A program made the translations under genes and the position numbers. A stretch of 64,000 nucleotides of DNA from Methanotrichaceae archaeon (lineage in GTDB: Archaea; Halobacteriota; Methanosarcinia; Methanotrichales; Methanotrichaceae), in the NCBI GenBank assembly GCA_963803145.1, contig CAWDLW010000042.1, positions 1-64,000 on the forward strand. The letters are read 5' to 3'. The notes beneath the pieces are model-generated. The model had not been told where the DNA came from. It did not search any database and saw only the letters and a program-made list of their open reading frames with translations. How positions within the stretch are numbered: position 1 is the stretch's first letter; each line of letters begins with the position of its first letter. Shown here piece by piece: positions 1 to 64,000 of this stretch.

Positions 1-47
1 AGGAAACCGCTAGTTTTAAACCCAGAAGAAAGTATAGGCTTTGAATT
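1..47 (+). repeat. Dispersed ~55-bp repeat, copy 1 (partial at window edge)
   Basis: AGGAAACCGCTAGTTTTAAACCCAGAAGAAAGTATAGGCTTTGAATT aligns with the copy at 137-190 and the IS110-split copy at 1717-1738/3271-3306. Confidence 0.75.
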
Positions 48-136
48 ATATTAGTCAGCACAAACGCAAAACTAGAATGATTCCGCAATGTACGCTCTTA
101 AAATTGCAATCACTTGAAGCACGCGCGGCAACTGAG

Positions 137-190
137 CGCGCTAGAAAGGCCGTTAGTTTTAGCCCCAGAAGAAGTGTAAGCTCTTGAATT
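137..190 (+). repeat. Dispersed ~55-bp repeat, copy 2 (empty IS110 target site)
   Basis: GCGCGCTAGAAAGGCCGTTAGTTTTAGCCCCAGAAGAAGTGTAAGCTCTTGAATT; closely matches the joined flanks of the IS110. Confidence 0.8.
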
Positions 191-314
191 CGCTCCTAAT
201 GCGGAACTAAGTGTGCTTTAATAGCGATCATTTTTTAAGAGTCGATTGTTGCACAAATTCTCTGGGCCGTAACATCCGAAGCCTTGATCTATTCAAAAGG
301 CGAAATTACTGCGA

Positions 315-605
315 ATGTATCAGAGCGACCTCCTAAAATCCAGGCGTGAGGAGATCCTGCAGATAGCCGCCAAGCACGGTGCCTATAACTTGCGCATCTT
401 CGGCTCCGTAGCCCGAGGCGAGGCCGACTCCAATAGCGATGTAGATCTTCTGGTGGAGTTTAAAAGAGGCACTACTTTGCTCGGCCATGCTGCTCTAGAG
501 CAGGAGCTGGAGGAGCTTTTGGGCATTAAAGTGGACGTAGTTAGCGAGCGTGGTCTGCGAGATAGGATCAGGGACCGCGTCCTTCGTGAGGCGGTAGCCA
601 TTTGA
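315..605 (+). CDS. Minimal nucleotidyltransferase (MNT) antitoxin
   Basis: 96 aa with FGSVARG...SDVDLLV and VDVV motifs; followed by a HEPN start. Confidence 0.9.
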   Translation: MYQSDLLKSRREEILQIAAKHGAYNLRIFGSVARGEADSNSDVDLLVEFKRGTTLLGHAALEQELEELLGIKVDVVSERGLRDRIRDRVLREAVAI

Positions 606-703
606 GGGATGATCGACTAAGGCTGTTGGATATACTAGAGGCCATAGAAAAGATTGAGAAGTATGCGGCCAAAGGCTTACTCAAGGTTTTTCAGGTGGTC
701 TAA
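602..703 (+). pseudogene. Truncated HEPN/DUF86 toxin
   Basis: TTG start overlaps the MNT stop; MRDDRLRLLDILEAIEKIEKY is a DUF86-like N-terminus; stops after 33 codons with no RxxxxH motif. Confidence 0.75.
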
Positions 704-841
704 GAATTCTTTCTTTGTTTTGAAGGTCTTATCTATACCAGCATCCGCCTGCTTGAGGCCTCTTCGAACACCCGCCTCAAATACTTGCAGCGCTGCCTCA
801 TTAGTATCTACAGCTACAGCCTTCTCCTCATCTCCTGCCAT
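677..841 (-). CDS. Small antitoxin-like protein (54 aa)
   Basis: Manual translation MAGDEEKAVA...GVRRGLKQADAGIDKTFKTKKEFLDHLKNLE; C-terminus resembles RelB/ParD-like antitoxins. Confidence 0.45.
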   Translation of the reverse strand: MAGDEEKAVAVDTNEAALQVFEAGVRRGLKQADAGIDKTFKTKKEFLDHLKNLE

Positions 842-1148
842 GATTATATCTTCTTATGTGAGATGAAATAGATTTCGATATGGAGAGAATGGTGCCACTC
901 CTGAGCATGGATCATCTCACCTTGGATAAAAATCTTATAAGGAGAAATCCTAAATAAACATGAAATGACACAAGAAGCAAAGGCCGAAATTCTTGTCATG
1001 ATTGTAATCGTTTTGCTGTTACTGTTCCTCAGAATGATGCACGGCACTGATTCAATGATAATGCCATGAGGGATCTTCAAGCTTAAAATCACGGTCCCGA
1101 GCATTTTGGATGCTATGATGCGTTAAAATTAGAGTCAAGTATATCATC

Positions 1149-1292
1149 TTAAAGCCCTCCTATCGATTTTCGTCCAGATTCTTCCTTGACTGCCATAGGA
1201 ACAAATAGCGCCGAGAAATCCGTGAGAGTGTCCAGCGCTTCCAGCTCTGCAAGATGGATAAGAGGCCCTGCATCCAGAACGGCTTCATTCAT
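1149..1292 (-). pseudogene. Truncated PIN (DUF3368-like) toxin
   Basis: MNEAVLDAGPLIHLAELEALD...VPMAVKEE is a PIN N-terminus; stops at 47 aa; overlaps the upstream antitoxin. Confidence 0.7.
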
Positions 1293-1485
1293 TTCCGTGA
1301 AGTCCCCATTCGACATCCTCCCGAATGAAACGCTTCATCAGTTCATCCCGATGAGTTTCCAGATAGCGACGCAGGGCCTCGACGACCAGACTGTTGATAT
1401 CTGGAAACCATCCCGCCTGTATCTGTTCCTGGGCTTGTTTGGCCAAACCTGATGGCAGGAATATCGTTGTCTTTACTTCAGACAT
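1285..1485 (-). CDS. CopG/RHH-like antitoxin
   Basis: 66 aa, beta-alpha-alpha pattern, translationally coupled to the PIN fragment. Confidence 0.7.
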   Translation of the reverse strand: MSEVKTTIFLPSGLAKQAQEQIQAGWFPDINSLVVEALRRYLETHRDELMKRFIREDVEWGLHGNE

Positions 1486-1776
1486 GCTATTGTATTCGAT
1501 GTTTTATCAGTTGAATTTTTTGATGGACTGTGAAAATGCTTAAGACCATTATGCCCGGCTAATGATATCGATTTGTGATAGGCCGCATTTATTGTATTAA
1601 ATTCCTCTTCAACGTTACGCGGAATCGTTCATCTTATCCTCATCAACCATATAGCCAATGTTTCCAAAACCTTCCCCCAGCGAGGGGCTAGGGGCAGCCC
1701 GCCAGGGCGTTTGAGGGCGCTAGGAAAACCGTTAGTTTCCCATGAAAAACCTTCATCAATTAAAAGAAATGGGGTG

Positions 1777-3036
1777 CTATCCACCCCCTACCGAATGTCT
1801 ATTCTTCAAGTGATAAAAGGCGTCTACGATAGCAGCCACTCCATCCTTTAATCGGTCATCTTTTGATAGATAGAGGAGGTCCCTTTTGACTGGTTTTGAT
1901 GCAGCTGTAGTGCAGTTGTTCTCTTGATATAGCTCTTGATTGATCAGCAGATGATAAATTATTGTGATTAATTTCCGTGCTAAAGCAGTGATCGCTACAT
2001 TGTAACTCTTTCTGGCCGATAATCTATGGAAGTACCTTGAGAGCTTGTTCTTGTTATTTCTCATCTTAGCTATCACTTGAGCTATCTCGACAAGCATAGT
2101 TCTGAGACTCTTGGACCCCTGTTTCGTAATACCACATTGCTTCTTTTTCCCTGCAGATTCGTGTAGTCCAGGAACCAATCCACACCATTTAGCGATTTGT
2201 TCTGGGGTTTGGAAATCGTGATAGTCACCGATTTCTGCCAAGATGGTCGACCCTGATCTAAAACTTATTCCTGGAATTGACATAACTATTGCCAGATCTT
2301 TAGCGCTTTTCTGAAATTTGCTAAGCACTTCAAGACTTGTTTTATCTATCTTCTTTTTCAGAAGATCAAGGAGCTCTAGATTATCCTTAACAAGCATTCT
2401 CGAAGTATCATCAAGACCGTTTGCAAGAGCCGCTTTGATGACGTCTCGCTTTTTCTTGATCTTCTTTGAAGTGATGCTGTCCAGGATCGAGTCTGCATCC
2501 TTGCCTTCAACCAGGCCGTCCAAGATAATCCTGCCTGATTTTCCAAAGGTGTCTGAAATACAAGAACTCAGCTTTATGCCGCAAAGTGCTAGATACTTAT
2601 GAACTCTGTTTCTAAGTTGAGTTTGAGTCTTTATATATCCTGATCTGGCACGGGTCATCATTCTGAGGGCTCTATCCTCATTGGAAAAGACTCTTGATCT
2701 CTTGATTTTGCCATCCAAGCAGTTACCTGCAATCCTCTTAGCGTCATGAGAATCCGACTTATCCCCTACAAGTCCTTTGACCATCCATGGATTTGCTACA
2801 ATTGTATCAATAGAGGGACTCAGGCAATCGTATACTGGAAACCAGTAAACACCTGTAGCTTCGAATGCTACTTGCTCGCAATTATTGGCTATGAGCCAAT
2901 TCCTGAATCTCTCTAGCTCAGAACGAGTCGTGCCAAACTGTTCCTGGATTTCAGTCCCATCTGCATCTTCGATCGTGGCTACTATGAGATCTTTATGGAC
3001 ATCTGCTCCGCAAACTCTATCTCTTCGTTTGCCCAT
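1777..3036 (-). CDS. IS110 DEDD transposase/recombinase
   Basis: GADVHK, FEATGVYW, KSDSHDA (DEDD), and GLVPGLHESAG carrying the catalytic Ser. Confidence 0.95.
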   Translation of the reverse strand: MGKRRDRVCGADVHKDLIVATIEDADGTEIQEQFGTTRSELERFRNWLIANNCEQVAFEATGVYWFPVYDCLSPSIDTIVANPWMVKGLVGDKSDSHDAKRIAGNCLDGKIKRSRVFSNEDRALRMMTRARSGYIKTQTQLRNRVHKYLALCGIKLSSCISDTFGKSGRIILDGLVEGKDADSILDSITSKKIKKKRDVIKAALANGLDDTSRMLVKDNLELLDLLKKKIDKTSLEVLSKFQKSAKDLAIVMSIPGISFRSGSTILAEIGDYHDFQTPEQIAKWCGLVPGLHESAGKKKQCGITKQGSKSLRTMLVEIAQVIAKMRNNKNKLSRYFHRLSARKSYNVAITALARKLITIIYHLLINQELYQENNCTTAASKPVKRDLLYLSKDDRLKDGVAAIVDAFYHLKNRHSVGGG

Positions 3037-3270
3037 ATATGTCGCTATCCTGATATGGGCAGATGATTAAGATTAAACCCTCATAAGGGGCAATTTCCCA
3101 TACGCGTTCAACGACGCAGCCCCGTATTCGCGGGATTATTGGCCAGTTTTAGCCGCGAGATCATGATCTCAAAATTAAAGCTGCCTTCACTGCCCATATC
3201 AGACTAAACATAGTTGGCCATGAATGTGAGGTTTTTCATCCGCCACGTATGACCCTTAAGGATCATGGGC
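3037..3270 (-). ncRNA. Candidate IS110 bridge/seek RNA region
   Basis: 234-nt non-coding end; perfect 13-bp stem 3050-3062/3190-3202; AGTTTTAGCC (3145-3154) is identical to the target around the core. Confidence 0.6.
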
Positions 3271-3369
3271 GTTTTAGCCCCAGAAGAAAGTGTAGGCTCT
3301 CGAATTAGAATAGCAAATCCTAATGCTGAATCAAATTGAGTGTATACTCTTTAGCCACTACTCTTCCGT

Positions 3370-3660
3370 CATAGTCATCTAAAATAACCAAGTCTGCTTT
3401 CTGCTCCAGGGCTAGCATGATTGATGCAGTTTCGCCTTCATCAAGCATCAGCATTAATGCCCTTTTGAGAGGTGGATAAGGGGAGAAGAGTTACAGACCA
3501 CCTTTAGCAAATCCCAAATCCTCCTCAAACTCCTCGGCTGTATAATGTCTCTCGATTTTTCTCTTACCTAACTCATCCAAAAACTCTCGCTTAGAGATCC
3601 CTGCAAGTCTCCTGGCGGGGCCCATAGCAAGTATTCTATCTGTATCCCGCATGACCAATA
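3370..3660 (-). pseudogene. UPF0175 antitoxin remnant plus internally deleted DUF3368 PIN toxin
   Basis: ARRLAGISKREFLDELGKRKIERHY (UPF0175 C-terminus), then fragments NSSPLIHLSK and LDEGETASIMLALEQKADLVILDD. Confidence 0.65.
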
Positions 3661-4035
3661 TCGCATGTGCCATCTGAAGATTTTCATTCCTGACGATCTT
3701 GAGGTGCAGATCAAGGCCACTGGAAGGTCCACCCAGAAGGTCATATTGGATCTCATAAGAGATCGCTTCCAAGGAGTATGCCCAACCCAATGAAGATGTA
3801 GCGCCAGAGGGCACGCAAGCTCAAAACCTGGCCAAAGTGCAGGAGAAAGCAAAACATTAGGCACAGCGCGCTAAGATGGATCAGCCCCTAGCTAATGAAT
3901 CAAAGCTGCGGGTTCGTTCTATGAAGCATTACCACCTGATGAGACATTCGTTACTAAAAAAATGATGGTCGCTGTTCTGGGACTATACAATATTTAGTTG
4001 CTAGCTATGATTATTGCCATTATTTCAAGTGGCGC

Positions 4036-6240
4036 TCACCACGGTTTGGATATCTGAACCACCAATGCACTTGAATATTCTGATGTTGCACCTTTGCTAT
4101 CTGCAGCCATGGCCTTAACCTGGAATGTTCCCTCTTTGGTCCATCTATGATATGCGAATGCCTCTGTTCCAGAGTCGACCAGACGTGTTGTAAATGTTGT
4201 GCCGTCTCCCCAGTTGAAGGTATATTTGATTTTGCTTCCCTCGGGATCTGTGGATGATGTCGTATACCTGTAGAGTGTTCTTATCTTACCCGAAACAGGT
4301 CCTGAAGGTTCGGATGGCGTATTTGGAGGCGCTTTTGTGAAGACAGCTATAAAAGCGTCGTAGTATCCTGCATTTGCGGGTTGATATGCATTTTTGGTCG
4401 GGAAGTTGGTCGAATTCGTCCATCCTGTAATGTAAGCGTTACCGCCGTGATCTATGGCTATGCCAGTGCCCCAATCGGGTCCGCTACCACCCAGATAAGT
4501 GGAGTAGACCAGTTTGTTCCCTACAGGGCTCAGCTTGGTGACAAAAACGTCGAAGTACCCTGCAAACGTGTCCTGGTATGGGTTTTTGGTCGGGAAGTTG
4601 GCCGAAGGTGTTTCTCCTGTAACATAAGCGTTACCGCTGCTGTCTACGGCTATGCCATTGTCATTTTCGCAGATGCTACCGCCCAGATAAGTAGAGTAAA
4701 CCAGTTTATTCCCTGCAGGGCTCAGCTTGGTGACAAAAACGTCGGAGCATCCTGCATTCGCGGCCTGGTATGCATTTTTAATCGGGAAGTTGATCGAACC
4801 CGTCTCTCCTGCAACATAAGCGTTACCGCTGCTGTCTAAAGCTATGCCATAGCCTTCTTCGTCTCCGCTACCGCCCAGATAAGTGGAGTAGACCAGTTTA
4901 TTCCCTGCAGGGCTCAGCTTAGTGACAAAAGCGTCGAAATCTCCAGCTTTTGCGGCCTGGTATGCATTTTTGGTCGGGAAGTTGGTCGAATTCGTCCAGC
5001 CTGAAACATAAGCGTTACCGCTGCTGTCTATGGCTATGCCCCAGCCAAGGTCGTCACCGCTACCGCCCAGATAAGTGGAGTAGACCAGTTTATTCCCTGC
5101 AGGGCTCAGCTTGGCTACAAAAGCGTCATCTTTTCCAGCATTTGCGGCCTGGTACGCATTTTTGGTCGGGAAGTTGGTCGAATTCGTCCAGCCTGAAACA
5201 TAAGCGTTACCGCTGCTGTCCATGACTATGCCATTGCTGTTGTCAACGCCGCTACCGCCCAGATAAGTGGAGTAGACCAGTTCATTCCCTGCAGGACTCA
5301 GCTTGGTGACAAAAGCGTCGCGTCCTCCTGCATTTGTGGCCTGGTATGCATTTTTGGTCGGGAAGTTGGTCGAATTCGTGTCTCCTGTAATATAAGCGTT
5401 ACCGCTGCTGTCTAAAGCTATGCCATCGCCATAATCATTACCCTTACCACCTAGATAGGTAGAATATCTCAGCAGGGGATCTATCACCAGAGGCAGGCTC
5501 TGGTTGTAATTGCTGATCTCAAACCCTATACTTTTGGTGCCAATTCTTCGATACTTCCCCTCAATAATCGCCCTGCTCCCATTGATGTCCTGGTAGCAGA
5601 AGGGCGCAGAGTCTGTGAGGTTGCCTGCTGCAGTCTTGATCAGGATCGATCCATTTTTGTCGAGGCTCAGGTTATCCTGGCCGCTATAGGTCAGAACGAT
5701 TTTAGCCGGGTCCGCGCCGGGCTTCAGCTGCAGCTCATGTTTCAGGTTTCCTTCTGTGCCTTTGAAGACCAGATCGATTCCTGGATAAAGGTTCTCGTAC
5801 CTGATAGTGCTGTAAGTAGAAATGTCTGTGACCCATTTTGATGAGTTATTGCCGATGAAGAAGTTTGCTGTGCCGGGAAGTAGTCCTTCACCAGCTAATT
5901 GGCCCGGCTTTGCACCTTCAAAGCTCATTTTGACTATTGATGTATTGTTCTTCGAGGACAATGCAAATAGCACATTGGAAGGTGTAAAATAGATGGTCTC
6001 GTGCGATGCCTTGACCATGAACCTTACATCTCCGGAAACTTGCCCCTGATTCTCTATGAAACTGAGAGGCAGCTTCAGCATCTCTGCCCGAACAGATTCA
6101 TTATCGATTGCCGAGGTATTAATTAGCGTGTTGTTCGATTCAGTGTCATTCTGGGCAGGCTGGAAAGAGGCGCCTGCCAAAGCTGACCCCATGAGCAGCC
6201 AGATAAGGATCAGCGAAATCCCGCATATTTTAACTGCCAC
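4036..6240 (-). CDS. Secreted/cell-surface SBBP-repeat beta-propeller protein with C-terminal PKD-like domain
   Basis: Signal peptide; about six to seven YSTYLGG..D...GIA.DSSGNAY repeats; FNWGDG PKD motif. Confidence 0.9.
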   Translation of the reverse strand: MAVKICGISLILIWLLMGSALAGASFQPAQNDTESNNTLINTSAIDNESVRAEMLKLPLSFIENQGQVSGDVRFMVKASHETIYFTPSNVLFALSSKNNTSIVKMSFEGAKPGQLAGEGLLPGTANFFIGNNSSKWVTDISTYSTIRYENLYPGIDLVFKGTEGNLKHELQLKPGADPAKIVLTYSGQDNLSLDKNGSILIKTAAGNLTDSAPFCYQDINGSRAIIEGKYRRIGTKSIGFEISNYNQSLPLVIDPLLRYSTYLGGKGNDYGDGIALDSSGNAYITGDTNSTNFPTKNAYQATNAGGRDAFVTKLSPAGNELVYSTYLGGSGVDNSNGIVMDSSGNAYVSGWTNSTNFPTKNAYQAANAGKDDAFVAKLSPAGNKLVYSTYLGGSGDDLGWGIAIDSSGNAYVSGWTNSTNFPTKNAYQAAKAGDFDAFVTKLSPAGNKLVYSTYLGGSGDEEGYGIALDSSGNAYVAGETGSINFPIKNAYQAANAGCSDVFVTKLSPAGNKLVYSTYLGGSICENDNGIAVDSSGNAYVTGETPSANFPTKNPYQDTFAGYFDVFVTKLSPVGNKLVYSTYLGGSGPDWGTGIAIDHGGNAYITGWTNSTNFPTKNAYQPANAGYYDAFIAVFTKAPPNTPSEPSGPVSGKIRTLYRYTTSSTDPEGSKIKYTFNWGDGTTFTTRLVDSGTEAFAYHRWTKEGTFQVKAMAADSKGATSEYSSALVVQISKPW

Positions 6241-6733
6241 ACGTCTCTCCTTTGATTCGCAATTTTTTAAGACTCATACATCATTGGCAATTACAGTATT
6301 TAAATTATTTGTATGTTTTTAGCTGTCCCCTAATCGGTTGATAATGCAGCCATCAAGAAAGCTTTTCAGCTAGCGGATATGCTGCCTGGCGAGCATAAAT
6401 CCAGACAAAGGGATATCGAGCTGCAGAACCAGTTCACACTTGGCGAGTTCTAATCTCCCCAAAGGAAGCTTTTTAGTTGTCAATGAATCCTAATTATCCA
6501 AACCAATTGATTCAGCCTGACTCATCTACCAATTGATCGTTGAATAATTTCCTTCTTCCAGCTGGAAGAATTATCCTTCATTTGTATGTTATTCATACTT
6601 TATTTTATAATAATATGGTGTTTTGTCATTTATTCACCCCAAAACTACTTATTCTTACGCGTAGAATAAACATACTATGGCAGGAGTCCTTGAGCAGATA
6701 AGGAGACCCAGGAGAATGGGTTGTGTATGTGAC

Positions 6734-7498
6734 CTATTGAAATGGGATCCTCCAAGTCATTAACTCCTTCATAGTCCAAATATGGTCGGTAATCAATTCA
6801 ACCATCGCAGGCGTTCGAGGGATCCATTTTTTAGGATTCAGAGCGAATCCCACTTCTTCCATGTCAAGGTTTATCTCAATTTTTAAAGAATCATGCGGCT
6901 TAACGAAGTTGTACCAAGCTTGGAAAAAGTCTATTGCGCCGGTATGAATTTGCCTATCTTTACTAAAGTTCATAGACTCACGTATAAACCTGGCCAGATA
7001 ATTCCTGAAAGTGAGATTCATTCGTTCGACGTAGGATGTCTGGATATGTTCTTTCGATGTTGGGCAAAGCAGTTCAAGCACATCTTTCGGGTCACCATAT
7101 ACAATCCGTTCAAATGTGTTAACCACTTCATCATTCTTTTTATTTTTCACAATTTGAGCATATTTAAGGTCAGGAGGAGGAACAAGTATAGGATTTGGTT
7201 TTCTGCCTAGTCCTTTGTATTCAGGCGTCTCCTTGACACCGTAGACTTCAAGGAGGGCATTGGAAAATGGATCCCAATCATCGGAAACGAATACCGGAAG
7301 AGGTGTGCCTGTCGCCCGTCTATGTTCTAAGTCACTAAATAAGGCAGTTGCATCTTCTATAGTTCGGCCACCTTCATGATGGCAGATTAGTAACCTTGAT
7401 TCAGCATTTATTGCTGTCAGACTATATACGTCACCAACGTCTTTTGAGTCATAGCTACTTACATTTTTTTGTTTTTTTACAAAATGACCATATTTCAT
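6734..7498 (-). CDS. IS1-family transposase orfB (DDE)
   Basis: FVSDDW, TSYVERMNLTFR, YNFVKPH, TPAM. Confidence 0.85.
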   Translation of the reverse strand: MKYGHFVKKQKNVSSYDSKDVGDVYSLTAINAESRLLICHHEGGRTIEDATALFSDLEHRRATGTPLPVFVSDDWDPFSNALLEVYGVKETPEYKGLGRKPNPILVPPPDLKYAQIVKNKKNDEVVNTFERIVYGDPKDVLELLCPTSKEHIQTSYVERMNLTFRNYLARFIRESMNFSKDRQIHTGAIDFFQAWYNFVKPHDSLKIEINLDMEEVGFALNPKKWIPRTPAMVELITDHIWTMKELMTWRIPFQ

Positions 7499-7871
7499 CT
7501 ATCTGCACTTGTGTAAGATGAAGATGGTTCAGGAAGTAATCATTGACCTCTTTGCAATGATCCGCTGCCCTTTTGAGCCATCGGCAGATTGTATTTTTAT
7601 CATGACCTGTAGATCTTGCAACACCACGAATACTGCCTTTTTCTACCAATTGGGCCAGGACATCTAAGACTTCCTCATCTGATGTGCTTAAACCGAAAAA
7701 TATTGTTCCGCGAGTCTCGCTGAAACAATGACCACATGTTCTACACTTCAAGAGCGCACGGTTGTTCTTTCCATAGTGATCTTTTATCACTATGTTGCCT
7801 TTATCGTTTATGCCATAATCCTGGCAGCCTTCATGATGGCACCAGTAATCGGACAATGTAATATCAGACAT
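7455..7871 (-). CDS. IS1-family transposase orfA (Zn finger, HTH, first catalytic Asp)
   Basis: C-x4-C...CxxC, GSIRGVARSTGH HTH, QIDEIWSF. Confidence 0.85.
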   Translation of the reverse strand: MSDITLSDYWCHHEGCQDYGINDKGNIVIKDHYGKNNRALLKCRTCGHCFSETRGTIFFGLSTSDEEVLDVLAQLVEKGSIRGVARSTGHDKNTICRWLKRAADHCKEVNDYFLNHLHLTQVQIDEIWSFCKKTKKCK

Positions 7872-7943
7872 TTTTGATACATCCCTTTTAAAGAATGTAT
7901 CATTATAAACATATAACTATTTCATCGGAACGCATACACGACC

Positions 7944-9488
7944 CTCGTTGGACTGGCCAGCGTATTGCAGGCCAATTCGTTGAAAATCGATTCTTCATTT
8001 CAAGCAATCGTTCCCAAGGATATACAGTTCACATGGCCCCTTTATTTGCCGTACCTCTTGGCAGGGGCAACATATATTCTCCTGGTTTGGAGCTACAATC
8101 ACCCCCTCCCAATCAGTCTCTCAGTTTTATCGTGGGGAGTAGGTGGCATCATCGGCTTGATAATCGTTCGCCAAATCGCGGCTTTGAAAGAGAACGAACG
8201 GTTTTATAAGGCGACTGTTCAGGAGATAGCGGAACGCAAACATGCCGAGAATGAGATCAGAAACCTGAACGAGGGACTCGAAGATCGGGTCGTCGAACGC
8301 ACGAAACAGCTTGAGTCTGCCAACAAGGAGCTGCAGAAGGCCAAGGAAGAAGCGGAGGCTGCAACTAGGGTCAAGTCAGAGTTTCTGGCGAACATGAGCC
8401 ACGAGATCCGAACTCCTATGAACGCAGTCGTGGGATTGACTGGTCTACTCATTGGAACAGATTTAACCAGAGAACAACGCGATTATGTTGAGACCATCAG
8501 AAGCAGCGGAGATGCTTTGTTATCGGTTATCAACGATATTCTGGACTTTTCAAAGATCGATAACGGCAAAATGGCGTTGGAGATCCAGCCCTTCGATATA
8601 AAAAGCTGCATAGAGGATTCCATTGATCTGTTATCTTCAAACGCGTCTCAGAAAGGCTTGAAGATGGCCTATACTATCGACAACAGTACACCAGAAACAA
8701 TCATGGGCGATCCCACCAGGCTACGCCAAATTTTGGCCAATTTGCTCAGCAACGCAGTTAAATTCACGAATTTTGGCGAGGTTGAGATCTCGGTTTCGAG
8801 CAAGAATCTCCAAGGCTGCGATTATGAAATCCACTTTAAAGTTAGGGACACAGGAATTGGAATTCCGGAAGATAAGATTGGCTGCCTGTTTCAATCCTTC
8901 AGCCAGGCCGACATCTCAACTTCACGAAAGTACGGAGGTACCGGCCTCGGCTTGGCCATAAGCAAGAGGCTTGTTGAGCTGATGGGTGGAATTATTTGGG
9001 TCGAATCCGAGTTGGGCAAAGGTTCAACCTTTCATTTTACGATATTGGCAGAAGCGACTTCCATCAATCATGGAGTTAGTAGGGAACAAGCCTTGCGGCC
9101 AGAGATCTACGTCCACAAAACACAGGATCGCCATCTTCGCATACTGCTAGCCGAGGACAATATAGTCAACCAGAAGGTAATCCTGCGGATGCTAAACAAG
9201 CTGGGATACCGCGCGGACGTATCTGCCAATGGGCTGGAGGTTTTGGCAGCCTTAGAACGTCAGCCTTACGATGTAGTTCTCATGGATGTCCAGATGCCGG
9301 AGATGGACGGCATCGAGGCAGCCAAGAAGATTTGCGAGAGATGGTCGGCAAGACCGAGGATTATCGCTATTACTGCCTATGCCCTACAGGGTGATCGGGA
9401 GAAATGCATCGCTGCAGGCATGGATGACTATATTACCAAACCGGTGAAGCTGGAAGAGTTGCGGACAGCATTGGAATCTCACGGCTAG
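7944..9488 (+). CDS. Hybrid sensor histidine kinase with receiver domain, 5'-truncated by the IS
   Basis: [15 protein letters not shown]-box, N/G boxes, receiver AEDN..MDVQMP..KP; frame is open back to the IS end; possible original ATG at 6677. Confidence 0.88.
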
Positions 9489-10075
9489 TTCCAGGGATGA
9501 TAAGCGAAACCTAAAGTTGCCGGAAAACTTGGGTGGCCGAGAAAGACCTCTTTCCCTGTTGAGATAGGACGAATCCAGGTTCTCTCCAGACTTCGAGATT
9601 CCTTTAATCCTCCTGGGGATGGAGGTGGCTGGAGATCCAAACTTTCCAAGGGAGATCTTCTGGTAAGTCTGGAAATGAATGGTGAGGCTCCCTCATTTGA
9701 ACTATAACCAATATGCTAAGAATCTATGTACTAGTATAGTATTATTAATTTATCTGCAATCCTCTAAGATATCGGCGCTTGGATTTGCTGGATCCGGATT
9801 GCTGGATCCGGATAAATTATCTTCCGCTGCATGCCCTCATGTATCTCCTTTGAAGATTATCGGCCTATACCTTACCAATTAAAAAGATCAATAAATATTT
9901 ATCACATTTTTTAATTATATATACTTTTATTAACATAGACCTTTTCTTTCAGGGCTTAGGCCATAAAGTATGTCAAATTGGTAGAGATTTGGAATACATG
10001 CTTCAAGAAATAAAATAAGCTTTCGGCAAGGCTTGATTTTGCCGCCTTGCTTTTAAGTTGATCGGTTAGACCAGT

Positions 10076-10294
10076 TTAGCGTCTTCCGTATCTTCCAGGC
10101 GCACTAGCGGGCCTATGGTTCTGGTAGCAATCGCCGCAATATACCGGCCTGGATCCGTCAGGCTTGAATGGGACCTGACATTGCTTTCCGCACTCTGCAC
10201 AGGTTGCATCGTGCATTTCTCTAATGGTTCTGCCTTGTGGGGTGGCCACTCTTGGGGGTGGTACAAAATTATCTCTTAGTCCGTAAACTCGCAT
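10076..10294 (-). CDS. CxxC-x17-CxxC zinc-ribbon protein
   Basis: REMHDATCAECGKQCQVPFKPDGSRPVYCGDCY. Confidence 0.85.
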   Translation of the reverse strand: MRVYGLRDNFVPPPRVATPQGRTIREMHDATCAECGKQCQVPFKPDGSRPVYCGDCYQNHRPASAPGRYGRR

Positions 10295-10835
10295 TTTAAT
10301 TCACATTCCTTGTTATCGATCAAGAATCGATTAAGCCACAAAAACATCTCAACCAAAAAATCGAATCAACGCAATGCAGCCTTAATATATTATAAGTGTA
10401 CGTCTTCATTTAAGTACCTTTCGGCCCACTTCCGCATACAGTTCAGCCCTTTTCTTGTTATGTTTCCATTAAAGCACACAAATTTATGGAAAGTGTATAA
10501 CAAGGCAGATCCTATGCTCCTGTGGGCAAGCCTTATAGCCTCAGCCGTAAATCACATGCTGCCAAGAACGCCAGCCAAAGGAGGAGGGCAAATTTGGAGT
10601 GATGAGGCTTGAAGACTGGCCAGGCTTGCAGCTCCCCTTTTCGAAATCAAAGACCATTGACATGCTCCATTTGGGGGTCGTGTATCAGCTCAACTGAAAA
10701 TCGAGGTTTGTAGCTTATAATAATGAATTAGGCGAATTTACGCAGCAAATCCGGTTATTTCTATTGACCTTTCGGGGTCAAATTAATATTGCACAAGCTC
10801 TCTAAGACCTTCATCATTGCGTGTGAGGAATCATC

Positions 10836-11117
10836 ATAGCCGATAAAGAAGAAAAGAAAACAAGAAACTTCGTCCTCAGGGATAAAAAGGGCGAAGAGAG
10901 TGGAGTCTTCACAGGATCATCGCCCAGGCAGGCAGCACTGAAAGCAGCAAACAGAGGCTTTACAGATATCAGGCTCCGAGAGCGAGGCACGCAGAAAGTA
11001 CACATATTCCAGGGAGAGCGCGTGCAGATCGACAAGCCCGCAAACGCCCCTGCCTGGATGCCAGATAAGATCTGGAAGCCGAAGGTCAAGAAGGTAGGTA
11101 CCGAGAAGCTGGAGTAG
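10836..11117 (+). CDS. Non-histone chromosomal protein MC1 (not in the ORF track; apparent ATA start)
   Basis: Manual translation ..TRNFVLRDKKGEESGVFTGSSPRQAALKAANRGFTDIRLRERGTQKVHIF..PAWMPDKIWKPKVKK; 93 aa. Confidence 0.92.
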   Translation: MADKEEKKTRNFVLRDKKGEESGVFTGSSPRQAALKAANRGFTDIRLRERGTQKVHIFQGERVQIDKPANAPAWMPDKIWKPKVKKVGTEKLE

Positions 11118-11175
11118 CTCTGATGCCTCCCTGGAGGATCTAGTAACTAAGAGGGCCTCCTTCCGGCAGGGAAGG

Positions 11176-11352
11176 TCAGGCAGAATCTTCTATCACTGCC
11201 AGCACCTTCTTTGCTGCCGATGCCCTCTCAGATCCTGACATATCCTTTGCCATCTCCCCCAGGTCCTCAACTGTAATTAGCCCCATTTTGAACCTGGTAA
11301 CGAGGATGCCTGTCATAACAGCATCGTTCTTCTTCTTTGCTTTCTTAACCAC
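11176..11352 (-). CDS. Small hypothetical protein (58 aa)
   Basis: GTG start after a purine-rich RBS; MVKKAKKKNDAVMTGILVTRFKMGLITVEDL... Confidence 0.6.
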   Translation of the reverse strand: MVKKAKKKNDAVMTGILVTRFKMGLITVEDLGEMAKDMSGSERASAAKKVLAVIEDSA

Positions 11353-11498
11353 TCTTTCCCCCTCTTAATCTTCGCATGCTCAGGATATATCTCTTAGGCC
11401 AAGCCCTCTATCTGTGACTAGTGGTGCAGTAATAGCTTCCGCTCGACTCAGACTTCGACCGCAAACTACAAGTATCTATAATGATTATACAGTTAATT

Positions 11499-12007
11499 TG
11501 CCGCGTCATGCATAGGGTGGCGGGTGTGTCGTGGGCTTAACGTATCCGATAATGCTCTGTTTGGCAGGGATGAACGGTGCTTGTCTCACCAGGGGCAGCA
11601 TACGGTCGATCCTAGGACCTGTCGCTTCCTTGTTCCAGGAGATGCATTCCGTCGTGGCAATGCATTCGGCTACGAGCCTGTGAGACTGAAATCTCGGCGG
11701 GCTGAAAGTTGCATGCTATAACTGGCATAGCAATCTGCCGACAGGCCTTCGCGCTAATACACGACCGGGGCATGACGCGGCACAAGCTGAGGCAGAAGTA
11801 GACTCAGATTCGGCATCTTGAAGGTGTCGAGCTCCCATAAAACGGACGCTGTGTGAAATTCCAGTGCTGTGCTGCCTAAAGCCTTGGCCGAACATCGAGG
11901 CACTGGGCGGGACCTGCCTTCACTACGGTGATAGGCTCCTGTTAAGGACGCTGTGAATCAGTGTTGGTCTGCCCGCGGCTCGATTACCTATTCCACGATT
12001 ATTTTTT
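11499..12007 (+). ncRNA. Large structured ncRNA, OLE-like candidate
   Basis: GC-rich intergenic island with more than ten helices (including a 13-bp perfect helix and a cUACGg tetraloop), an AT-rich upstream promoter and an oligo-T end; lacks RNase P and SRP signatures. Confidence 0.75.
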
Positions 12008-12072
12008 GAATTGTTTGATATATTTGCCTAAACGAAAACTATATATCTCGGCTATTGTCGTATATACTATAT

Positions 12073-12135
12073 GGCAAAGGTCGATAGTCTATTCTTATCT
12101 CTCCTACACCTATAGACTTTTGCCTCCCTCCTTTT
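12073..12135 (+). ncRNA. Small hairpin RNA with anti-SD-like loop, family copy A
   Basis: BRE/TATA CGAAAA-CTATATAT (12033-12046); stem GGCAAAGGTC/GACTTTTGCC; loop contains CTCCTACA. Confidence 0.6.
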
Positions 12136-12324
12136 CATGTGATCTTATGATCCCTCAGGTCCATGTTTTCCCTGGCTCTAAGTCTTATACGGAGTGTGAT
12201 GTTAATCCTAGAATATCTGGCATATAAGACTAAAGGTTCCTTGGGAAAGACCAAATGCTCGATGATTAAAATTACCTGGAATGCTTTTATCTCTTTTAAG
12301 AAAACCGAAATATAATCGGCCTAT

Positions 12325-12606
12325 ATGGACAGACCGATAGGCAGAAAGGCCTCAGCTTCAATCTTAATACGAGGAGAAGGGCCTGGCCAGGGGCGAGAGA
12401 AAGGAAACCCTGGAAAGCGTCAAGGCGATGGAAGCATCAAAATACAGGACATGATCGAGACTCATAAGGAAACTGAAAAGCTTGTCGATCGGCGGGAGAG
12501 GACTGTGGAGGAAACAAACGGCCTTGTAGCCGAGAGCAAGAAGGTAAAAAGTGATACAAAGGAAAGGATAGAAAAAACCAGAGTATTTATAAAAAAACTT
12601 AAATAG
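12325..12606 (+). CDS. Hypothetical charged/coiled-coil protein (possibly degraded)
   Basis: 93-aa ORF with ATG; no recognisable motif. Confidence 0.35.
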   Translation: MDRPIGRKASASILIRGEGPGQGREKGNPGKRQGDGSIKIQDMIETHKETEKLVDRRERTVEETNGLVAESKKVKSDTKERIEKTRVFIKKLK

Positions 12607-12971
12607 CTTCAATATCTGATATATATTCACAGGCCTGATCTACAGGACCTTCTCGTATGGAAATCCATCAATCCCTCCAATGGATTTCTCAGCCCTAAGT
12701 AAATCGGGCCTGCTTCGCGATTTGCCTATTTGGGAAATAACCATGCGTAGCATTAAAATCGGGATTTTCATCCCCTTATCCAGAAGCTAACTAGCTCCTC
12801 CTCCTTATAAATCGAAAAAATTTTAAATAGTTGGAGTTACTAATATTACTATTGCCATATGCTGGGAGAGCCTGGTCCCACCTTCATCTCTCCCATCCTC
12901 CTTTATCCATTTTTAACTATACGGCAACTATGCGATATATTTCTGTGATATAAACCCTAAACAAAGGAAGT

Positions 12972-13217
12972 TCAGCCGTGCGCCCACATAGTTTCGTCAC
13001 CATAGGATATCCTGCGAATGCGGTGATATGGAATGAACGTAGAACCCACTTCCGATTGGATCTCCATCCCACCTTGCTCCAGCTTTAGGATTCTATCTCC
13101 TTGGACTGTGGATCTATCATCCGGTGCACCGCGGTTCACATATTCAACGCTCGCCCTGCTGAAATCGTACTGAGGATCGTGGCGCAGTCGCAGGAGAATC
13201 GTGTGGCTTGTTCTCAT
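12972..13217 (-). CDS. DUF504 (MJ1316-like RNA repair domain) protein
   Basis: Y..RGAP...IPYHRIRRI signature. Confidence 0.85.
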   Translation of the reverse strand: MRTSHTILLRLRHDPQYDFSRASVEYVNRGAPDDRSTVQGDRILKLEQGGMEIQSEVGSTFIPYHRIRRISYGDETMWAHG

Positions 13218-13343
13218 GATAATATATCAACCTCATAATGGTATGAATAGTAGTGGCTGTTAATGGCCGTTTATTCGATCATTCGGATTATCCGTAGCGT
13301 ATCTTACCTTATCCTTGAGATTAAAGTTCGCGCAGTTCGGATA

Positions 13344-13688
13344 TCAGCATTGTCTGCCTTTATTATCATCGGCCCTGATTCCGGCCTCTGCAAGCTCTGC
13401 CTTTATCAGATCATCCAGCAGACTACCCCTAAGCTCCTGGGCGTAGTTCCAAAGCTCAGGCCCGCATTCGGTGCAATCCCTGGAGGTCTCTTCCATGACT
13501 CTCACTAGATCGAGCAGCGATCTGTACATCAGAGGTGCAGCATTCCTGAGCTTTTGCTCGAATGGGCCTAAAGCAGCAGTTCTGGAAATAATCAGCCTGC
13601 AGCCTTCATCGCTCCAGGCCATGCAGCCTTCAGCAATGCATAATCTATCCACGAAGGGGCAGGCTTTACTAGATATGTCTGTCATCAT
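13344..13688 (-). CDS. Cys-rich hypothetical protein
   Basis: CPF..CIAEGCMAW..C and CTEC motifs. Confidence 0.6.
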   Translation of the reverse strand: MMTDISSKACPFVDRLCIAEGCMAWSDEGCRLIISRTAALGPFEQKLRNAAPLMYRSLLDLVRVMEETSRDCTECGPELWNYAQELRGSLLDDLIKAELAEAGIRADDNKGRQC

Positions 13689-13926
13689 TCATACCTTCTG
13701 CGTTGTTTCCAGTATTTTCAATATATTACTACTTATTACTATCATTCTTTTAATGAATGTCGCCCTCGATGTGATCCCCAATGCTGCAACACGCACCCCT
13801 TGCCCAGTTTCAATTCTACGCGAGTCCTAAACGGCACTTGTGATGAGATTATCAAAGTTCGGATTTAGCTAACACAACTGCAAAGAACTCACTCAAAGTT
13901 TGATCGGTTTGGGATATACACTAAAT

Positions 13927-14202
13927 CCCACATCCCGTAGGTGCAACTTCCAAAACCTAGCATTTTTCCTGATAACGGTTTTCTGAAAAATCACATAGAA
14001 GCGATCACTTAATCTTGAGCTAGAATTATATTCTCTAATAATTATAACATCAATTACCCCGAAGACATGTTGACATGCTTGGACTCCATTTTAATTATTT
14101 ATATTTATTTTAACCATAAATGCGTCCATAATTAAATCCTAACTCTCAATTTGTAGAACTGGAAAATTCAGAATTCTTAATGATCTACCTGCGGGATGTG
14201 GG
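13927..14202. mobile_element. MITE with IS1634-like ends (276 bp)
   Basis: TIRs CCCACATCCCGTAGGT / ACCTGCGGGATGTGGG (15/16); 6-bp direct repeat CTAAAT on both sides; AT-rich interior without an ORF. Confidence 0.85.
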
Positions 14203-14333
14203 CTAAATAAACGCTGAGTAGACATAAAGATTTTAAGTTAATCATGGTTAGTATCTTACACCTAATCGCTTGAAAAATCAACCTGCATAAATGCAGTTAT
14301 AATGTTTGTTTTGCAAAGGAGCGTTTATCGTTT

Positions 14334-14834
14334 ATGGCGGGAAGAGCAGAGACACCTTACAAAGTGCTAGAGATGCTTGGCAGCGGCATAGAAATACGTG
14401 AGTATCCTTCTCAGATCTGGGCCAGAACCATTGGAGAACAAAAAGAAGCATTCCAGACTTTATCCGAATACATTTCGGGATATAACAAGACTATGGAGAA
14501 GATAGCCATGACAGCTCCGGTCATCATATTCAACAGCAATGAGGGGAGGGTCATGGCATTTATCATGCCTCAAGGCAAAACCCTGAGAAGCCTGCCAAAG
14601 CCGCTCACCGAAAGGGTGAAGCTGGAAGCCGTAGCGTCCCGAAAAGTTGCTGCAATCGCCTTCTCCGGCATAGTGACTCCGGACAGCTTCGACAGAGGAT
14701 TAAGATTGATTCAGGAAACGCTTAAAAGGCGAGGAACCGGCTGGATCGAACCCGCTTACCTTCTGCAGTACGATGACCAAAATACGCCACCGTTTCTGCG
14801 CAGGAATGAGGTGGCTGTACAGCTGAAATCATGA
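14334..14834 (+). CDS. SOUL heme-binding protein
   Basis: EIREYP, AF..L..YI.G.N, IAMTAPV, PPFLRRNEV. Confidence 0.9.
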   Translation: MAGRAETPYKVLEMLGSGIEIREYPSQIWARTIGEQKEAFQTLSEYISGYNKTMEKIAMTAPVIIFNSNEGRVMAFIMPQGKTLRSLPKPLTERVKLEAVASRKVAAIAFSGIVTPDSFDRGLRLIQETLKRRGTGWIEPAYLLQYDDQNTPPFLRRNEVAVQLKS

Positions 14835-14916
14835 TCCTTTAAATGAGATAATAATTTGTGATTATGGTACGAAAAGTATAAAGTAAAAGGCTGAGAGATG
14901 CATAGTAAATGATGTC

Positions 14917-15771
14917 CTAAGCAGTGGCCTTTTCTTTAGCATCCATCGCTTTATGCCAGTTCTCGCGTTCCCATAGGTCAAGGGCTTCAGTCTCTAAATC
15001 CAGGTAGCTTCTCATCCTTTCAATAAGCTGGGACCAGTCTACCTTGTGCCCGTCGAATTCAGGGCCATCGACACATCCGAACTTGACCTTGCCATCGATT
15101 GAGCACCTGCAGGCTCCACACATTCCAGTCCCGTCCACCATGAGGGGCATGAGGCTGACGCGAGTTTCCTTTCCAAAGGGCTCGGTAATCCTGGAGATCT
15201 CCATCATCATGAATGTGCAGCCGATTGCATATACTCGATCTACGTTCTCCGAGCGCAGTATCTGCTCTAGTGGCGTGCTCGCATTGCAGTCCTCGGCACT
15301 TCCGTCGTTACAGGTAACGATGAGCTTATTGGAAACCTTCTCAAGCCTGTCTAGCCAGAACAGCCAATCGCGATTCCTGGCCTCGATTACATAAACTACT
15401 CTGTTCCCGGCTGCCTTCAATGCCCTTGCCATGGCAAATCCGGGGCCTGTTCCGAAGCAGCCGCTTACTACCGCAACTGTTCCATAATTTTCTATCTTAG
15501 ACGGTTTTCCAAGTGGCCCTGCCAGGTTGAGAATGCAGTCGCCCTTCTCGAGGGCGGAAAGCTTGCGAGTAGAAACGCCTACATCCTGGATCAGAACCGT
15601 TAAAGAGCTGTCATCCCAATCTGCAATGCTCAGCGGAATGCGCTCCCCAACCTCATCCGCTCTTACTATTACAAACTGGCCGGGCTTTACTTTCTTGGCA
15701 ACCTCAGGCGCTTTTATCCTCAGGAGCACAAGGCCCGGAGTGATTATCTCTTTTTGCAATATCTCAAACAT
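14917..15771 (-). CDS. NfnA/SudB-like FAD/NAD-binding [2Fe-2S] subunit
   Basis: PGQFVIVR..GERIPLSIAD, GPLG, DGTGMCGACRC..CVDGPEFDG. Confidence 0.9.
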   Translation of the reverse strand: MFEILQKEIITPGLVLLRIKAPEVAKKVKPGQFVIVRADEVGERIPLSIADWDDSSLTVLIQDVGVSTRKLSALEKGDCILNLAGPLGKPSKIENYGTVAVVSGCFGTGPGFAMARALKAAGNRVVYVIEARNRDWLFWLDRLEKVSNKLIVTCNDGSAEDCNASTPLEQILRSENVDRVYAIGCTFMMMEISRITEPFGKETRVSLMPLMVDGTGMCGACRCSIDGKVKFGCVDGPEFDGHKVDWSQLIERMRSYLDLETEALDLWERENWHKAMDAKEKATA

Positions 15772-18001
15772 CCTTTATCACCTTAGCACCTGATGCCTTG
15801 CCTTCCTTTCCCGGAACCCTCACTACGCCTTCTGGCAATCTAGCCGATATTTTGGCTCTGGCCCTGATAGTAACATCGCCAGCCTGTATGCAGATGAAGT
15901 CTCCTTTCGAGATGCCTAGCCTTCCAGCATCAGCCGGATGCATCTCCGCGTATTTTTTTCCCGCGAGGTAACGCAGATCGGATACCTTTGAAGTCCTTGT
16001 TCCGCTGCCGAACTTGAAGATGCTGGGGCCTTTTATGAGCAGAAAAGATTGGGCAGCTGGCGGCTTTTCTAAAATTAAAGGTTCAGAATTTGGCGCAGCC
16101 AAAGCGGTCGAGACGAGATCGAAGTGAGACTTCATCTCCGTAAGAACCAGATCTGAGCTTGCGAACTCAAATCCACATAAGCCCATTCTCCTTCCGAGCT
16201 CAGTCAGAATCTGATAATCGGGTCTTCCGCCTTTCGGAGGCAATGCCTGTCTAACTGCAAGCATTCTGCCATCTGATGCTGTGTAAGTTCCATCGACCTC
16301 TGCAAATGAGGCTGCAGGCAAAACTACATCCGCCAGCTTTGCGGTCTCTGTCAGGAAAAGATCCTGGACAATCAGGAAGTCCAGTTTAGATAATGGCTCC
16401 TTGAGGTCAGGCACTTCTCTTGCTGGGTTAGAGCCAATGATATAAGCAGCCTTCAGACTGCCATCTCTTAGGGCCCTCATTGTTTCATCATATCCCTGAT
16501 TCAGCCCTAACCTAGCAGCTCCACGCGAATTGCAGTTTCTGCCCAAAACACAAAGCTTTCCCTTTGCAGCCGATGCTAAACTGTTGGCAGCATAGACTAT
16601 ATCTGCGCTGCAATCTGGCCCTACAATGATTGAAGCTCCAGAAAGCGATTTAGCAGCGTTTTCTACCTCTTCAGCTGGAATGCCCGTACTTGTGTTTTCG
16701 ATACTCTTGCCATTCAAGGCATTGGCTAGGGCCATGAGCACAAAAGGCTCGTACCCCGGCATAGGTCTCAGCCAGACCGACGCCTCTTTAGCAAGCATTG
16801 TCTTTAAAGAAGAGATAACCATCGGCTTTGAGGATCTGAGCGCCAGCTCAATTGCTGGGTTCGTCTCTGCGAGATCGCCTACTACTACTATCTGTCCCTT
16901 ACGTACATCCTCAAGGCTGAATTCCGAGGCAGCATCCTGAGCCACCGCCCGGCTCAACATTGCATTTTCGGCGAACTTTCGAGCCAGGTACAGAGCCTCG
17001 TTTGTCAGGACTCCCGATGTGATTAATGCAAAATCCTTGCCTACATATTTGGCCAATTTCCCGGCAACACAGTCGAGAGCCTCATTCCAACTCGTCTCCG
17101 TCAGCCTTCCATTTCTCTTTATTAATGGTCTCTTCAGCCGATCTCGCTCGACGAACTCAAGCCCGAAGCGTCCGCGTACACAGAGCCTGCTGTCTTCCGG
17201 CTTTGCCCGCAGAAGCCTTCCACTCTCGACCTCAAGACCGATTTGACAATTGGCGCTGCAGTATGGGCATGTTGTTGCTACCACTTTCTCCGCAGGACCC
17301 GCCCATCTATTTCCTCGCTCAACTAGAGCACCTGTGGGACAAACATCAACGCATGCCCCGCAGAATCTGCAGCCTGACTCCTCCAAGGGCTTTTCAAACG
17401 CCGTCCCAATCCCTGCATCAAATCCCCTGAAGATGAACGATATCACTCCAAGGCCTCGATCCTCGCAGGCTCGAACGCACCGTCCGCATAAGATACACAG
17501 GTTAGGATCGCGGTCGAAGAATGGGCTGCGGATGATCTCCTTTTCAGGGCTGATATGTGCCAGCTCAATCTTCTTGAGACCAATCATCTCGACGGTTTCC
17601 TGAAGCTCGCACCTCTTGTCTTTGGGGCAATAGCGGCATCCCATCGTCTGAGGGACCTTCTTCATTGCCTCTCGGATCTCATCGCACCTGCCAGCACGCT
17701 CACAAGTGAGACAGATGCAAGGATGCTCCGATAGCAGCATCTCCAGAATGCCGAGTCTGAGATCTTTCAGTGCTGGCGTATCGGTCAAAACTACCATGCC
17801 TTCTGCAGCAGGCAATGTGCAGGATGAAGGATAGCCTCGAACGCCTTCGATCTCAACAAGGCACAGCCTGCATCCGCCGTAGGGCTTCAGCTCAGGGTGA
17901 TCACAAAGTCCGGGGATTTTTATGCCTGCAGCCTTCGCAGCCTCCTTAACAGTTTTTCCTGCAGGCACTTCGACCTCATTGCCATCGATCTTCAGGCGCA
18001 T
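15764..18001 (-). CDS. NuoG/HydA/FdhA-like FeS protein with a degenerate molybdopterin fold
   Basis: [2Fe-2S], His-ligated [4Fe-4S], 2x[4Fe-4S] and CPYCSANC motifs; no Fdh Cys/Sec-His Mo-ligand motif. Confidence 0.85.
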   Translation of the reverse strand: MRLKIDGNEVEVPAGKTVKEAAKAAGIKIPGLCDHPELKPYGGCRLCLVEIEGVRGYPSSCTLPAAEGMVVLTDTPALKDLRLGILEMLLSEHPCICLTCERAGRCDEIREAMKKVPQTMGCRYCPKDKRCELQETVEMIGLKKIELAHISPEKEIIRSPFFDRDPNLCILCGRCVRACEDRGLGVISFIFRGFDAGIGTAFEKPLEESGCRFCGACVDVCPTGALVERGNRWAGPAEKVVATTCPYCSANCQIGLEVESGRLLRAKPEDSRLCVRGRFGLEFVERDRLKRPLIKRNGRLTETSWNEALDCVAGKLAKYVGKDFALITSGVLTNEALYLARKFAENAMLSRAVAQDAASEFSLEDVRKGQIVVVGDLAETNPAIELALRSSKPMVISSLKTMLAKEASVWLRPMPGYEPFVLMALANALNGKSIENTSTGIPAEEVENAAKSLSGASIIVGPDCSADIVYAANSLASAAKGKLCVLGRNCNSRGAARLGLNQGYDETMRALRDGSLKAAYIIGSNPAREVPDLKEPLSKLDFLIVQDLFLTETAKLADVVLPAASFAEVDGTYTASDGRMLAVRQALPPKGGRPDYQILTELGRRMGLCGFEFASSDLVLTEMKSHFDLVSTALAAPNSEPLILEKPPAAQSFLLIKGPSIFKFGSGTRTSKVSDLRYLAGKKYAEMHPADAGRLGISKGDFICIQAGDVTIRARAKISARLPEGVVRVPGKEGKASGAKVIKDV

Positions 18002-18005
18002 TCAA

Positions 18006-19928
18006 TCACCTGGTCTCTTTGGTGATAGCCTTGAACTTATCAGGACAGGCTGTGGAGCAGGCTCCGCATTTTATGCAGGCGCCTTTGTCTATCACATGCA
18101 CCTTCTTAGTCTCGCCTGAAATTGCGCCAGCAGGACAGCTCTCAAGGCATAGCCCGCAACCCCTGCATTTTTCAGGATTTATTGAGAATGTGATTAGCTC
18201 ACGGCAGACTAGAGAGGGACAGCTCTTATGCAAAATATGCTCTTTATACTCGTCTCTGAAATACTTGATAGTGGTAAGAACTGGGTTGGGAGCCCCGGCT
18301 CCGAGACCGCATAGTGCACCATTCCTCACAGTGTTAGCCAACTTCTCAAGCTTTGCCAGATCATCCATTCCCGCCTCGCCTCTGGTGATCTTTTCCAGTA
18401 TCGCAAGCATTTGCCTTGTCCCGATCCTGCAGGGGGTACATTTGCCGCAGGATTCGGATTGAGTAAACGTTAAGAAGAATCTCGCGAGATCGACAACACA
18501 AGTGTCTTCGTCAATGATGATCATGCTTCCCGAGCCCATTATTGAGCCCTCTTTCGTCAGCGATTCATAATCGACTGGAGTATCTAGATGAGCTGCAGGT
18601 ATGCATCCACCGGATGGTCCGCCTGTAAGTACTCCTTTACAGTCTTTACCTCCCTGTATTCCGCCTCCAATATCAAAGATGATATCGCGTAGAGTCATTC
18701 CCATAGGAACTTCAATAAGACCCGCTCTCTGCACGGTCCCTGCAAGCGAGAGTGTCTTGGTTCCACGGCTCCTGCCGATGCCAAAGGATGAATGCCACTT
18801 TCCTCCACGGTTGATAATCTCGGCAAGATCTGCCAGAGTTTCAACATTGTTTATGTTTGTAGGCTTGCCCCAGAGGCCGGCATTTGCTGGAAATGGCGGC
18901 CTAGTCCTCGGCATTCCGCGTCTGCCCTCAATCGATGCCATGAGTGCAGTCTCCTCGCCGCAGACGAAAGCCCCAGCACCTTCTTTTATGGATATATCGA
19001 AATCCATGCCTGAGCCAAGCACATTTTCGCCCAGGAGGCCGAGTTCACGCGCCTGCCCCAAAGCTATGTCCAACCTCTTCAGGGCCAAAGGATACTCGGC
19101 ACGACAGTAAATGTATCCTTGAGTAGAGCCAATTGCATGGGCTGCGATCAGCATGCCCTCTATAACCGAGTGAGGATCTCCTTCCAGGACAGATCTGTCC
19201 ATGAAGGCCCCGGGATCTCCCTCATCGGCATTGCATATCAGGTACTTCTCGGTCCCCTTCGATTTGCGGCAGAACTCCCATTTGGTGCCAGTTGGGAATC
19301 CTGCACCACCACGGCCGCGTAAGCCCGAGGACTTTACCTCCTCAGTCACTGCCTCAGGCGTCATTTGCAGGGCCTTCTCAAGAGCACTGTAGCCGCCTCT
19401 GGCAATGTAATGATGTATGTTCTCAGGATCAATAATGCCGCAGTTGCGCAGCGCAATCCTTACCTGAGGCTTGAGCATCGGATGATCCCAGATGGAGGCA
19501 ATATTAGGAATTGACTTCCTCTCTATTTCAGGAAGATCGACTGTTCCAAGGGCTCTTTTATTATAATTGCTACTATTGCTATTATTATAATCAATATTAT
19601 CCTCGATCGCTTCATCCACCAGTGATGAAACTACCTCAGGAGCAGCATACCCATAGCATATCATCGGCCGACCGGGAAGTTTGATGTAAACCAGTGGCTC
19701 TGCAAAACATAGCCCCAAGCATCCGACGTTCATGCTATTTGCATGAATGCCTCTCCCCTCAAGCTCGGCCTCTAGAGCGGCCTGTGTCTCGCAGGCTCTG
19801 GCAGATATTCCACATGTGGACATGCCTGTGCATATCAGCGGAATATCTCCTTCGAACAGCTTAAGCCAAGACTGTTTGGCCTCTGTGCGTATATCTTCCA
19901 GGGCTTTAGAATCTGATGATTTTTTCAT
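18006..19928 (-). CDS. NuoF/HydB-like FMN/NADH subunit
   Basis: GRGGAGFP, NADEGDPGAFMD, CGEETAL, ESCGKCTPCR, C-terminal 2x[4Fe-4S]. Confidence 0.93.
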   Translation of the reverse strand: MKKSSDSKALEDIRTEAKQSWLKLFEGDIPLICTGMSTCGISARACETQAALEAELEGRGIHANSMNVGCLGLCFAEPLVYIKLPGRPMICYGYAAPEVVSSLVDEAIEDNIDYNNSNSSNYNKRALGTVDLPEIERKSIPNIASIWDHPMLKPQVRIALRNCGIIDPENIHHYIARGGYSALEKALQMTPEAVTEEVKSSGLRGRGGAGFPTGTKWEFCRKSKGTEKYLICNADEGDPGAFMDRSVLEGDPHSVIEGMLIAAHAIGSTQGYIYCRAEYPLALKRLDIALGQARELGLLGENVLGSGMDFDISIKEGAGAFVCGEETALMASIEGRRGMPRTRPPFPANAGLWGKPTNINNVETLADLAEIINRGGKWHSSFGIGRSRGTKTLSLAGTVQRAGLIEVPMGMTLRDIIFDIGGGIQGGKDCKGVLTGGPSGGCIPAAHLDTPVDYESLTKEGSIMGSGSMIIIDEDTCVVDLARFFLTFTQSESCGKCTPCRIGTRQMLAILEKITRGEAGMDDLAKLEKLANTVRNGALCGLGAGAPNPVLTTIKYFRDEYKEHILHKSCPSLVCRELITFSINPEKCRGCGLCLESCPAGAISGETKKVHVIDKGACIKCGACSTACPDKFKAITKETR

Positions 19929-19956
19929 AATAACCCAAGATAATGATCTAAGCCTG

Positions 19957-20442
19957 TTACCTCAGGCGAGATAATATCGAATCTGCTTGCGAGAGTGATA
20001 AATCTCCGTAAATTACACCATCCACCGACATTACGGGCGATTTAGAGCAGCACCCAAGGCATGCGACGGTCTCAAGGCTGAATTTGCCATCTTTTGTAGT
20101 GCTGTCGGACCTAATACCCAATCTTCTAGTCAGATGATCGAGAAGTCTGCGGCCTCCTTTGAGATAGCAAGAGGTGCCCATACAGACCTTGATATTGTGC
20201 TCTCCAGGGCGGAAAAGCTTAAACTCGGCATAAAATGTGGCAACGCCGTATACCTCGCTCTCTGATATCTCCAAAACTTCAGAGATCTCCTCCACGGCCT
20301 CCGGCGAGATGTATCCCAGGCTGGATTGTGCCTTTTGTAGAAGGGGGATAAGCGCTCCCTCTTTTTCGGCATTATTCAACATCTGCTTATCTGAGGATTC
20401 TTTCATGGGTCTCATTGTCATCGCAATTGTTGACCTATTCAA
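19957..20442 (-). CDS. NuoE/HydC-like [2Fe-2S] subunit
   Basis: VATFY, CMGTSC...CLGCC. Confidence 0.92.
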   Translation of the reverse strand: MNRSTIAMTMRPMKESSDKQMLNNAEKEGALIPLLQKAQSSLGYISPEAVEEISEVLEISESEVYGVATFYAEFKLFRPGEHNIKVCMGTSCYLKGGRRLLDHLTRRLGIRSDSTTKDGKFSLETVACLGCCSKSPVMSVDGVIYGDLSLSQADSILSRLR

Positions 20443-20607
20443 ACATAGATCTTCAGACTAGGATTTCTGTTTCCGGCATTCCTCTTAATAAATCACACGG
20501 TTAAATTGTTACTATTATTCCAGCTATCATTTCGATGGCTCTCGCATTCGTGGAAAGATTAATAGCCTGGAAGATACGAGTGAATCGCTATAATCCTATA
20601 ATCATAC

Positions 20608-20694
20608 GGGCTCGTAGGGTAGAGGATATCCTAGCGGGCTTCGGAGACTTTTCGAAGAAACCCGCTGACCTGGGTTCGAGTCCCAGCGAGTCCG
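20608..20694 (+). tRNA. tRNA-Arg(TCG) with a 15-nt intron (20645-20659)
   Basis: Acceptor GGGCTCG/CGAGTCC, anticodon stem GCGGG/CCCGC, T-loop TTCGAGT. Confidence 0.92.
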
Positions 20695-20849
20695 TCCTAT
20701 TGCTTATATCCTTTATCTAAGTTATCGACCTCGACAACTTAGATCTCCATAACATTAGTATGCGATGAGTATGCGATAAATATTTCTGATGAATTGCAAT
20801 CGAAATTTATTTTTCTACCTCCGCAGAATTATGTTCGGAGGATAGTCCT

Positions 20850-21773
20850 TTGGATATCTTTGGCAGAAAGAAACAGGAGGAGCAAGTTGGAGAGCTTGAG
20901 CGCGAGCTATCGGTGCTTCAGAAGGAAAAAGAGGATCTGGCGAAAATCCTTGAGAAACGCGATGAGAAGATTCGCAAGCTGACGAGCTCATATCAGGAGT
21001 CATGTATAGCCCTCAAAGCTGCTGAGCAGAAGGCTCTCTCTCAAGTGCATACGGCATCCGATAATGCTTCAACGACAGGGGCATCCGAGCCTCAGGGAAC
21101 TAGGCTAAGTCCAAGGGATATTGAGCGATTTCTTAGGAAGCTTCAGGCATTCAGATCTCCGGATGATGACTCTTTTACAGGATACATCCAAAACGTTAGT
21201 GATCTCCCGCCTAATCTTGCGGAATCCATTAAACCTATTAAGTCTGACAGGGGTTTTATTGTAATCCACTCTCCGCAGCTGTTTACCCTGGTGTTAATTC
21301 CCCCGTTTCCTATTAATGAGAAAACCATTGGCATAGGAAGCGCATTCCAGCTTGATCTAATGAGGGAGATGATGGAAACTCCCGTGATTGTCGCCTCTAT
21401 TCACGCAGGTGATACATTTCTAGGCATGGCCCTGAGCAAGGATGGATTTGAGGCGCAGGAGATAATAGAGAGCCAGGTTAAGGAGAAGCACTCCAAGGGA
21501 GGATGGAGCCAGAAAAGGTTTGAACGGCTTCGGGAAGAGGATATAAAAGTTCATATCGATGCCGTGAACAAGAGGCTATCCGATTTGAGCAAAAAGTATG
21601 GCTCTGTTGCCAAATTCGCTGTCTTAGGTGGCGATGCATCCCTTATGAAGCAGGTTATGCCGGCAGTAAGTATTCCAGTTGTAGAGCGGCGGTTGGAAAG
21701 ACACGATGACAAAAACCCGAATAAACTGCTCGATGAAGTATATGGTTTCGTGTGTTTCCGTATCTCGGACTAA
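20850..21773 (+). CDS. VLRF1 (Vms1/Ankzf1-like) release-factor-family protein with N-terminal coiled coil
   Basis: VKEKHSKGGWSQKRFERLREE catalytic loop. Confidence 0.85.
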   Translation: MDIFGRKKQEEQVGELERELSVLQKEKEDLAKILEKRDEKIRKLTSSYQESCIALKAAEQKALSQVHTASDNASTTGASEPQGTRLSPRDIERFLRKLQAFRSPDDDSFTGYIQNVSDLPPNLAESIKPIKSDRGFIVIHSPQLFTLVLIPPFPINEKTIGIGSAFQLDLMREMMETPVIVASIHAGDTFLGMALSKDGFEAQEIIESQVKEKHSKGGWSQKRFERLREEDIKVHIDAVNKRLSDLSKKYGSVAKFAVLGGDASLMKQVMPAVSIPVVERRLERHDDKNPNKLLDEVYGFVCFRISD

Positions 21774-21790
21774 GAAATCACAGACTAATT

Positions 21791-21838
21791 AGAAGGATAT
21801 AAGGTAAGAAGGATATAAGGTAAGAAGGATATAAGGTA
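21791..21838 (+). repeat. Tandem repeat, 3 x 16 bp
   Basis: AGAAGGATATAAGGTA three times exactly, ending 2 nt before the ATG at 21841. Confidence 0.95.
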
Positions 21839-21840
21839 AA

Positions 21841-22689
21841 ATGGCCGAAAAAGAAAAAGATCTGACAGAGCTTGCAAACTCATGGGATTGGCATATCAGG
21901 AGAACAGTGGCATGGGACTCCCACACACCAGAGAATCTTCTGATGGTCCTATCAAGGGATAGGAGTCAGTGGGTCCGCGAGGCTGTTGCGGGAAATCAGC
22001 GAACTCCCGAGGATATTCTAGCCAGGCTTGCCTGCGATGCAGACGGTTTCGTCCGCTCAGCTGTTGCCCTGAACACTAAAGCTCCTGCCAAAGCTTTAGC
22101 TGAATTAGCTGCTGATGAGATGACCGATTACGATTACACACTCAACAAGAACCGCTACCTTGTTAAAGAATCTGTCGCGAAAAACCCGAGCGTGCCGCTG
22201 GAGGCTCTGGAGGCTCTTGCACGAGATAACGATGAACATGTCCGCGCATCGGCTGCATCCAACCCCAAAATAGCCGCTGAAACCCTGTCAAGACTAGCCA
22301 GAGATGTGAGCTGGCTAGTAAGAGATAACGTTGCAAAGAACCCCTCGACTCCAGATAACATTCTATCGTACCTTTCTGCAGATAGAATAACCGATGTTAG
22401 GGCTTCTGTAGCCTTGAATCCAAGGACACCAATAAAGGCGTTGGCTAATCTGGCATCGGATAGAGAATGGGAAGTAAAGCGATCTGTAGCACAGAGCTCT
22501 GGAGCAGATGAATCAATACTTGAGGGGCTCTCAGAAAGCAGTGCATGGTTGGTAAGAGAGGCTGTAGCCCTCAACCGCAGAACGCCGAAAACCGTCCTCC
22601 AGAAGCTTTCCAAAGATCCTGACCAGAGCGTTCAGGCGGCAGCTCAGCGTGCCCTCGCTAGAGAATATGATAAATTACCGGCAATTTGA
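21841..22689 (+). CDS. Leucine-rich-repeat variant (LRV)/HEAT-like repeat protein
   Basis: About ten ~24-aa repeats, VR..VA.NP.TP...L..LA.D. Confidence 0.88.
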   Translation: MAEKEKDLTELANSWDWHIRRTVAWDSHTPENLLMVLSRDRSQWVREAVAGNQRTPEDILARLACDADGFVRSAVALNTKAPAKALAELAADEMTDYDYTLNKNRYLVKESVAKNPSVPLEALEALARDNDEHVRASAASNPKIAAETLSRLARDVSWLVRDNVAKNPSTPDNILSYLSADRITDVRASVALNPRTPIKALANLASDREWEVKRSVAQSSGADESILEGLSESSAWLVREAVALNRRTPKTVLQKLSKDPDQSVQAAAQRALAREYDKLPAI

Positions 22690-22727
22690 TATATCTTCGG
22701 CTCTAAAAATATTATTGGTAATTTGCC

Positions 22728-22919
22728 ATGGTCGCGACAGAATTGAATGGCAGATACACTGCCATCTATTTCCCATCTGAAGAAGATAAGGAGCGATGGG
22801 AAGGATTGGCTAAGGAAGCGAGGGTTCCTTTGAGTAGATTCCTGTATGAGATGTCAGAGAGAACGCTAAATAGCGAGAACGAAATTCCTCGCTCCGAAAG
22901 AACGCAATCGGTTGAGTAG
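22728..22919 (+). CDS. Small RHH-like hypothetical protein (probably truncated)
   Basis: 63 aa; IYFPSEEDKERWE.LAKEA..PLSRF. Confidence 0.45.
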   Translation: MVATELNGRYTAIYFPSEEDKERWEGLAKEARVPLSRFLYEMSERTLNSENEIPRSERTQSVE

Positions 22920-22973
22920 CATTCTTAGATTGCCTGGTGAAAGACCAAATGCAATAATAAAAAGGGTCTTCAA

Positions 22974-23144
22974 TGTGCTGTGTCGAATAAGTCTTTTATA
23001 GTTTAAATATAAATAGTAAGTAATGGACTACATCGATAATAGAGACTGGCCAGAATATAATGCTCAACTTGAAGGATTCATTGGATTGCTTTCGACCTAC
23101 GAACCAGGATTATTGGCCGCAGATTATACTACACTCCATAAACG
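22974..23144 (+). pseudogene. IS5-family remnant (end plus internally deleted transposase 5' part)
   Basis: End GCTGTGTCGAATAA resembles 27587-27600; DNRDWPEYNAQL|EGF...ADYTTL is homologous to the 27181-27550 fragment. Confidence 0.7.
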
Positions 23145-24369
23145 GGTTGTGTATGTGACCTATTGAAATGGGATCCTCCAAGTCATTAACTCCTTCATAG
23201 TCCAAATATGGTCGGTAATCAATTCAACCATCGCAGGCGTTTGAGGGATCCATTTTTTAGGATTCAGAGCGAATCCCACTTCTTCCATGTCAAGGTTTAT
23301 CTCAATTTTTAAAGAATCATGCGGCTTAACGAAGTTGTACCAAGCTTGGAAAAAGTCTATTGCGCCGGTATGAATTTGCCTATCTTTACTAAAGTTCATA
23401 GACTCACGTATAAACCTGGCCAGATAATTCCTGAAAGTGAGATTCATTCGTTCGACGTAGGATGTCTGGATATGTTCTTTCGATGTTGGGCAAAGCAGTT
23501 CAAGCACATCTTTCGGGTCACCATATACAATCCGTTCAAATGTGTTAACCACTTCATCATTCTTTTTATTTTTCACAATTTGAGCATATTTAAGGTCAGG
23601 AGGAGGAACAAGTATAGGATTTGGTTTTCTGCCTAGTCCTTTGTATTCAGGCGTCTCCTTGACACCGTAGACTTCAAGGAGGGCATTGGAAAATGGATCC
23701 CAATCATCGGAAACGAATACCGGAAGAGGTGTGCCTGTCGCCCGTCTATGTTCTAAGTCACTAAATAAGGCAGTTGCATCTTCTATAGTTCGGCCACCTT
23801 CATGATGGCAGATTAGTAACCTTGATTCAGCATTTATTGCTGTCAGACTATATACGTCACCAACGTCTTTTGAGTCATAGCTACTTACATTTTTTTGTTT
23901 TTTTACAAAATGACCATATTTCATCTATCTGCACTTGTGTAAGATGAAGATGGTTCAGGAAGTAATCATTGACCTCTTTGCAATGATCCGCTGCCCTTTT
24001 GAGCCATCGGCAGATTGTATTTTTATCATGACCTGTAGATCTTGCAACACCACGAATACTGCCTTTTTCTACCAATTGGGCCAGGACATCTAAGACTTCC
24101 TCATCTGATGTGCTCAAACCGAAAAATATTGTTCCGCGAGTCTCGCTGAAACAATGACCACATGTTCTGCACTTCAAGAGCGCACGGTTGTTCTTTCCAT
24201 AGTGATCTTTTATCACTATGTTGCCTTTATCGTTTATACCATAATCCTGGCAGCCTTCATGATGGCACCAGTAATCGGACAATGTAATATCAGACATTTT
24301 TGATACATCCCTTTTAAAGAATGTATCATTATAAACATATAACTATTTCATCGGAACGCATACACGACC
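23145..24369 (-). mobile_element. IS1-family element, copy 2 (orfA 23881-24297, orfB 23160-23924)
   Basis: Same length and inverted repeats as copy 1; only a few substitutions (e.g. PRT vs PQT). Confidence 0.9.
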
Positions 24370-24673
24370 CGAAATCCTTTGAAAGCACAATTCCATTTTT
24401 CGCCTCAATGATCGATCTCAATGTCAAATCCATATCTTGGAGGTCTGGAGATAAATGATTGTAGAAGGAAATGCTCATCCCCAGATATTCTCTGCTATCT
24501 CCGATATAAAGAGGAGGTAAGTAATAAACTGAAATAAATAATAATATAATTGAATAAATTGCAAGTATAGAAATTGATAATCTATCACAAAAAATAGTGC
24601 TAAAATGGGCACTAGTTTTCGCTTGTGCTTTCCTTATCAAATTAATTTCCTTCATAGTGTCCCTTACGGCCAT
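24370..24673 (-). pseudogene. Inverted 5' part of a membrane-protein gene
   Basis: TM helix, GDSREY, ends ...LSKDF at the 8-mer GGATTTCG that is duplicated at 24815-24822. Confidence 0.8.
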
Positions 24674-24791
24674 TTCTAATATGCATTATAAAACTTCCGA
24701 TTGTGAGGTGAGTTACCGAAAACAGATAGTAATCGGCACTTTATTAAATTCAGCAGTAATTTGCGGCCAGCTATCGATTCTTTGGCGTTCT

Positions 24792-24814
24792 TTCAGTAGC
24801 TCACACCCACGACC
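24792..24814 (-). mobile_element. Solo IS1-family inverted-repeat remnant
   Basis: Reverse complement GGTCGTGGGTGTGAGCTACTGAA vs IS end GGTTGTGTATGTGACCTATTGAA (18/23). Confidence 0.75.
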
Positions 24815-26549
24815 GGATTTCGATTATTTACAATATTACAGATCCGAAAGCGGCAAATACTACTCCGATCATATGTGGATATATTCATTATTGAATATGC
24901 CAATATTTTCGCTAATTCATTATTTAAATTTTAATGAATATAGATCGTTTCAAATAACAAATTCGCTCCTTATTATTGCTTGTTTGTGGCTCATAATTTT
25001 TCTTAAACCTTTTAAGGGGTGGAATAACTTTTGGTTTTTTCTTTTATGTGCAATTAATCCTGCTTTATTTTACATATGGTGGCCGCATACAGAGGTTTTT
25101 TCTTACTCATTTGTAGTCATGGCTATTGTATTTGCTATGAAAGGAGACTATAAATTATCTGTTCTATTATCTGCATTTGCTTCATTGCAGAATCCTCCGA
25201 TCATCATCTTGGCTATCTATTTTGTCTTTTTTGGATGGAAAGAATCAAATTGGGATACTAAGAACTTGTTCTATCTCTTGGGTTGCGCGTCATTTTCTTC
25301 AATTTATTATATATTTTATTATCTGAATTACCACACATATAGCCTGCAAGCTTTAATCGGTGCCGCTAGCATAGATAACATATCATCCAATAAAGTATTG
25401 AATCTATTTTTTGATTTAAATTGCGGCATGTTGCCTTATATTCCTTTATTATTGATACTGGCATTATTGTCATTAGTTTTCTCGCTAAAGAAAAAAGATC
25501 TATTTATAGCCTCTTTGTGGCTTGTTCTGATATCGATGGCTACCTTAGCTGCAACCACTGTCAATTGGAATAGTGGAATGCTGTACATTGATAGATATGC
25601 TATTTGGATGTTGCCCATAGTGATTTTGATTTCAATTTGTGGCTTAAAAGGATTATCCAGAAAGAAATCAAATGTTATTCTGTTCTCTGTATTCATGATA
25701 AACCTTTCAGTCACGGGATTTTGCCTCTATGAGCATGATCTTGGCTCCTACTTAAAGTTTAATAGCCTATCCGGATTAATTTTAGTCAATTCACCAAATC
25801 TTTATAATCCTCCGTACGAATTGTTTGCTGAACGTTCAATAGGAGCTGAAATTGATTATCGTGAATACTTGCCCATAATTTTTACATATGATGGCAAACC
25901 AAGGAAAATATTAACCGACGATCGGAATTTAGGTTTGATAGAAAAATTCCTTGGCAAACCAATTGATACCACAGTCTACGAACAAATAAAAAAATCTAAA
26001 ATTGGATATATTAATTTTGGGAATCTATACCCTATGTATTCATACGATGAACAAAAGATTGTCATTTACAATAAGAAAAATATCGAAGATATCTTATTAA
26101 GTGGACTAACTATTTTGGACGATCATTGTTTTGGCACAAACAATTGGTATGGTATCCAAAACTGGAATGGCATAAAGACACGATGGATGAAAAATAATGC
26201 TACGATTTCTGTTTATTCGTCCAATGACCTTACCGCTGATTTGAGCTTTCAAGTGGCCAGCTTCTACCGCGAGAGAACCATGACGATTTATTCAGGAAAT
26301 ATCCAGGAAGGAAGATTTGCGGTTCCCGTTATGAACTTCACCTCAAAATCTGTTCCGGTTAAGCTCAAACCTGGCTACAATTCTATACGATTTTATGTAA
26401 AGGAAGGTTGCGAAAGACCGTCAGACAAACATGAATTGAACAGCAAAGATTCAAGGTGTCTGAGCGTGGCGGTTCAGAATATGACACTAAATGGGAGAAT
26501 AGCAAATCTCTTTTGGGCACAATCGGGTCGTGATGGTAGAACGAGTTGA
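24815..26549 (+). pseudogene. 3' part of a multi-TM membrane protein (possibly GT-C-like), AT-rich
   Basis: DFDYLQYY... continues the inverted fragment in frame; about ten TM segments plus a C-terminal soluble domain; extreme C-terminus runs into an IS end at 26526. Confidence 0.75.
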
Positions 26550-27180
26550 AGTTATATACTACATTCACTATCAATCATCGGGGGAATAGCAAGTTGGGAA
26601 AACGAGGCCCAAGACCAAATTCTCAGATGTCGCCTGTCCGAACGAAGAATGTGAACACTATGGTCTCACGGATCAAGGTAATGTAGTGGGAAACGGAACG
26701 TACAAAACCAAGTCCGGTTGCGTTCGAAAGTATATTTGCAGGATGTGTGGCAAGGTATTCTGTGATCGCAGCAATACGATGTTCTATGATCTCAGGACAA
26801 GTAAAGATAAGGTTGTCCTAGCTTTGAAGCTTGTCACAAAAGGAATGAGCCAAAGATCTACGGCAGAAGTTCTGGAAGTTTGTCCACAATCCATTAGCAT
26901 CTGGATTTCGCGAGCATCAGATCAAAGTGAAGCAGTAAGTGGTGTCTATTTAAAGGATTTAAAGGTTTCCAAGGTGGAAATGGATGAGCTATGGACCTTT
27001 GCTGGAAAAAAAGAATCCCGAAAAATGAAGAATTTGAAGACGATGGCACGTGGATCTGAGTAAGCATGGCACCTGAATGCCGTTTAGTCTTATCTCACCC
27101 AATAGGCGAAAGACATCGTATGATGGCAAGAGAATTGGTGGCCAAAACTGCGGAGAGATTGGCTTCTATGCCGCTATTTG
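26526..27180 (+). mobile_element. Degraded, truncated IS1-family element (different subtype)
   Basis: GGTCGTG end; frameshifted MGKRGPRP/DVACPNEEC; CRMC, HTH, EMDELWTF; in-frame TGA in orfB. Confidence 0.75.
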
Positions 27181-27600
27181 TAACTTTAATTCCAGTTGAG
27201 TCTACAGCTACCACAATATCATTTTCTGGCATAGGAACATTCAGCTCTAGTTCTACAATTCTTTGCCATAATGTAGTGTAATCAGCGGATCTTAAACCCG
27301 GAATGAAGCCACTGAGCGCCTGAAGATAGCCTTCTAATTGACGATAAGACAAGTGAGGAAATGCATACATCAAGCCGCAAAATTGGATAAATGTGTTAGG
27401 ATAGATATAAAGACGACCGTTTTTGCCTTTATTCATGGCTCGAAGCTCTCCGTCCCATTGTTTTAGGAAGTCAGTATGTAGGTAGAACCAGCCACGTCTA
27501 ACTAATCGATCGTTATATGATGGCCAATCGCGATTATCTTCATAAGTCATACTATAATATATATGTACATTTATAAGTTATAAAAGTTATCCAACACAGC
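27181..27600 (-). mobile_element. IS5-family remnant (5' half of transposase)
   Basis: DNRDWPSYNDRLVRRG, YRQLEG, DYTTL, VAVDSTGIKVT, then truncated. Confidence 0.8.
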
Positions 27601-27655
27601 AGAATGCTCCATGAAATCAAAGCTGATTTATTACCGGTATTTTCTCCCGAACTCA

Positions 27656-28453
27656 CTAAAGAGCCTGCTTGAACTGCTGGTCCAGGTGGGCCTGTATCTC
27701 ATCTACAGCTTGCTTTAATGTAATATTATTATCGTAATTGTCTAGAATCATTTGTTGCTCAGATGGAGGAACTTCATGAAGCTGGTGAAGTGTTGATATT
27801 ATATTAGGCACTGCCCTGACGATATTATCGACAATTGTGATCGTTGCCATTCTTCCAGTTCTTGAAAGAGGATTGAGATCAATTGCTATCACCTTTTTGC
27901 CCATTGCTATAAGAGCCTCACAGCGGTCTCCATCTTCCAGAGGAATAAGCACAACGTCTGCATCATAAATTCCACCAATTGTTGCTTTAGCCCTGGAATG
28001 ATCCAGCCCGGAAATCATTGTATCAGGGTTCTCGCCCAAAACCCGGGCAGCACCAAGACTGCGGAGCAGATCTGCAATCTTCTTCACCCTCTCCTCAGTC
28101 CTGTGGAATAGGTTTACCTCCAATGGCGCACGAAGCTCATCGGCCAGCTGAACCATACCTTCAGGGATAAGTGCAGCAACGTTGCCGTTCACGCTGAGCA
28201 CAGGATGCTTCGCAAGAAGCAGCATAGCAGCAGCGGCTCTGGCGGCTGATGCTGCTGAAGGATTCGTCTTTTCACCAATTAGATAGTCGAATGCCTCGCC
28301 CCGGCCCTGGGCAATCATGCCCTGTATGCTGGTCAGCCCTTTTCTGACCCCATCTGCGATTCGTTCGCGGCAGAGAAGTGACGCATATCTCGGATGGGAC
28401 TTCGGTATCTCAGTCAAGGTTTGCGCCTCTATGTGATACGTTTGTCGAGCCAA
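27656..28453 (-). CDS. Phosphopantothenate synthetase (4-phosphopantoate--beta-alanine ligase)
   Basis: HPRYASL, GRGEAFDYLIGE, SVNGN, PLEDGDR, IDLNPLSRT; true start may lie slightly downstream. Confidence 0.93.
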   Translation of the reverse strand: MARQTYHIEAQTLTEIPKSHPRYASLLCRERIADGVRKGLTSIQGMIAQGRGEAFDYLIGEKTNPSAASAARAAAAMLLLAKHPVLSVNGNVAALIPEGMVQLADELRAPLEVNLFHRTEERVKKIADLLRSLGAARVLGENPDTMISGLDHSRAKATIGGIYDADVVLIPLEDGDRCEALIAMGKKVIAIDLNPLSRTGRMATITIVDNIVRAVPNIISTLHQLHEVPPSEQQMILDNYDNNITLKQAVDEIQAHLDQQFKQAL

Positions 28454-29240
28454 CCTTTCCGAACTCCGCTAGTGCCTCGCCACCACCTATGGCAAAGACA
28501 GAATCGCCAAGCATTATCATGCTCGCCATTCCGCCTGCCGCTTCAACCGCCTCGATTGCATCGAGTGCCCAATTGCTCGCGATGCCAATCTTGAAGGTGA
28601 AGCGCCTTGAGAGCCGCATGAACTCCTCCAGCGTCGGCTTAGCCAAAAGCTCCTTTAAACATGCCTTACCAGCGCTGTTGATCTCATTCATGGCCTTCTC
28701 GTCGGACAGAACTTCGCGCGTCGATATAGGCCCTCTGACGACGTAATTCACATTTAAGGCTGAAACGGGTATGCGATCGACGCGGCCTATTCCGGGCGCA
28801 CCCGGCTCAAGCCTCACAACAAGGCCGCCGGTGTTCTGGGCAATCACATCTCCGAGACCAGTCCTATTCACAACCTCTGCAGAGTGTGCTACGGCGGCGA
28901 CCTGATTTGCCATCATGCCCAAATCGAAGTGAGCATTCAGGGCGTAGGCGCATCCGAGCGCACCGGCACCGCTTGCGCCAAAGCCTGAGCCGAGAGGCAT
29001 ATCAAGCTGGGTCTTAACAGTTACTGGCGATTTCGCAAGCCTGTCGAGGACGTATCTGCTCACCGGCGCATCGGATAACTCTCCATTCAAGAAAATCTGC
29101 ATCTCATCCGATGGCTCGACGATCGTTGTCGCTCCCAGGGCCAAGTTGAGACCGCATCCTATCGAGCCGGAAAGCAGGGGGTCTTCCTGGCGCAATGCAG
29201 CAAAGAAACCAGTGATATGAGAGGGAACAAAGGCCTTCAT
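28410..29240 (-). CDS. Pantoate kinase (GHMP family)
   Basis: PSHITGFF, PLGSGFGASGA, TGLGDV. Confidence 0.93.
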   Translation of the reverse strand: MKAFVPSHITGFFAALRQEDPLLSGSIGCGLNLALGATTIVEPSDEMQIFLNGELSDAPVSRYVLDRLAKSPVTVKTQLDMPLGSGFGASGAGALGCAYALNAHFDLGMMANQVAAVAHSAEVVNRTGLGDVIAQNTGGLVVRLEPGAPGIGRVDRIPVSALNVNYVVRGPISTREVLSDEKAMNEINSAGKACLKELLAKPTLEEFMRLSRRFTFKIGIASNWALDAIEAVEAAGGMASMIMLGDSVFAIGGGEALAEFGKVGSTNVSHRGANLD

Positions 29241-30436
29241 TTCAACACCTCAGATAGCTTATCGATTATGCCCCTTGCTATAGCCATCTTTTTACCTTCA
29301 ACCCAGGTTTTGTTGCCTTTTCTATCGATTATCATAACTTTGTTCTCATCCGTGCCCATGCCCTTGGAGCCGATATCGTTTGCAACGACAGCATCGAGCC
29401 TTGACGCATACATGGACTGCTCTGCACGTTTTGCCAGTTCATCCTCAGAGACAAACGTCTCAGCCTTGAAGCCGATGATCACGAGGCGCGGATACGCATC
29501 CCTGACTGTTCGAATGATCTTCTTGGTGGGCTTGAGCCTCAGAACGAGATCCTGGCCGGACTTAATCTTTTCAGCATTTGGATCAAGGGTGTAATCTGCG
29601 ACTGCTGCAGCACTTATTAAAGCATCATAGCCTTTGGAAAGCTCATCCATAACTGCATCGAGCATCTCCATAGAGCTCTCCGCGTATATCTCGCGGAATG
29701 GCAGACCCTGTTTGAAGCGATGAACTATCGCAACATCTGCGCCTCTGCGGTAAGCCTCCAGAGCAATCTCTACCCCCGTTTTCCCCGAGGCGCGATTGGT
29801 AAGTATGCGAATTGGATCAATACGCTCTGCATTCGAGCCGCTTGTGATCAGGATTCTCTTGCCCGATAGGTCATTTTTGCCAAGAAGCCTTTCGACCTCG
29901 AGCACGATCCTTGAATTATCTGCTATCTTGGCCTTGTCTTCTTCGACTCTGGGATCTATTACAACAACTCCCATTGAGCGAAGAGCATCCATGTTTTTCA
30001 TGACGGCCGGATGGCAGTACATGGCCTCATGCATCGCAGGAACAACCATCACAGGCTTTCCGCTCCCAAGAGCAGTGGTCGCAAAGGTGGTAACGGGTGT
30101 ATCGTCTATCCCGCATGCCACCTTGCCGATTGTGTTTGCAGTCGCCGGGGCAATCAAAAGAAGATCTGCCGTTCCCCTGATGCCGCAGAATTGGACATGC
30201 TCTACTTTGCCTGTTATCTCAGTTATAACTGGACTACCGCTCGCATATTCAAGCGCAAACGGATGGAGGATCTGCCGTGCGGCAGGGCTCATGATGCAGC
30301 GCACATCCGCCCCACGACGGATCAGATCGCGGATCAGATCAATTACTCGAACGGCTGCAATGCTGCCCGTTACTCCTACTGCAATTATCTTGCCAGAAAG
30401 CGAATCGCTAACCACACCAGATATATCCGAAGGCAT
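29237..30436 (-). CDS. coaBC: Bifunctional phosphopantothenoylcysteine decarboxylase/synthase
   Basis: TGSIAA, PATANT, PAMHEAM, IDPIR..NRASGKTG, GFKAET. Confidence 0.95.
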   Translation of the reverse strand: MPSDISGVVSDSLSGKIIAVGVTGSIAAVRVIDLIRDLIRRGADVRCIMSPAARQILHPFALEYASGSPVITEITGKVEHVQFCGIRGTADLLLIAPATANTIGKVACGIDDTPVTTFATTALGSGKPVMVVPAMHEAMYCHPAVMKNMDALRSMGVVVIDPRVEEDKAKIADNSRIVLEVERLLGKNDLSGKRILITSGSNAERIDPIRILTNRASGKTGVEIALEAYRRGADVAIVHRFKQGLPFREIYAESSMEMLDAVMDELSKGYDALISAAAVADYTLDPNAEKIKSGQDLVLRLKPTKKIIRTVRDAYPRLVIIGFKAETFVSEDELAKRAEQSMYASRLDAVVANDIGSKGMGTDENKVMIIDRKGNKTWVEGKKMAIARGIIDKLSEVLK

Positions 30437-30530
30437 AAAGGTTCATGAGGGATGTGGGGATATCACTTAAAAAGGTTACCTGGAAGGAGCACAAACCTTA
30501 TTTAACAAATCATCTGAGAAAGAATGCCAT

Positions 30531-30632
30531 GCCGGGGTGGCCTAGCTGGTTAGGGCGCGAGACTCATAGGGTAATATAGATATCCGCGCCTGAGACATCT
30601 CGAAGTCGCGGGCTCGAATCCCGTCCCCGGCA
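30531..30632 (+). tRNA. tRNA-Met(CAT), elongator type, with a 28-nt intron (30569-30596)
   Basis: Acceptor GCCGGGG/CCCCGGC, anticodon stem CGAGA/TCTCG, anticodon CAT at 30565-30567. Confidence 0.92.
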
Positions 30633-30906
30633 CCTTCTTACCAGTAATTTGGAAAACAAAGCTCGATTTTATGGATGAAAAATACAATTTTGTATAATGC
30701 CTTTAGATCGGCGATCTTCCTATTCTTGAGGGTCCCCCAAGCCATGAGGGGAGGTAGTCCAGGCAGGGCAAAGCTTGAAGCCAAGGCGATCATAAGAATC
30801 TGGCAGGAGTTTGAAATGCAGCACTATATGGGCTCGAGGACAGGAATGAATTTTGAATATATTTTTGCAAAGAGGTCCATTGCGCACATATGAGGAGATG
30901 AACAAT

Positions 30907-31731
30907 ATGAGAAAATATGCTATATTATTGATATACACCTTAATTGTGACCTCCCTTACGATCCAGCCGATCATCGTTGAAGCTAAGAGCAATGAAAGGC
31001 AAAGTGATGCAAACTATCAGAATTACATCGCGAAATCTTATGACAGCAGCGATATTTCTTCATATGATGATAACAATTTTTTAAATAAAACCGGAAAAAA
31101 TATGTCGCAAGAAAGAGAACAAATGGCGGAGCGGCTAATGGGCAGAGTCAATAATCGCACGATCTCTGCCATGAAGAGTGTACCGAGAGAGCTGTTTGTG
31201 CCAGCGGACCAGCGCTTGCGAGCTTATGATGATACTCCTCTGCCTATCGGTCTTGGCCAGACGATCTCATCGCCTGACATTGTTGCCGAGATGTGCAATT
31301 TGCTGGATCTGCAAGATGGCATGAATGTATTGGATATAGGTGGTGGAAGCGGCTATCATGCTGCCGTTATAGCAAATCTGGTAGGGCCGAAAGGGCATGT
31401 TTACTCAGTAGAGCGCATTCATGAATTGGCGGTCCAGGAGAGAGAGAACTTGAAACAAGCCGGAGTAACCAACGTCGTTGTGATTGAAGGAGATGGAAGC
31501 CTTGGACTCCCGAAATATGCGCCTTATGACAGGATCAATGCAGCCGCCTGCGCACCGCAAATTCCCGAAGCGCTCAAGCAGCAGCTAAAGATAGGCGGAA
31601 AGATGATTCTCCCTGCGGGCAAGGTCGTACAAGCTCTTTACCTCGTAACAAGAACGGGTGAGAAACGCTTCGTGATCGATGATGAGATGAGGGTGGCCTT
31701 TGTGCCCCTCGTGGGAGAGAACGGCTTTTAG
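30907..31731 (+). CDS. pcm: Protein-L-isoaspartate O-methyltransferase with an N-terminal signal-like extension
   Basis: VPRELF, AYDDTPLPIGLGQTIS, VLDIGGGSGY, GDGSLG, APYDRI, FVPLVG. Confidence 0.9.
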   Translation: MRKYAILLIYTLIVTSLTIQPIIVEAKSNERQSDANYQNYIAKSYDSSDISSYDDNNFLNKTGKNMSQEREQMAERLMGRVNNRTISAMKSVPRELFVPADQRLRAYDDTPLPIGLGQTISSPDIVAEMCNLLDLQDGMNVLDIGGGSGYHAAVIANLVGPKGHVYSVERIHELAVQERENLKQAGVTNVVVIEGDGSLGLPKYAPYDRINAAACAPQIPEALKQQLKIGGKMILPAGKVVQALYLVTRTGEKRFVIDDEMRVAFVPLVGENGF

Positions 31732-31878
31732 AGAATAAGCTGAAAAATAGATTGAGTTTTACAACAATCCTGTAATAAGAAATGCCTTTTAAAAGACCTA
31801 TATAAAAAGGTGTTAGCATAGAGCCATCCAGCGCATATCCTGCAGCTGCGGGTAAAAATAAGACTGGTTTTGCTCCTC

Positions 31879-32577
31879 CTATTTAGCCGCTGACTTCTTC
31901 ATCTGCTCCACCATTTCATTCATTCCCTTTTGATAGTCCTCCTCTGACATCAGCTTCTGGCTCACAGCTCTTTGGAGCTCATCGGATATCCTGCCCTCTT
32001 TTACAAGCTGCCTTCCCGCCTCTTTTGCAGCCTTGAAGACATTATCTAAAACGGCCTTTCCAATGCCATCCATCAAATGTCGCATTGGTTCTGCGCCGGG
32101 TCGCAGGAGTGCTCCTGCGAATTCAGATCTTCCATCAGGGCTTGCATAAATTGCTTTCATCTGGGCAAGAATGGGATCGAACATGGATGTATCCCAGGAC
32201 CCGCTGGAGGAGACAAGAACGATCTTCTGTTTCTTGGCTGCCATTTCTCCTGACATGTGAAGCGGCAGCTGTCTATCCATCAGGTTCTTGAGAGGACCAG
32301 TAATACCAGCGTAGTATACTGGGCTAGCCCAAACAATGACATCGGCCTCTTTAATCTTAGGGAGAAGCATCTGCATATCATCATTTTGTCCGCACTTTCC
32401 AGGATTCTTGTACCAGCAGCTCATATCTCCATTGCAAGGTCCTATTTTCATCTTCCTGGTGTAGTAGACTTCAACATTAGCGCCAGCTTCCCTCATTCCA
32501 TCCAAGAACTGATTCAGGATCATAGCTGTGTTTCCCTCATCCATATGTGGACTACCGTTAATTGCTATAACATTCAT
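31879..32577 (-). CDS. Iron-sulfur flavoprotein-like / NADPH-dependent FMN reductase family
   Basis: GSPH..GNT, C.GD.SC......C...DDM, ASPVY, LKNLMDR. Confidence 0.85.
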   Translation of the reverse strand: MNVIAINGSPHMDEGNTAMILNQFLDGMREAGANVEVYYTRKMKIGPCNGDMSCWYKNPGKCGQNDDMQMLLPKIKEADVIVWASPVYYAGITGPLKNLMDRQLPLHMSGEMAAKKQKIVLVSSSGSWDTSMFDPILAQMKAIYASPDGRSEFAGALLRPGAEPMRHLMDGIGKAVLDNVFKAAKEAGRQLVKEGRISDELQRAVSQKLMSEEDYQKGMNEMVEQMKKSAAK

Positions 32578-32774
32578 TATGTATTCTCCTTGACTGTTGC
32601 TAGGTTTGATGTTGCATAAATCTTTTGAGCCAGATGAACATCTCCCTTGAGGCCGAGCTGGGCGTTGAAGGGCCCAGAGCGGAGAGAAAAAGGGGGCGGC
32701 CGAAGTCCATTCCTTGCTCGTTTTATTCTGTTATCAGGCAAAGTTGGCAATAGTTCTTATATTACGACTCGTCT

Positions 32775-33629
32775 TTGGCCACCATTAGAGAAACAATGAA
32801 GATAGATGCCAAAAAGATCGCTATAAATGGTACTGAACTCAAGTACATAGAGCGAGGCAGTGGTATTCCGGTTATCTTCGTTCACGGAAGCCTCAATGAT
32901 TTTCGTACCTGGGCCTTTCAAATGGGACCCTTCTCAAAGTGCTATCATACTATAGCAATCAGTCGGCGTTATCATTACCCCAGTGATCTCATGGATGTCG
33001 GGTGGGATTATTCTGCCATTAATCACGCAGAAGATCTGGCGGAGTTAATCGAAAAGCTAGGGCTCGCGCCTGTACATATCGTTGGTCATTCATATGGAGG
33101 TTACGCTTGTGCAATCCTGGCAGTCCAACATCCGGAGCTTGTACGCACATTGGTCCTATGCGAGCCGCCGATAGTTCCCTTGCTTGACGCAGTTCCAGGA
33201 GGAAAATCAATTGTCTCCAATTTCATGGACCAGATCTGGAAGCCTGTAGAAGAAGCGTTCGGGAAGGATGATTTAGAGAACGGAGTAAGGTTGTTTATAG
33301 ATGGAATACAGGGAGCGGGCACCTTTGATAAACTTCCACCAGCAGTTCTCGATATGATTATGGACAATGCGTCCGCTATGAAGGCCCAGGCGATTGCAAT
33401 AAATCAGTATCCGGCGTTTAGTTGCCAGGATGCACAAAGAATAGAGAAGCCGGTACTTCTGGTGAAAGGGGAAAATAGCTATAAAATGCTCCATACCATT
33501 TTGGAGGAGCTAAAACGCTGTCTACAAAATAGCAAGATAGCTATGATTCCTGGTGCATCTCATAATATGCATGTTGCCAATCCAAATGCATTTAATGAGG
33601 CAGTACTTGATTTCCTAGCCCAGACGTGA
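32775..33629 (+). CDS. Alpha/beta hydrolase
   Basis: FVHGS, GHSYGG nucleophile elbow, C-terminal His; start may be 32796. Confidence 0.9.
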   Translation: MATIRETMKIDAKKIAINGTELKYIERGSGIPVIFVHGSLNDFRTWAFQMGPFSKCYHTIAISRRYHYPSDLMDVGWDYSAINHAEDLAELIEKLGLAPVHIVGHSYGGYACAILAVQHPELVRTLVLCEPPIVPLLDAVPGGKSIVSNFMDQIWKPVEEAFGKDDLENGVRLFIDGIQGAGTFDKLPPAVLDMIMDNASAMKAQAIAINQYPAFSCQDAQRIEKPVLLVKGENSYKMLHTILEELKRCLQNSKIAMIPGASHNMHVANPNAFNEAVLDFLAQT

Positions 33630-33827
33630 TCTGAACCTCGATGCTTGTATGACATCTATGAATTCTCAATAATGAAAATAGTCCCAGGATAGGAGCCATT
33701 TTCGTACAAACGTATGGAGGATTATGTGACTAAGGCCCTTGAATAGGTGATCTGAACAAATTAAGATCTTAACCTGTTAACGCCCGAAACAAACAATTAG
33801 TCCTGATATAAAGAGATCAGTCCAACC

Positions 33828-34340
33828 ATGTGCACCCTGTCCCCAAACAATCTTGGATCCTCAATCTCCATACGGCATGAGCTCCATCCAGGCGATGTTG
33901 GCTATATAACCTATCTCCATGGCACAATCTATGCCGAGGAGCAGGGATTCGACAATACCTTTGATGCTTATGTTGCGATCCCTCTATCCGAGTTTTCGAA
34001 ATCGCGTTCACATCGCGAACGCATCTGGATCGTTGAAAAGGAGGGGAAGATAGTAGGCTCAGAAGCCATCGTTAAGTTCTCGGAAAGCGAGGCGCAGCTC
34101 AGGTGGCTGCTGCTTGACAGAAGCATAAGAGGCATTGGCCTTGGGCGGCAGCTGGTAGATGAGGCTTTGAAGTTCAGCTTGGATGCTGGATATTCGTATG
34201 TGTTTCTTTGGACTGTTAAGGCGCTCGTAGTAGCTACCAAACTTTATGAATCCTTTGGATTCAGGAAGGCTCAAGAGGAGACTCATGAGATTTGGGGCGG
34301 CATTATTACCGAAGTTAGGTATGAATTGGGGTTGAAATGA
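33828..34340 (+). CDS. GNAT acetyltransferase
   Basis: AQLRWLL...RGIGLG, A.KLYESFGF. Confidence 0.88.
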   Translation: MCTLSPNNLGSSISIRHELHPGDVGYITYLHGTIYAEEQGFDNTFDAYVAIPLSEFSKSRSHRERIWIVEKEGKIVGSEAIVKFSESEAQLRWLLLDRSIRGIGLGRQLVDEALKFSLDAGYSYVFLWTVKALVVATKLYESFGFRKAQEETHEIWGGIITEVRYELGLK

Positions 34341-34813
34341 TTATTCCGAGATCTCTTTATATTAGACTCGATCATAATGCCAGCCCAACCTCTCGCATAA
34401 AAATCATTCCTTTATGTCTTCATGCCTCCCTATGAAAAAATCATATTGCGCATCGATTTTTCATACTTAGGGCACGATTCATAGAATCATGAGGATTTTG
34501 TAGTGAATTTAGTTTTGTTTCGTTACAACCATTCGAGCGAGGTTCAACCATAAAGAACATAAAGGACGCGTAAAGGATATTTTCTGTATAGCTGGATATT
34601 ACCAGGAAGGGATTTAGTACCAATTTCAACCTCTATTCTTAATCGCCCTATTTGCAGGGCAAAACAGATTAACTTGTAATATGTAATTAGGATAAGAGGC
34701 AAAACGCCTTGATTAAGGCCGAAGCCTCTATCTGCCTGGAGGTTCATTATTGTCCCTCCTACATCGCCTCCGGGCAGCACAATTTTCACTCTGTATTCGC
34801 GAGTCTCACAGTT

Positions 34814-35368
34814 TCAAGATTCGTCGATTTTTGCTAGACAATAACTGCAATCTTCGCGCATTAAGCATGAACTGCATTTTCTCTTTGAATTATGGTTCCT
34901 TGTGGGATGGCCTCCATTCCAGCACATCCTCATTTCCTCAACAGTTGACAGCAGATCTTTCCTGAGTGCATCATCGAACTTAATCAAGTGCTGTTTTCCA
35001 TCGCCGTATACTAATATCCCGTAGGGAACAGTCTTGCTGTAGGTCTCCTCGATAAGAAGGCAGTAGGCTGCCAGCTGCAGCACATGGCCCCTGTGAGGTT
35101 GCTTCGCGCGTCCGCTTTTTAGCTCCACAGGTATGAGCACATTATCCTTGTCTTTGATTATGTAGTCGGGCTTGCCTGAGATCCCAAATCGCTTGGAGAA
35201 CAGAGGCTTTGCAGGCCTAACCAAGTCTGAGTATATCACCTTTCCATCATGAATACCATATTTTCTTCTAGTAGATTCAATAGCTGAGGACTTCCTTCTG
35301 GCAAAGGCATAAAATATCAGCGCTAAGGCAAATAGCAGCACAATCAAATATAAGATCGTACCAACCAC
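34814..35368 (-). CDS. Solo Cas4-like PD-(D/E)xK nuclease, C-terminal part, with N-terminal TM helix
   Basis: GKPDY, PVELK, QLAAY, CSSCLMREDC; hydrophobic N-terminus followed by RRK. Confidence 0.85.
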   Translation of the reverse strand: MVGTILYLIVLLFALALIFYAFARRKSSAIESTRRKYGIHDGKVIYSDLVRPAKPLFSKRFGISGKPDYIIKDKDNVLIPVELKSGRAKQPHRGHVLQLAAYCLLIEETYSKTVPYGILVYGDGKQHLIKFDDALRKDLLSTVEEMRMCWNGGHPTRNHNSKRKCSSCLMREDCSYCLAKIDES

Positions 35369-35628
35369 CCGAATGCAGCTAAGGCGCCTATAAGCATCAG
35401 ATATTCCAGAATGCGTACTATCCTAAGAGACCTCTCCTGACTTTGAACCTGCAGTAGCCTCTTACCAGCCTCGATATGCTCGTATCTGCCCCTTTCAAGG
35501 CTGGGGGATTCCGGTATGCCGTCACACCTCTCAAGGTACCAGGCAACTGGACAATAAGCGTATTGCGATATCTCCGATGCTGTAATAACATCTCTTTTTG
35601 TGCCTCTTCTCATTGTGATCCCGCTCAA
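35344..35628 (-). CDS. Cas4-like N-terminal part with C-terminal TM helix
   Basis: ITASEISQYAYCPVAWYL...RGRYEH, then a hydrophobic helix. Confidence 0.8.
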   Translation of the reverse strand: MSGITMRRGTKRDVITASEISQYAYCPVAWYLERCDGIPESPSLERGRYEHIEAGKRLLQVQSQERSLRIVRILEYLMLIGALAAFGWLVRSYI

Positions 35629-35713
35629 AGCGATTAGTATACAATAGCTCGTGGCCTAAAACAGTCTATGATCCGATAAGAGATATTAATGATCTGTTTC
35701 ATCTCCATCTTGA

Positions 35714-36739
35714 ATGTCGGGTTATCAAATGCAAGCCGGATCATTGGGCGTAAAGGTGCAGAGAGGCTGCGGCGAGAGATTTCGCCGCGCTTTGATAGAG
35801 CTTGAGCTTTTTGATCGTAATCGCAGGATTACATCCGATGAAAGCCACATCTATCTTCCAGTCTTACCGCTAAACAAGGATGCACAAAGCACGCTTCTGG
35901 AAATCGGAGACTTCGAGATAATTGAAGCTGACTTTAAGCCTGAAGATCGCATACTGAGCCCGGAGGACATACTGGGATACAAGCCCAGCTTTGAGGTCGT
36001 GGGTGATATCGCCATTGTAGAGGCTGAAAACGCCGAAAAGGCGGAAGAGGTTGCAGATGTGCTGATGTCCCTTTACAAAAGCATAAAGACTGTCATCGCC
36101 CCCATATCTGATGTCGAGGGAGAGTTCAGAACACGCAGGTTCAGGCATGTTGCAGGACAATTAGGTACTACAACCGTTCACAGGGAGCACGGCCTGAGAT
36201 ACTGCATCGATCTTGAGGGTGCTTACTTCAGCCCAAGACTTGGAACTGAGCGGCTCAGAGTCGCACGGCAAATCCATTCAGCCGATATCGTGCTTGACAT
36301 GTTTGCAGGTGTTGGGCCATTTGCTCTTCTTATCGCAAAAAAGGGCGCAAAGGTCATAGCCATCGATAAGAACCCCGTGGCTGTGAGATGCCTTAGAGAG
36401 AATGCTCGATTGAACAAAGTCCAGGCAGAAATCCTTGAAGGCGATGCCGCAGAGCTGGCATCGAGGTATGAGAATACGGCAGATCATGTCATCATGAATC
36501 TTCCCCACAGCGCATCTCGATTTCTGGCACCTGCTATAAAAGCCGTAAAAGCGGCGGGGGGGGTGGTGCATTATTACAGCATAGCATCCGTTGAAGATCT
36601 TTATGCAGATGCGGAGTTGATTAAAAAGGCTACGTCAAGTATTGGCGCTTCTGCGGAGATCTTATATCGAGGCATTGTGAGAAGTTATGCCCCAAGAAAA
36701 TACAATATAGTAATGGATTTCAGACTAATCAAGCCATAA
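35714..36739 (+). CDS. Trm5/Met-10-like tRNA methyltransferase
   Basis: VGDIAI, YFSPRLGTER, DMFAGVGPF, IMNLP. Confidence 0.88.
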   Translation: MSGYQMQAGSLGVKVQRGCGERFRRALIELELFDRNRRITSDESHIYLPVLPLNKDAQSTLLEIGDFEIIEADFKPEDRILSPEDILGYKPSFEVVGDIAIVEAENAEKAEEVADVLMSLYKSIKTVIAPISDVEGEFRTRRFRHVAGQLGTTTVHREHGLRYCIDLEGAYFSPRLGTERLRVARQIHSADIVLDMFAGVGPFALLIAKKGAKVIAIDKNPVAVRCLRENARLNKVQAEILEGDAAELASRYENTADHVIMNLPHSASRFLAPAIKAVKAAGGVVHYYSIASVEDLYADAELIKKATSSIGASAEILYRGIVRSYAPRKYNIVMDFRLIKP

Positions 36740-36796
36740 TCAGCCAAGAGCTATTATCGTAAAATTTATATTCAATGAGCATAGTATTAGTATTAA

Positions 36797-36856
36797 TAGC
36801 AAAAGTCGTCCGATTTTAGATAGTCTCCCTCCTACATCCCTTAACGACTTTTGCTA
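36797..36856 (+). ncRNA. Small hairpin RNA with anti-SD-like loop, family copy B
   Basis: TATA TTTATATT (36765-36772); perfect 13-bp stem TAGCAAAAGTCGT/ACGACTTTTGCTA; loop contains AGTCTCCCTCCTACATCCC. Confidence 0.62.
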
Positions 36857-36976
36857 ATACATATTATATACGTCTATTTAGTATTCGCAACCAATCGATG
36901 CTTCAGATAAGTTATGGATAGACAAGTTTTGGATGATCACATTAAATTAATTTAGGATCATTTCCAAGTTATAACT

Positions 36977-38320
36977 ATGAATAGTTTGAAACTTATTCCA
37001 TATACATTCCTTCTTACAGCGGTTCTTTTGGCGATAACCATCTACCTAAATCCTGCCACTGCATTAAGCGCAACAGCAAATGCATCTATCCCGCCAGGTC
37101 TCGAGAAGATAGAGCATTTCGTATTCATTATGCAAGAGAACCGCGCCTTTGATCATTACTTCGGGACCTATCCTGGAGCAGAAGGACTCTCACAGGGCAT
37201 ATGCCTGTCTGATCCCGTCGGCGGAGGATGTGTGGCACCTTACCATGACACGAACGATGTTAACCGCGGTGGTCCGCACGGGTGGGATAATGCCTGGGCA
37301 GATATCGATGGCGGCAAGATGGATGGATTTGTGGCGCAGGCCTACAAGGGCATAAGCGCAAAAGGCAGTGAGCCTTGTCTGCCTCCATCGCCCGACTGCA
37401 CCCCGGGCAGAAATCCCAGGGATGTAATGGGATATCACGATTACCATGAGATCCCCAACTACTGGAACTACGCACGCCTTTACGTTTTGCAGGACCATAT
37501 GTTTGAGTCCGTTGCATCTTATAGCCTTCCTGCCCATCTTTACATGCTCACAGCTCAGAGCGGAGGCTATACAGGAGCGGATAAGCAGCCAATGCCCTCG
37601 ACCTACAACTTCTCCGAAATAACTGAGCTTCTTACCAGCGACAAGATAGACTGGAAATATTACGTGACCTCGGGAAAGCTGCCGGATACCGAGGATGACC
37701 ATGTTGTGGGAAGCAAGGCACAGCAGGAGCAGGATCCTCATAAATACACTTTTTGGAATCCACTACCAGCATTTCCTAAGGTCAGGAATGATCCCGGACA
37801 AAATAGCAGGCTTGTGGACACATCGCAGTTCTATGAGGACGCGAGAAAAGGAACCCTTCCCCAGGTGAGTTGGATTATACCCTCGGGCAATGTCAGTGAG
37901 CATCCGCCTGCGGGAGTACGTGAGGGGATGGCCTATGTGACTGGCCTAGTAAATGCAGTTATGGAAGGTCCGGAATGGAACACAACTGCCATATTCATAA
38001 GCTGGGATGATTGGGGAGGATTCTACGATCATGTGCCTCCGCCGAAGGTTGATACTTATGGCTATGGCATAAGGGTTCCGGGATTGGTTATAAGCCCATA
38101 TGCCAAGCGGGGCCATATCGATAAGCACGTTTATTCCTTCGAATCCTGGCTGAAGATCGTGGAGGAACGGTTTGGCGTTAGTCCGATGACCGCTCGGGAT
38201 ACTACAGCTGGAGATATGCTCGATGCTTTCGACTTCAGCCAGAAGCCACGACCGCCCATAATCCTGAACGCAACTCGTGAGGGAACGCCATATCCTCTGC
38301 CTTTGAAGACGCTAAAGTAG
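36977..38320 (+). CDS. Secreted phosphoesterase (phospholipase C/AcpA family)
   Basis: Signal peptide, [31 protein letters not shown]. Confidence 0.9.
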
Positions 38321-38417
38321 GAGCTATACAGTTGAATTATATGTTGCCATTTTGGCGGAATAAAATTGATTAACCTCAGCTAACTTAAATGTAGCTTCTA
38401 TAGAGATGGCAGGATCT

Positions 38418-39437
38418 TCATGCTTTCTTCTTTTCCATCGAGCTAAAGATCTTCGACTTACGCAGAAGGAAGAAGCCAATCAACATCGGCAGCCAGAAAT
38501 CCAGCCCGCGGAAGGCCAATACTACAACAGTGGCAGTGGTGCCATGGACTCCCAGAGAGTTATAGGCAATGGCCATAACTCCTTCCACCAGCCCAATTCC
38601 CTGAGGCACGGGTGAGATATTCCAGAAGAGAATGCCTATGGCATATCCTGCTACCAATGGGCCGATGCTAATAGAGGTGTGGTAGGCGAGAAACAGGGCA
38701 TAGATGCTGGCAATATTGATCAGATGAGCGCTCAGCGCAGTCCCGAGGGTACGAGCCAGCCTCACAGGATGCACCTCTATGGCTTTTGCAGCATCGACGA
38801 AATCGTTCGCATTCTGTGAAGCCCAGCCGTCTTCCAGCAGCGGCTTATGCCTAATCCTGCAGGCCAGACTCCTTATGCCTCTCTGGGCTAGATTAAGCAT
38901 GCGTCCAAGAAGGGCTGGTCGAAACATGCCCAGAAGTAAAGCTGTGCTTAGGCCAAATAGCACTATTAACATTAACACAGCACCGATAATCTCGTAATCT
39001 TTCAGCTCCTCCTGTATGTAGAGATATCCCAGGCTTATAGCCAGGATAAAAGCGAAGGATACATAATCTGATATCTGAGCCAGGAGGGTTCCTGCGGTGG
39101 CCCGGGCCGGAGATTGGCCGCGATTGGAGAGGTCATCAATAAAGAGAGCTACTCCTCCCATTCCCCATGTAGGTGCTATTGTGTTGACGAACTGCGAGCC
39201 AAAGGTAAGGGGCAGGAGCTCATTTATACGGCTTTTAACTTCAACTGCCTTGAAGGCGAACCAGAACATAACTGTAAAGGCGGTGAAGTATGCTGCTTGC
39301 AGTAGTGCTGCGACAAGAATCCATTGCACGTTTCCCTTAATGAGAAGCTCTGCAATCCCCTTTATTTCGGCGAAGCTACTTACGATCAGCCAGACAAATG
39401 CCGCTGCCAAAAGCCAGAATATCCACCATCGTTTCAT
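38418..39437 (-). CDS. Lysylphosphatidylglycerol-synthase-TM (flippase-like) membrane protein
   Basis: Multi-TM; PQGIGLVE..A...FRGL motif. Confidence 0.85.
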   Translation of the reverse strand: MKRWWIFWLLAAAFVWLIVSSFAEIKGIAELLIKGNVQWILVAALLQAAYFTAFTVMFWFAFKAVEVKSRINELLPLTFGSQFVNTIAPTWGMGGVALFIDDLSNRGQSPARATAGTLLAQISDYVSFAFILAISLGYLYIQEELKDYEIIGAVLMLIVLFGLSTALLLGMFRPALLGRMLNLAQRGIRSLACRIRHKPLLEDGWASQNANDFVDAAKAIEVHPVRLARTLGTALSAHLINIASIYALFLAYHTSISIGPLVAGYAIGILFWNISPVPQGIGLVEGVMAIAYNSLGVHGTTATVVVLAFRGLDFWLPMLIGFFLLRKSKIFSSMEKKKA

Positions 39438-39567
39438 CTATGTCTCTTGCTAATCCAGGCATCTAAGAAATCAATGCCCAAAACCATTCAGCCTGATCTG
39501 TATTCTTTCTTTAATATACGTAGCGGCATCGGAAATAATTATCTATAGAGCGAAGGGATATTATTTT

Positions 39568-42084
39568 ATGGGCTCTGACCCACAAGCATTCTGGAGCATC
39601 TCAGCTGATGAGCAACTGATGCAGCTTAACACCAGCGCCAGCGGTCTAGCTGAATCTGAAGCTGATAATAGGCTCAAAACATACGGCCCAAATACGCTTA
39701 GAGAAAAAAAGGAGTCATCTGCACTAAGGCTACTACTCTCCCAGTTCAAGAGCCCCATCATCTTACTGCTGCTGTTTTCTGCAATTTTATCATTTTTCCT
39801 GAGCCAAGGAATTCAAGCTTTAATAATAGTAATAATATTATTAATAAGCGGCGTGCTGGGCTTCTGGCAGGAGTACACTGCAACTGATGCAGTATCCAGG
39901 CTTCTGGAGTTGGTTCAGGTCAAGGCTACTGTGCTGCGGGGTGAAGGTCAGAAGGATGTGCCTATTGAGGATATCGTGCCGGGGGATATTATCCTGCTCA
40001 GGGCAGGCGATATCATACCTGGAGACTCCATCATCCTCGAATCGAAGGACCTTTTCGTAAATGAGGCGACTCTTACCGGTGAGACTTATCCTGTTGAGAA
40101 GTTTGCTGGAGCAGTGCCCGGAGACACACCGCTGAATAGACGCATCAATAGCCTCTTCATGGGAACGAGCGCTGTTAGCGGAACGGCCAAGGCAGTGATC
40201 GTAAGCACAGGTCTCCAGACCGAGTTCGGCAAGGTCTCGCAGAGGCTGAGGTTCAGGCCTCCCGAGACTGAGTTCGAGCATGGAGTGCGCCATTTTGGCT
40301 ATATGCTGATGGAGATCACCCTCCTGCTGGTGGTAGCCATTTTTGCCATAAATGTCTACCTTACAAAGCCAGTCATCGATTCCTTCCTGTTCTCCCTTGC
40401 CCTGGCAGTCGGACTTACTCCTCAGCTTCTGCCCGCGACAATCAGCATCAACTTAGCACACGGAGCCAGAAGGATGGCTGCTCACAAGGTTATAGTCAAG
40501 AGGCTGGCTTCGCTTGAGAACTTCGGCAGCATGAATGTGCTCTGCTGCGATAAGACTGGCACTCTCACCGAAGGCGTTGTTCAACTACATTCCTCTCTGG
40601 ATGTGGAGGGCAACAGCAGTAATAAGGTCTTATTCTATGCCTATCTTAACTCCTTTTATGAGACTGGCTTTGCGAATCCAATAGACAAGGCAATTCTCAG
40701 CGCTGGCCCAATGGATATCTCAGGATACAAGAAGCTAGACGAAGTTCCCTATGATTTTTTGCGTAAGCGTCTGAGCATCCTTGTTTCAAAAGGTGATGAA
40801 CACCTCATCATAACAAAAGGCGCACTGTCAAACATCCTAGAAGTCAGTACAACTGCTGAAACGTCACAGGGAATAGTGGATATATCCACCATTAGCGAGG
40901 CAATTCAAAATAAGTATAACGATCTCAGCAATCAGGGTCTGCGCGTGCTTGGGCTGGCCGCTCGAAAGATCAATGCAAAGGTCTGCCTTACAAGAGACGA
41001 AGCTGATATGACCTTTCTAGGCTTCCTGGTTTTCAACGATCCTCCCAAAGCAGATGTAATCGAAGCCATCAGCAGCCTGAACCAACTAGGGGTCGAGCTC
41101 AAAGTGATCACCGGCGATAACCGAATAGTAGCTGCTAGCGTGGGAAAACAGGTAGGCATGAAAAATATGCGTGTGCTCACTGGCCAGGAGATTCTCAGGA
41201 TGAGCGACGGTGCACTCCTAAGACAGGTCCAGGATGCAGATATATTTGCAGAGGTCGAACCAAACCAGAAGGAGCGCATAATTCTGGCCATGAGAAAGGC
41301 AGGGAATGTTGTAGGCTACATGGGCGATGGAATCAATGATGCATCGGCTCTTCATGCCTCCGATATCGGCATTTCCGTTGACAGCGCCGTGGATGTGGCG
41401 AAGGAGGCTGCAGATGTAGTTTTAATGGAGAAGGATCTGAGCGTGTTATCCGAGGGCGTCATCGAAGGCAGAAAAACGTTCTCAAATACAATGAAATATG
41501 TCTTCATGGCCACAAGCGCTAACTTCGGAAATATGTTCAGCATGGCCGTTGTCTCCATCGTTATACCCTTCCTGCCGCTGCTTCCGACCCAAGTTCTCCT
41601 GACAAATCTTCTTCAAAACTTTCCGCAGATCACAATAGCGAGCGATAGCGTGGATGAAGAACTAATCGCAAAGCCGCGTCGCTGGTCGATAAGGTTTATC
41701 ACAGACTTCATGGTAGTATTTGGCATCATCAGCTCTCTTTTCGATTTCGTCACCTTCGGAGTGCTATTGCTTCTTCTGCACGCAAGCGTGGTTCAGTTCA
41801 GGACAGGCTGGTTCATAGAATCAGTGATATCTGCATCCATGGTAGTACTGATCATTCGCACAAGAAGGCCGTTCTTTAAGTCAACGCCAGGGAGATATCT
41901 GTTGATCACAACTATTCTGGTCGGCCTGGCCACGTTTATTCTGCCCTACACACCTCTATCGGGACCATTCGGATTCACTCCAATGCCTATGTATTTCTTG
42001 CTGATAGTGATTGCAATCGTTGCATTGTATATTGCATTAGCCGAGGTTGCAAAGAGATTTTTCTATCAAAAAATCAAATATTAA
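39568..42084 (+). CDS. mgtA: Mg2+-transporting P-type ATPase
   Basis: TGET, AVGLTPQLLP, DKTGTLT, GDGIND, SANFGNMFS. Confidence 0.93.
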   Translation: MGSDPQAFWSISADEQLMQLNTSASGLAESEADNRLKTYGPNTLREKKESSALRLLLSQFKSPIILLLLFSAILSFFLSQGIQALIIVIILLISGVLGFWQEYTATDAVSRLLELVQVKATVLRGEGQKDVPIEDIVPGDIILLRAGDIIPGDSIILESKDLFVNEATLTGETYPVEKFAGAVPGDTPLNRRINSLFMGTSAVSGTAKAVIVSTGLQTEFGKVSQRLRFRPPETEFEHGVRHFGYMLMEITLLLVVAIFAINVYLTKPVIDSFLFSLALAVGLTPQLLPATISINLAHGARRMAAHKVIVKRLASLENFGSMNVLCCDKTGTLTEGVVQLHSSLDVEGNSSNKVLFYAYLNSFYETGFANPIDKAILSAGPMDISGYKKLDEVPYDFLRKRLSILVSKGDEHLIITKGALSNILEVSTTAETSQGIVDISTISEAIQNKYNDLSNQGLRVLGLAARKINAKVCLTRDEADMTFLGFLVFNDPPKADVIEAISSLNQLGVELKVITGDNRIVAASVGKQVGMKNMRVLTGQEILRMSDGALLRQVQDADIFAEVEPNQKERIILAMRKAGNVVGYMGDGINDASALHASDIGISVDSAVDVAKEAADVVLMEKDLSVLSEGVIEGRKTFSNTMKYVFMATSANFGNMFSMAVVSIVIPFLPLLPTQVLLTNLLQNFPQITIASDSVDEELIAKPRRWSIRFITDFMVVFGIISSLFDFVTFGVLLLLLHASVVQFRTGWFIESVISASMVVLIIRTRRPFFKSTPGRYLLITTILVGLATFILPYTPLSGPFGFTPMPMYFLLIVIAIVALYIALAEVAKRFFYQKIKY

Positions 42085-42164
42085 AGAACATAAAAATCAA
42101 AATGCTGAGATGTCTCGACGATATGATAAAATTAGCTTTATGGCAGTATTCCGCTATAATCCTC

Positions 42165-42524
42165 TCACAGCACACAATTGCTGCAATCCTGGCAGCTGCA
42201 CTCGATGTTGGTAATCTTCCATTTAAGAGCCCAGCGTTTCATATCCTTGATTATATCGATTATCTCAAGGCCGCTTTTTGTCAGAGCGTATTCGCTCTTA
42301 ACAGGAAATGATGTTTTATCTACTATATTCTCTATGAGCCCTTCTTTTTCTAGCTCCTTAAGTCGAATAGAAAGCACCTTTTGGGTAATGCCCTCCAGGC
42401 AATTCTTTAGCTCAGAAAAACGTCTTGTGTGCCCTTCACCCTTATATAGCTCTAAAAGGATCAACAGAGTCCATTTCCTTGCAATATACTTGACTGTCAA
42501 GTTCACAGTACATCCTTCCTGCAT
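42165..42524 (-). CDS. HxlR-family transcriptional regulator
   Basis: C.V....KW..IL, RFSELK..GITQKVLS.RLKELE, EYALT; Cys-rich tail. Confidence 0.9.
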   Translation of the reverse strand: MQEGCTVNLTVKYIARKWTLLILLELYKGEGHTRRFSELKNCLEGITQKVLSIRLKELEKEGLIENIVDKTSFPVKSEYALTKSGLEIIDIIKDMKRWALKWKITNIECSCQDCSNCVL

Positions 42525-42748
42525 GGTATACTTGTGGAAACATTCTAAGCTATATACTTTGGTATCTTTAGTATACTCGTGGCAGGGCAGAAACCCTGCT
42601 ACCGGATAAGAATGTGTTAGGCAGCCGGATAAGGCTGCAATAGCCTTGGATAAGGCTTTATTAAATTGAACATCTATGTAATAAACTTAGGAATGAAATT
42701 TCGTTAATTGATCCGGTTAGACTCTAAAAACCGATAAGGAGATACTAG

Positions 42749-44059
42749 ATGGCTGCCAAAGAGAAACCCGATATGTTCTGCTACCAGTGCTCTCAGACTG
42801 CGAGAGGAACTGGCTGCACCCTCAAAGGAGTATGTGGAAAAGAGGCTACTGTATCCCGATTGCAGGATAACCTGCTATTCGCTATTAAAGGCATTAGCGC
42901 CTATCTTTATCATGCGAGAGAGCTCGGGTATACTGATCCGGAGGTTGATGCCTTCATAGAAAAGGCCTTTTTCTCCACACTCACAAACGTGAATTTCGAC
43001 CCAGAATCATACATCCAGCTTGCTCTTGAAGCTGGAAAGATGAACATCAGGACAATGGAACTTCTCAAAAAGGCCCACATAGAAACCTTTGGTGAGCCGG
43101 TGCCAACGGATGTGTCGACAGGAACTGTGAAAGGACATGGAATTCTGGTCACAGGCCACGATCTAAAAGCGCTTCAAGAGCTTCTAAAGCAGGTTGAGGG
43201 AACAGATGTGATGGTGTATACACATTCAGAAATGCTTCCCGCTCACGGCTATCCGGGTTTAAAGAAGTACAAAAACCTGGTTGGAAATCTCGGCAAGGCA
43301 TGGTTTGACCAGAGGCAGCTATTCGAGAAGTATCCTATGGCAATCCTGGGAACTACCAATTGCTTCCTGATACCACGGGAGAGCTACCGTGACAGAATGT
43401 TCTCCATGGGTCCTGTCCAGCTTCCCGGCGTAAAGCACATCGAGGGGTATGATTACTCTCCCGTTATTGAGAAAGCTAAGTCGCTTCCAGAGCTAAAGGA
43501 TGAACCGGGAGAATATGTATTATCAACCGGCTTTTCGACATCAGTAGTCCTCTCCCTCAAAGACAAGATCAAGCAGCTTGTCCAGGAGGGCAAGATAAAG
43601 AGGTTCTTCCTCGTCGGAGGGTGTGATGCCCCTGGAACTAAGGGCAATTATTACCGCGAGTTTGTTCAGAAATTGCCCAAGGACACAATCATCCTTACAC
43701 TCGCATGCGGCAAATATAGGTTTAACGACATAGATTTCGGAAACATCGAGGGCATACCGCGCCTCATTGATCTTGGACAATGTAACGATGCTATTGTGGC
43801 TCTGGAACTGGCTCAAGCATTATCGAACCTGTTCGGCGTGAGCGTGAACGATCTGCCATTGACTTTGGTCATAAGCTGGATGGAGCAGAAGGCTGTGGCT
43901 ATCTTCTGGAGCCTTCTTGCGCTGGGGCTGAAGGGCATTTACCTGGGGCCGATTGTGCCTGCCTGGATCAATCAGGATATGCTGAATCTTCTTGTGGAGA
44001 AATACGATATTCGTTTGATAGGAAATCCTGAGGAGGATATCAAGAAGATGATAGGCTGA
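42749..44059 (+). CDS. hcp: Hybrid cluster protein (hydroxylamine reductase), short form
   Basis: [38 protein letters not shown]. Confidence 0.95.
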
Positions 44060-44113
44060 AAGTACTAGCACAAAGGCGGTATTTGGCCGCCTAACAAATG
44101 CTTTTTTATTAGA

Positions 44114-44337
44114 ACCTTAACTCCGCACAATAGGGAATAAGAAAATCGCAGAAAATGAGGTTCTAGCGGCCTATTATTGATAAATTAATTTGCAAAATAG
44201 TTATTCCCTAATATGGGATACAACAAAGTGGCCACTTGAAGTCTCCTTAGGATGCCAGACCCCCGAATGCTATTGATTCTAGGATAATATGTCATAAGGA
44301 ATTTATATACTTATTCCCCAACTATCGGAGTTAAGGT
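44114..44337. mobile_element. MITE (224 bp)
   Basis: TIRs ACCTTAACTCCG..GGGAATAAG / CTTATTCCC..CGGAGTTAAGGT; TAGA duplicated at 44110-44113 and 44338-44341. Confidence 0.75.
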
Positions 44338-44393
44338 TAGAATTCGCGAAGGTTTTTTATATGGTTCCTAACTGGCCGTCTCTCACTACTGTC

Positions 44394-44569
44394 GCCGAGC
44401 TTCAGCTATCATCGGCCGAAGGCTTCTTAAGCCCTCGCCATTCGAATTTGAAATCTTCGAATCGCGGTCTATTTCAATGGCTACAACAGCGATCTATTTG
44501 CAAGCCAGACCGAACCACAAGAGACAGGCATATCAAAAAGCGGGGTTTGATGATCTACTGAAGCTCGGC
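44394..44569 (+). ncRNA. Candidate ~180-nt structured sRNA
   Basis: TATA TTTTATAT (44355-44362); perfect 12-bp closing stem; three internal hairpins. Confidence 0.5.
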
Positions 44570-44635
44570 TGAATAATCTACATCTTTATACATTCATGAA
44601 ATATGCTGGGATCTCATTCCCCTGCATCATTTCTC

Positions 44636-45454
44636 TTATAATGCTTTCTCGGTAAATAGAACAGCTCTACTATGGTAATAATCAAACAGCTCCCTGCCCC
44701 ATCTAACGGCACTCTCGCCCACACAAATCATATCCTTAGTCAAATCATAGCTCCCATCAAGCTCGAACAAACCCAAGGACAGGATCTTGTCAGTAACTGT
44801 AAACGCTACTTTTACGTCATCTCTTATGGTGTAAAGCTCGAAGTTGTCATATTTAAGCAACTCAAGCGGTCTCGGATCAACCGCAAGGATCTTTCTTAAT
44901 ACGTTCTCAGTCAATATGAGTTGCGCAGGCTTGCCTGCTTTTACCAGGGCGATAACCAAATCTACGTGACCTGGAGCTATAATGGGAGATACTCCCTGAA
45001 ATATAGTCGCCTTAGAGATCTCTTGGAGAAAGTTCTCATGAGGTTTGAGAAGATCTATTTCATCGGCCATTATTATCTTGGATTCCGATAGCATACTTAT
45101 CTTTTGCAACAGCTCTGCAGGTATACCCCTTATATCATGGTTGAGCCAGAACTCTTTTTTTTGGACTAAAACAGACAGGCTCAATATCGTGTTTTTTAGG
45201 ACTAGAGCTTGGAGATAACCGAGCGGTGTTAGATGATATAAGCCCTTACTTGTCCTAACGATCATATCATCATCGATCAGTTCTTTAAGAGCATGAGCTG
45301 TACTGGTTTCCCTGACATCCATCCGTTTTGAGAGTTCTGCGTTTCCTGCCTCACCATTCAGCAAATACAGTAGGATCTTTGATCTAATGCTCGATCTCAC
45401 TGCCGCCTTCAATTGGGGTTCTGCATCTTCCCAAGCTTCAACATCGCTTGACAC
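44636..45454 (-). CDS. Winged-HTH regulator with DUF1724 (FilR1-middle-like) domain
   Basis: N-terminal ArsR-like HTH; AFTVTD.ILSLGLF..DGSYD...WGRELF.YY. Confidence 0.85.
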   Translation of the reverse strand: MSSDVEAWEDAEPQLKAAVRSSIRSKILLYLLNGEAGNAELSKRMDVRETSTAHALKELIDDDMIVRTSKGLYHLTPLGYLQALVLKNTILSLSVLVQKKEFWLNHDIRGIPAELLQKISMLSESKIIMADEIDLLKPHENFLQEISKATIFQGVSPIIAPGHVDLVIALVKAGKPAQLILTENVLRKILAVDPRPLELLKYDNFELYTIRDDVKVAFTVTDKILSLGLFELDGSYDLTKDMICVGESAVRWGRELFDYYHSRAVLFTEKAL

Positions 45455-45642
45455 GACGAAAATCGATTATCGTTTATGATATACTTATCGCGTTAAGCGA
45501 ATATTATAAATCTCCATTATCATCATCGTTTGCTATATCTCCTAGACCTTTGACGTCGGTTAACTTGACCCCGAGTACACAGCTACCTGGGCGATCAACA
45601 AGCCTAAATAAGCGGTTAGTCATGATTAATAGCGATCGAAGT

Positions 45643-46512
45643 ATGGAGCTAACACCTATTCAAAGAGATATATTGACTGCGCTGATAAACATTTACCGCA
45701 GAGATAACCGCGCGGTCAAAGGCGAGGAGATCGCTGAGATTATAGACCGCAACCCTGGCACTATAAGGAACCAGATGCAATCTCTGAAGGCGCTAAGCTT
45801 AGTGGAGGGCGTGCCGGGACCCAAAGGAGGCTATAAGGCTACAGGTTCAGCCTATCAGGCTCTCAACCTCGATACTGCGGGTGATGCAGTCACACCTATT
45901 ATGAAGAACGGAATTGTAGTCGATGGGGCTACCGCTAACGAAATTGTCTTTGATAAAGTCATGAAATCCAATGAATGCGATGGAACTGTGCGCATAATTG
46001 GCGACATCAGGGGCTTCAACATAGGCGATGAGATAAGGATTGGGCCCACACCAGTGAATAAGCTCTACATTCGCGGGACTATCGCAGCCAGAGACGATAC
46101 TATGTCCAGACTTATGTTCCACGTATCCGAGATAATTTCGGTGCCGAGGATTACCATCAAGGAGGTGGCGCAGCCTGCAGTCCATATCAACCCCAATGCA
46201 TCACTCCAAGAAACGGCTAGGATACTTATACGCAATGGGGTTCAGGGGGCATTAGTTGATGAGAGCTCTCCCGGCCTAATCAGCATGACCGATATAGCCA
46301 GGGCCATAGCGGATGATCGTAAAGAAATAAAAGTCAGTGAGATTACGACCCGCAGCTTCTTGACAATCGATTCCAAGGAACTCATCTATGAAGCTGTAAA
46401 GGTTTTAGGAAGGAATGACTTGAGCCAGCTTGTAGTAACAGACTCTGGAATGCCTTGGGGGATCATCACCGCAGCAGATCTAGTTCGCATTCTAGCTCCT
46501 ATCCGATCATAA
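45643..46512 (+). CDS. HrcA-type HTH (DUF293) plus CBS-domain regulator
   Basis: MELTPIQRDIL...RNPGTIRNQMQSLKAL.LVEGVPGPKGGY, GPTPVN, CBS pair. Confidence 0.88.
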   Translation: MELTPIQRDILTALINIYRRDNRAVKGEEIAEIIDRNPGTIRNQMQSLKALSLVEGVPGPKGGYKATGSAYQALNLDTAGDAVTPIMKNGIVVDGATANEIVFDKVMKSNECDGTVRIIGDIRGFNIGDEIRIGPTPVNKLYIRGTIAARDDTMSRLMFHVSEIISVPRITIKEVAQPAVHINPNASLQETARILIRNGVQGALVDESSPGLISMTDIARAIADDRKEIKVSEITTRSFLTIDSKELIYEAVKVLGRNDLSQLVVTDSGMPWGIITAADLVRILAPIRS

Positions 46513-46594
46513 TGATGCTGCGGATATCTCTAGAGAGCTAATAGAGTCAGATTATACCGTCAATTCTAAATAGTAATCAATGATAATACGTTTT

Positions 46595-46705
46595 GAGGCG
46601 GGAAAGCAAGATCAGATCGTTGTCGACCGTGTAGCGGTCATATGATGACGGGTCCCCGTAAAAAGGGCGCTGAGAAAAAGTTGGCGCTGATCTTGCGTAT
46701 GCCTC
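46595..46705 (+). ncRNA. Candidate ~110-nt structured sRNA
   Basis: TATA-like CTAAATA ~27 nt upstream; GAGGC/GCCTC plus perfect GCAAGATCAG/CTGATCTTGC; inner GACCG/CGGTC; ATGATGA and CTGA boxes. Confidence 0.55.
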
Positions 46706-46792
46706 ACTTGCTTTTGAAAGCATCTTTAGTAACTTAAATACTTAGCATCATTATGGAAATCTTTATATTCGTCAAATGACGTATTATTATTG

Positions 46793-46860
46793 GGCAAAGG
46801 TCGGTACAGTCTCCTCCCACACTAAGACTTTTCTAGGACTTTTGCCTCCTTATCCCAATT
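46793..46860 (+). ncRNA. Small hairpin RNA with anti-SD-like loop, family copy C
   Basis: TATA CTTTATAT (46761-46768); GGCAAAGGTC/GACTTTTGCC; inner AGTCT/AGACT with loop CCTCCCACACTA. Confidence 0.6.
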
Positions 46861-47060
46861 TCGTTTTTGATGCATAGTTGGTGAAGCGTCTTCATAATTT
46901 TTCTCAACAAATTTTATTGTTCCAGCCATTGACAGAATTGACCAGAAGGCTTGAAAGAGAGTTTATATTGGATGACGGATTCGAAGGTTTGATATGAGAT
47001 GGCCCTTTCTTAAGGCGTCTTTGTGTAATATTACTATTATTGGAACTAGCGTGGGATTCT

Positions 47061-47342
47061 ATGATCACAAGGGAAGATGTGGAGCACATAAGCTGGCTTG
47101 CCAGCATCAAGATCGATGATGAAGAGAAGGATGAGTTAGTGGATCAGTTCAACTCCATCTTGGACTATTTCCACCAGCTTGACGAAGTTGATACAGAGGG
47201 CATAGAGCCCACCTATCGCGTAGTTGATCTATCGAACATATTCAGAGATGATGCCGCCTGCAAATCGCTCTCCCAGGATGAGGCACTTAAGAATGCGCCC
47301 AGGCGTGAAGATGGCTACTTCAAGAGCCCAAGGATTGTGTGA
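47061..47342 (+). CDS. gatC: Asp/Glu-tRNA amidotransferase subunit C
   Basis: VEHISWLA, VDTEGIEPT, FRDD, NAP...GYFKSP. Confidence 0.93.
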   Translation: MITREDVEHISWLASIKIDDEEKDELVDQFNSILDYFHQLDEVDTEGIEPTYRVVDLSNIFRDDAACKSLSQDEALKNAPRREDGYFKSPRIV

Positions 47343-48757
47343 ATATGCTAACAGAGTTGAAAGAGCATCTTTTGGCGGGGTCGGCAGAGGAGTATCTAAG
47401 TAAGCTCTTTGATAAAATTGAGCACAGCAAGCTTAATGCCTTCACGACCTTGGCAAAGGAGAGTGCTTTTAAAAGAGCAAGGGAATTTGATAAAAAGCCC
47501 TGGGGCGGTCTAATGGCTGGAATCCCTATCGCAATCAAGGAGTGCATCTCCACCCAAGGGATAGAGAGCAACTGCAGCTCAAGGATTTTAAGAGGATATG
47601 TTCCGCCTTACGACGCACATGTTATAGAGAGGCTGAAGGCAGAGGGCGCAATCATCATGGGCAAGACAAATATGGATGAATTTGCCATGGGCACGTCTAC
47701 TGAGACCAGCTGCTTTGGACCAACAAGAAACCCTTGGGATCCACTTTGCGTCCCCGGAGGCTCAAGCGGAGGGAGCGCAGCAGCAGTTGCTGGTGGCGAG
47801 GCGCCGTGCTCACTCGGCTCTGATACCGGCGGATCTGTCCGCTGTCCCGCATCATTCTGCGGAATTGTCGGCTTGAAGCCGACCTACGGCCTGGTCTCGC
47901 GTTTCGGGCTCATCGCATATGCCAACTCTCTTGAGCAGATCGGTCCCCTCACGAACACCGTTGAGGATACAGCACTGCTAATGGAGATTATCGCAGGCCA
48001 TGACTGGAGAGATTCAACATCTGCCGAGAAGGGAAATTATCTTCCCGACCTTAAAAAGGGAATTAAAGGCCTGAAGATAGGCATTCCAAAAGAGTACTTC
48101 GGCGAGGGCGTAGATAAAAGTGTAGAAAAGGCCGTTTGGGATGCCGTTTCGACAATGGAAAGCCTTGGAGCTAGCTGGCAAGAAGTTAGCCTGCCCCATA
48201 CGAAGTATGCTCTGTCAGCTTATTACATCATTGCCATGAGCGAAGCATCATCAAACCTTGCGCGTTTCGATGGCCTTCGTTACGGCTTGCGCATCGGTGA
48301 AGACAAGGATTGGCATACAACCTTCTCAGAGATCAGATCTCAGGGCTTTGGGCCTGAGGTCAAGAGACGCATTCTACTCGGAACCTATGCCCTGTCAGCA
48401 GGCTATTATGGACGGTATTATCTCAAGGCGCTCAAGGTTAGAACTCTAATAAAGAACGATTTCCAGAAGGTCTTCAAGGATGTGGATATCGTGGCATCTC
48501 CAACTATGCCTCTTCCGGCATTCAAAATAGGCGAGCGAATAAACGATCCGCTATCACTCTACATGGCAGATGTATTTACAGTCCCAATCAATCTGGCTGG
48601 GGTTCCAGCGATATCAGTACCATGCGGGTTTGCGGGCAATTTGCCCATTGGGCTGCAACTTATTGGCAAGCACTTCGGTGAGGATACAGTACTTCAGGCT
48701 GCCCATGCTTATGAGGCTGCTACCCCTTATCACCTCCAGAAACCGGAGGCGATTTGA
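47339..48757 (+). CDS. gatA: Asp/Glu-tRNA amidotransferase subunit A
   Basis: GKTNMDEFAMG, GGSSGGS, GSDTGGSVR, SSNLARFDG. Confidence 0.96.
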   Translation: MNMLTELKEHLLAGSAEEYLSKLFDKIEHSKLNAFTTLAKESAFKRAREFDKKPWGGLMAGIPIAIKECISTQGIESNCSSRILRGYVPPYDAHVIERLKAEGAIIMGKTNMDEFAMGTSTETSCFGPTRNPWDPLCVPGGSSGGSAAAVAGGEAPCSLGSDTGGSVRCPASFCGIVGLKPTYGLVSRFGLIAYANSLEQIGPLTNTVEDTALLMEIIAGHDWRDSTSAEKGNYLPDLKKGIKGLKIGIPKEYFGEGVDKSVEKAVWDAVSTMESLGASWQEVSLPHTKYALSAYYIIAMSEASSNLARFDGLRYGLRIGEDKDWHTTFSEIRSQGFGPEVKRRILLGTYALSAGYYGRYYLKALKVRTLIKNDFQKVFKDVDIVASPTMPLPAFKIGERINDPLSLYMADVFTVPINLAGVPAISVPCGFAGNLPIGLQLIGKHFGEDTVLQAAHAYEAATPYHLQKPEAI

Positions 48758-50170
48758 ATGGGAGATGTAATAATAGGGCTTGAGGCTCACGTACAGATGA
48801 ATAAGCTGAACTCAAAGCTCTTCTGCGGATGCTCGACCAAATATCACAACGACGAGCCAAACACGCATACCTGTCCTGTGTGCCTTGGCCTTCCCGGCTC
48901 ACTTCCAGTGCTGAATCGCAGGGCTGTGGAATACGGCATTAAAGTTGGATTGGCATTGAACTGCACCATCGAGGAAGAGACGCTCTTCTACAGGAAGAAC
49001 TACTACTATCCCGATCTTCCAAAGGGCTTCCAGATAAGCCAGTATGATTATCCTCTTGCCACACACGGCCACCTCCTGATCAAGGGTGAAGATGGAATAG
49101 AGAGAGAAATCAGAATCACCCGGGCTCATATGGAGGAAGATCCAGGCAGGCTGGTGCACGCAGGAACCATAGATAAGGCGAAATACACCCTTGTGGACTA
49201 CAACCGCTGCGGAATGCCGCTTCTTGAGGTAGTAACTGAGCCAGACCTTCGGTCTCCCAAGGAGGCACGCGCATATCTGGATAAGCTGCGAAGCATACTG
49301 GAATATCTTGATGTCTTCGATGGAAGCCTCGAGGGCGCTATGCGAGTGGATGCGAATATATCACTTGCAGGCGGCGATAGAACCGAGGTCAAGAACATCT
49401 CCAGCTTCAAAGGTGTCGAGAAGGCATTATCATACGAGATCACACGCCAGAGGAACCTTAAGCGCAGAAATATCAAGGTCGTTCAGGAGACAAGGCACTT
49501 CGATGAGATCAGGAACTTAACCGTCTCCATCAGATCGAAGGAGGAGGCTCACGACTACCGCTACTTCCCAGAGCCTGATCTAGTGCCGATGCATATCGCG
49601 GATTGGGTGCCAGCGATAAAGGCCACGCTTCCAGAGCTACCCGACTCAAAACGTGCGCGCTTCATATCCCAGTATGGCATCACCGACGATCACGCAAAAT
49701 CGTTGATATCCGAGATAAAGGTCGCAAACTTCTATGAGAATGTAGCCGCAACCACACCGCCAAAGCTCGCTGCCGTCTGGATCGCCGATGTTCTCAAGGG
49801 CGAGCTGAACTATCGCAATATGACCATAGATCGCTTCAGTCCTGGTCACATGGCCGAGATCCTAAGCATGCTTTCTTCGGGCAGGATAGCAGAGGACGGA
49901 GCGGTGGAGATAATACGCTCAATTCTTGATAAAGGCGGCTCTCCCGATGAAATAATCAAGGCCCAGGGCCTCGGCAAAGCAGAGAATGAAACTGTGCAGA
50001 AGGCTGTTCGTGAGGCCGTTCTGGAATGTACTGCTGCCGTGGAGGACTACAGGAAGGGAAGCCCGAGGGCATTGAACTACATCGTCGGCCAGGTGATGAA
50101 GAAGACAAAAGGCCAGGCGGATCCTGGCGAGGTTCACAGATTGGTGGAGGCGGAGGTAGATAAGCTCTAG
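48758..50170 (+). CDS. gatB: Asp/Glu-tRNA amidotransferase subunit B
   Basis: IGLEAHVQ, YPDLPKGFQISQ, HMEED, YRYFPEPDL. Confidence 0.96.
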   Translation: MGDVIIGLEAHVQMNKLNSKLFCGCSTKYHNDEPNTHTCPVCLGLPGSLPVLNRRAVEYGIKVGLALNCTIEEETLFYRKNYYYPDLPKGFQISQYDYPLATHGHLLIKGEDGIEREIRITRAHMEEDPGRLVHAGTIDKAKYTLVDYNRCGMPLLEVVTEPDLRSPKEARAYLDKLRSILEYLDVFDGSLEGAMRVDANISLAGGDRTEVKNISSFKGVEKALSYEITRQRNLKRRNIKVVQETRHFDEIRNLTVSIRSKEEAHDYRYFPEPDLVPMHIADWVPAIKATLPELPDSKRARFISQYGITDDHAKSLISEIKVANFYENVAATTPPKLAAVWIADVLKGELNYRNMTIDRFSPGHMAEILSMLSSGRIAEDGAVEIIRSILDKGGSPDEIIKAQGLGKAENETVQKAVREAVLECTAAVEDYRKGSPRALNYIVGQVMKKTKGQADPGEVHRLVEAEVDKL

Positions 50171-50264
50171 AGAGATTACCTCTGAACTTTTTTATATTTT
50201 GTTGACATGCGATCGATTCTTTTTTATTCAACCCGGGTATTCATTCCCACCAGGTTGATCATCA

Positions 50265-51569
50265 ATGTCAGGTTATTGGGACCCCCATATTGAAAGGATG
50301 CCTGCAGAGGACTTACATACTCTGCAGGAGGATCGCCTTAAGTCGATAGTGCGCTATGTTTATGACCATTCTGCTTTCTACAGGCAGAGGTTCAAGTCTG
50401 CAGGGATCGAGCCCGGGGACATAAAAAGCCTTAGTGATATCACAAAGTTGCCATTCACCCGCAAGGTCGATCTGCGAGATACTTATCCTACAGGCATGTT
50501 CAGCGCCCCAAAAAGCGAGGTTGTGAGATACCACGTATCCAGCGGCACAACAGGAAAGCCTACAGTAGTCGGTTACACTAAAGGCGATATCGAGGCATGG
50601 TCGGATTCTCTGGCGAGAGCACTTACATCCGTTGGCCTTGGACGCGATGATACAATGCAAGTTGCCTATGGCTACGGTCTCTTCACAGGCGGCCTTGGAC
50701 TCCACTATGGAGCTGAGCGCATAGGTGCCGCTGTACTGCCAGTTGGAACCGGCAATACAGAGCGTCAAATTGAGCTCATGCAGGATCTGGGGACTACTGC
50801 CATAGCCTGCACGCCATCGTATTTCCAGCACATTATGGAAACGGCAGAGAAGATGGGCGTCTCCATAAAAGATGATACATTGCTCAAGACAGGTATATTC
50901 GGGGCTGAGCCCTGGTCGCTTGAGACGCGAAAGCGCATCGAGAACGCAACAGGAATAAATGCCTATGATATTTATGGAACGAGCGAGATCAGTGGTCCTC
51001 TCTTCACTGAGTGCCTTCAAAAGAACGGCATACATATTTGGGGAGACATGTTCCTGACAGAGGTCATAGATCCCAAAACTGGTGAGCCCGTGGAAGATGG
51101 AGAGCGAGGTGAACTTGTATTCACTACGTTGAATAAGTTTGCACTACCTCTGATAAGGTACAGGATAGGTGATCTCTCAGTCCTTGATAGCGAGCCTTGT
51201 GAGTGCGGCCGTACACATCCGAGGATAATGAGGATTCTTGGAAGGACGGATGATATGCTCATCATTCGTGGAATCAACGTCTTCCCAAGCCAAGTCGAGT
51301 CTGTGTTGATGAATATCCCGGAGGTTGGAGATCACTGGCAGATACTTGTGGACAGGCAGGGATCGCTGGATAATATGACCGTGCGCGTCGAGCTTACGGA
51401 ATCAGGGTTCAGTGATAAAATCGGCGACTTGATGAAGCTCAAGAAAAAGGTTTCAAAGGAGTTAAAAGGCGTGCTGAATATAGCTGCTGAGGTTGACTTG
51501 GTCGAGGCGGGAACGATTCCTCGATCAGAGGGCAAGGCCAAGAGAGTTATCGATAAGAGAAAGGTGTAA
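50265..51569 (+). CDS. paaK: Phenylacetate-CoA ligase family
   Basis: SSGTTGKPT, YGYGLFTGGLG, GAEPWS, GRTDDML. Confidence 0.9.
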   Translation: MSGYWDPHIERMPAEDLHTLQEDRLKSIVRYVYDHSAFYRQRFKSAGIEPGDIKSLSDITKLPFTRKVDLRDTYPTGMFSAPKSEVVRYHVSSGTTGKPTVVGYTKGDIEAWSDSLARALTSVGLGRDDTMQVAYGYGLFTGGLGLHYGAERIGAAVLPVGTGNTERQIELMQDLGTTAIACTPSYFQHIMETAEKMGVSIKDDTLLKTGIFGAEPWSLETRKRIENATGINAYDIYGTSEISGPLFTECLQKNGIHIWGDMFLTEVIDPKTGEPVEDGERGELVFTTLNKFALPLIRYRIGDLSVLDSEPCECGRTHPRIMRILGRTDDMLIIRGINVFPSQVESVLMNIPEVGDHWQILVDRQGSLDNMTVRVELTESGFSDKIGDLMKLKKKVSKELKGVLNIAAEVDLVEAGTIPRSEGKAKRVIDKRKV

Positions 51570-51575
51570 GGAGGG

Positions 51576-52016
51576 ATGGTAGTGGCAGAGATTAAGCAGC
51601 TATCGCTGTTTGTTGAGAACAGGCCTGGGCGGATGGCAAAGGTTTCTAAGACCTTATCGGATGCAGGCGTGAATATAAGAGCCATGACTATAGCAGAGGC
51701 AGGAGATTTTGGAGTTATAAGGATGGTCGTGGATGACCCGGAGATGGGCTACAAAGTGCTACACGATAATGGCTTCACAGTTTCCACGACCGACGTCCTG
51801 ACGGTCGAGATGAAGGATACGCCCGGAGGTCTCTACGAGATCGTGAATACCCTTGGGGAGAACAATATCAACGTCGATTATGCATATGCCTTTGTTACAG
51901 CAAAGGCCCAGAAAGCGATGCTTATACTCAGGGTGGATGATATAGCCAAAGCTAGACAGGTGCTGAGTGCAAAAGGCGTAAAGATTGCGACGAAAGAGGA
52001 GATCCAGGCAATTTAA
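51576..52016 (+). CDS. ACT-domain protein
   Basis: QLSLFVENRPG, D.PGGL, NVDYAYAF; typical paaK neighbour. Confidence 0.9.
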   Translation: MVVAEIKQLSLFVENRPGRMAKVSKTLSDAGVNIRAMTIAEAGDFGVIRMVVDDPEMGYKVLHDNGFTVSTTDVLTVEMKDTPGGLYEIVNTLGENNINVDYAYAFVTAKAQKAMLILRVDDIAKARQVLSAKGVKIATKEEIQAI

Positions 52017-52124
52017 GGAGATCCAAGCGATCTGAGCTTGGACACTTCTTTTTCTATTTTAATATGGGCTTCTCTCAGCTTATTACCTTATACTTTTCCT
52101 GCCTTAGTTCCATGTTTTTCGTCG

Positions 52125-52198
52125 TTCTTGGTGGCTTTGTGCCTTTGTGTTTGGCTGTCACTGAACGCTCACCACAAAGACACGAAGGCACGAAGAAC
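52125..52198. repeat. REP-like inverted repeat between convergent genes
   Basis: CTTTGTGCCTTTGTGT ... ACACGAAGGCACGAAG, built from 9-bp subunits. Confidence 0.55.
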
Positions 52199-52294
52199 GG
52201 ACTTGGAAGCTTGAAATTATTGGGCAATTAGTCAAAAGAATGATTATAGTATTCAACTAACGAATACTTAAAATTCCAATTAGATATTCTCGAA

Positions 52295-52786
52295 CTATAT
52301 ATTCTCGTTTTGATAAACTCCAGAGTATGTCCTATCCGTCGCTCTTCCAAGTCTGAAAAACACAAGCTGCATAAGCCTCGCATTCTTCTTCAGCCTCAGA
52401 CCATGAGGATTGTAAACTACAAGGAGGCTCTGGCTGCGCCCCCGGTAGCCCGGATCCCACAGAGCCGTTTCAAGAGTTGCACCGCTTCTCAGAAGGCTTG
52501 ATCTCGGACGGGCTAAGGCTGCGATATCCTTCGGAACATCCACGATCTCATTGAACGTAATGAGATAAGACCCCTGTCCAAGCATTATCCAGTCCGACTC
52601 GTCAAACTCGAGCAGTTCCCTCTCTGGAAGCTGTCGCTCTTTATTATCGTATGCTAGTGCTCCTGCTGATAGGAAGCTTTCCACGCGGGCAAGCGTAAGC
52701 TCTATGCCGCACATCTGTGTCTGTATTCCCGCATCTATCATGGATTCCACGAGGCCGGCTGCCTCTGCGCCTGCGAGTATTGTCAT
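52295..52786 (-). CDS. Archaeal dUTPase / dCTP-deaminase family
   Basis: RPRSSLLRSG, WDPGYRGR, QLVF, YSGVYQ. Confidence 0.9.
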   Translation of the reverse strand: MTILAGAEAAGLVESMIDAGIQTQMCGIELTLARVESFLSAGALAYDNKERQLPERELLEFDESDWIMLGQGSYLITFNEIVDVPKDIAALARPRSSLLRSGATLETALWDPGYRGRSQSLLVVYNPHGLRLKKNARLMQLVFFRLGRATDRTYSGVYQNENI

Positions 52787-52895
52787 AATGACACCCTGAT
52801 TACTATCAGCAAAGTTCAGCCAAGCCCATAAATAGCTGTCCATTTCAGAAAGACATATTAACTATTCCTGCTAAATTATTATAGGGTGCTCTAGG

Positions 52896-53702
52896 TTGTT
52901 CGACTTCCTTAATCTGCCGATATTCGCGTTGCCCATCACTATAATCCTTTTGCTTCTCATCATCATAATTCCCCTAATCATTATCTATCTGTTTCTGAGG
53001 CTCACAGAGGCTGCATTTGAACAGGTTGGCTTCGATCACCGGCATGCAACGCTTGCAGTCTTCGGCTCAATCATAGGAAGTCTGATTGATGTACCACTTC
53101 ATTTCGGTACTATCAGCTCCTATCCTGGATGGTACGTAACGCTCGCCAGCACGTTTACTCATGGGTTTCCGACAACCTTCCATCCCTTCTATCTGGCCAT
53201 CAACGTTGGAGGCGCAATAATACCTCTGATAATCTCTATTGACCTCATCGTAGCCCGCAGGGTATCGGCGTGGAAGGCAGCAATAGGTGTATTCATTGTG
53301 GCAATAATAACATATATCCTGGCGGCGCCTGTGCCAAATCAGGGAATAGTTCTGCCCATCTGGGTGTCTCCCACCTTGGCAGCGGTCTGCGGCCTGGTTA
53401 TATCACGCGGCTATGATGGCGCGCCATCGATTGCATATATAAGCGGCTCTATGGGAACTCTTTTGGGTGCAGATATCCTGAACCTCCTGACTCCAGGAGT
53501 CCTCCCAGCTCTCTCGCCCTTGGGACTGCAGACTACTAGGCCACTAACACTATCTATAGGAGGTGCGGGCGTATTCGATGGGATATTCCTAACAGGCATA
53601 TTAGCGGTGCTCTTCGCGGCAGGGATTGTGTGCCTCTTCCATAGATCATGCGATGGCGTAAAGATGCATAGGGACGTGCAAAAAGCCAAAAAAAGCTCTT
53701 AG
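52896..53702 (+). CDS. DUF1614 membrane protein
   Basis: AINVGGAIIP, GTLLGADILNL, SIGGAGVFDGIFL. Confidence 0.9.
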   Translation: MFDFLNLPIFALPITIILLLLIIIIPLIIIYLFLRLTEAAFEQVGFDHRHATLAVFGSIIGSLIDVPLHFGTISSYPGWYVTLASTFTHGFPTTFHPFYLAINVGGAIIPLIISIDLIVARRVSAWKAAIGVFIVAIITYILAAPVPNQGIVLPIWVSPTLAAVCGLVISRGYDGAPSIAYISGSMGTLLGADILNLLTPGVLPALSPLGLQTTRPLTLSIGGAGVFDGIFLTGILAVLFAAGIVCLFHRSCDGVKMHRDVQKAKKSS

Positions 53703-53743
53703 TTTGAGGTATTGGCTAAAAACCAAAAATATTAGATTAAAAA

Positions 53744-53986
53744 TTAAAAGCCAAGCCCCATTAAATGTATTACTATCACTAGTATGGCACCGAGCACTCC
53801 GCCTATGGCACAGATGATTATGACCAGCCAACCATAGCCTATACCTAAGCCCAAAAACATGTTTGCCAGGAAAAGTATGACCAGGCCGATTACTGCATTG
53901 ACAACGAAATGGGTGACCGACCTCAAGAGTATAAATAAGCCGAATATTATAGCTATAATTAATATTACTATCGCCAGATCTATCAT
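53744..53986 (-). CDS. BofA-like small membrane protein
   Basis: 80 aa, three TM segments, NAVIG...N. Confidence 0.7.
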   Translation of the reverse strand: MIDLAIVILIIAIIFGLFILLRSVTHFVVNAVIGLVILFLANMFLGLGIGYGWLVIIICAIGGVLGAILVIVIHLMGLGF

Positions 53987-54004
53987 ACAACTGTTTAGAT
54001 ACCT

Positions 54005-57000
54005 CTAAGTATTTAAAAAGTTCTGGACCTTCAGCGGTTCAAGCTCACTTTCAAGCCTGTGTAGCTCCTTGGTATCCAAAGAGAGAGGATCGATATATAC
54101 AATCATCACGGCGTACTTTAATGCAATCTCATCTCTTTGTGACTGGATGAATCTGAGAACAGTTTCATAGTTGCTTTGTGTGATGAGATAGCCTACGCCC
54201 TCCAGCAATATTACAGGATAACTTACTCTCTCTAAGAAATCGGAAATTATGCTGCTGAGTCTGGGGAAGTTCGTAGGATCAACTGCTCTGCGCCCTGGTT
54301 CGCTTTTCTGTGTGAGCCAAATGACTGCTTCAATGGGTATGTTATATCTCTCATTTAACAAATCCGGATTGGATCTGCTTATGCATAGACCATCCATTTC
54401 GTGGTTAACAAGCTCGGCGAAAAGTTTGAAGCCCCGCCCCGGATTCTCCTCCTCAACCACATAGGTTGTTCCAGGAATAAGGGCAATTTCGTAAGGGCTT
54501 CTGCCATAGCTTTTCATGAGATCGATCACGGAGGACATGAGATCAAAGCTTTGATCATATTTCTTGATAATCCTTGCTAACCTTCGTATTGCAATGAAGA
54601 AACCGCGACGCGTAAGCACAAGTCCAGAGCTTATTTTTATATCAGATTCTTTCGATCTTACGGCCTCACGCATATCAGGCTCACATGCGAGCGTTGATTC
54701 ATCCCGAGGCGCTGCCTTGGCCTCTTCAAAGAGGGTGCCAGAGGATATGAGCGTATTCACCTCATCCACTACCTGACTTCTTATCGGCTCTTTGAGTCCT
54801 GACAGCATAGCCTCTGAGAATATCTTGAAGAGGTACCCAGATAAAGGTCCCAGAGTAAATAAAAGCTCCTTGACCTCGTTTACATCGTTTGGCAGATCTT
54901 TATGGACAAACTCGCGCCTTTCAGCTAAAAGCATGCGAGTCCCTTTGGAGAGGGTTTCTATCTCGTAGACGAAGTCGAGCACATCTCTTTCAGGAACTAT
55001 TCCAGCATTCTTATTCACAAGATACTCTATATTGTCTATAAGCACTATGCTATTTTTGCTCGACTCAATAAATGACCTGATAGTCATGAATAATAGGGGC
55101 AGGTTCGTTGGAGAGATGTATCGATCGTCCCCTTTCTCTTGGCTGAGTTTGATTATGGGCGTCTCTTTGAATCCCCATCTTACCCGCACCTCCTCCGGAT
55201 CCTGGCGAGTTACGCAGAGCCCCTCTATGCCGTGGGTTATCTGATCTTTGAAGACCTCATATGCCTTATCTGGCGCAATGTACATCTCTCCAGATTTCAG
55301 CACATATGCGGACTGTGTGGCTTCAGCAGCCTCAAGGACAGGTCTTATTGGGACCGTATCCTCAACGATCATCCTTGCAGCCGAGGACCCGATGGAGCCC
55401 GTCAATGTCTTCTCGAACTGTCTCCAAAGTTCTAATAGCCGTTTAGCATCAATCCTCTCGCGAGTAGTTCCAAGGCGCTCCAGGTCAGCATCTACAAGAA
55501 GCCTGGCCCTCTCCTCGCCAATATATCGTGCGAGAGTAGTCTCTAACTCATCGACGGTCCCAAGCTTAATATTCCCCATATCGACCTGCGAGATGCTAGT
55601 TCTCTTCTGGTATATATCGATGAATTGATCAGTGAGGGCAGCCTCATCGGCACTCGGTCTGGACATCAGGGATATAAGCACATACAGGATGCAGTTGGCC
55701 AGAAGCGACCAGAAGAGGGAATGCGTCCATATGTCCAGGTTCATCCCTAAAAGGGCGGTAGGTTTGAGAAGAGATATTCCGAATGGCCCGTTCTTCACGA
55801 GGTTTTCTGAAAGCCATCCTTCCCCAGCTATCGTCGGTATTAGAGCGGTATATATCCAGAGAAGAAAGCCTGTAGCGAGACCAGCTATGGCGCCTTTTCT
55901 GCTGCCCTTCTTCCAATAAAGCCCTCCCAGAGCGGCAGGTGCAAACTGGCTAACTGCCAGGAAGGAGACTATGCCTATATCCGCCAGGCTAAGGTATTCC
56001 ACTGCCTGGGAGTAGAGATAACCAAGGAGAACAACAAGAAGTATGTTCAGACGCCTCATGTTGAGCAGAAGGCTAGGGAGGTTCCTGCCGCCGCCTATGC
56101 GTCTCAGAAGATAGGGCAGCTCAACATCATTAAGCAGCATAGTGCCAACTGCAACCGATTCGACGAGAATCATGGCGGTCGCAGCAGAGGCGCCGCCCAA
56201 GAATATGAATAAAGCTAGAAGGTCCTGGCCATGTGCATATGGTATAGTGATTATAAAGGCATCTTTGAGCCCAGGAGCATTCAAAATGATTCCGCCCCAG
56301 GCTATTGCGGGTACGAAGATATTCATCAGCAAAAGATAGAGCGGAAAAAGCCACATCGCCCTCTTAATGTGTGCCTCTTCTGAGTTCTCAACAACCATGA
56401 CATGGAATTGCCTCGGAAGAAATAGAATTGCAAAAAAGGATATCAGTGTTAGTGAGAACCACATGGTGTAATCAACATCTGTTAGACCTGAATATTCAGG
56501 GCGTACGGCAATCTTATCAAGTATCGTTCCATAGCCTCCGAATATGCCATATGTGACATAGATTCCGGCGAGCAGGAATGCTATAAGCTTGATCATCGAC
56601 TCAAAGGCAACAACTGCAATCAGCCCTTCATGATGCTCCATAGGGTCCAGGTGTCTTGCCCCGAATAGGATAGCAAAGGCCCCCAGAAGTACGGCTACTA
56701 CCAGTTTCCTTTCTATTACCATTCCCGAAAAAAACAGATGTTGCCCGCTAAGAATATCTAACGATGTGGAGATGGCGATGAGCTGTAGAGCTACATAAGG
56801 TGTTATTGCCACCAGGCTAAAGATGGCGACTATGGCTCCGATGGTATAGCTCCTGCCATAGCGGAAACCTATGAAATCACTGATGGAGGTCAGACGGAAC
56901 TCCTTTGAGACGCGAATCATCTTTCTGATGAGAACCCAGCCCAGAAGCATTGCCAGGGTTGGTCCCAGGTAGATAGGCAGAAACTCTAGACCCGTAGATG

Positions 57001-57187
57001 CTGCTCTTCCAATAGAGCCGTAGAACGTCCAGGCAGAGACATATACGCATAGCGACAGTGCGTAGACGTAAGGGTTTGAAACCACACTTTTGCCGAAGAG
57101 TTTCTGCCTGACTGCATATTGGGCTATCCCGAAGAGCAGCAGGAGATACAGTACTAGAGATATGAGAGCTATATTCGGGCCGATCAA
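54005..57187 (-). CDS. SLC5 (Na+/solute symporter-like, CbrA/CrbS-type) sensor with STAC-like linker and two DUF835 domains
   Basis: YALSL.VY.SAWTFYGSIGRA, LPRQFH, GSIGSSAAR; two GLC(V/I)(T/S)R..P...(S/D)PTN..L domains. Confidence 0.85.
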   Translation of the reverse strand: MIGPNIALISLVLYLLLLFGIAQYAVRQKLFGKSVVSNPYVYALSLCVYVSAWTFYGSIGRAASTGLEFLPIYLGPTLAMLLGWVLIRKMIRVSKEFRLTSISDFIGFRYGRSYTIGAIVAIFSLVAITPYVALQLIAISTSLDILSGQHLFFSGMVIERKLVVAVLLGAFAILFGARHLDPMEHHEGLIAVVAFESMIKLIAFLLAGIYVTYGIFGGYGTILDKIAVRPEYSGLTDVDYTMWFSLTLISFFAILFLPRQFHVMVVENSEEAHIKRAMWLFPLYLLLMNIFVPAIAWGGIILNAPGLKDAFIITIPYAHGQDLLALFIFLGGASAATAMILVESVAVGTMLLNDVELPYLLRRIGGGRNLPSLLLNMRRLNILLVVLLGYLYSQAVEYLSLADIGIVSFLAVSQFAPAALGGLYWKKGSRKGAIAGLATGFLLWIYTALIPTIAGEGWLSENLVKNGPFGISLLKPTALLGMNLDIWTHSLFWSLLANCILYVLISLMSRPSADEAALTDQFIDIYQKRTSISQVDMGNIKLGTVDELETTLARYIGEERARLLVDADLERLGTTRERIDAKRLLELWRQFEKTLTGSIGSSAARMIVEDTVPIRPVLEAAEATQSAYVLKSGEMYIAPDKAYEVFKDQITHGIEGLCVTRQDPEEVRVRWGFKETPIIKLSQEKGDDRYISPTNLPLLFMTIRSFIESSKNSIVLIDNIEYLVNKNAGIVPERDVLDFVYEIETLSKGTRMLLAERREFVHKDLPNDVNEVKELLFTLGPLSGYLFKIFSEAMLSGLKEPIRSQVVDEVNTLISSGTLFEEAKAAPRDESTLACEPDMREAVRSKESDIKISSGLVLTRRGFFIAIRRLARIIKKYDQSFDLMSSVIDLMKSYGRSPYEIALIPGTTYVVEEENPGRGFKLFAELVNHEMDGLCISRSNPDLLNERYNIPIEAVIWLTQKSEPGRRAVDPTNFPRLSSIISDFLERVSYPVILLEGVGYLITQSNYETVLRFIQSQRDEIALKYAVMIVYIDPLSLDTKELHRLESELEPLKVQNFLNT

Positions 57188-57408
57188 TCCATATGCCCCC
57201 TATCACTATGCCCCCTATCAAATAGATACATCAGCAGAATTATTAGCAGCCAGACTGCGGCTACCTGCACCAATACAAGCGGGACGCCAAATAGGGTTTT
57301 GCCCACGGTGAGCGTGAGAAGAGGCCAGTTGAACAGGACCCATCCTAGGATAAAGGAGAATGCCCAGAACTCGTCCTGGCTGAGAAGATCCTCTGCTGAT
57401 GGAGCCAT
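57184..57408 (-). CDS. Small 2-TM partner protein of the SLC5 sensor
   Basis: FNWPLL...FGVPL; overlaps the SLC5 start. Confidence 0.75.
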   Translation of the reverse strand: MAPSAEDLLSQDEFWAFSFILGWVLFNWPLLTLTVGKTLFGVPLVLVQVAAVWLLIILLMYLFDRGHSDRGHMD

Positions 57409-57410
57409 AT

Positions 57411-58088
57411 CTATAAACCTGGATATACCGTTAACCCCTTAACTGATATATCTACCGCGTTCTTCCCCAGATGGTGAGATGTGCCGCACATCTTTAGAAC
57501 CTCAATGGACCTTCTCCTTACCATATTGACTTCGGCGTTCTGCAGAAGTATTATTCCATCTGCCGCCCTCGCCATCTCAATAGGATAAGGTGTGCCTGGC
57601 ATTGAATCGCCTGTGATCAATGCAACAGCCTTGTGCTCCTTAATAATGGTCGAGAGCTTAAGAAGAAATCGTCTGAAATCCCCTTCGAGAGCCACCTCTA
57701 TGACCGAGAGGCTGTCGATCACCACACGTCTACATTGAAATCTCTCCAAATCCGATTGGATCGAATATAACATATCATCGGCGCTTCTCACAGACTCGAT
57801 TACTTTTTCCAGGTCGATATATTTTATCTCTTTTCCAAAATACCTCTTCTCAACAAACTCGTAAGTTGAGATGAATTTAATTACCCATTCGGGCGGCCCT
57901 CCGTAGGTCATGAAGTAGAGCCCTGACTCGCCAAGCTCTGCACCTCTGCATAGGAACTGGTTGCAAAGGGTTGTCTTACCTGAGCCCACATCTCCTGCGA
58001 GCAGTATCAGGGATGGCACAGGAAGGCCGCCCTCAATCATCTCGTCTAGCCCTGAAACCCCTGTAGATACTCTTTCAATCAAGCCCAT
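57411..58088 (-). CDS. KaiC/RAD55-like single-domain ATPase (degenerate)
   Basis: TGVSGLDEM, GDVGSGKT, VVIDS, ADGIILL, KMCG. Confidence 0.88.
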   Translation of the reverse strand: MGLIERVSTGVSGLDEMIEGGLPVPSLILLAGDVGSGKTTLCNQFLCRGAELGESGLYFMTYGGPPEWVIKFISTYEFVEKRYFGKEIKYIDLEKVIESVRSADDMLYSIQSDLERFQCRRVVIDSLSVIEVALEGDFRRFLLKLSTIIKEHKAVALITGDSMPGTPYPIEMARAADGIILLQNAEVNMVRRRSIEVLKMCGTSHHLGKNAVDISVKGLTVYPGL

Positions 58089-58259
58089 GCTATGCCGTCC
58101 CTACCCAATTTACTGACCAAATTGCCCTGCCTCTCTAAAAAAAGGTCGAGCTGATTAGTGGCTGATTGAAATTTATTGTATCTTATCTTATTTGTTTTTT
58201 TGTACACATCGCCAGACTGCTTTTATATAAGGAGACCCTTCTTGAAAGGGTGAGATAAA

Positions 58260-59564
58260 TTGATCCTGAGAACTCATTACTCAAGCGATATAACCCCGGA
58301 TATGAATGGAGCTGAAGTATCTCTAGCGGGTTGGGCACATGAGGTACGCGATCTTGGCGGAGTATGTTTCCTTGTGCTGCGCGATCGTACAGGCATTGCA
58401 CAAGTTACCCTTGTCAAAAAGATGGTTGATAGGGCACTGTTCAATATGGTCCGATCCCTGAGCCGAGAGAGCGTTGTTACTGTGAAAGGAACCGTGAAGG
58501 CTGAACCCAAGGCCCCCAGGGGCTTTGAGATAATTCCATCGGAAATCAAAATCCTGAGCACCGCAGAGGTTCCCCTGCCTCTTGATACGACAGGTAAAGT
58601 AGACTGCGAACTTGATACGCGCCTTGACTCGCGCTTTATGGATATAAGAAGACCCTGCATACTTGCCGGCTTCGAGATTGAGAGCGCTGTTCTTAGAAGC
58701 ATCAGGGATTACTTCTATAGTCAAGGGATTACTGAGGTCTTCACGCCCAAGATTGTTGCAGCTGCGACTGAAGGTGGAACAGATCTGTTTCCCATAAGCT
58801 ACTTCGAGCGCGAAGCATTCCTCAACCAGAGCCCTCAGCTTTACAAGCAGATGCTTATGGCAGCTGGAATGGACAGGGTGTTTGAGATAGGACCCATCTT
58901 CAGGGCTGAGGAACACGATACTCGAAGGCACCTGAATGAGGCAATATCTATAGACATCGAGGTCAGCTTGTCGGATGATAAGGATGTTATGAATCTGCTT
59001 GAAGGTGCAATTGTCAGAGCCTATAGATATGTAACAGAAAACTGCAAACGCCAATTGGGCGTGCTTGGCTTGGATCTTGAGGTTCCGAAGACTCCTTTCA
59101 GAAGAATAACCTATACGGAGGCACTTGAGCTGGCCCGCGAAAAAGGCAATGTTCAGATGCAGTGGGGCGATGATCTGGATACAGAGACCGAGAGGTTACT
59201 TGGCAAAACCATAGGAGAGCATTACTTCCTGACAGATTGGCCTTCGTCAATAAAGCCGTATTATACACTGCCTTATGAGGATAAACCTGAGGTCTGCAGA
59301 GGCTTTGATCTGATGCACCCCAGGATGGAGCTTGCGAGCGGTGCACAGAGGGTACATGATTATGATCTCCTTGTGAAAAGGATAAAGGAGAAGGGGCTAG
59401 ATCCTGCTGGCTTTGAGTTTTACCTGAGAGCCTTTAGGTATGGCATGCCTCCGCATGCTGGCTGGGGTTTGGGATTAAGCAGACTTGTTATGACGATGCT
59501 CAACTTGGAGAACATTCGGGATGCTGTGATCTTCCCAAGGGACCGGATGCGGCTAGTTCCTTAA
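58260..59564 (+). CDS. aspS: Aspartyl-tRNA synthetase, probably non-discriminating
   Basis: RDLGG, KAP (Pro in anticodon-binding loop), [24 protein letters not shown]. Confidence 0.95.
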
Positions 59565-59718
59565 GTGAGAGGGCATATTTCCTCTCTCGACACTTTTATT
59601 ATCATACCGCCTTAATAAATATATCCAATATAAGAATGATTCAAATAAGCCTTTTGTTATTCGTTTTAAGATTAACTTTATATAATTGCTCATTCAAAAG
59701 AAAACCGGGTTCAGTGTA

Positions 59719-60138
59719 ATGGTGAATAATAGCGTTAGCTTTAGCCATCTACGAATACTTCTTGCCGAAGATGACGCGACAACCAGAAAGGTCATTCTGC
59801 TGATGCTCGAGCGCTTAGGATATAAGGCGGATGTAGCTCTAAATGGTCTTGAAGTTTTACAGGCACTTGAAATGAAGCCATACGACCTAGTGCTCATGGA
59901 TATAGTGATGCCCAAAATGGATGGACTTGAGGCGGCCAGCAAGATCCGTAAGCGTTGGAAGGATTGGCCGAAGATAATTGCATTCACAGCATATCTGCTT
60001 CCCGATATAATGGAAAAGTGTACCGAGGCTGGTATGGATGGTTACCTTGCGAAGCCTGTACGCCTAAATGAGATGCAGGCTGTGCTCAAGCACTTTGATT
60101 TCATTACGGCAGCTAAAAATTCAGTGCCGCCACAGTAG
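59719..60138 (+). CDS. Single-domain response regulator
   Basis: ILLAEDD, MDIVMPKMDG, AKP. Confidence 0.9.
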   Translation: MVNNSVSFSHLRILLAEDDATTRKVILLMLERLGYKADVALNGLEVLQALEMKPYDLVLMDIVMPKMDGLEAASKIRKRWKDWPKIIAFTAYLLPDIMEKCTEAGMDGYLAKPVRLNEMQAVLKHFDFITAAKNSVPPQ

Positions 60139-60368
60139 TATACCTTTTCGTTAACTTACTTTAAAATATAAGAATAATGGCTATATCAGGTTTTATTAAT
60201 GTACGCTATTTTTTGTAATATTAAAGCCTCTGATACATGAACGTAACATATGAAAATTATTCATCCTGAAGAGCACTATCAGGCTCTTTTAACCTGTAAA
60301 TGATTTCTATTATCCAAAAGAGCTTTGAACGTTGGGAAATATAATTTAATTTCTGCGGTGAGATTAAG

Positions 60369-61616
60369 TTGAAGATTATCTGCGCCTACAATGTGAACTT
60401 AGATGCCGTACACAGCATAAACGGAAACGAGATATCCGAGCTGATCAGCCGCATGGGTGTAAAGCCAACGCTCGCGCTTCCAGAGATCATATCAAGTATG
60501 GATGATTTTTTCTCGGGGCTTCTTTTCTGTATGAAAACAGGATCGGGAACTGAGCTGCTCATCGATAATCCCGAGGTTGCAGGCATAATCAAAGGCATAT
60601 TCACATGGACTGATCGGCTCGGAGGAAATGCAGGCAACATGGCGAATGCAATGGCTGCCCAGGGAGCTGAGCCTGTTCTAAATGTTCCTGCGCTCACAAA
60701 AAAGCTGTCGTCTCTGCTGGATCCGAATATTAAAGTTCCGAAGAAAGGTGAGCTTGTTTCTCCGGTCGAGGCAATTAGGGATGATGAGGGTCCTGTTCAC
60801 TTCGTTCTTCAGTTCGAAAAGGGTGCGGCTGCTAGCGTTTCTAGCGAAAAGATTGCCTCCCCAAGGGAGAACAGGCTTATAGCGACCTACGATGAGCTGA
60901 ACGGAAGGATCTATACCGATCCTGATTTCGATGCTTACTGTAGAGATAATATTGATAAAGTGGAGGGAGCCTTGGTTGGGGGTTTCCATCTCGTGCCTTT
61001 ATCGGATTATAGGAAGCTTCTTGATAGAAGGATCGATCAAATCGGCTCTTGGAAGGAGAGCAAGCCGGATTTATTCATCCATGCTGAGATGGGGAACTTC
61101 CAGAGGCCTGAGGCAATGATGTATCTGCTGGGACGCCTCAAGTCCGATAGCGTGGGAATGAATGAGGATGAGCTGGCGACGATTTACAGCTTCGTGCCCG
61201 GCTGGAGAGGTGTTCTTGGCGCTGTACAGGGTCTGCGCTCAAAGTTCAAATTTGCAAGGATCTGCGTCCACACTAGGGATTACATACTAAGCGTAATTCA
61301 TGATATACTCAGTCCTGATGAGGAAGTAGAGTCTCTGGCCTACGGGGCAGATGTAGCTGCAACGCTTGCTGCTACTGGAATAGTTATGAAGCCGTTATCA
61401 GGCAAGATAAATCCCATTGGGGCATCAATTGTTGAGGAGTTTTGCCGGTCTGGCGCAAAGCGGTCAGGCCGAGGAGCGTATTTACAATCAAATGATGATA
61501 ATATCTGCATAGTTCCATCTCAATCTGTGATGCACCCCAGGATAACCGTCGGTCTGGGGGATGTTATGACAGCCTCGGTCTTTTACCGCGAGGCTCTATC
61601 GCGACAGAATCATTAA
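60369..61616 (+). CDS. ADP-dependent phosphofructokinase/glucokinase
   Basis: AYNVNLDA, GGNAGNMAN, RENRLI, GMNEDE, TVGLGD. Confidence 0.9.
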   Translation: MKIICAYNVNLDAVHSINGNEISELISRMGVKPTLALPEIISSMDDFFSGLLFCMKTGSGTELLIDNPEVAGIIKGIFTWTDRLGGNAGNMANAMAAQGAEPVLNVPALTKKLSSLLDPNIKVPKKGELVSPVEAIRDDEGPVHFVLQFEKGAAASVSSEKIASPRENRLIATYDELNGRIYTDPDFDAYCRDNIDKVEGALVGGFHLVPLSDYRKLLDRRIDQIGSWKESKPDLFIHAEMGNFQRPEAMMYLLGRLKSDSVGMNEDELATIYSFVPGWRGVLGAVQGLRSKFKFARICVHTRDYILSVIHDILSPDEEVESLAYGADVAATLAATGIVMKPLSGKINPIGASIVEEFCRSGAKRSGRGAYLQSNDDNICIVPSQSVMHPRITVGLGDVMTASVFYREALSRQNH

Positions 61617-61638
61617 CCAAGAGATAGATGCGCCAGGT

Positions 61639-62475
61639 ATGAATAAGCTGGATTATACTATATTGATATTATTGGTAATATCCCTTCTTATGCCGGCCTA
61701 CACCTCCGAGAGTGCATGGACTGAGGTGCCATGGAATGATAATTCCTCGATAACCAAAGGCCAGGATTCGATTCTTCCGAATCTACTACCCTTTGATATC
61801 TCAGGCGAAGAGCCCCAGGCATTCTATCTTGGGAGCGAAGAGGTTCCATATTCAGAGTACACTTCCCATGCCAGATCCAGCGAGCTGTGGGTCAGGGATA
61901 ATGCCATAGTTAAAACTGGGAATAATACCAGTAGCAACGCAATATGGAAGCAATACATTCAGATACATCAGGGCGATAGGGTTGATCTTGTTGCCTATAT
62001 GCCAAGGGAAGGCCACGCAGATATCTACAGGATTTCCTACAGCAAAGGCATTACTTCCCATAAAGGGTATGACCTTTTTTCTGGCTATTATAATATGATG
62101 ATTGATGTTGATGAGATCGGCAGGATCTTCCTCCTTCTAGTTTCAGATAACCACCCAAGCGCCGTGATGCTGGATGTTCTGCCTGCGGTAGAGAAACCAT
62201 CCAGTGTACCGGTTGATGTAAGGGCATCGCTGCCCGGAAAAGCAAAGATAACCGTAGAATCTGAAAAAGTGAAGGGCTATGACGTATACGTCGATGGTGC
62301 ATTCTACAGCAGCGATATGGCCGATGACACAATGGATGGCATATCGACCTTCTACTTGGAGGGAGATAGGATGTATACGATAACCATCTCGAAAAGAGAT
62401 ATCACAGGCGCCGTCTACAAGAACGATTATAGAAGAAGCTTTAAGGGAGGAAATGCCTATATCCTGAGGATATAG
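61639..62475 (+). CDS. Secreted hypothetical protein
   Basis: 278 aa with signal peptide, beta-rich. Confidence 0.75.
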   Translation: MNKLDYTILILLVISLLMPAYTSESAWTEVPWNDNSSITKGQDSILPNLLPFDISGEEPQAFYLGSEEVPYSEYTSHARSSELWVRDNAIVKTGNNTSSNAIWKQYIQIHQGDRVDLVAYMPREGHADIYRISYSKGITSHKGYDLFSGYYNMMIDVDEIGRIFLLLVSDNHPSAVMLDVLPAVEKPSSVPVDVRASLPGKAKITVESEKVKGYDVYVDGAFYSSDMADDTMDGISTFYLEGDRMYTITISKRDITGAVYKNDYRRSFKGGNAYILRI

Positions 62476-62508
62476 GCTTCAGTTATTATTATGACGAACT
62501 AACTGGTT

Positions 62509-63003
62509 TCAACGAACAGAGCCGAGAACGATTTTTCCTCCGGGCCCGCTATTGGATCTGCCCTTTGTGCCCATTACAAATGCGAAGTCGGTAGTAGTGC
62601 CCGTATTCTTGCCATCTGGTATTCTGGACCATGTGAAGTCGTTATGGCTTATATCGCTAAAGGAAGGTGTCTTATCAACTAAATTGCCGGCACTATCCGT
62701 GAGGGATACAGTTCCGTTTATGCTCTGGTCCCATCTAGGGTCGCCCTCTGCGACATAGAATCCCTTAGGGTCAATTGACCCTTTTAGTCCGATCGGCCCT
62801 GTCCAGGGTCCATCTATGATCGTAACCGTCCAGCCTGTGAGGTCTACCGCCGCATCGCCTGTGTTATAAAGCTCCACCCATTTGGTGCCGTTATCAGGAG
62901 GGCTCAGCTCCACCTCATTAACAACCACAGCGCAAAGTCCAAGGCTGCCTGCCAAAAGTACAACAAGCGATGCCAGAAGCATCTTTTTAATGATTGAACT
63001 CAT
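62509..63003 (-). CDS. Secreted lamin-tail-domain protein
   Basis: VVVNEVE, WVELYN, VDLTGW, TWSRIPDG, T.GRSN. Confidence 0.85.
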   Translation of the reverse strand: MSSIIKKMLLASLVVLLAGSLGLCAVVVNEVELSPPDNGTKWVELYNTGDAAVDLTGWTVTIIDGPWTGPIGLKGSIDPKGFYVAEGDPRWDQSINGTVSLTDSAGNLVDKTPSFSDISHNDFTWSRIPDGKNTGTTTDFAFVMGTKGRSNSGPGGKIVLGSVR

Positions 63004-63077
63004 ATGAACTCCACTCCTTGCGAATATCGATATCTTTTGCTAACGCAATATAGATCTTTTCTGAAGCAGATCTTTGC

Positions 63078-63551
63078 TTAAACCTGATTTGATCTGCCCT
63101 TGGTAGCATAGGCGAATCCCCAATCACCGTTAGTATTTGTGTTATGCCCATCGGGATTTCTTCCCCACGTGAGGTCATTATGGAGAGGATCCGTCCTATA
63201 AGGGGTCTTATCAATAATAGCCCCAGATTCCGAGTAAAGGGTTACAAAGCCGCCGTTGTCGTGATTCCACTGCTGGTTGCCGTTCAGAACGTAAAATCCG
63301 TTTGGAGGAATTATCGTTCCCGCAGGCACTATCATCTTGCCGACCCAGCCGCCATCGGTTATTGTGGCGCTCCAATTGCTTATATCAACGCTATCGTTGC
63401 CGCTGTTGTAAAGCTCAACCCAATTCAATCCGCCATCAGGCGGATTCAGTTCCATTTCATTTACAACCACACTACCAGTGGCGGTTGCTGCGAGTGCCAT
63501 AACGAATAGCAGATAGTAAATAGCCAGTGATTTTATCCTCAAGCAAAGCAC
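63078..63551 (-). CDS. Secreted lamin-tail-domain protein (tandem paralog)
   Basis: VVVNEME, WVELYN, DISNW, TWGRNPDG, TKGRSN. Confidence 0.85.
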   Translation of the reverse strand: MLCLRIKSLAIYYLLFVMALAATATGSVVVNEMELNPPDGGLNWVELYNSGNDSVDISNWSATITDGGWVGKMIVPAGTIIPPNGFYVLNGNQQWNHDNGGFVTLYSESGAIIDKTPYRTDPLHNDLTWGRNPDGHNTNTNGDWGFAYATKGRSNQV

Positions 63552-63749
63552 CTTTCCAACTTTGAACGTTATTCAGATCTTGAACGTTTTGGAGTTTGAA
63601 TGCATTTCAGAGCCTGTATTCTAGTATATTACAATATCGAGGCATCTGTTAGAGATCGATCCATAGAGGGCTATATAAGCAACCAAAAATTAATTAATCC
63701 TAAGAACGGTCCTAACTAAATATAGACTTAGATATTAAGGGAGGTAGAG

Positions 63750-64000
63750 ATGATCACATACTACAAAAGGGGCAGCCCAGTGGCGCTCTCTAAGTTGCTC
63801 TTTGTATTTTTTATATGCCTTGCGACGGCCCAATGTCAAGGTGCCAGTCCGGCATGCCATAGTATGGATATCGGAAATTATGCAAATGTGAGCTTTTGTA
63901 TACCTGCAGAGGCATCCGTGGTTCCAGGGACCTTAACAGAAGACAACTACTCTCAGGGTGAAGACGTGATAATGAGTCTGTTGCTGAACGGTAGCAAAGT
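63750..64000 (+). CDS. Secreted hypothetical protein (partial, runs off the window)
   Basis: GGAGGT RBS, ATG, signal-like segment, open to the end. Confidence 0.6.
   Translation, partial: MITYYKRGSPVALSKLLFVFFICLATAQCQGASPACHSMDIGNYANVSFCIPAEASVVPGTLTEDNYSQGEDVIMSLLLNGSK

What the first reader, a model, noticed from the sequence alone, without database searches (positions are those of the whole stretch)
11499..12007. ~500-nt ornate RNA with OLE-like motifs in an archaeon
Seen: a GC-rich intergenic block with no credible ORF, an AT-rich promoter-like stretch upstream (11475-11492) and a T6 end (12002-12007). Helices found by eye: TGCCGCGTCATGC/GCATGACGCGGCA (11499-511/11770-782, 13 bp perfect); GTCGTG/CACGAC (11528-33/11760-65); ATGCATT/AATGCAT (11642-65); TCGGCGG/CTGCCGA (11694-700/11735-41) enclosing an ~11-bp hairpin; TCGGCATCT/AGGTGTCGA (11810-30); CCAGTGC/GCACTGG (11861-67/11900-06). 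There is also a 4-way junction (11907-76) with a cUACGg tetraloop, and an imperfect 5'-3' closure GTGG-c-GGGTG (11517-26) with TACCT-att-CCAC (11985-96). RNase P (GAGGAAAGUCC) and SRP helix-8 signatures are absent on both strands. Recalled from memory and unverified: the ordered motifs AUAGGG..GGUGU, GGUCGAUCCUAGGA (11604-17), GAGACUGAAAUCUCGG (11682-97), AGCAAU..GCGCUAAUAC (11729-60) and UUACCU resemble conserved segments of the ~600-nt OLE RNA, which I know only from Bacillota. No oapA gene is adjacent; the neighbours are MC1, a 58-aa protein and small RNA candidates. Inference: a shortened archaeal OLE relative or a new large ncRNA class.
Basis: partly seen in the sequence, partly recalled or inferred. 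Interest (0 to 1): 0.92.

Follow-up and report, generated by a model that had tools for sequence, protein, structure and literature searches.

The report
Abundant large structured RNA of Methanothrix
This is a gene for a previously undescribed folded RNA of about 510 bases that occurs in several copies per genome only in the Methanothrix family of acetate-using methane producers and shows up at high depth in environmental RNA samples; it is not a relative of the bacterial OLE RNA, and its job is still unknown.

Summary
The block at 11499-12007 (+) is real. It carries a stand-alone gene for a structured non-coding RNA of about 510 nt. The best conserved stretch is a BRE/TATA-like block at 11460-11498, and the unit ends in a T-rich tail. 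I aligned 86 full-length copies from 53 genomes. A 146-pair consensus fold holds in 94% of cells, against 37-44% when partners are slid, with 286 compensatory cells against 84±10 in shuffles.

The OLE link fails. Rfam 15 gives no match for this copy, for the genome, or for 20 relatives. RNase P and SRP RNAs lie elsewhere in the genome.

The family is multi-copy, with old paralogue lineages. I found it only in Methanotrichaceae: 65 of 101 genomes of the order, 0 of 76 genomes from sister families, and none in plasmid, phage or viral collections. RNA libraries from four studies hold family contigs at more than 1000-fold depth.

A small RNA with CCUCC motifs follows 51 of 63 copies, and an MC1 gene precedes about a quarter. 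The function is not shown. My best guess is an abundant RNP scaffold or decoy tied to control of translation initiation, at about 0.2.

The parts
11460..11498 (+). Conserved promoter block (BRE/TATA-like, AT-rich). The predicted transcription start is near 11499-11500.
   Evidence: Mean column identity is 0.91 over 87 copies, higher than the RNA body (0.82) and the sequence further upstream (0.50) (alignment). The spacing from the TATA-like element to the first helix equals that of the neighbouring small-RNA unit (read). The archaeal promoter consensus is recalled, and the start site is inferred.
11499..12007 (+). The whole RNA, about 510 nt.
   Evidence: It aligns end to end with 86 further copies. 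The consensus fold has 146 pairs in 26 helices with 94.3% of cells paired. Many pairs are G-U, so the RNA strand is +. RNA-library contigs cover 11504-11905.
11499..11782 (+). Domain A: a multi-branched fold closed by the 13-bp helix 1 (11499-11511 with 11770-11782). It holds helices 2-13, among them helix 6, CUCU (11555-58) with GGAG (11638-41).
   Evidence: Genus g4 carries this domain alone, ending right after helix 1.
11786..11984 (+). Domain B: a variable linker (11786-11832), two copies of a 'small hairpin + CGCUGUG hairpin' motif (helices 19-20 and 25-26), and a four-way junction (helices 21-26).
   Evidence: Mean column identity is 0.87 at 11894-11984. The linker hairpin 11810-30 is lineage-specific.
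11985..12007 (+). Pyrimidine-rich 3' tail with a T6 run: the likely archaeal terminator.
   Evidence: T6 lies at 12002-12007. 81 of 87 copies have a T3+ run and 52 of 87 a T4+ run in the (cut) tail. That this is the end of the transcript is inferred.
12030..12140 (+). Companion small-RNA unit: its own BRE/TATA-like element, a hairpin of about 75 nt, and CCUCC-type motifs in the loop and the 3' tail.
   Evidence: A same-strand copy lies within 200 nt downstream of 51 of 63 metagenome copies, and of 22 of 34 genome loci by a strict pattern. G000 has 19 profile hits.
10827..11117 (+). MC1 chromatin-protein paralogue upstream, a recurrent but not constant neighbour.
   Evidence: Pfam PF05854, E 1.1e-37. 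For linkage.

Best explanation
Shown. 11499-12007 (+) is a gene for a highly structured non-coding RNA of about 510 nt. The same strand carries a conserved promoter-like block upstream and a T-rich tail downstream. It belongs to a multi-copy family found only in Methanotrichaceae, with 2-10 detectable copies per genome and several old paralogue lineages. The RNA has two modules. Domain A (11499-11782) is closed by a helix that pairs the 5' end with 11770-11782, and in one genus it exists on its own. Domain B (11786-11984) is a four-way junction with a repeated hairpin motif. Family members are present at very high depth in environmental RNA libraries.

Inferred. The RNA acts in trans as a stable, abundant scaffold or decoy for a protein partner. 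It works together with the small CCUCC-motif RNA that is inherited with it, most plausibly in control of translation initiation. The CCUCC motifs would mimic the 3' end of 16S rRNA. The GGAG-AUG stretch in the core of domain A mimics a ribosome-binding site and is paired with CUCU.

I put about 0.9 on 'real, new structured RNA gene family' and about 0.2 on this particular mechanism. The confidence figure below refers to the identity.
For: Structure: 146 pairs, 94.3% of 12384 cells paired against 37-44% in six slid controls; 61 pairs with changes on both sides (shuffles 36.7±3.7, 0 of 500 reach it); 286 compensatory cells (shuffles 84±10; slid 82-109); covariation score 0.185 against 0.04-0.07 when slid.

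Strand: G-U is the commonest pair at many positions, for example columns 76-181, 232-315 and 270-296.

Gene signals: the promoter block has identity 0.91, and the tail is T-rich.

Not coding.

Family: BLAST finds it in 62 of 101 genomes of the order. Of 97 profile hits in 91 loci, 87 are near full length. A covariance model of the domain A core finds it in 65 of 101 genomes, including 6 of 16 of genus g4. Copies from one genome fall in different clades shared with other genomes.

Expression: four RNA libraries from four studies hold contigs at least 85% alike over 11504-11905. Single contigs reach depths of 1139-1647 in a 529-million-letter library, and the summed depth reaches 4.4e5.

Modules: the g4 homologue covers only profile positions 18-349 and ends after helix 1 with a CCCUCCUC tail.

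Coupling with the small RNA: 51 of 63 copies; in g4 it is also nearby but on the opposite strand.

Precedent for RNAs that mask ribosome-binding sites in a related methanogen: passages on sRNA41 and sRNA154 in PMC5867862.
Against: Nothing shows a function. Predicted pairing between the large RNA and its neighbouring small RNA is no better than with shuffled small RNAs in 22 of 22 pairs, and the sites differ. The GGAG of domain A is itself paired (helix 6), so it need not be a free ribosome-binding mimic. The CUCCUCC stretch of domain B is not kept in this window's own copy.

The contigs give no strand, no ends and no true expression level, and the runs were chosen because they hold this sequence (warnings). 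No start or end has been mapped.

About a fifth of copies lack the small RNA. 14 of the 19 small-RNA copies in G000 do not lie beside or near a large-RNA copy. The covariation controls do not fully remove shared ancestry.
Confidence: 0.85

Rival explanations
1. It is a shortened archaeal relative of OLE RNA.
For: Size, many helices and highly conserved unpaired stretches resemble OLE in a general way.
Against: RF01071 gives no match at E<=10 on the locus, in the genome (40 candidates scored, but no positive control rang), or in 20 diverse relatives. The host is Methanotrichaceae, whereas OLE is described from Gram-positive Bacillota (abstracts listed). The family is multi-copy. No recognisable OLE-associated gene lies nearby (Pfam on eight neighbours, though no OapA model was at hand).
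Confidence: 0.02
2. It is a non-functional dispersed repeat (a MITE-like or decaying mobile element), and the 13-bp inverted repeat is its terminal repeat.
For: It is multi-copy and dispersed, with degenerate and truncated copies in G000. An inverted repeat bounds domain A.
Against: The inverted repeat lies inside the conserved unit and covaries like an RNA helix: 7 of 12 pairs are compensatory. The unit carries a conserved promoter block. Paralogue lineages are old and kept across genomes. RNA depth is high. No transposase is a recurrent neighbour. There is no match in plasmids, phages or viral contigs. I saw no target-site duplication (by eye).
Confidence: 0.04
3. It is the RNA partner of MC1 paralogues: a nucleoid-associated RNA bound by the DNA-bending protein MC1, whose gene often lies just upstream.
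For: An MC1 gene lies within 1.5 kb upstream on the same strand at 4 of 7 MC1 genes in G000, 8 of 34 genome loci, 10 of 43 metagenome copies, 4 of 22 MC1 genes in five near-complete genomes and 7 of 71 MC1-centred loci, where all 7 RNA hits had this arrangement. MC1 copy number is 2-9 in most genomes of the genera where BLAST finds the RNA, and 0-1 (once 2) in g2, g3, g4, g9, g13, g15 and g16. The RNA has multi-way junctions.
Against: Most RNA copies and about 90% of MC1 genes are not linked. The linkage can be explained by duplication of one cassette, and the genera are not independent. The MC1 papers listed show 0 occurrences of 'RNA-binding' (listing only). g4 genomes with one MC1 still carry domain A.
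Confidence: 0.1
4. It is a cis-acting part of a neighbour's transcript: the 3' UTR of MC1, or a leader or precursor of the downstream small RNA.
For: It has a fixed position between MC1 and the small RNA in this window, and a constant spacing of 64-77 nt to the small RNA.
Against: It has its own highly conserved promoter block and a T-rich end. The small RNA has its own BRE/TATA-like element. Upstream genes differ in about three quarters of copies. In g4 the small RNA is on the other strand.
Confidence: 0.05
5. It is a self-processing or circularised RNA (a ribozyme or ligase substrate) in which domain A is released and its ends are joined.
For: RNA contigs from two studies join 11785 back to 11500, exactly at the edges of helix 1 (X7 depth 6; X17 depth 10.8, where local depth is about 75-235). 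No tandem genomic junction exists in G000 or in the loci fetched by then. Domain A exists alone in g4. An MJ1316 domain protein, which recognises RNA 2',3'-cyclic ends, lies 1 kb downstream.
Against: There is one contig per run, and in X7 its share is negligible. Ligation or template switching during library preparation can join ends held together by a helix. I saw no canonical bulge-helix-bulge site at the ends (by eye). No known ribozyme family matches. The MJ1316 gene is not a recurrent neighbour.
Confidence: 0.07

Closest known systems
OLE RNA (Rfam RF01071)
   Same: A large (500-600 nt), many-helix RNA with highly conserved unpaired stretches, its own gene, and an unknown biochemical function. 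It is expected to act as part of an RNP.
   Different: There is no model match. The host is an archaeon, not a Bacillota. It is multi-copy with old paralogues rather than a single gene. No OLE-associated protein genes were seen next to it. It is coupled with a CCUCC small RNA.
GOLLD and ROOL RNAs (large ornate RNAs of phages and bacteria)
   Same: Large size, ornate fold, unknown function.
   Different: There is no Rfam match, no phage or viral context, and no phage genes among recurrent neighbours. Homo-oligomer formation, shown for GOLLD, ROOL and OLE (abstract of PMC12286853), was not testable here.
Abundant decoy RNAs of bacteria (6S RNA, CsrB/RsmZ-type sponges)
   Same: Works-like comparison only: stand-alone gene, very abundant stable RNA, several paralogues (as in the Csr/Rsm sponges), and a repeated hairpin motif in domain B. 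These properties of the bacterial RNAs are recalled.
   Different: There is no sequence or structure relation. The fold is not a rod with a central bubble (6S) and not a string of GGA loops. No partner protein is known.
Archaeal RNase P RNA and SRP RNA
   Same: Stable archaeal RNAs of about 300 nt whose 5' and 3' ends pair.
   Different: Both are found elsewhere in G000 above their Rfam thresholds: RNase P on C9, C38 and C17 and SRP on C34. Neither model matches this locus.
Methanosarcina mazei sRNA41 and sRNA154 loop 2 (RNAs that mask ribosome-binding sites)
   Same: This is the closest known relative in function for the companion small RNA: C/U-rich motifs complementary to GGAGG ribosome-binding sites in a related methanogen (passages of PMC5867862).
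   Different: This concerns the neighbour, not the 510-nt RNA. Homology was not tested and targets are unknown.

Membership tests
OLE RNA (RF01071) | Match to the family covariance model (sequence and secondary structure) | tested here: not met
   No match at E<=10 on 11300-12200, none in G000 at E<=10 (the 14 control genomes also gave none, so there was no positive control), and none in 20 family members at E<=5.
OLE RNA (RF01071) | Occurrence in Gram-positive Bacillota (extremophiles and anaerobes) | tested here: not met
   The closest MC1 loci are all titled Methanothrix, Methanosaeta, Methanotrichaceae or Methanosarcinales MAGs, apart from one labelled uncultured archaeon and one contig binned as Gracilibacteria. 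The RNA was found in 0 of 76 genomes outside family f1 of the class. The host range of OLE comes from abstracts listed.
OLE RNA (RF01071) | Adjacent or co-occurring oapA/oapB/oapC genes | not tested
   Pfam on eight neighbours gave MC1, a treble-clef zinc finger, MJ1316, a histidine kinase/receiver, SOUL and three proteins without a family. I had no Oap model or sequence to search with.
Archaeal RNase P RNA (RF00373) | Match to the model; one essential gene per genome | tested here: not met
   No match at the locus. True matches of 208-215 bits lie on C9, C38 and C17.
Archaeal SRP RNA (RF01857) | Match to the model | tested here: not met
   No match at the locus. The true match of 181 bits lies on C34.
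Any other Rfam 15 family (4227 models, including GOLLD, ROOL, raiA, group I/II introns, tmRNA, 6S) | Match at or near the gathering score | tested here: not met
   At gathering score the whole window gave only a tRNA. On the locus at E<=10 the only hit was PVT1_3, 13 bits. In 20 relatives there were two unrelated chance hits.
Mobile repeat (MITE / IS-derived) | Terminal inverted repeats at the unit's ends, target-site duplication, a related transposase somewhere | tested here: not met
   The inverted repeat is internal and covaries as a helix. No recurrent transposase neighbour was found. Plasmid, phage and viral collections gave no match. Target duplications were checked only by eye at this copy.

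The most novel reading that the evidence does not exclude
The large RNA and the CCUCC small RNAs inherited with it form an archaeal system that mimics both partners of the Shine-Dalgarno interaction. It would throttle or redirect translation initiation in these very slow-growing methanogens. Domain A would be released from the two-domain precursor, and perhaps circularised, as the active and very stable species. A variant of this reading is that it is a new large ribozyme or the RNA core of an unknown RNP.
Probability: 0.12. Interest if true: 0.9.

Novelty: categorically new. Interest (0 to 1): 0.82.

Why it matters
Large, intricately folded RNAs with unknown jobs are rare, and almost all described classes are bacterial or from phages. 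Here is one in archaea with strong comparative support, many natural variants for structure work, and very high depth in soil, freshwater and peat RNA libraries. Its hosts, Methanothrix, are (from general knowledge) among the main producers of methane from acetate in wetlands, rice fields and digesters.

If a substantial part of their non-ribosomal RNA is this molecule, it bears on three things: how their gene expression is read in metatranscriptomes, how these slow growers regulate translation or chromatin, and how much ribozyme and RNP diversity remains unseen in archaea. The family also gives a compact, lineage-specific RNA marker for active Methanothrix.

Tried and rejected
OLE, RNase P, SRP and all other Rfam families were rejected.

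'Domain-A-only copies': BLAST listed many matches to query 1-306 alone, and I first read this as modular copies. The profile search showed that nearly all are full length, 87 of 97 hits, so that reading was withdrawn for genus g6. True domain-A-only genes were seen only in the two g4 loci examined.

The RNAalifold folds of the first 33-34 copies missed helix 1 and were replaced by the fold on 86 copies.

A mutual-information scan for pseudoknots was dominated by subfamily signal and gave no usable long-range pair.

Pairing between the large RNA and its small RNA was no better than with shuffles.

A search for genomic targets complementary to the conserved unpaired G-rich stretch found only the RNA genes' own antisense.

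A conserved 13-codon frame after GGAG-AUG was rejected, because indels of 1-2 nt shift it between copies and its variable positions are the two sides of helix 10.

A canonical bulge-helix-bulge site at the ends of domain A was not seen. This was checked by eye only.

Read laying gave no cover over 11906-12240 or over the flanking genes. The tool says such holes prove nothing, so I draw nothing from them.

Literature: no paper describing this RNA was found with the term sets. 'Methano*' does not occur in the main text of PMC5737381, PMC2864571 or the preprint 10.64898/2026.10.21.760802.

Full report
THE OBSERVATION

The stretch 11499-12007 is a block of 0.54-0.56 G+C set between spacers of 0.37-0.44. 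Its longest ORFs are short and overlap on both strands. A T6 run ends it at 12002-12007. Folded alone it gives -200.7 kcal/mol, z = -2.74, with none of 100 shuffles as stable. That is suggestive but weak. The case rests on comparison with relatives.

NOT A KNOWN FAMILY

At gathering thresholds Rfam 15 finds only a tRNA in the whole window. With permissive filters on 11300-12200 the only hit is a chance match to a mammalian lncRNA model (13 bits, E 0.99). OLE, RNase P, SRP, tmRNA, 6S, introns and the other large RNAs all give nothing. The genome's real RNase P RNA (208-215 bits, three places) and SRP RNA (181 bits) lie on other contigs. The OLE model finds nothing in the genome at E<=10 (none of the 14 control genomes has OLE, so this call had no positive control). 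Twenty diverse relatives of the locus also give no consistent match. The motif likeness was a recollection.

A FAMILY, AND WHERE IT LIVES

- The window's own genome (4.13 Mb, 51 contigs, 99.3% complete, 6.8% contamination) holds two more full copies at 86% and 76% identity, plus diverged or broken ones. BLAST gives 6 matches and a profile search gives 10; some are shown.
- In 101 genomes of the order, which is a single family, BLAST finds the sequence in 62: 36 of the 64 good-quality genomes, 8 of 16 genera, and 50 of 55 genomes of genus g6. Up to 10 matches occur per genome.
- A profile built from 33 copies showed that BLAST's many 'half' matches were fragmentation: 87 of 97 hits in 91 loci are near full length.
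- A covariance model of the domain A core (138 positions, 34 pairs) finds the family in 65 of 101 genomes, now including 6 of 16 of genus g4.
- The same model finds it in 0 of 76 genomes of the four other families of the class.
- BLAST over 301 genomes of the phylum gave only three matches of 23-38 nt at E 2e-4 to 4e-3 outside the window's own genome.
- Plasmid and phage collections give nothing.
- A 24-letter pattern that hits 64 of the 102 loci then held hits no viral contig.
- Record titles of the closest MC1 loci name Methanothrix, Methanosaeta and Methanotrichaceae MAGs.
- In a tree of the 87 copies, copies from one genome fall into different deep clades, each shared with other genomes (for example G038, G089, G095 and G014). 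The paralogue lineages are therefore old and have been kept.

STRUCTURE

I aligned 86 full-length copies (A3, 671 columns), folded the alignment with RNAalifold, and had the pairs counted.

- 146 pairs fall in 26 helices, and 94.3% of 12384 cells form standard pairs, against 37-44% in six slid controls.
- 61 pairs show changes on both sides (shuffles 36.7±3.7; 0 of 500 reach this).
- 286 cells are compensatory (shuffles 84±10; slid 82-109).
- The covariation score is 0.185, against 0.04-0.07 when slid.

Shared ancestry inflates such figures. Even so, the slid controls keep ancestry and stay far lower.

G-U is the commonest pair at many positions. This fixes the RNA strand as +.

In window coordinates:

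- Helix 1 (11499-511/11770-782; 7 of 12 pairs compensatory) closes domain A.
- Inside it lie helix 2 (11525-33/11760-67), a stack of short helices 3-7, the variable hairpins 8-9, hairpin 10 (11642-65), and helices 11-13 (11679-11753).
- Domain B has a variable linker, then hairpins 19-20 (11833-66), then a four-way junction (helices 21-26, 11894-11984) with a UNCG-type loop.
- Hairpins 19-20 and 25-26 repeat the same 'small hairpin + CGCUGUG hairpin' motif with nearly invariant sequence.

Three are peculiar to this copy and pair no better than slid controls across the family.

No frame is open in the family, and gap lengths are overwhelmingly not multiples of three.

GENE SIGNALS

The most conserved stretch of the whole unit is 11460-11498, just upstream of helix 1. 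Its identity is 0.91, against 0.82 for domain A and 0.50 further upstream. It is AT-rich and has the look of an archaeal BRE/TATA promoter (consensus recalled). Its spacing to helix 1 equals the spacing in the neighbouring small-RNA unit. The 3' side is a pyrimidine-rich tail with T runs. The start near 11499-11500 and the end near 12007 are inferred, not mapped.

EXPRESSION

Only assembled contigs of public runs could be laid. Four metatranscriptome runs from four studies (soil, two freshwater, peat) hold many contigs at least 85% alike. X7 has 840 laid records. The contigs cover 11504-11905. Single contigs reach depths of 1139, 1264 and 1647 in a library of 529 million letters, and the summed depth reaches 4.4e5.

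Depths of that size cannot come from contaminating DNA in so small a library, so family members are abundant as RNA. The tool warns that such data give no strand, no ends and no ranking of genes, and that the runs were picked because they hold this sequence. I use them for presence and abundance only.

Two runs from two studies each hold a contig that joins 11785 back to 11500, the exact edges of helix 1. No tandem genomic junction exists in the genome or in the loci fetched by then. This may mark a processed, end-joined domain A. It may equally be an artefact of ends held together by the helix. I leave it as unexplained.

NEIGHBOURS

The strongest association is with a small RNA unit about 65-75 nt downstream (12030-12140 here). 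It has its own BRE/TATA-like element, a hairpin, and CCUCC-type motifs in the loop and the 3' tail. It follows 51 of 63 metagenome copies and 22 of 34 genome loci by a strict pattern. It is itself a family of about 19 copies in this genome.

In genus g4 the homologue is domain A alone. The two loci examined match profile positions 18-349 only, and they end straight after helix 1 in a CCCUCCUC tail. The small RNA lies nearby on the other strand. C/U-rich motifs complementary to GGAGG thus travel with the family in both layouts. RNAs of that kind mask ribosome-binding sites in Methanosarcina (passages of PMC5867862).

An MC1 gene lies upstream on the same strand in a minority of cases:

- 4 of 7 MC1 genes in this genome
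- 8 of 34 loci
- 10 of 43 metagenome copies
- 4 of 22 MC1 genes in five near-complete genomes
- 7 of 71 MC1-centred loci

MC1 copy number is 2-9 in most genomes of the genera where BLAST finds the RNA, and 0-1 (once 2) in g2, g3, g4, g9, g13, g15 and g16. This is far above chance. However, the genera are few and related, and duplication of one cassette would explain it. No other protein is a recurrent neighbour.

HOW IT MOST LIKELY WORKS

Five things are shown: the conserved signals of a stand-alone gene, a conserved two-domain fold, many maintained paralogues, high RNA abundance, and coupling to the CCUCC small RNA.

From this I infer a stable trans-acting RNA that serves as a scaffold or decoy in an RNP. 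The motif content is a paired CUCU/GGAG helix followed by AUG in the core of domain A, and C/U-rich tails and loops around it. I therefore place it, with about 0.2 probability, in control of translation initiation together with the small RNA.

Against this, predicted pairing between the two RNAs is no better than chance, and the conserved unpaired G-rich stretch has no complement in the genome.

The alternatives are an MC1-bound nucleoid RNA (0.1), a self-processing or circular RNA (0.07), a cis element (0.05), a dead repeat (0.04) and OLE (0.02). They are set out with their tests in the rival-explanations section.

NOVELTY

No Rfam family matches, and none of my literature searches found it (supplements closed). 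It belongs to the loose descriptive company of large ornate RNAs of unknown function, but it is related to none of them and comes from archaea.

Noticed in passing
window 12030-12140 (+); also 46754-46850 (+): A small-RNA family: its own BRE/TATA-like element, a hairpin of about 75 nt, and CCUCC-type motifs in the loop and the 3' tail, which resemble anti-ribosome-binding-site RNAs. G000 has 19 profile hits, four directly behind a large-RNA copy and one more near the degenerate C35 copy. No Rfam match.
   Followed up: partly
window about 10560-10660 (+): A conserved element with an extended purine-rich ribosome-binding site followed by a small ORF (MRLEDWPGLQLP...). The site is complementary to the small RNA's 3' tail in 14 of 16 positions (by eye). 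A strict pattern finds the element in 30 of 302 loci, often a few hundred nt behind the small RNA.
   Followed up: partly
window 10827-11117 (+); G000 C15, C17, C18, C27: MC1 is expanded to 7 copies in this genome. The window's copy and the C15 copy have ATA, and the C17 copy GTA, where paralogues C18 and C27 have the ATG start. All are behind a good GGAGG-like site. An in-frame TGA lies just upstream in the window. This may mean non-AUG initiation, or the copies may be pseudogenes.
   Followed up: partly
window 11785 joined to 11500: RNA-library contigs from two studies (X7, X17) join the end of domain A back to its first base. No such junction exists in the genomic DNA examined. It may be a circular or end-ligated domain A, or a library artefact.
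   Followed up: partly
L101:3273-3611 (+) and L102:3129-3467 (-) (genus g4): The g4 homologue is domain A only (about 310 nt). It has the same promoter block and a CCCUCCUC tail right after helix 1. In L102 the small RNA lies about 0.5 kb away on the opposite strand.
   Followed up: partly
window 12972-13217 (-): An 81-aa protein with the MJ1316 domain, which recognises RNA 2',3'-cyclic ends (PF04457, E 1.9e-15), lies 1 kb downstream of the RNA. It is not a recurrent neighbour in the other loci.
   Followed up: no
G000 C9:3971-4272, C38:46773-47074, C17:254301-254602: There are three RNase P RNA genes in one assembly, two with identical scores. Together with 6.8% contamination this suggests redundant contigs or mixed strains, so copy numbers in G000 should be read with care.
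   Followed up: no
window 30531-30632 (+): A tRNA gene with a 30-nt insertion in the anticodon loop region, presumably an intron.
   Followed up: no
G000 C11:81100-81640 (+); L007:483-979 (-): A diverged subfamily. Helix 1 and domain B are kept, but the inside of domain A is largely different.
   Followed up: no
window 10076-10294 (-) and 8046-9488 (+): Upstream genes: a treble-clef zinc-finger protein (PF23477) and a hybrid histidine kinase with a receiver domain.
   Followed up: no
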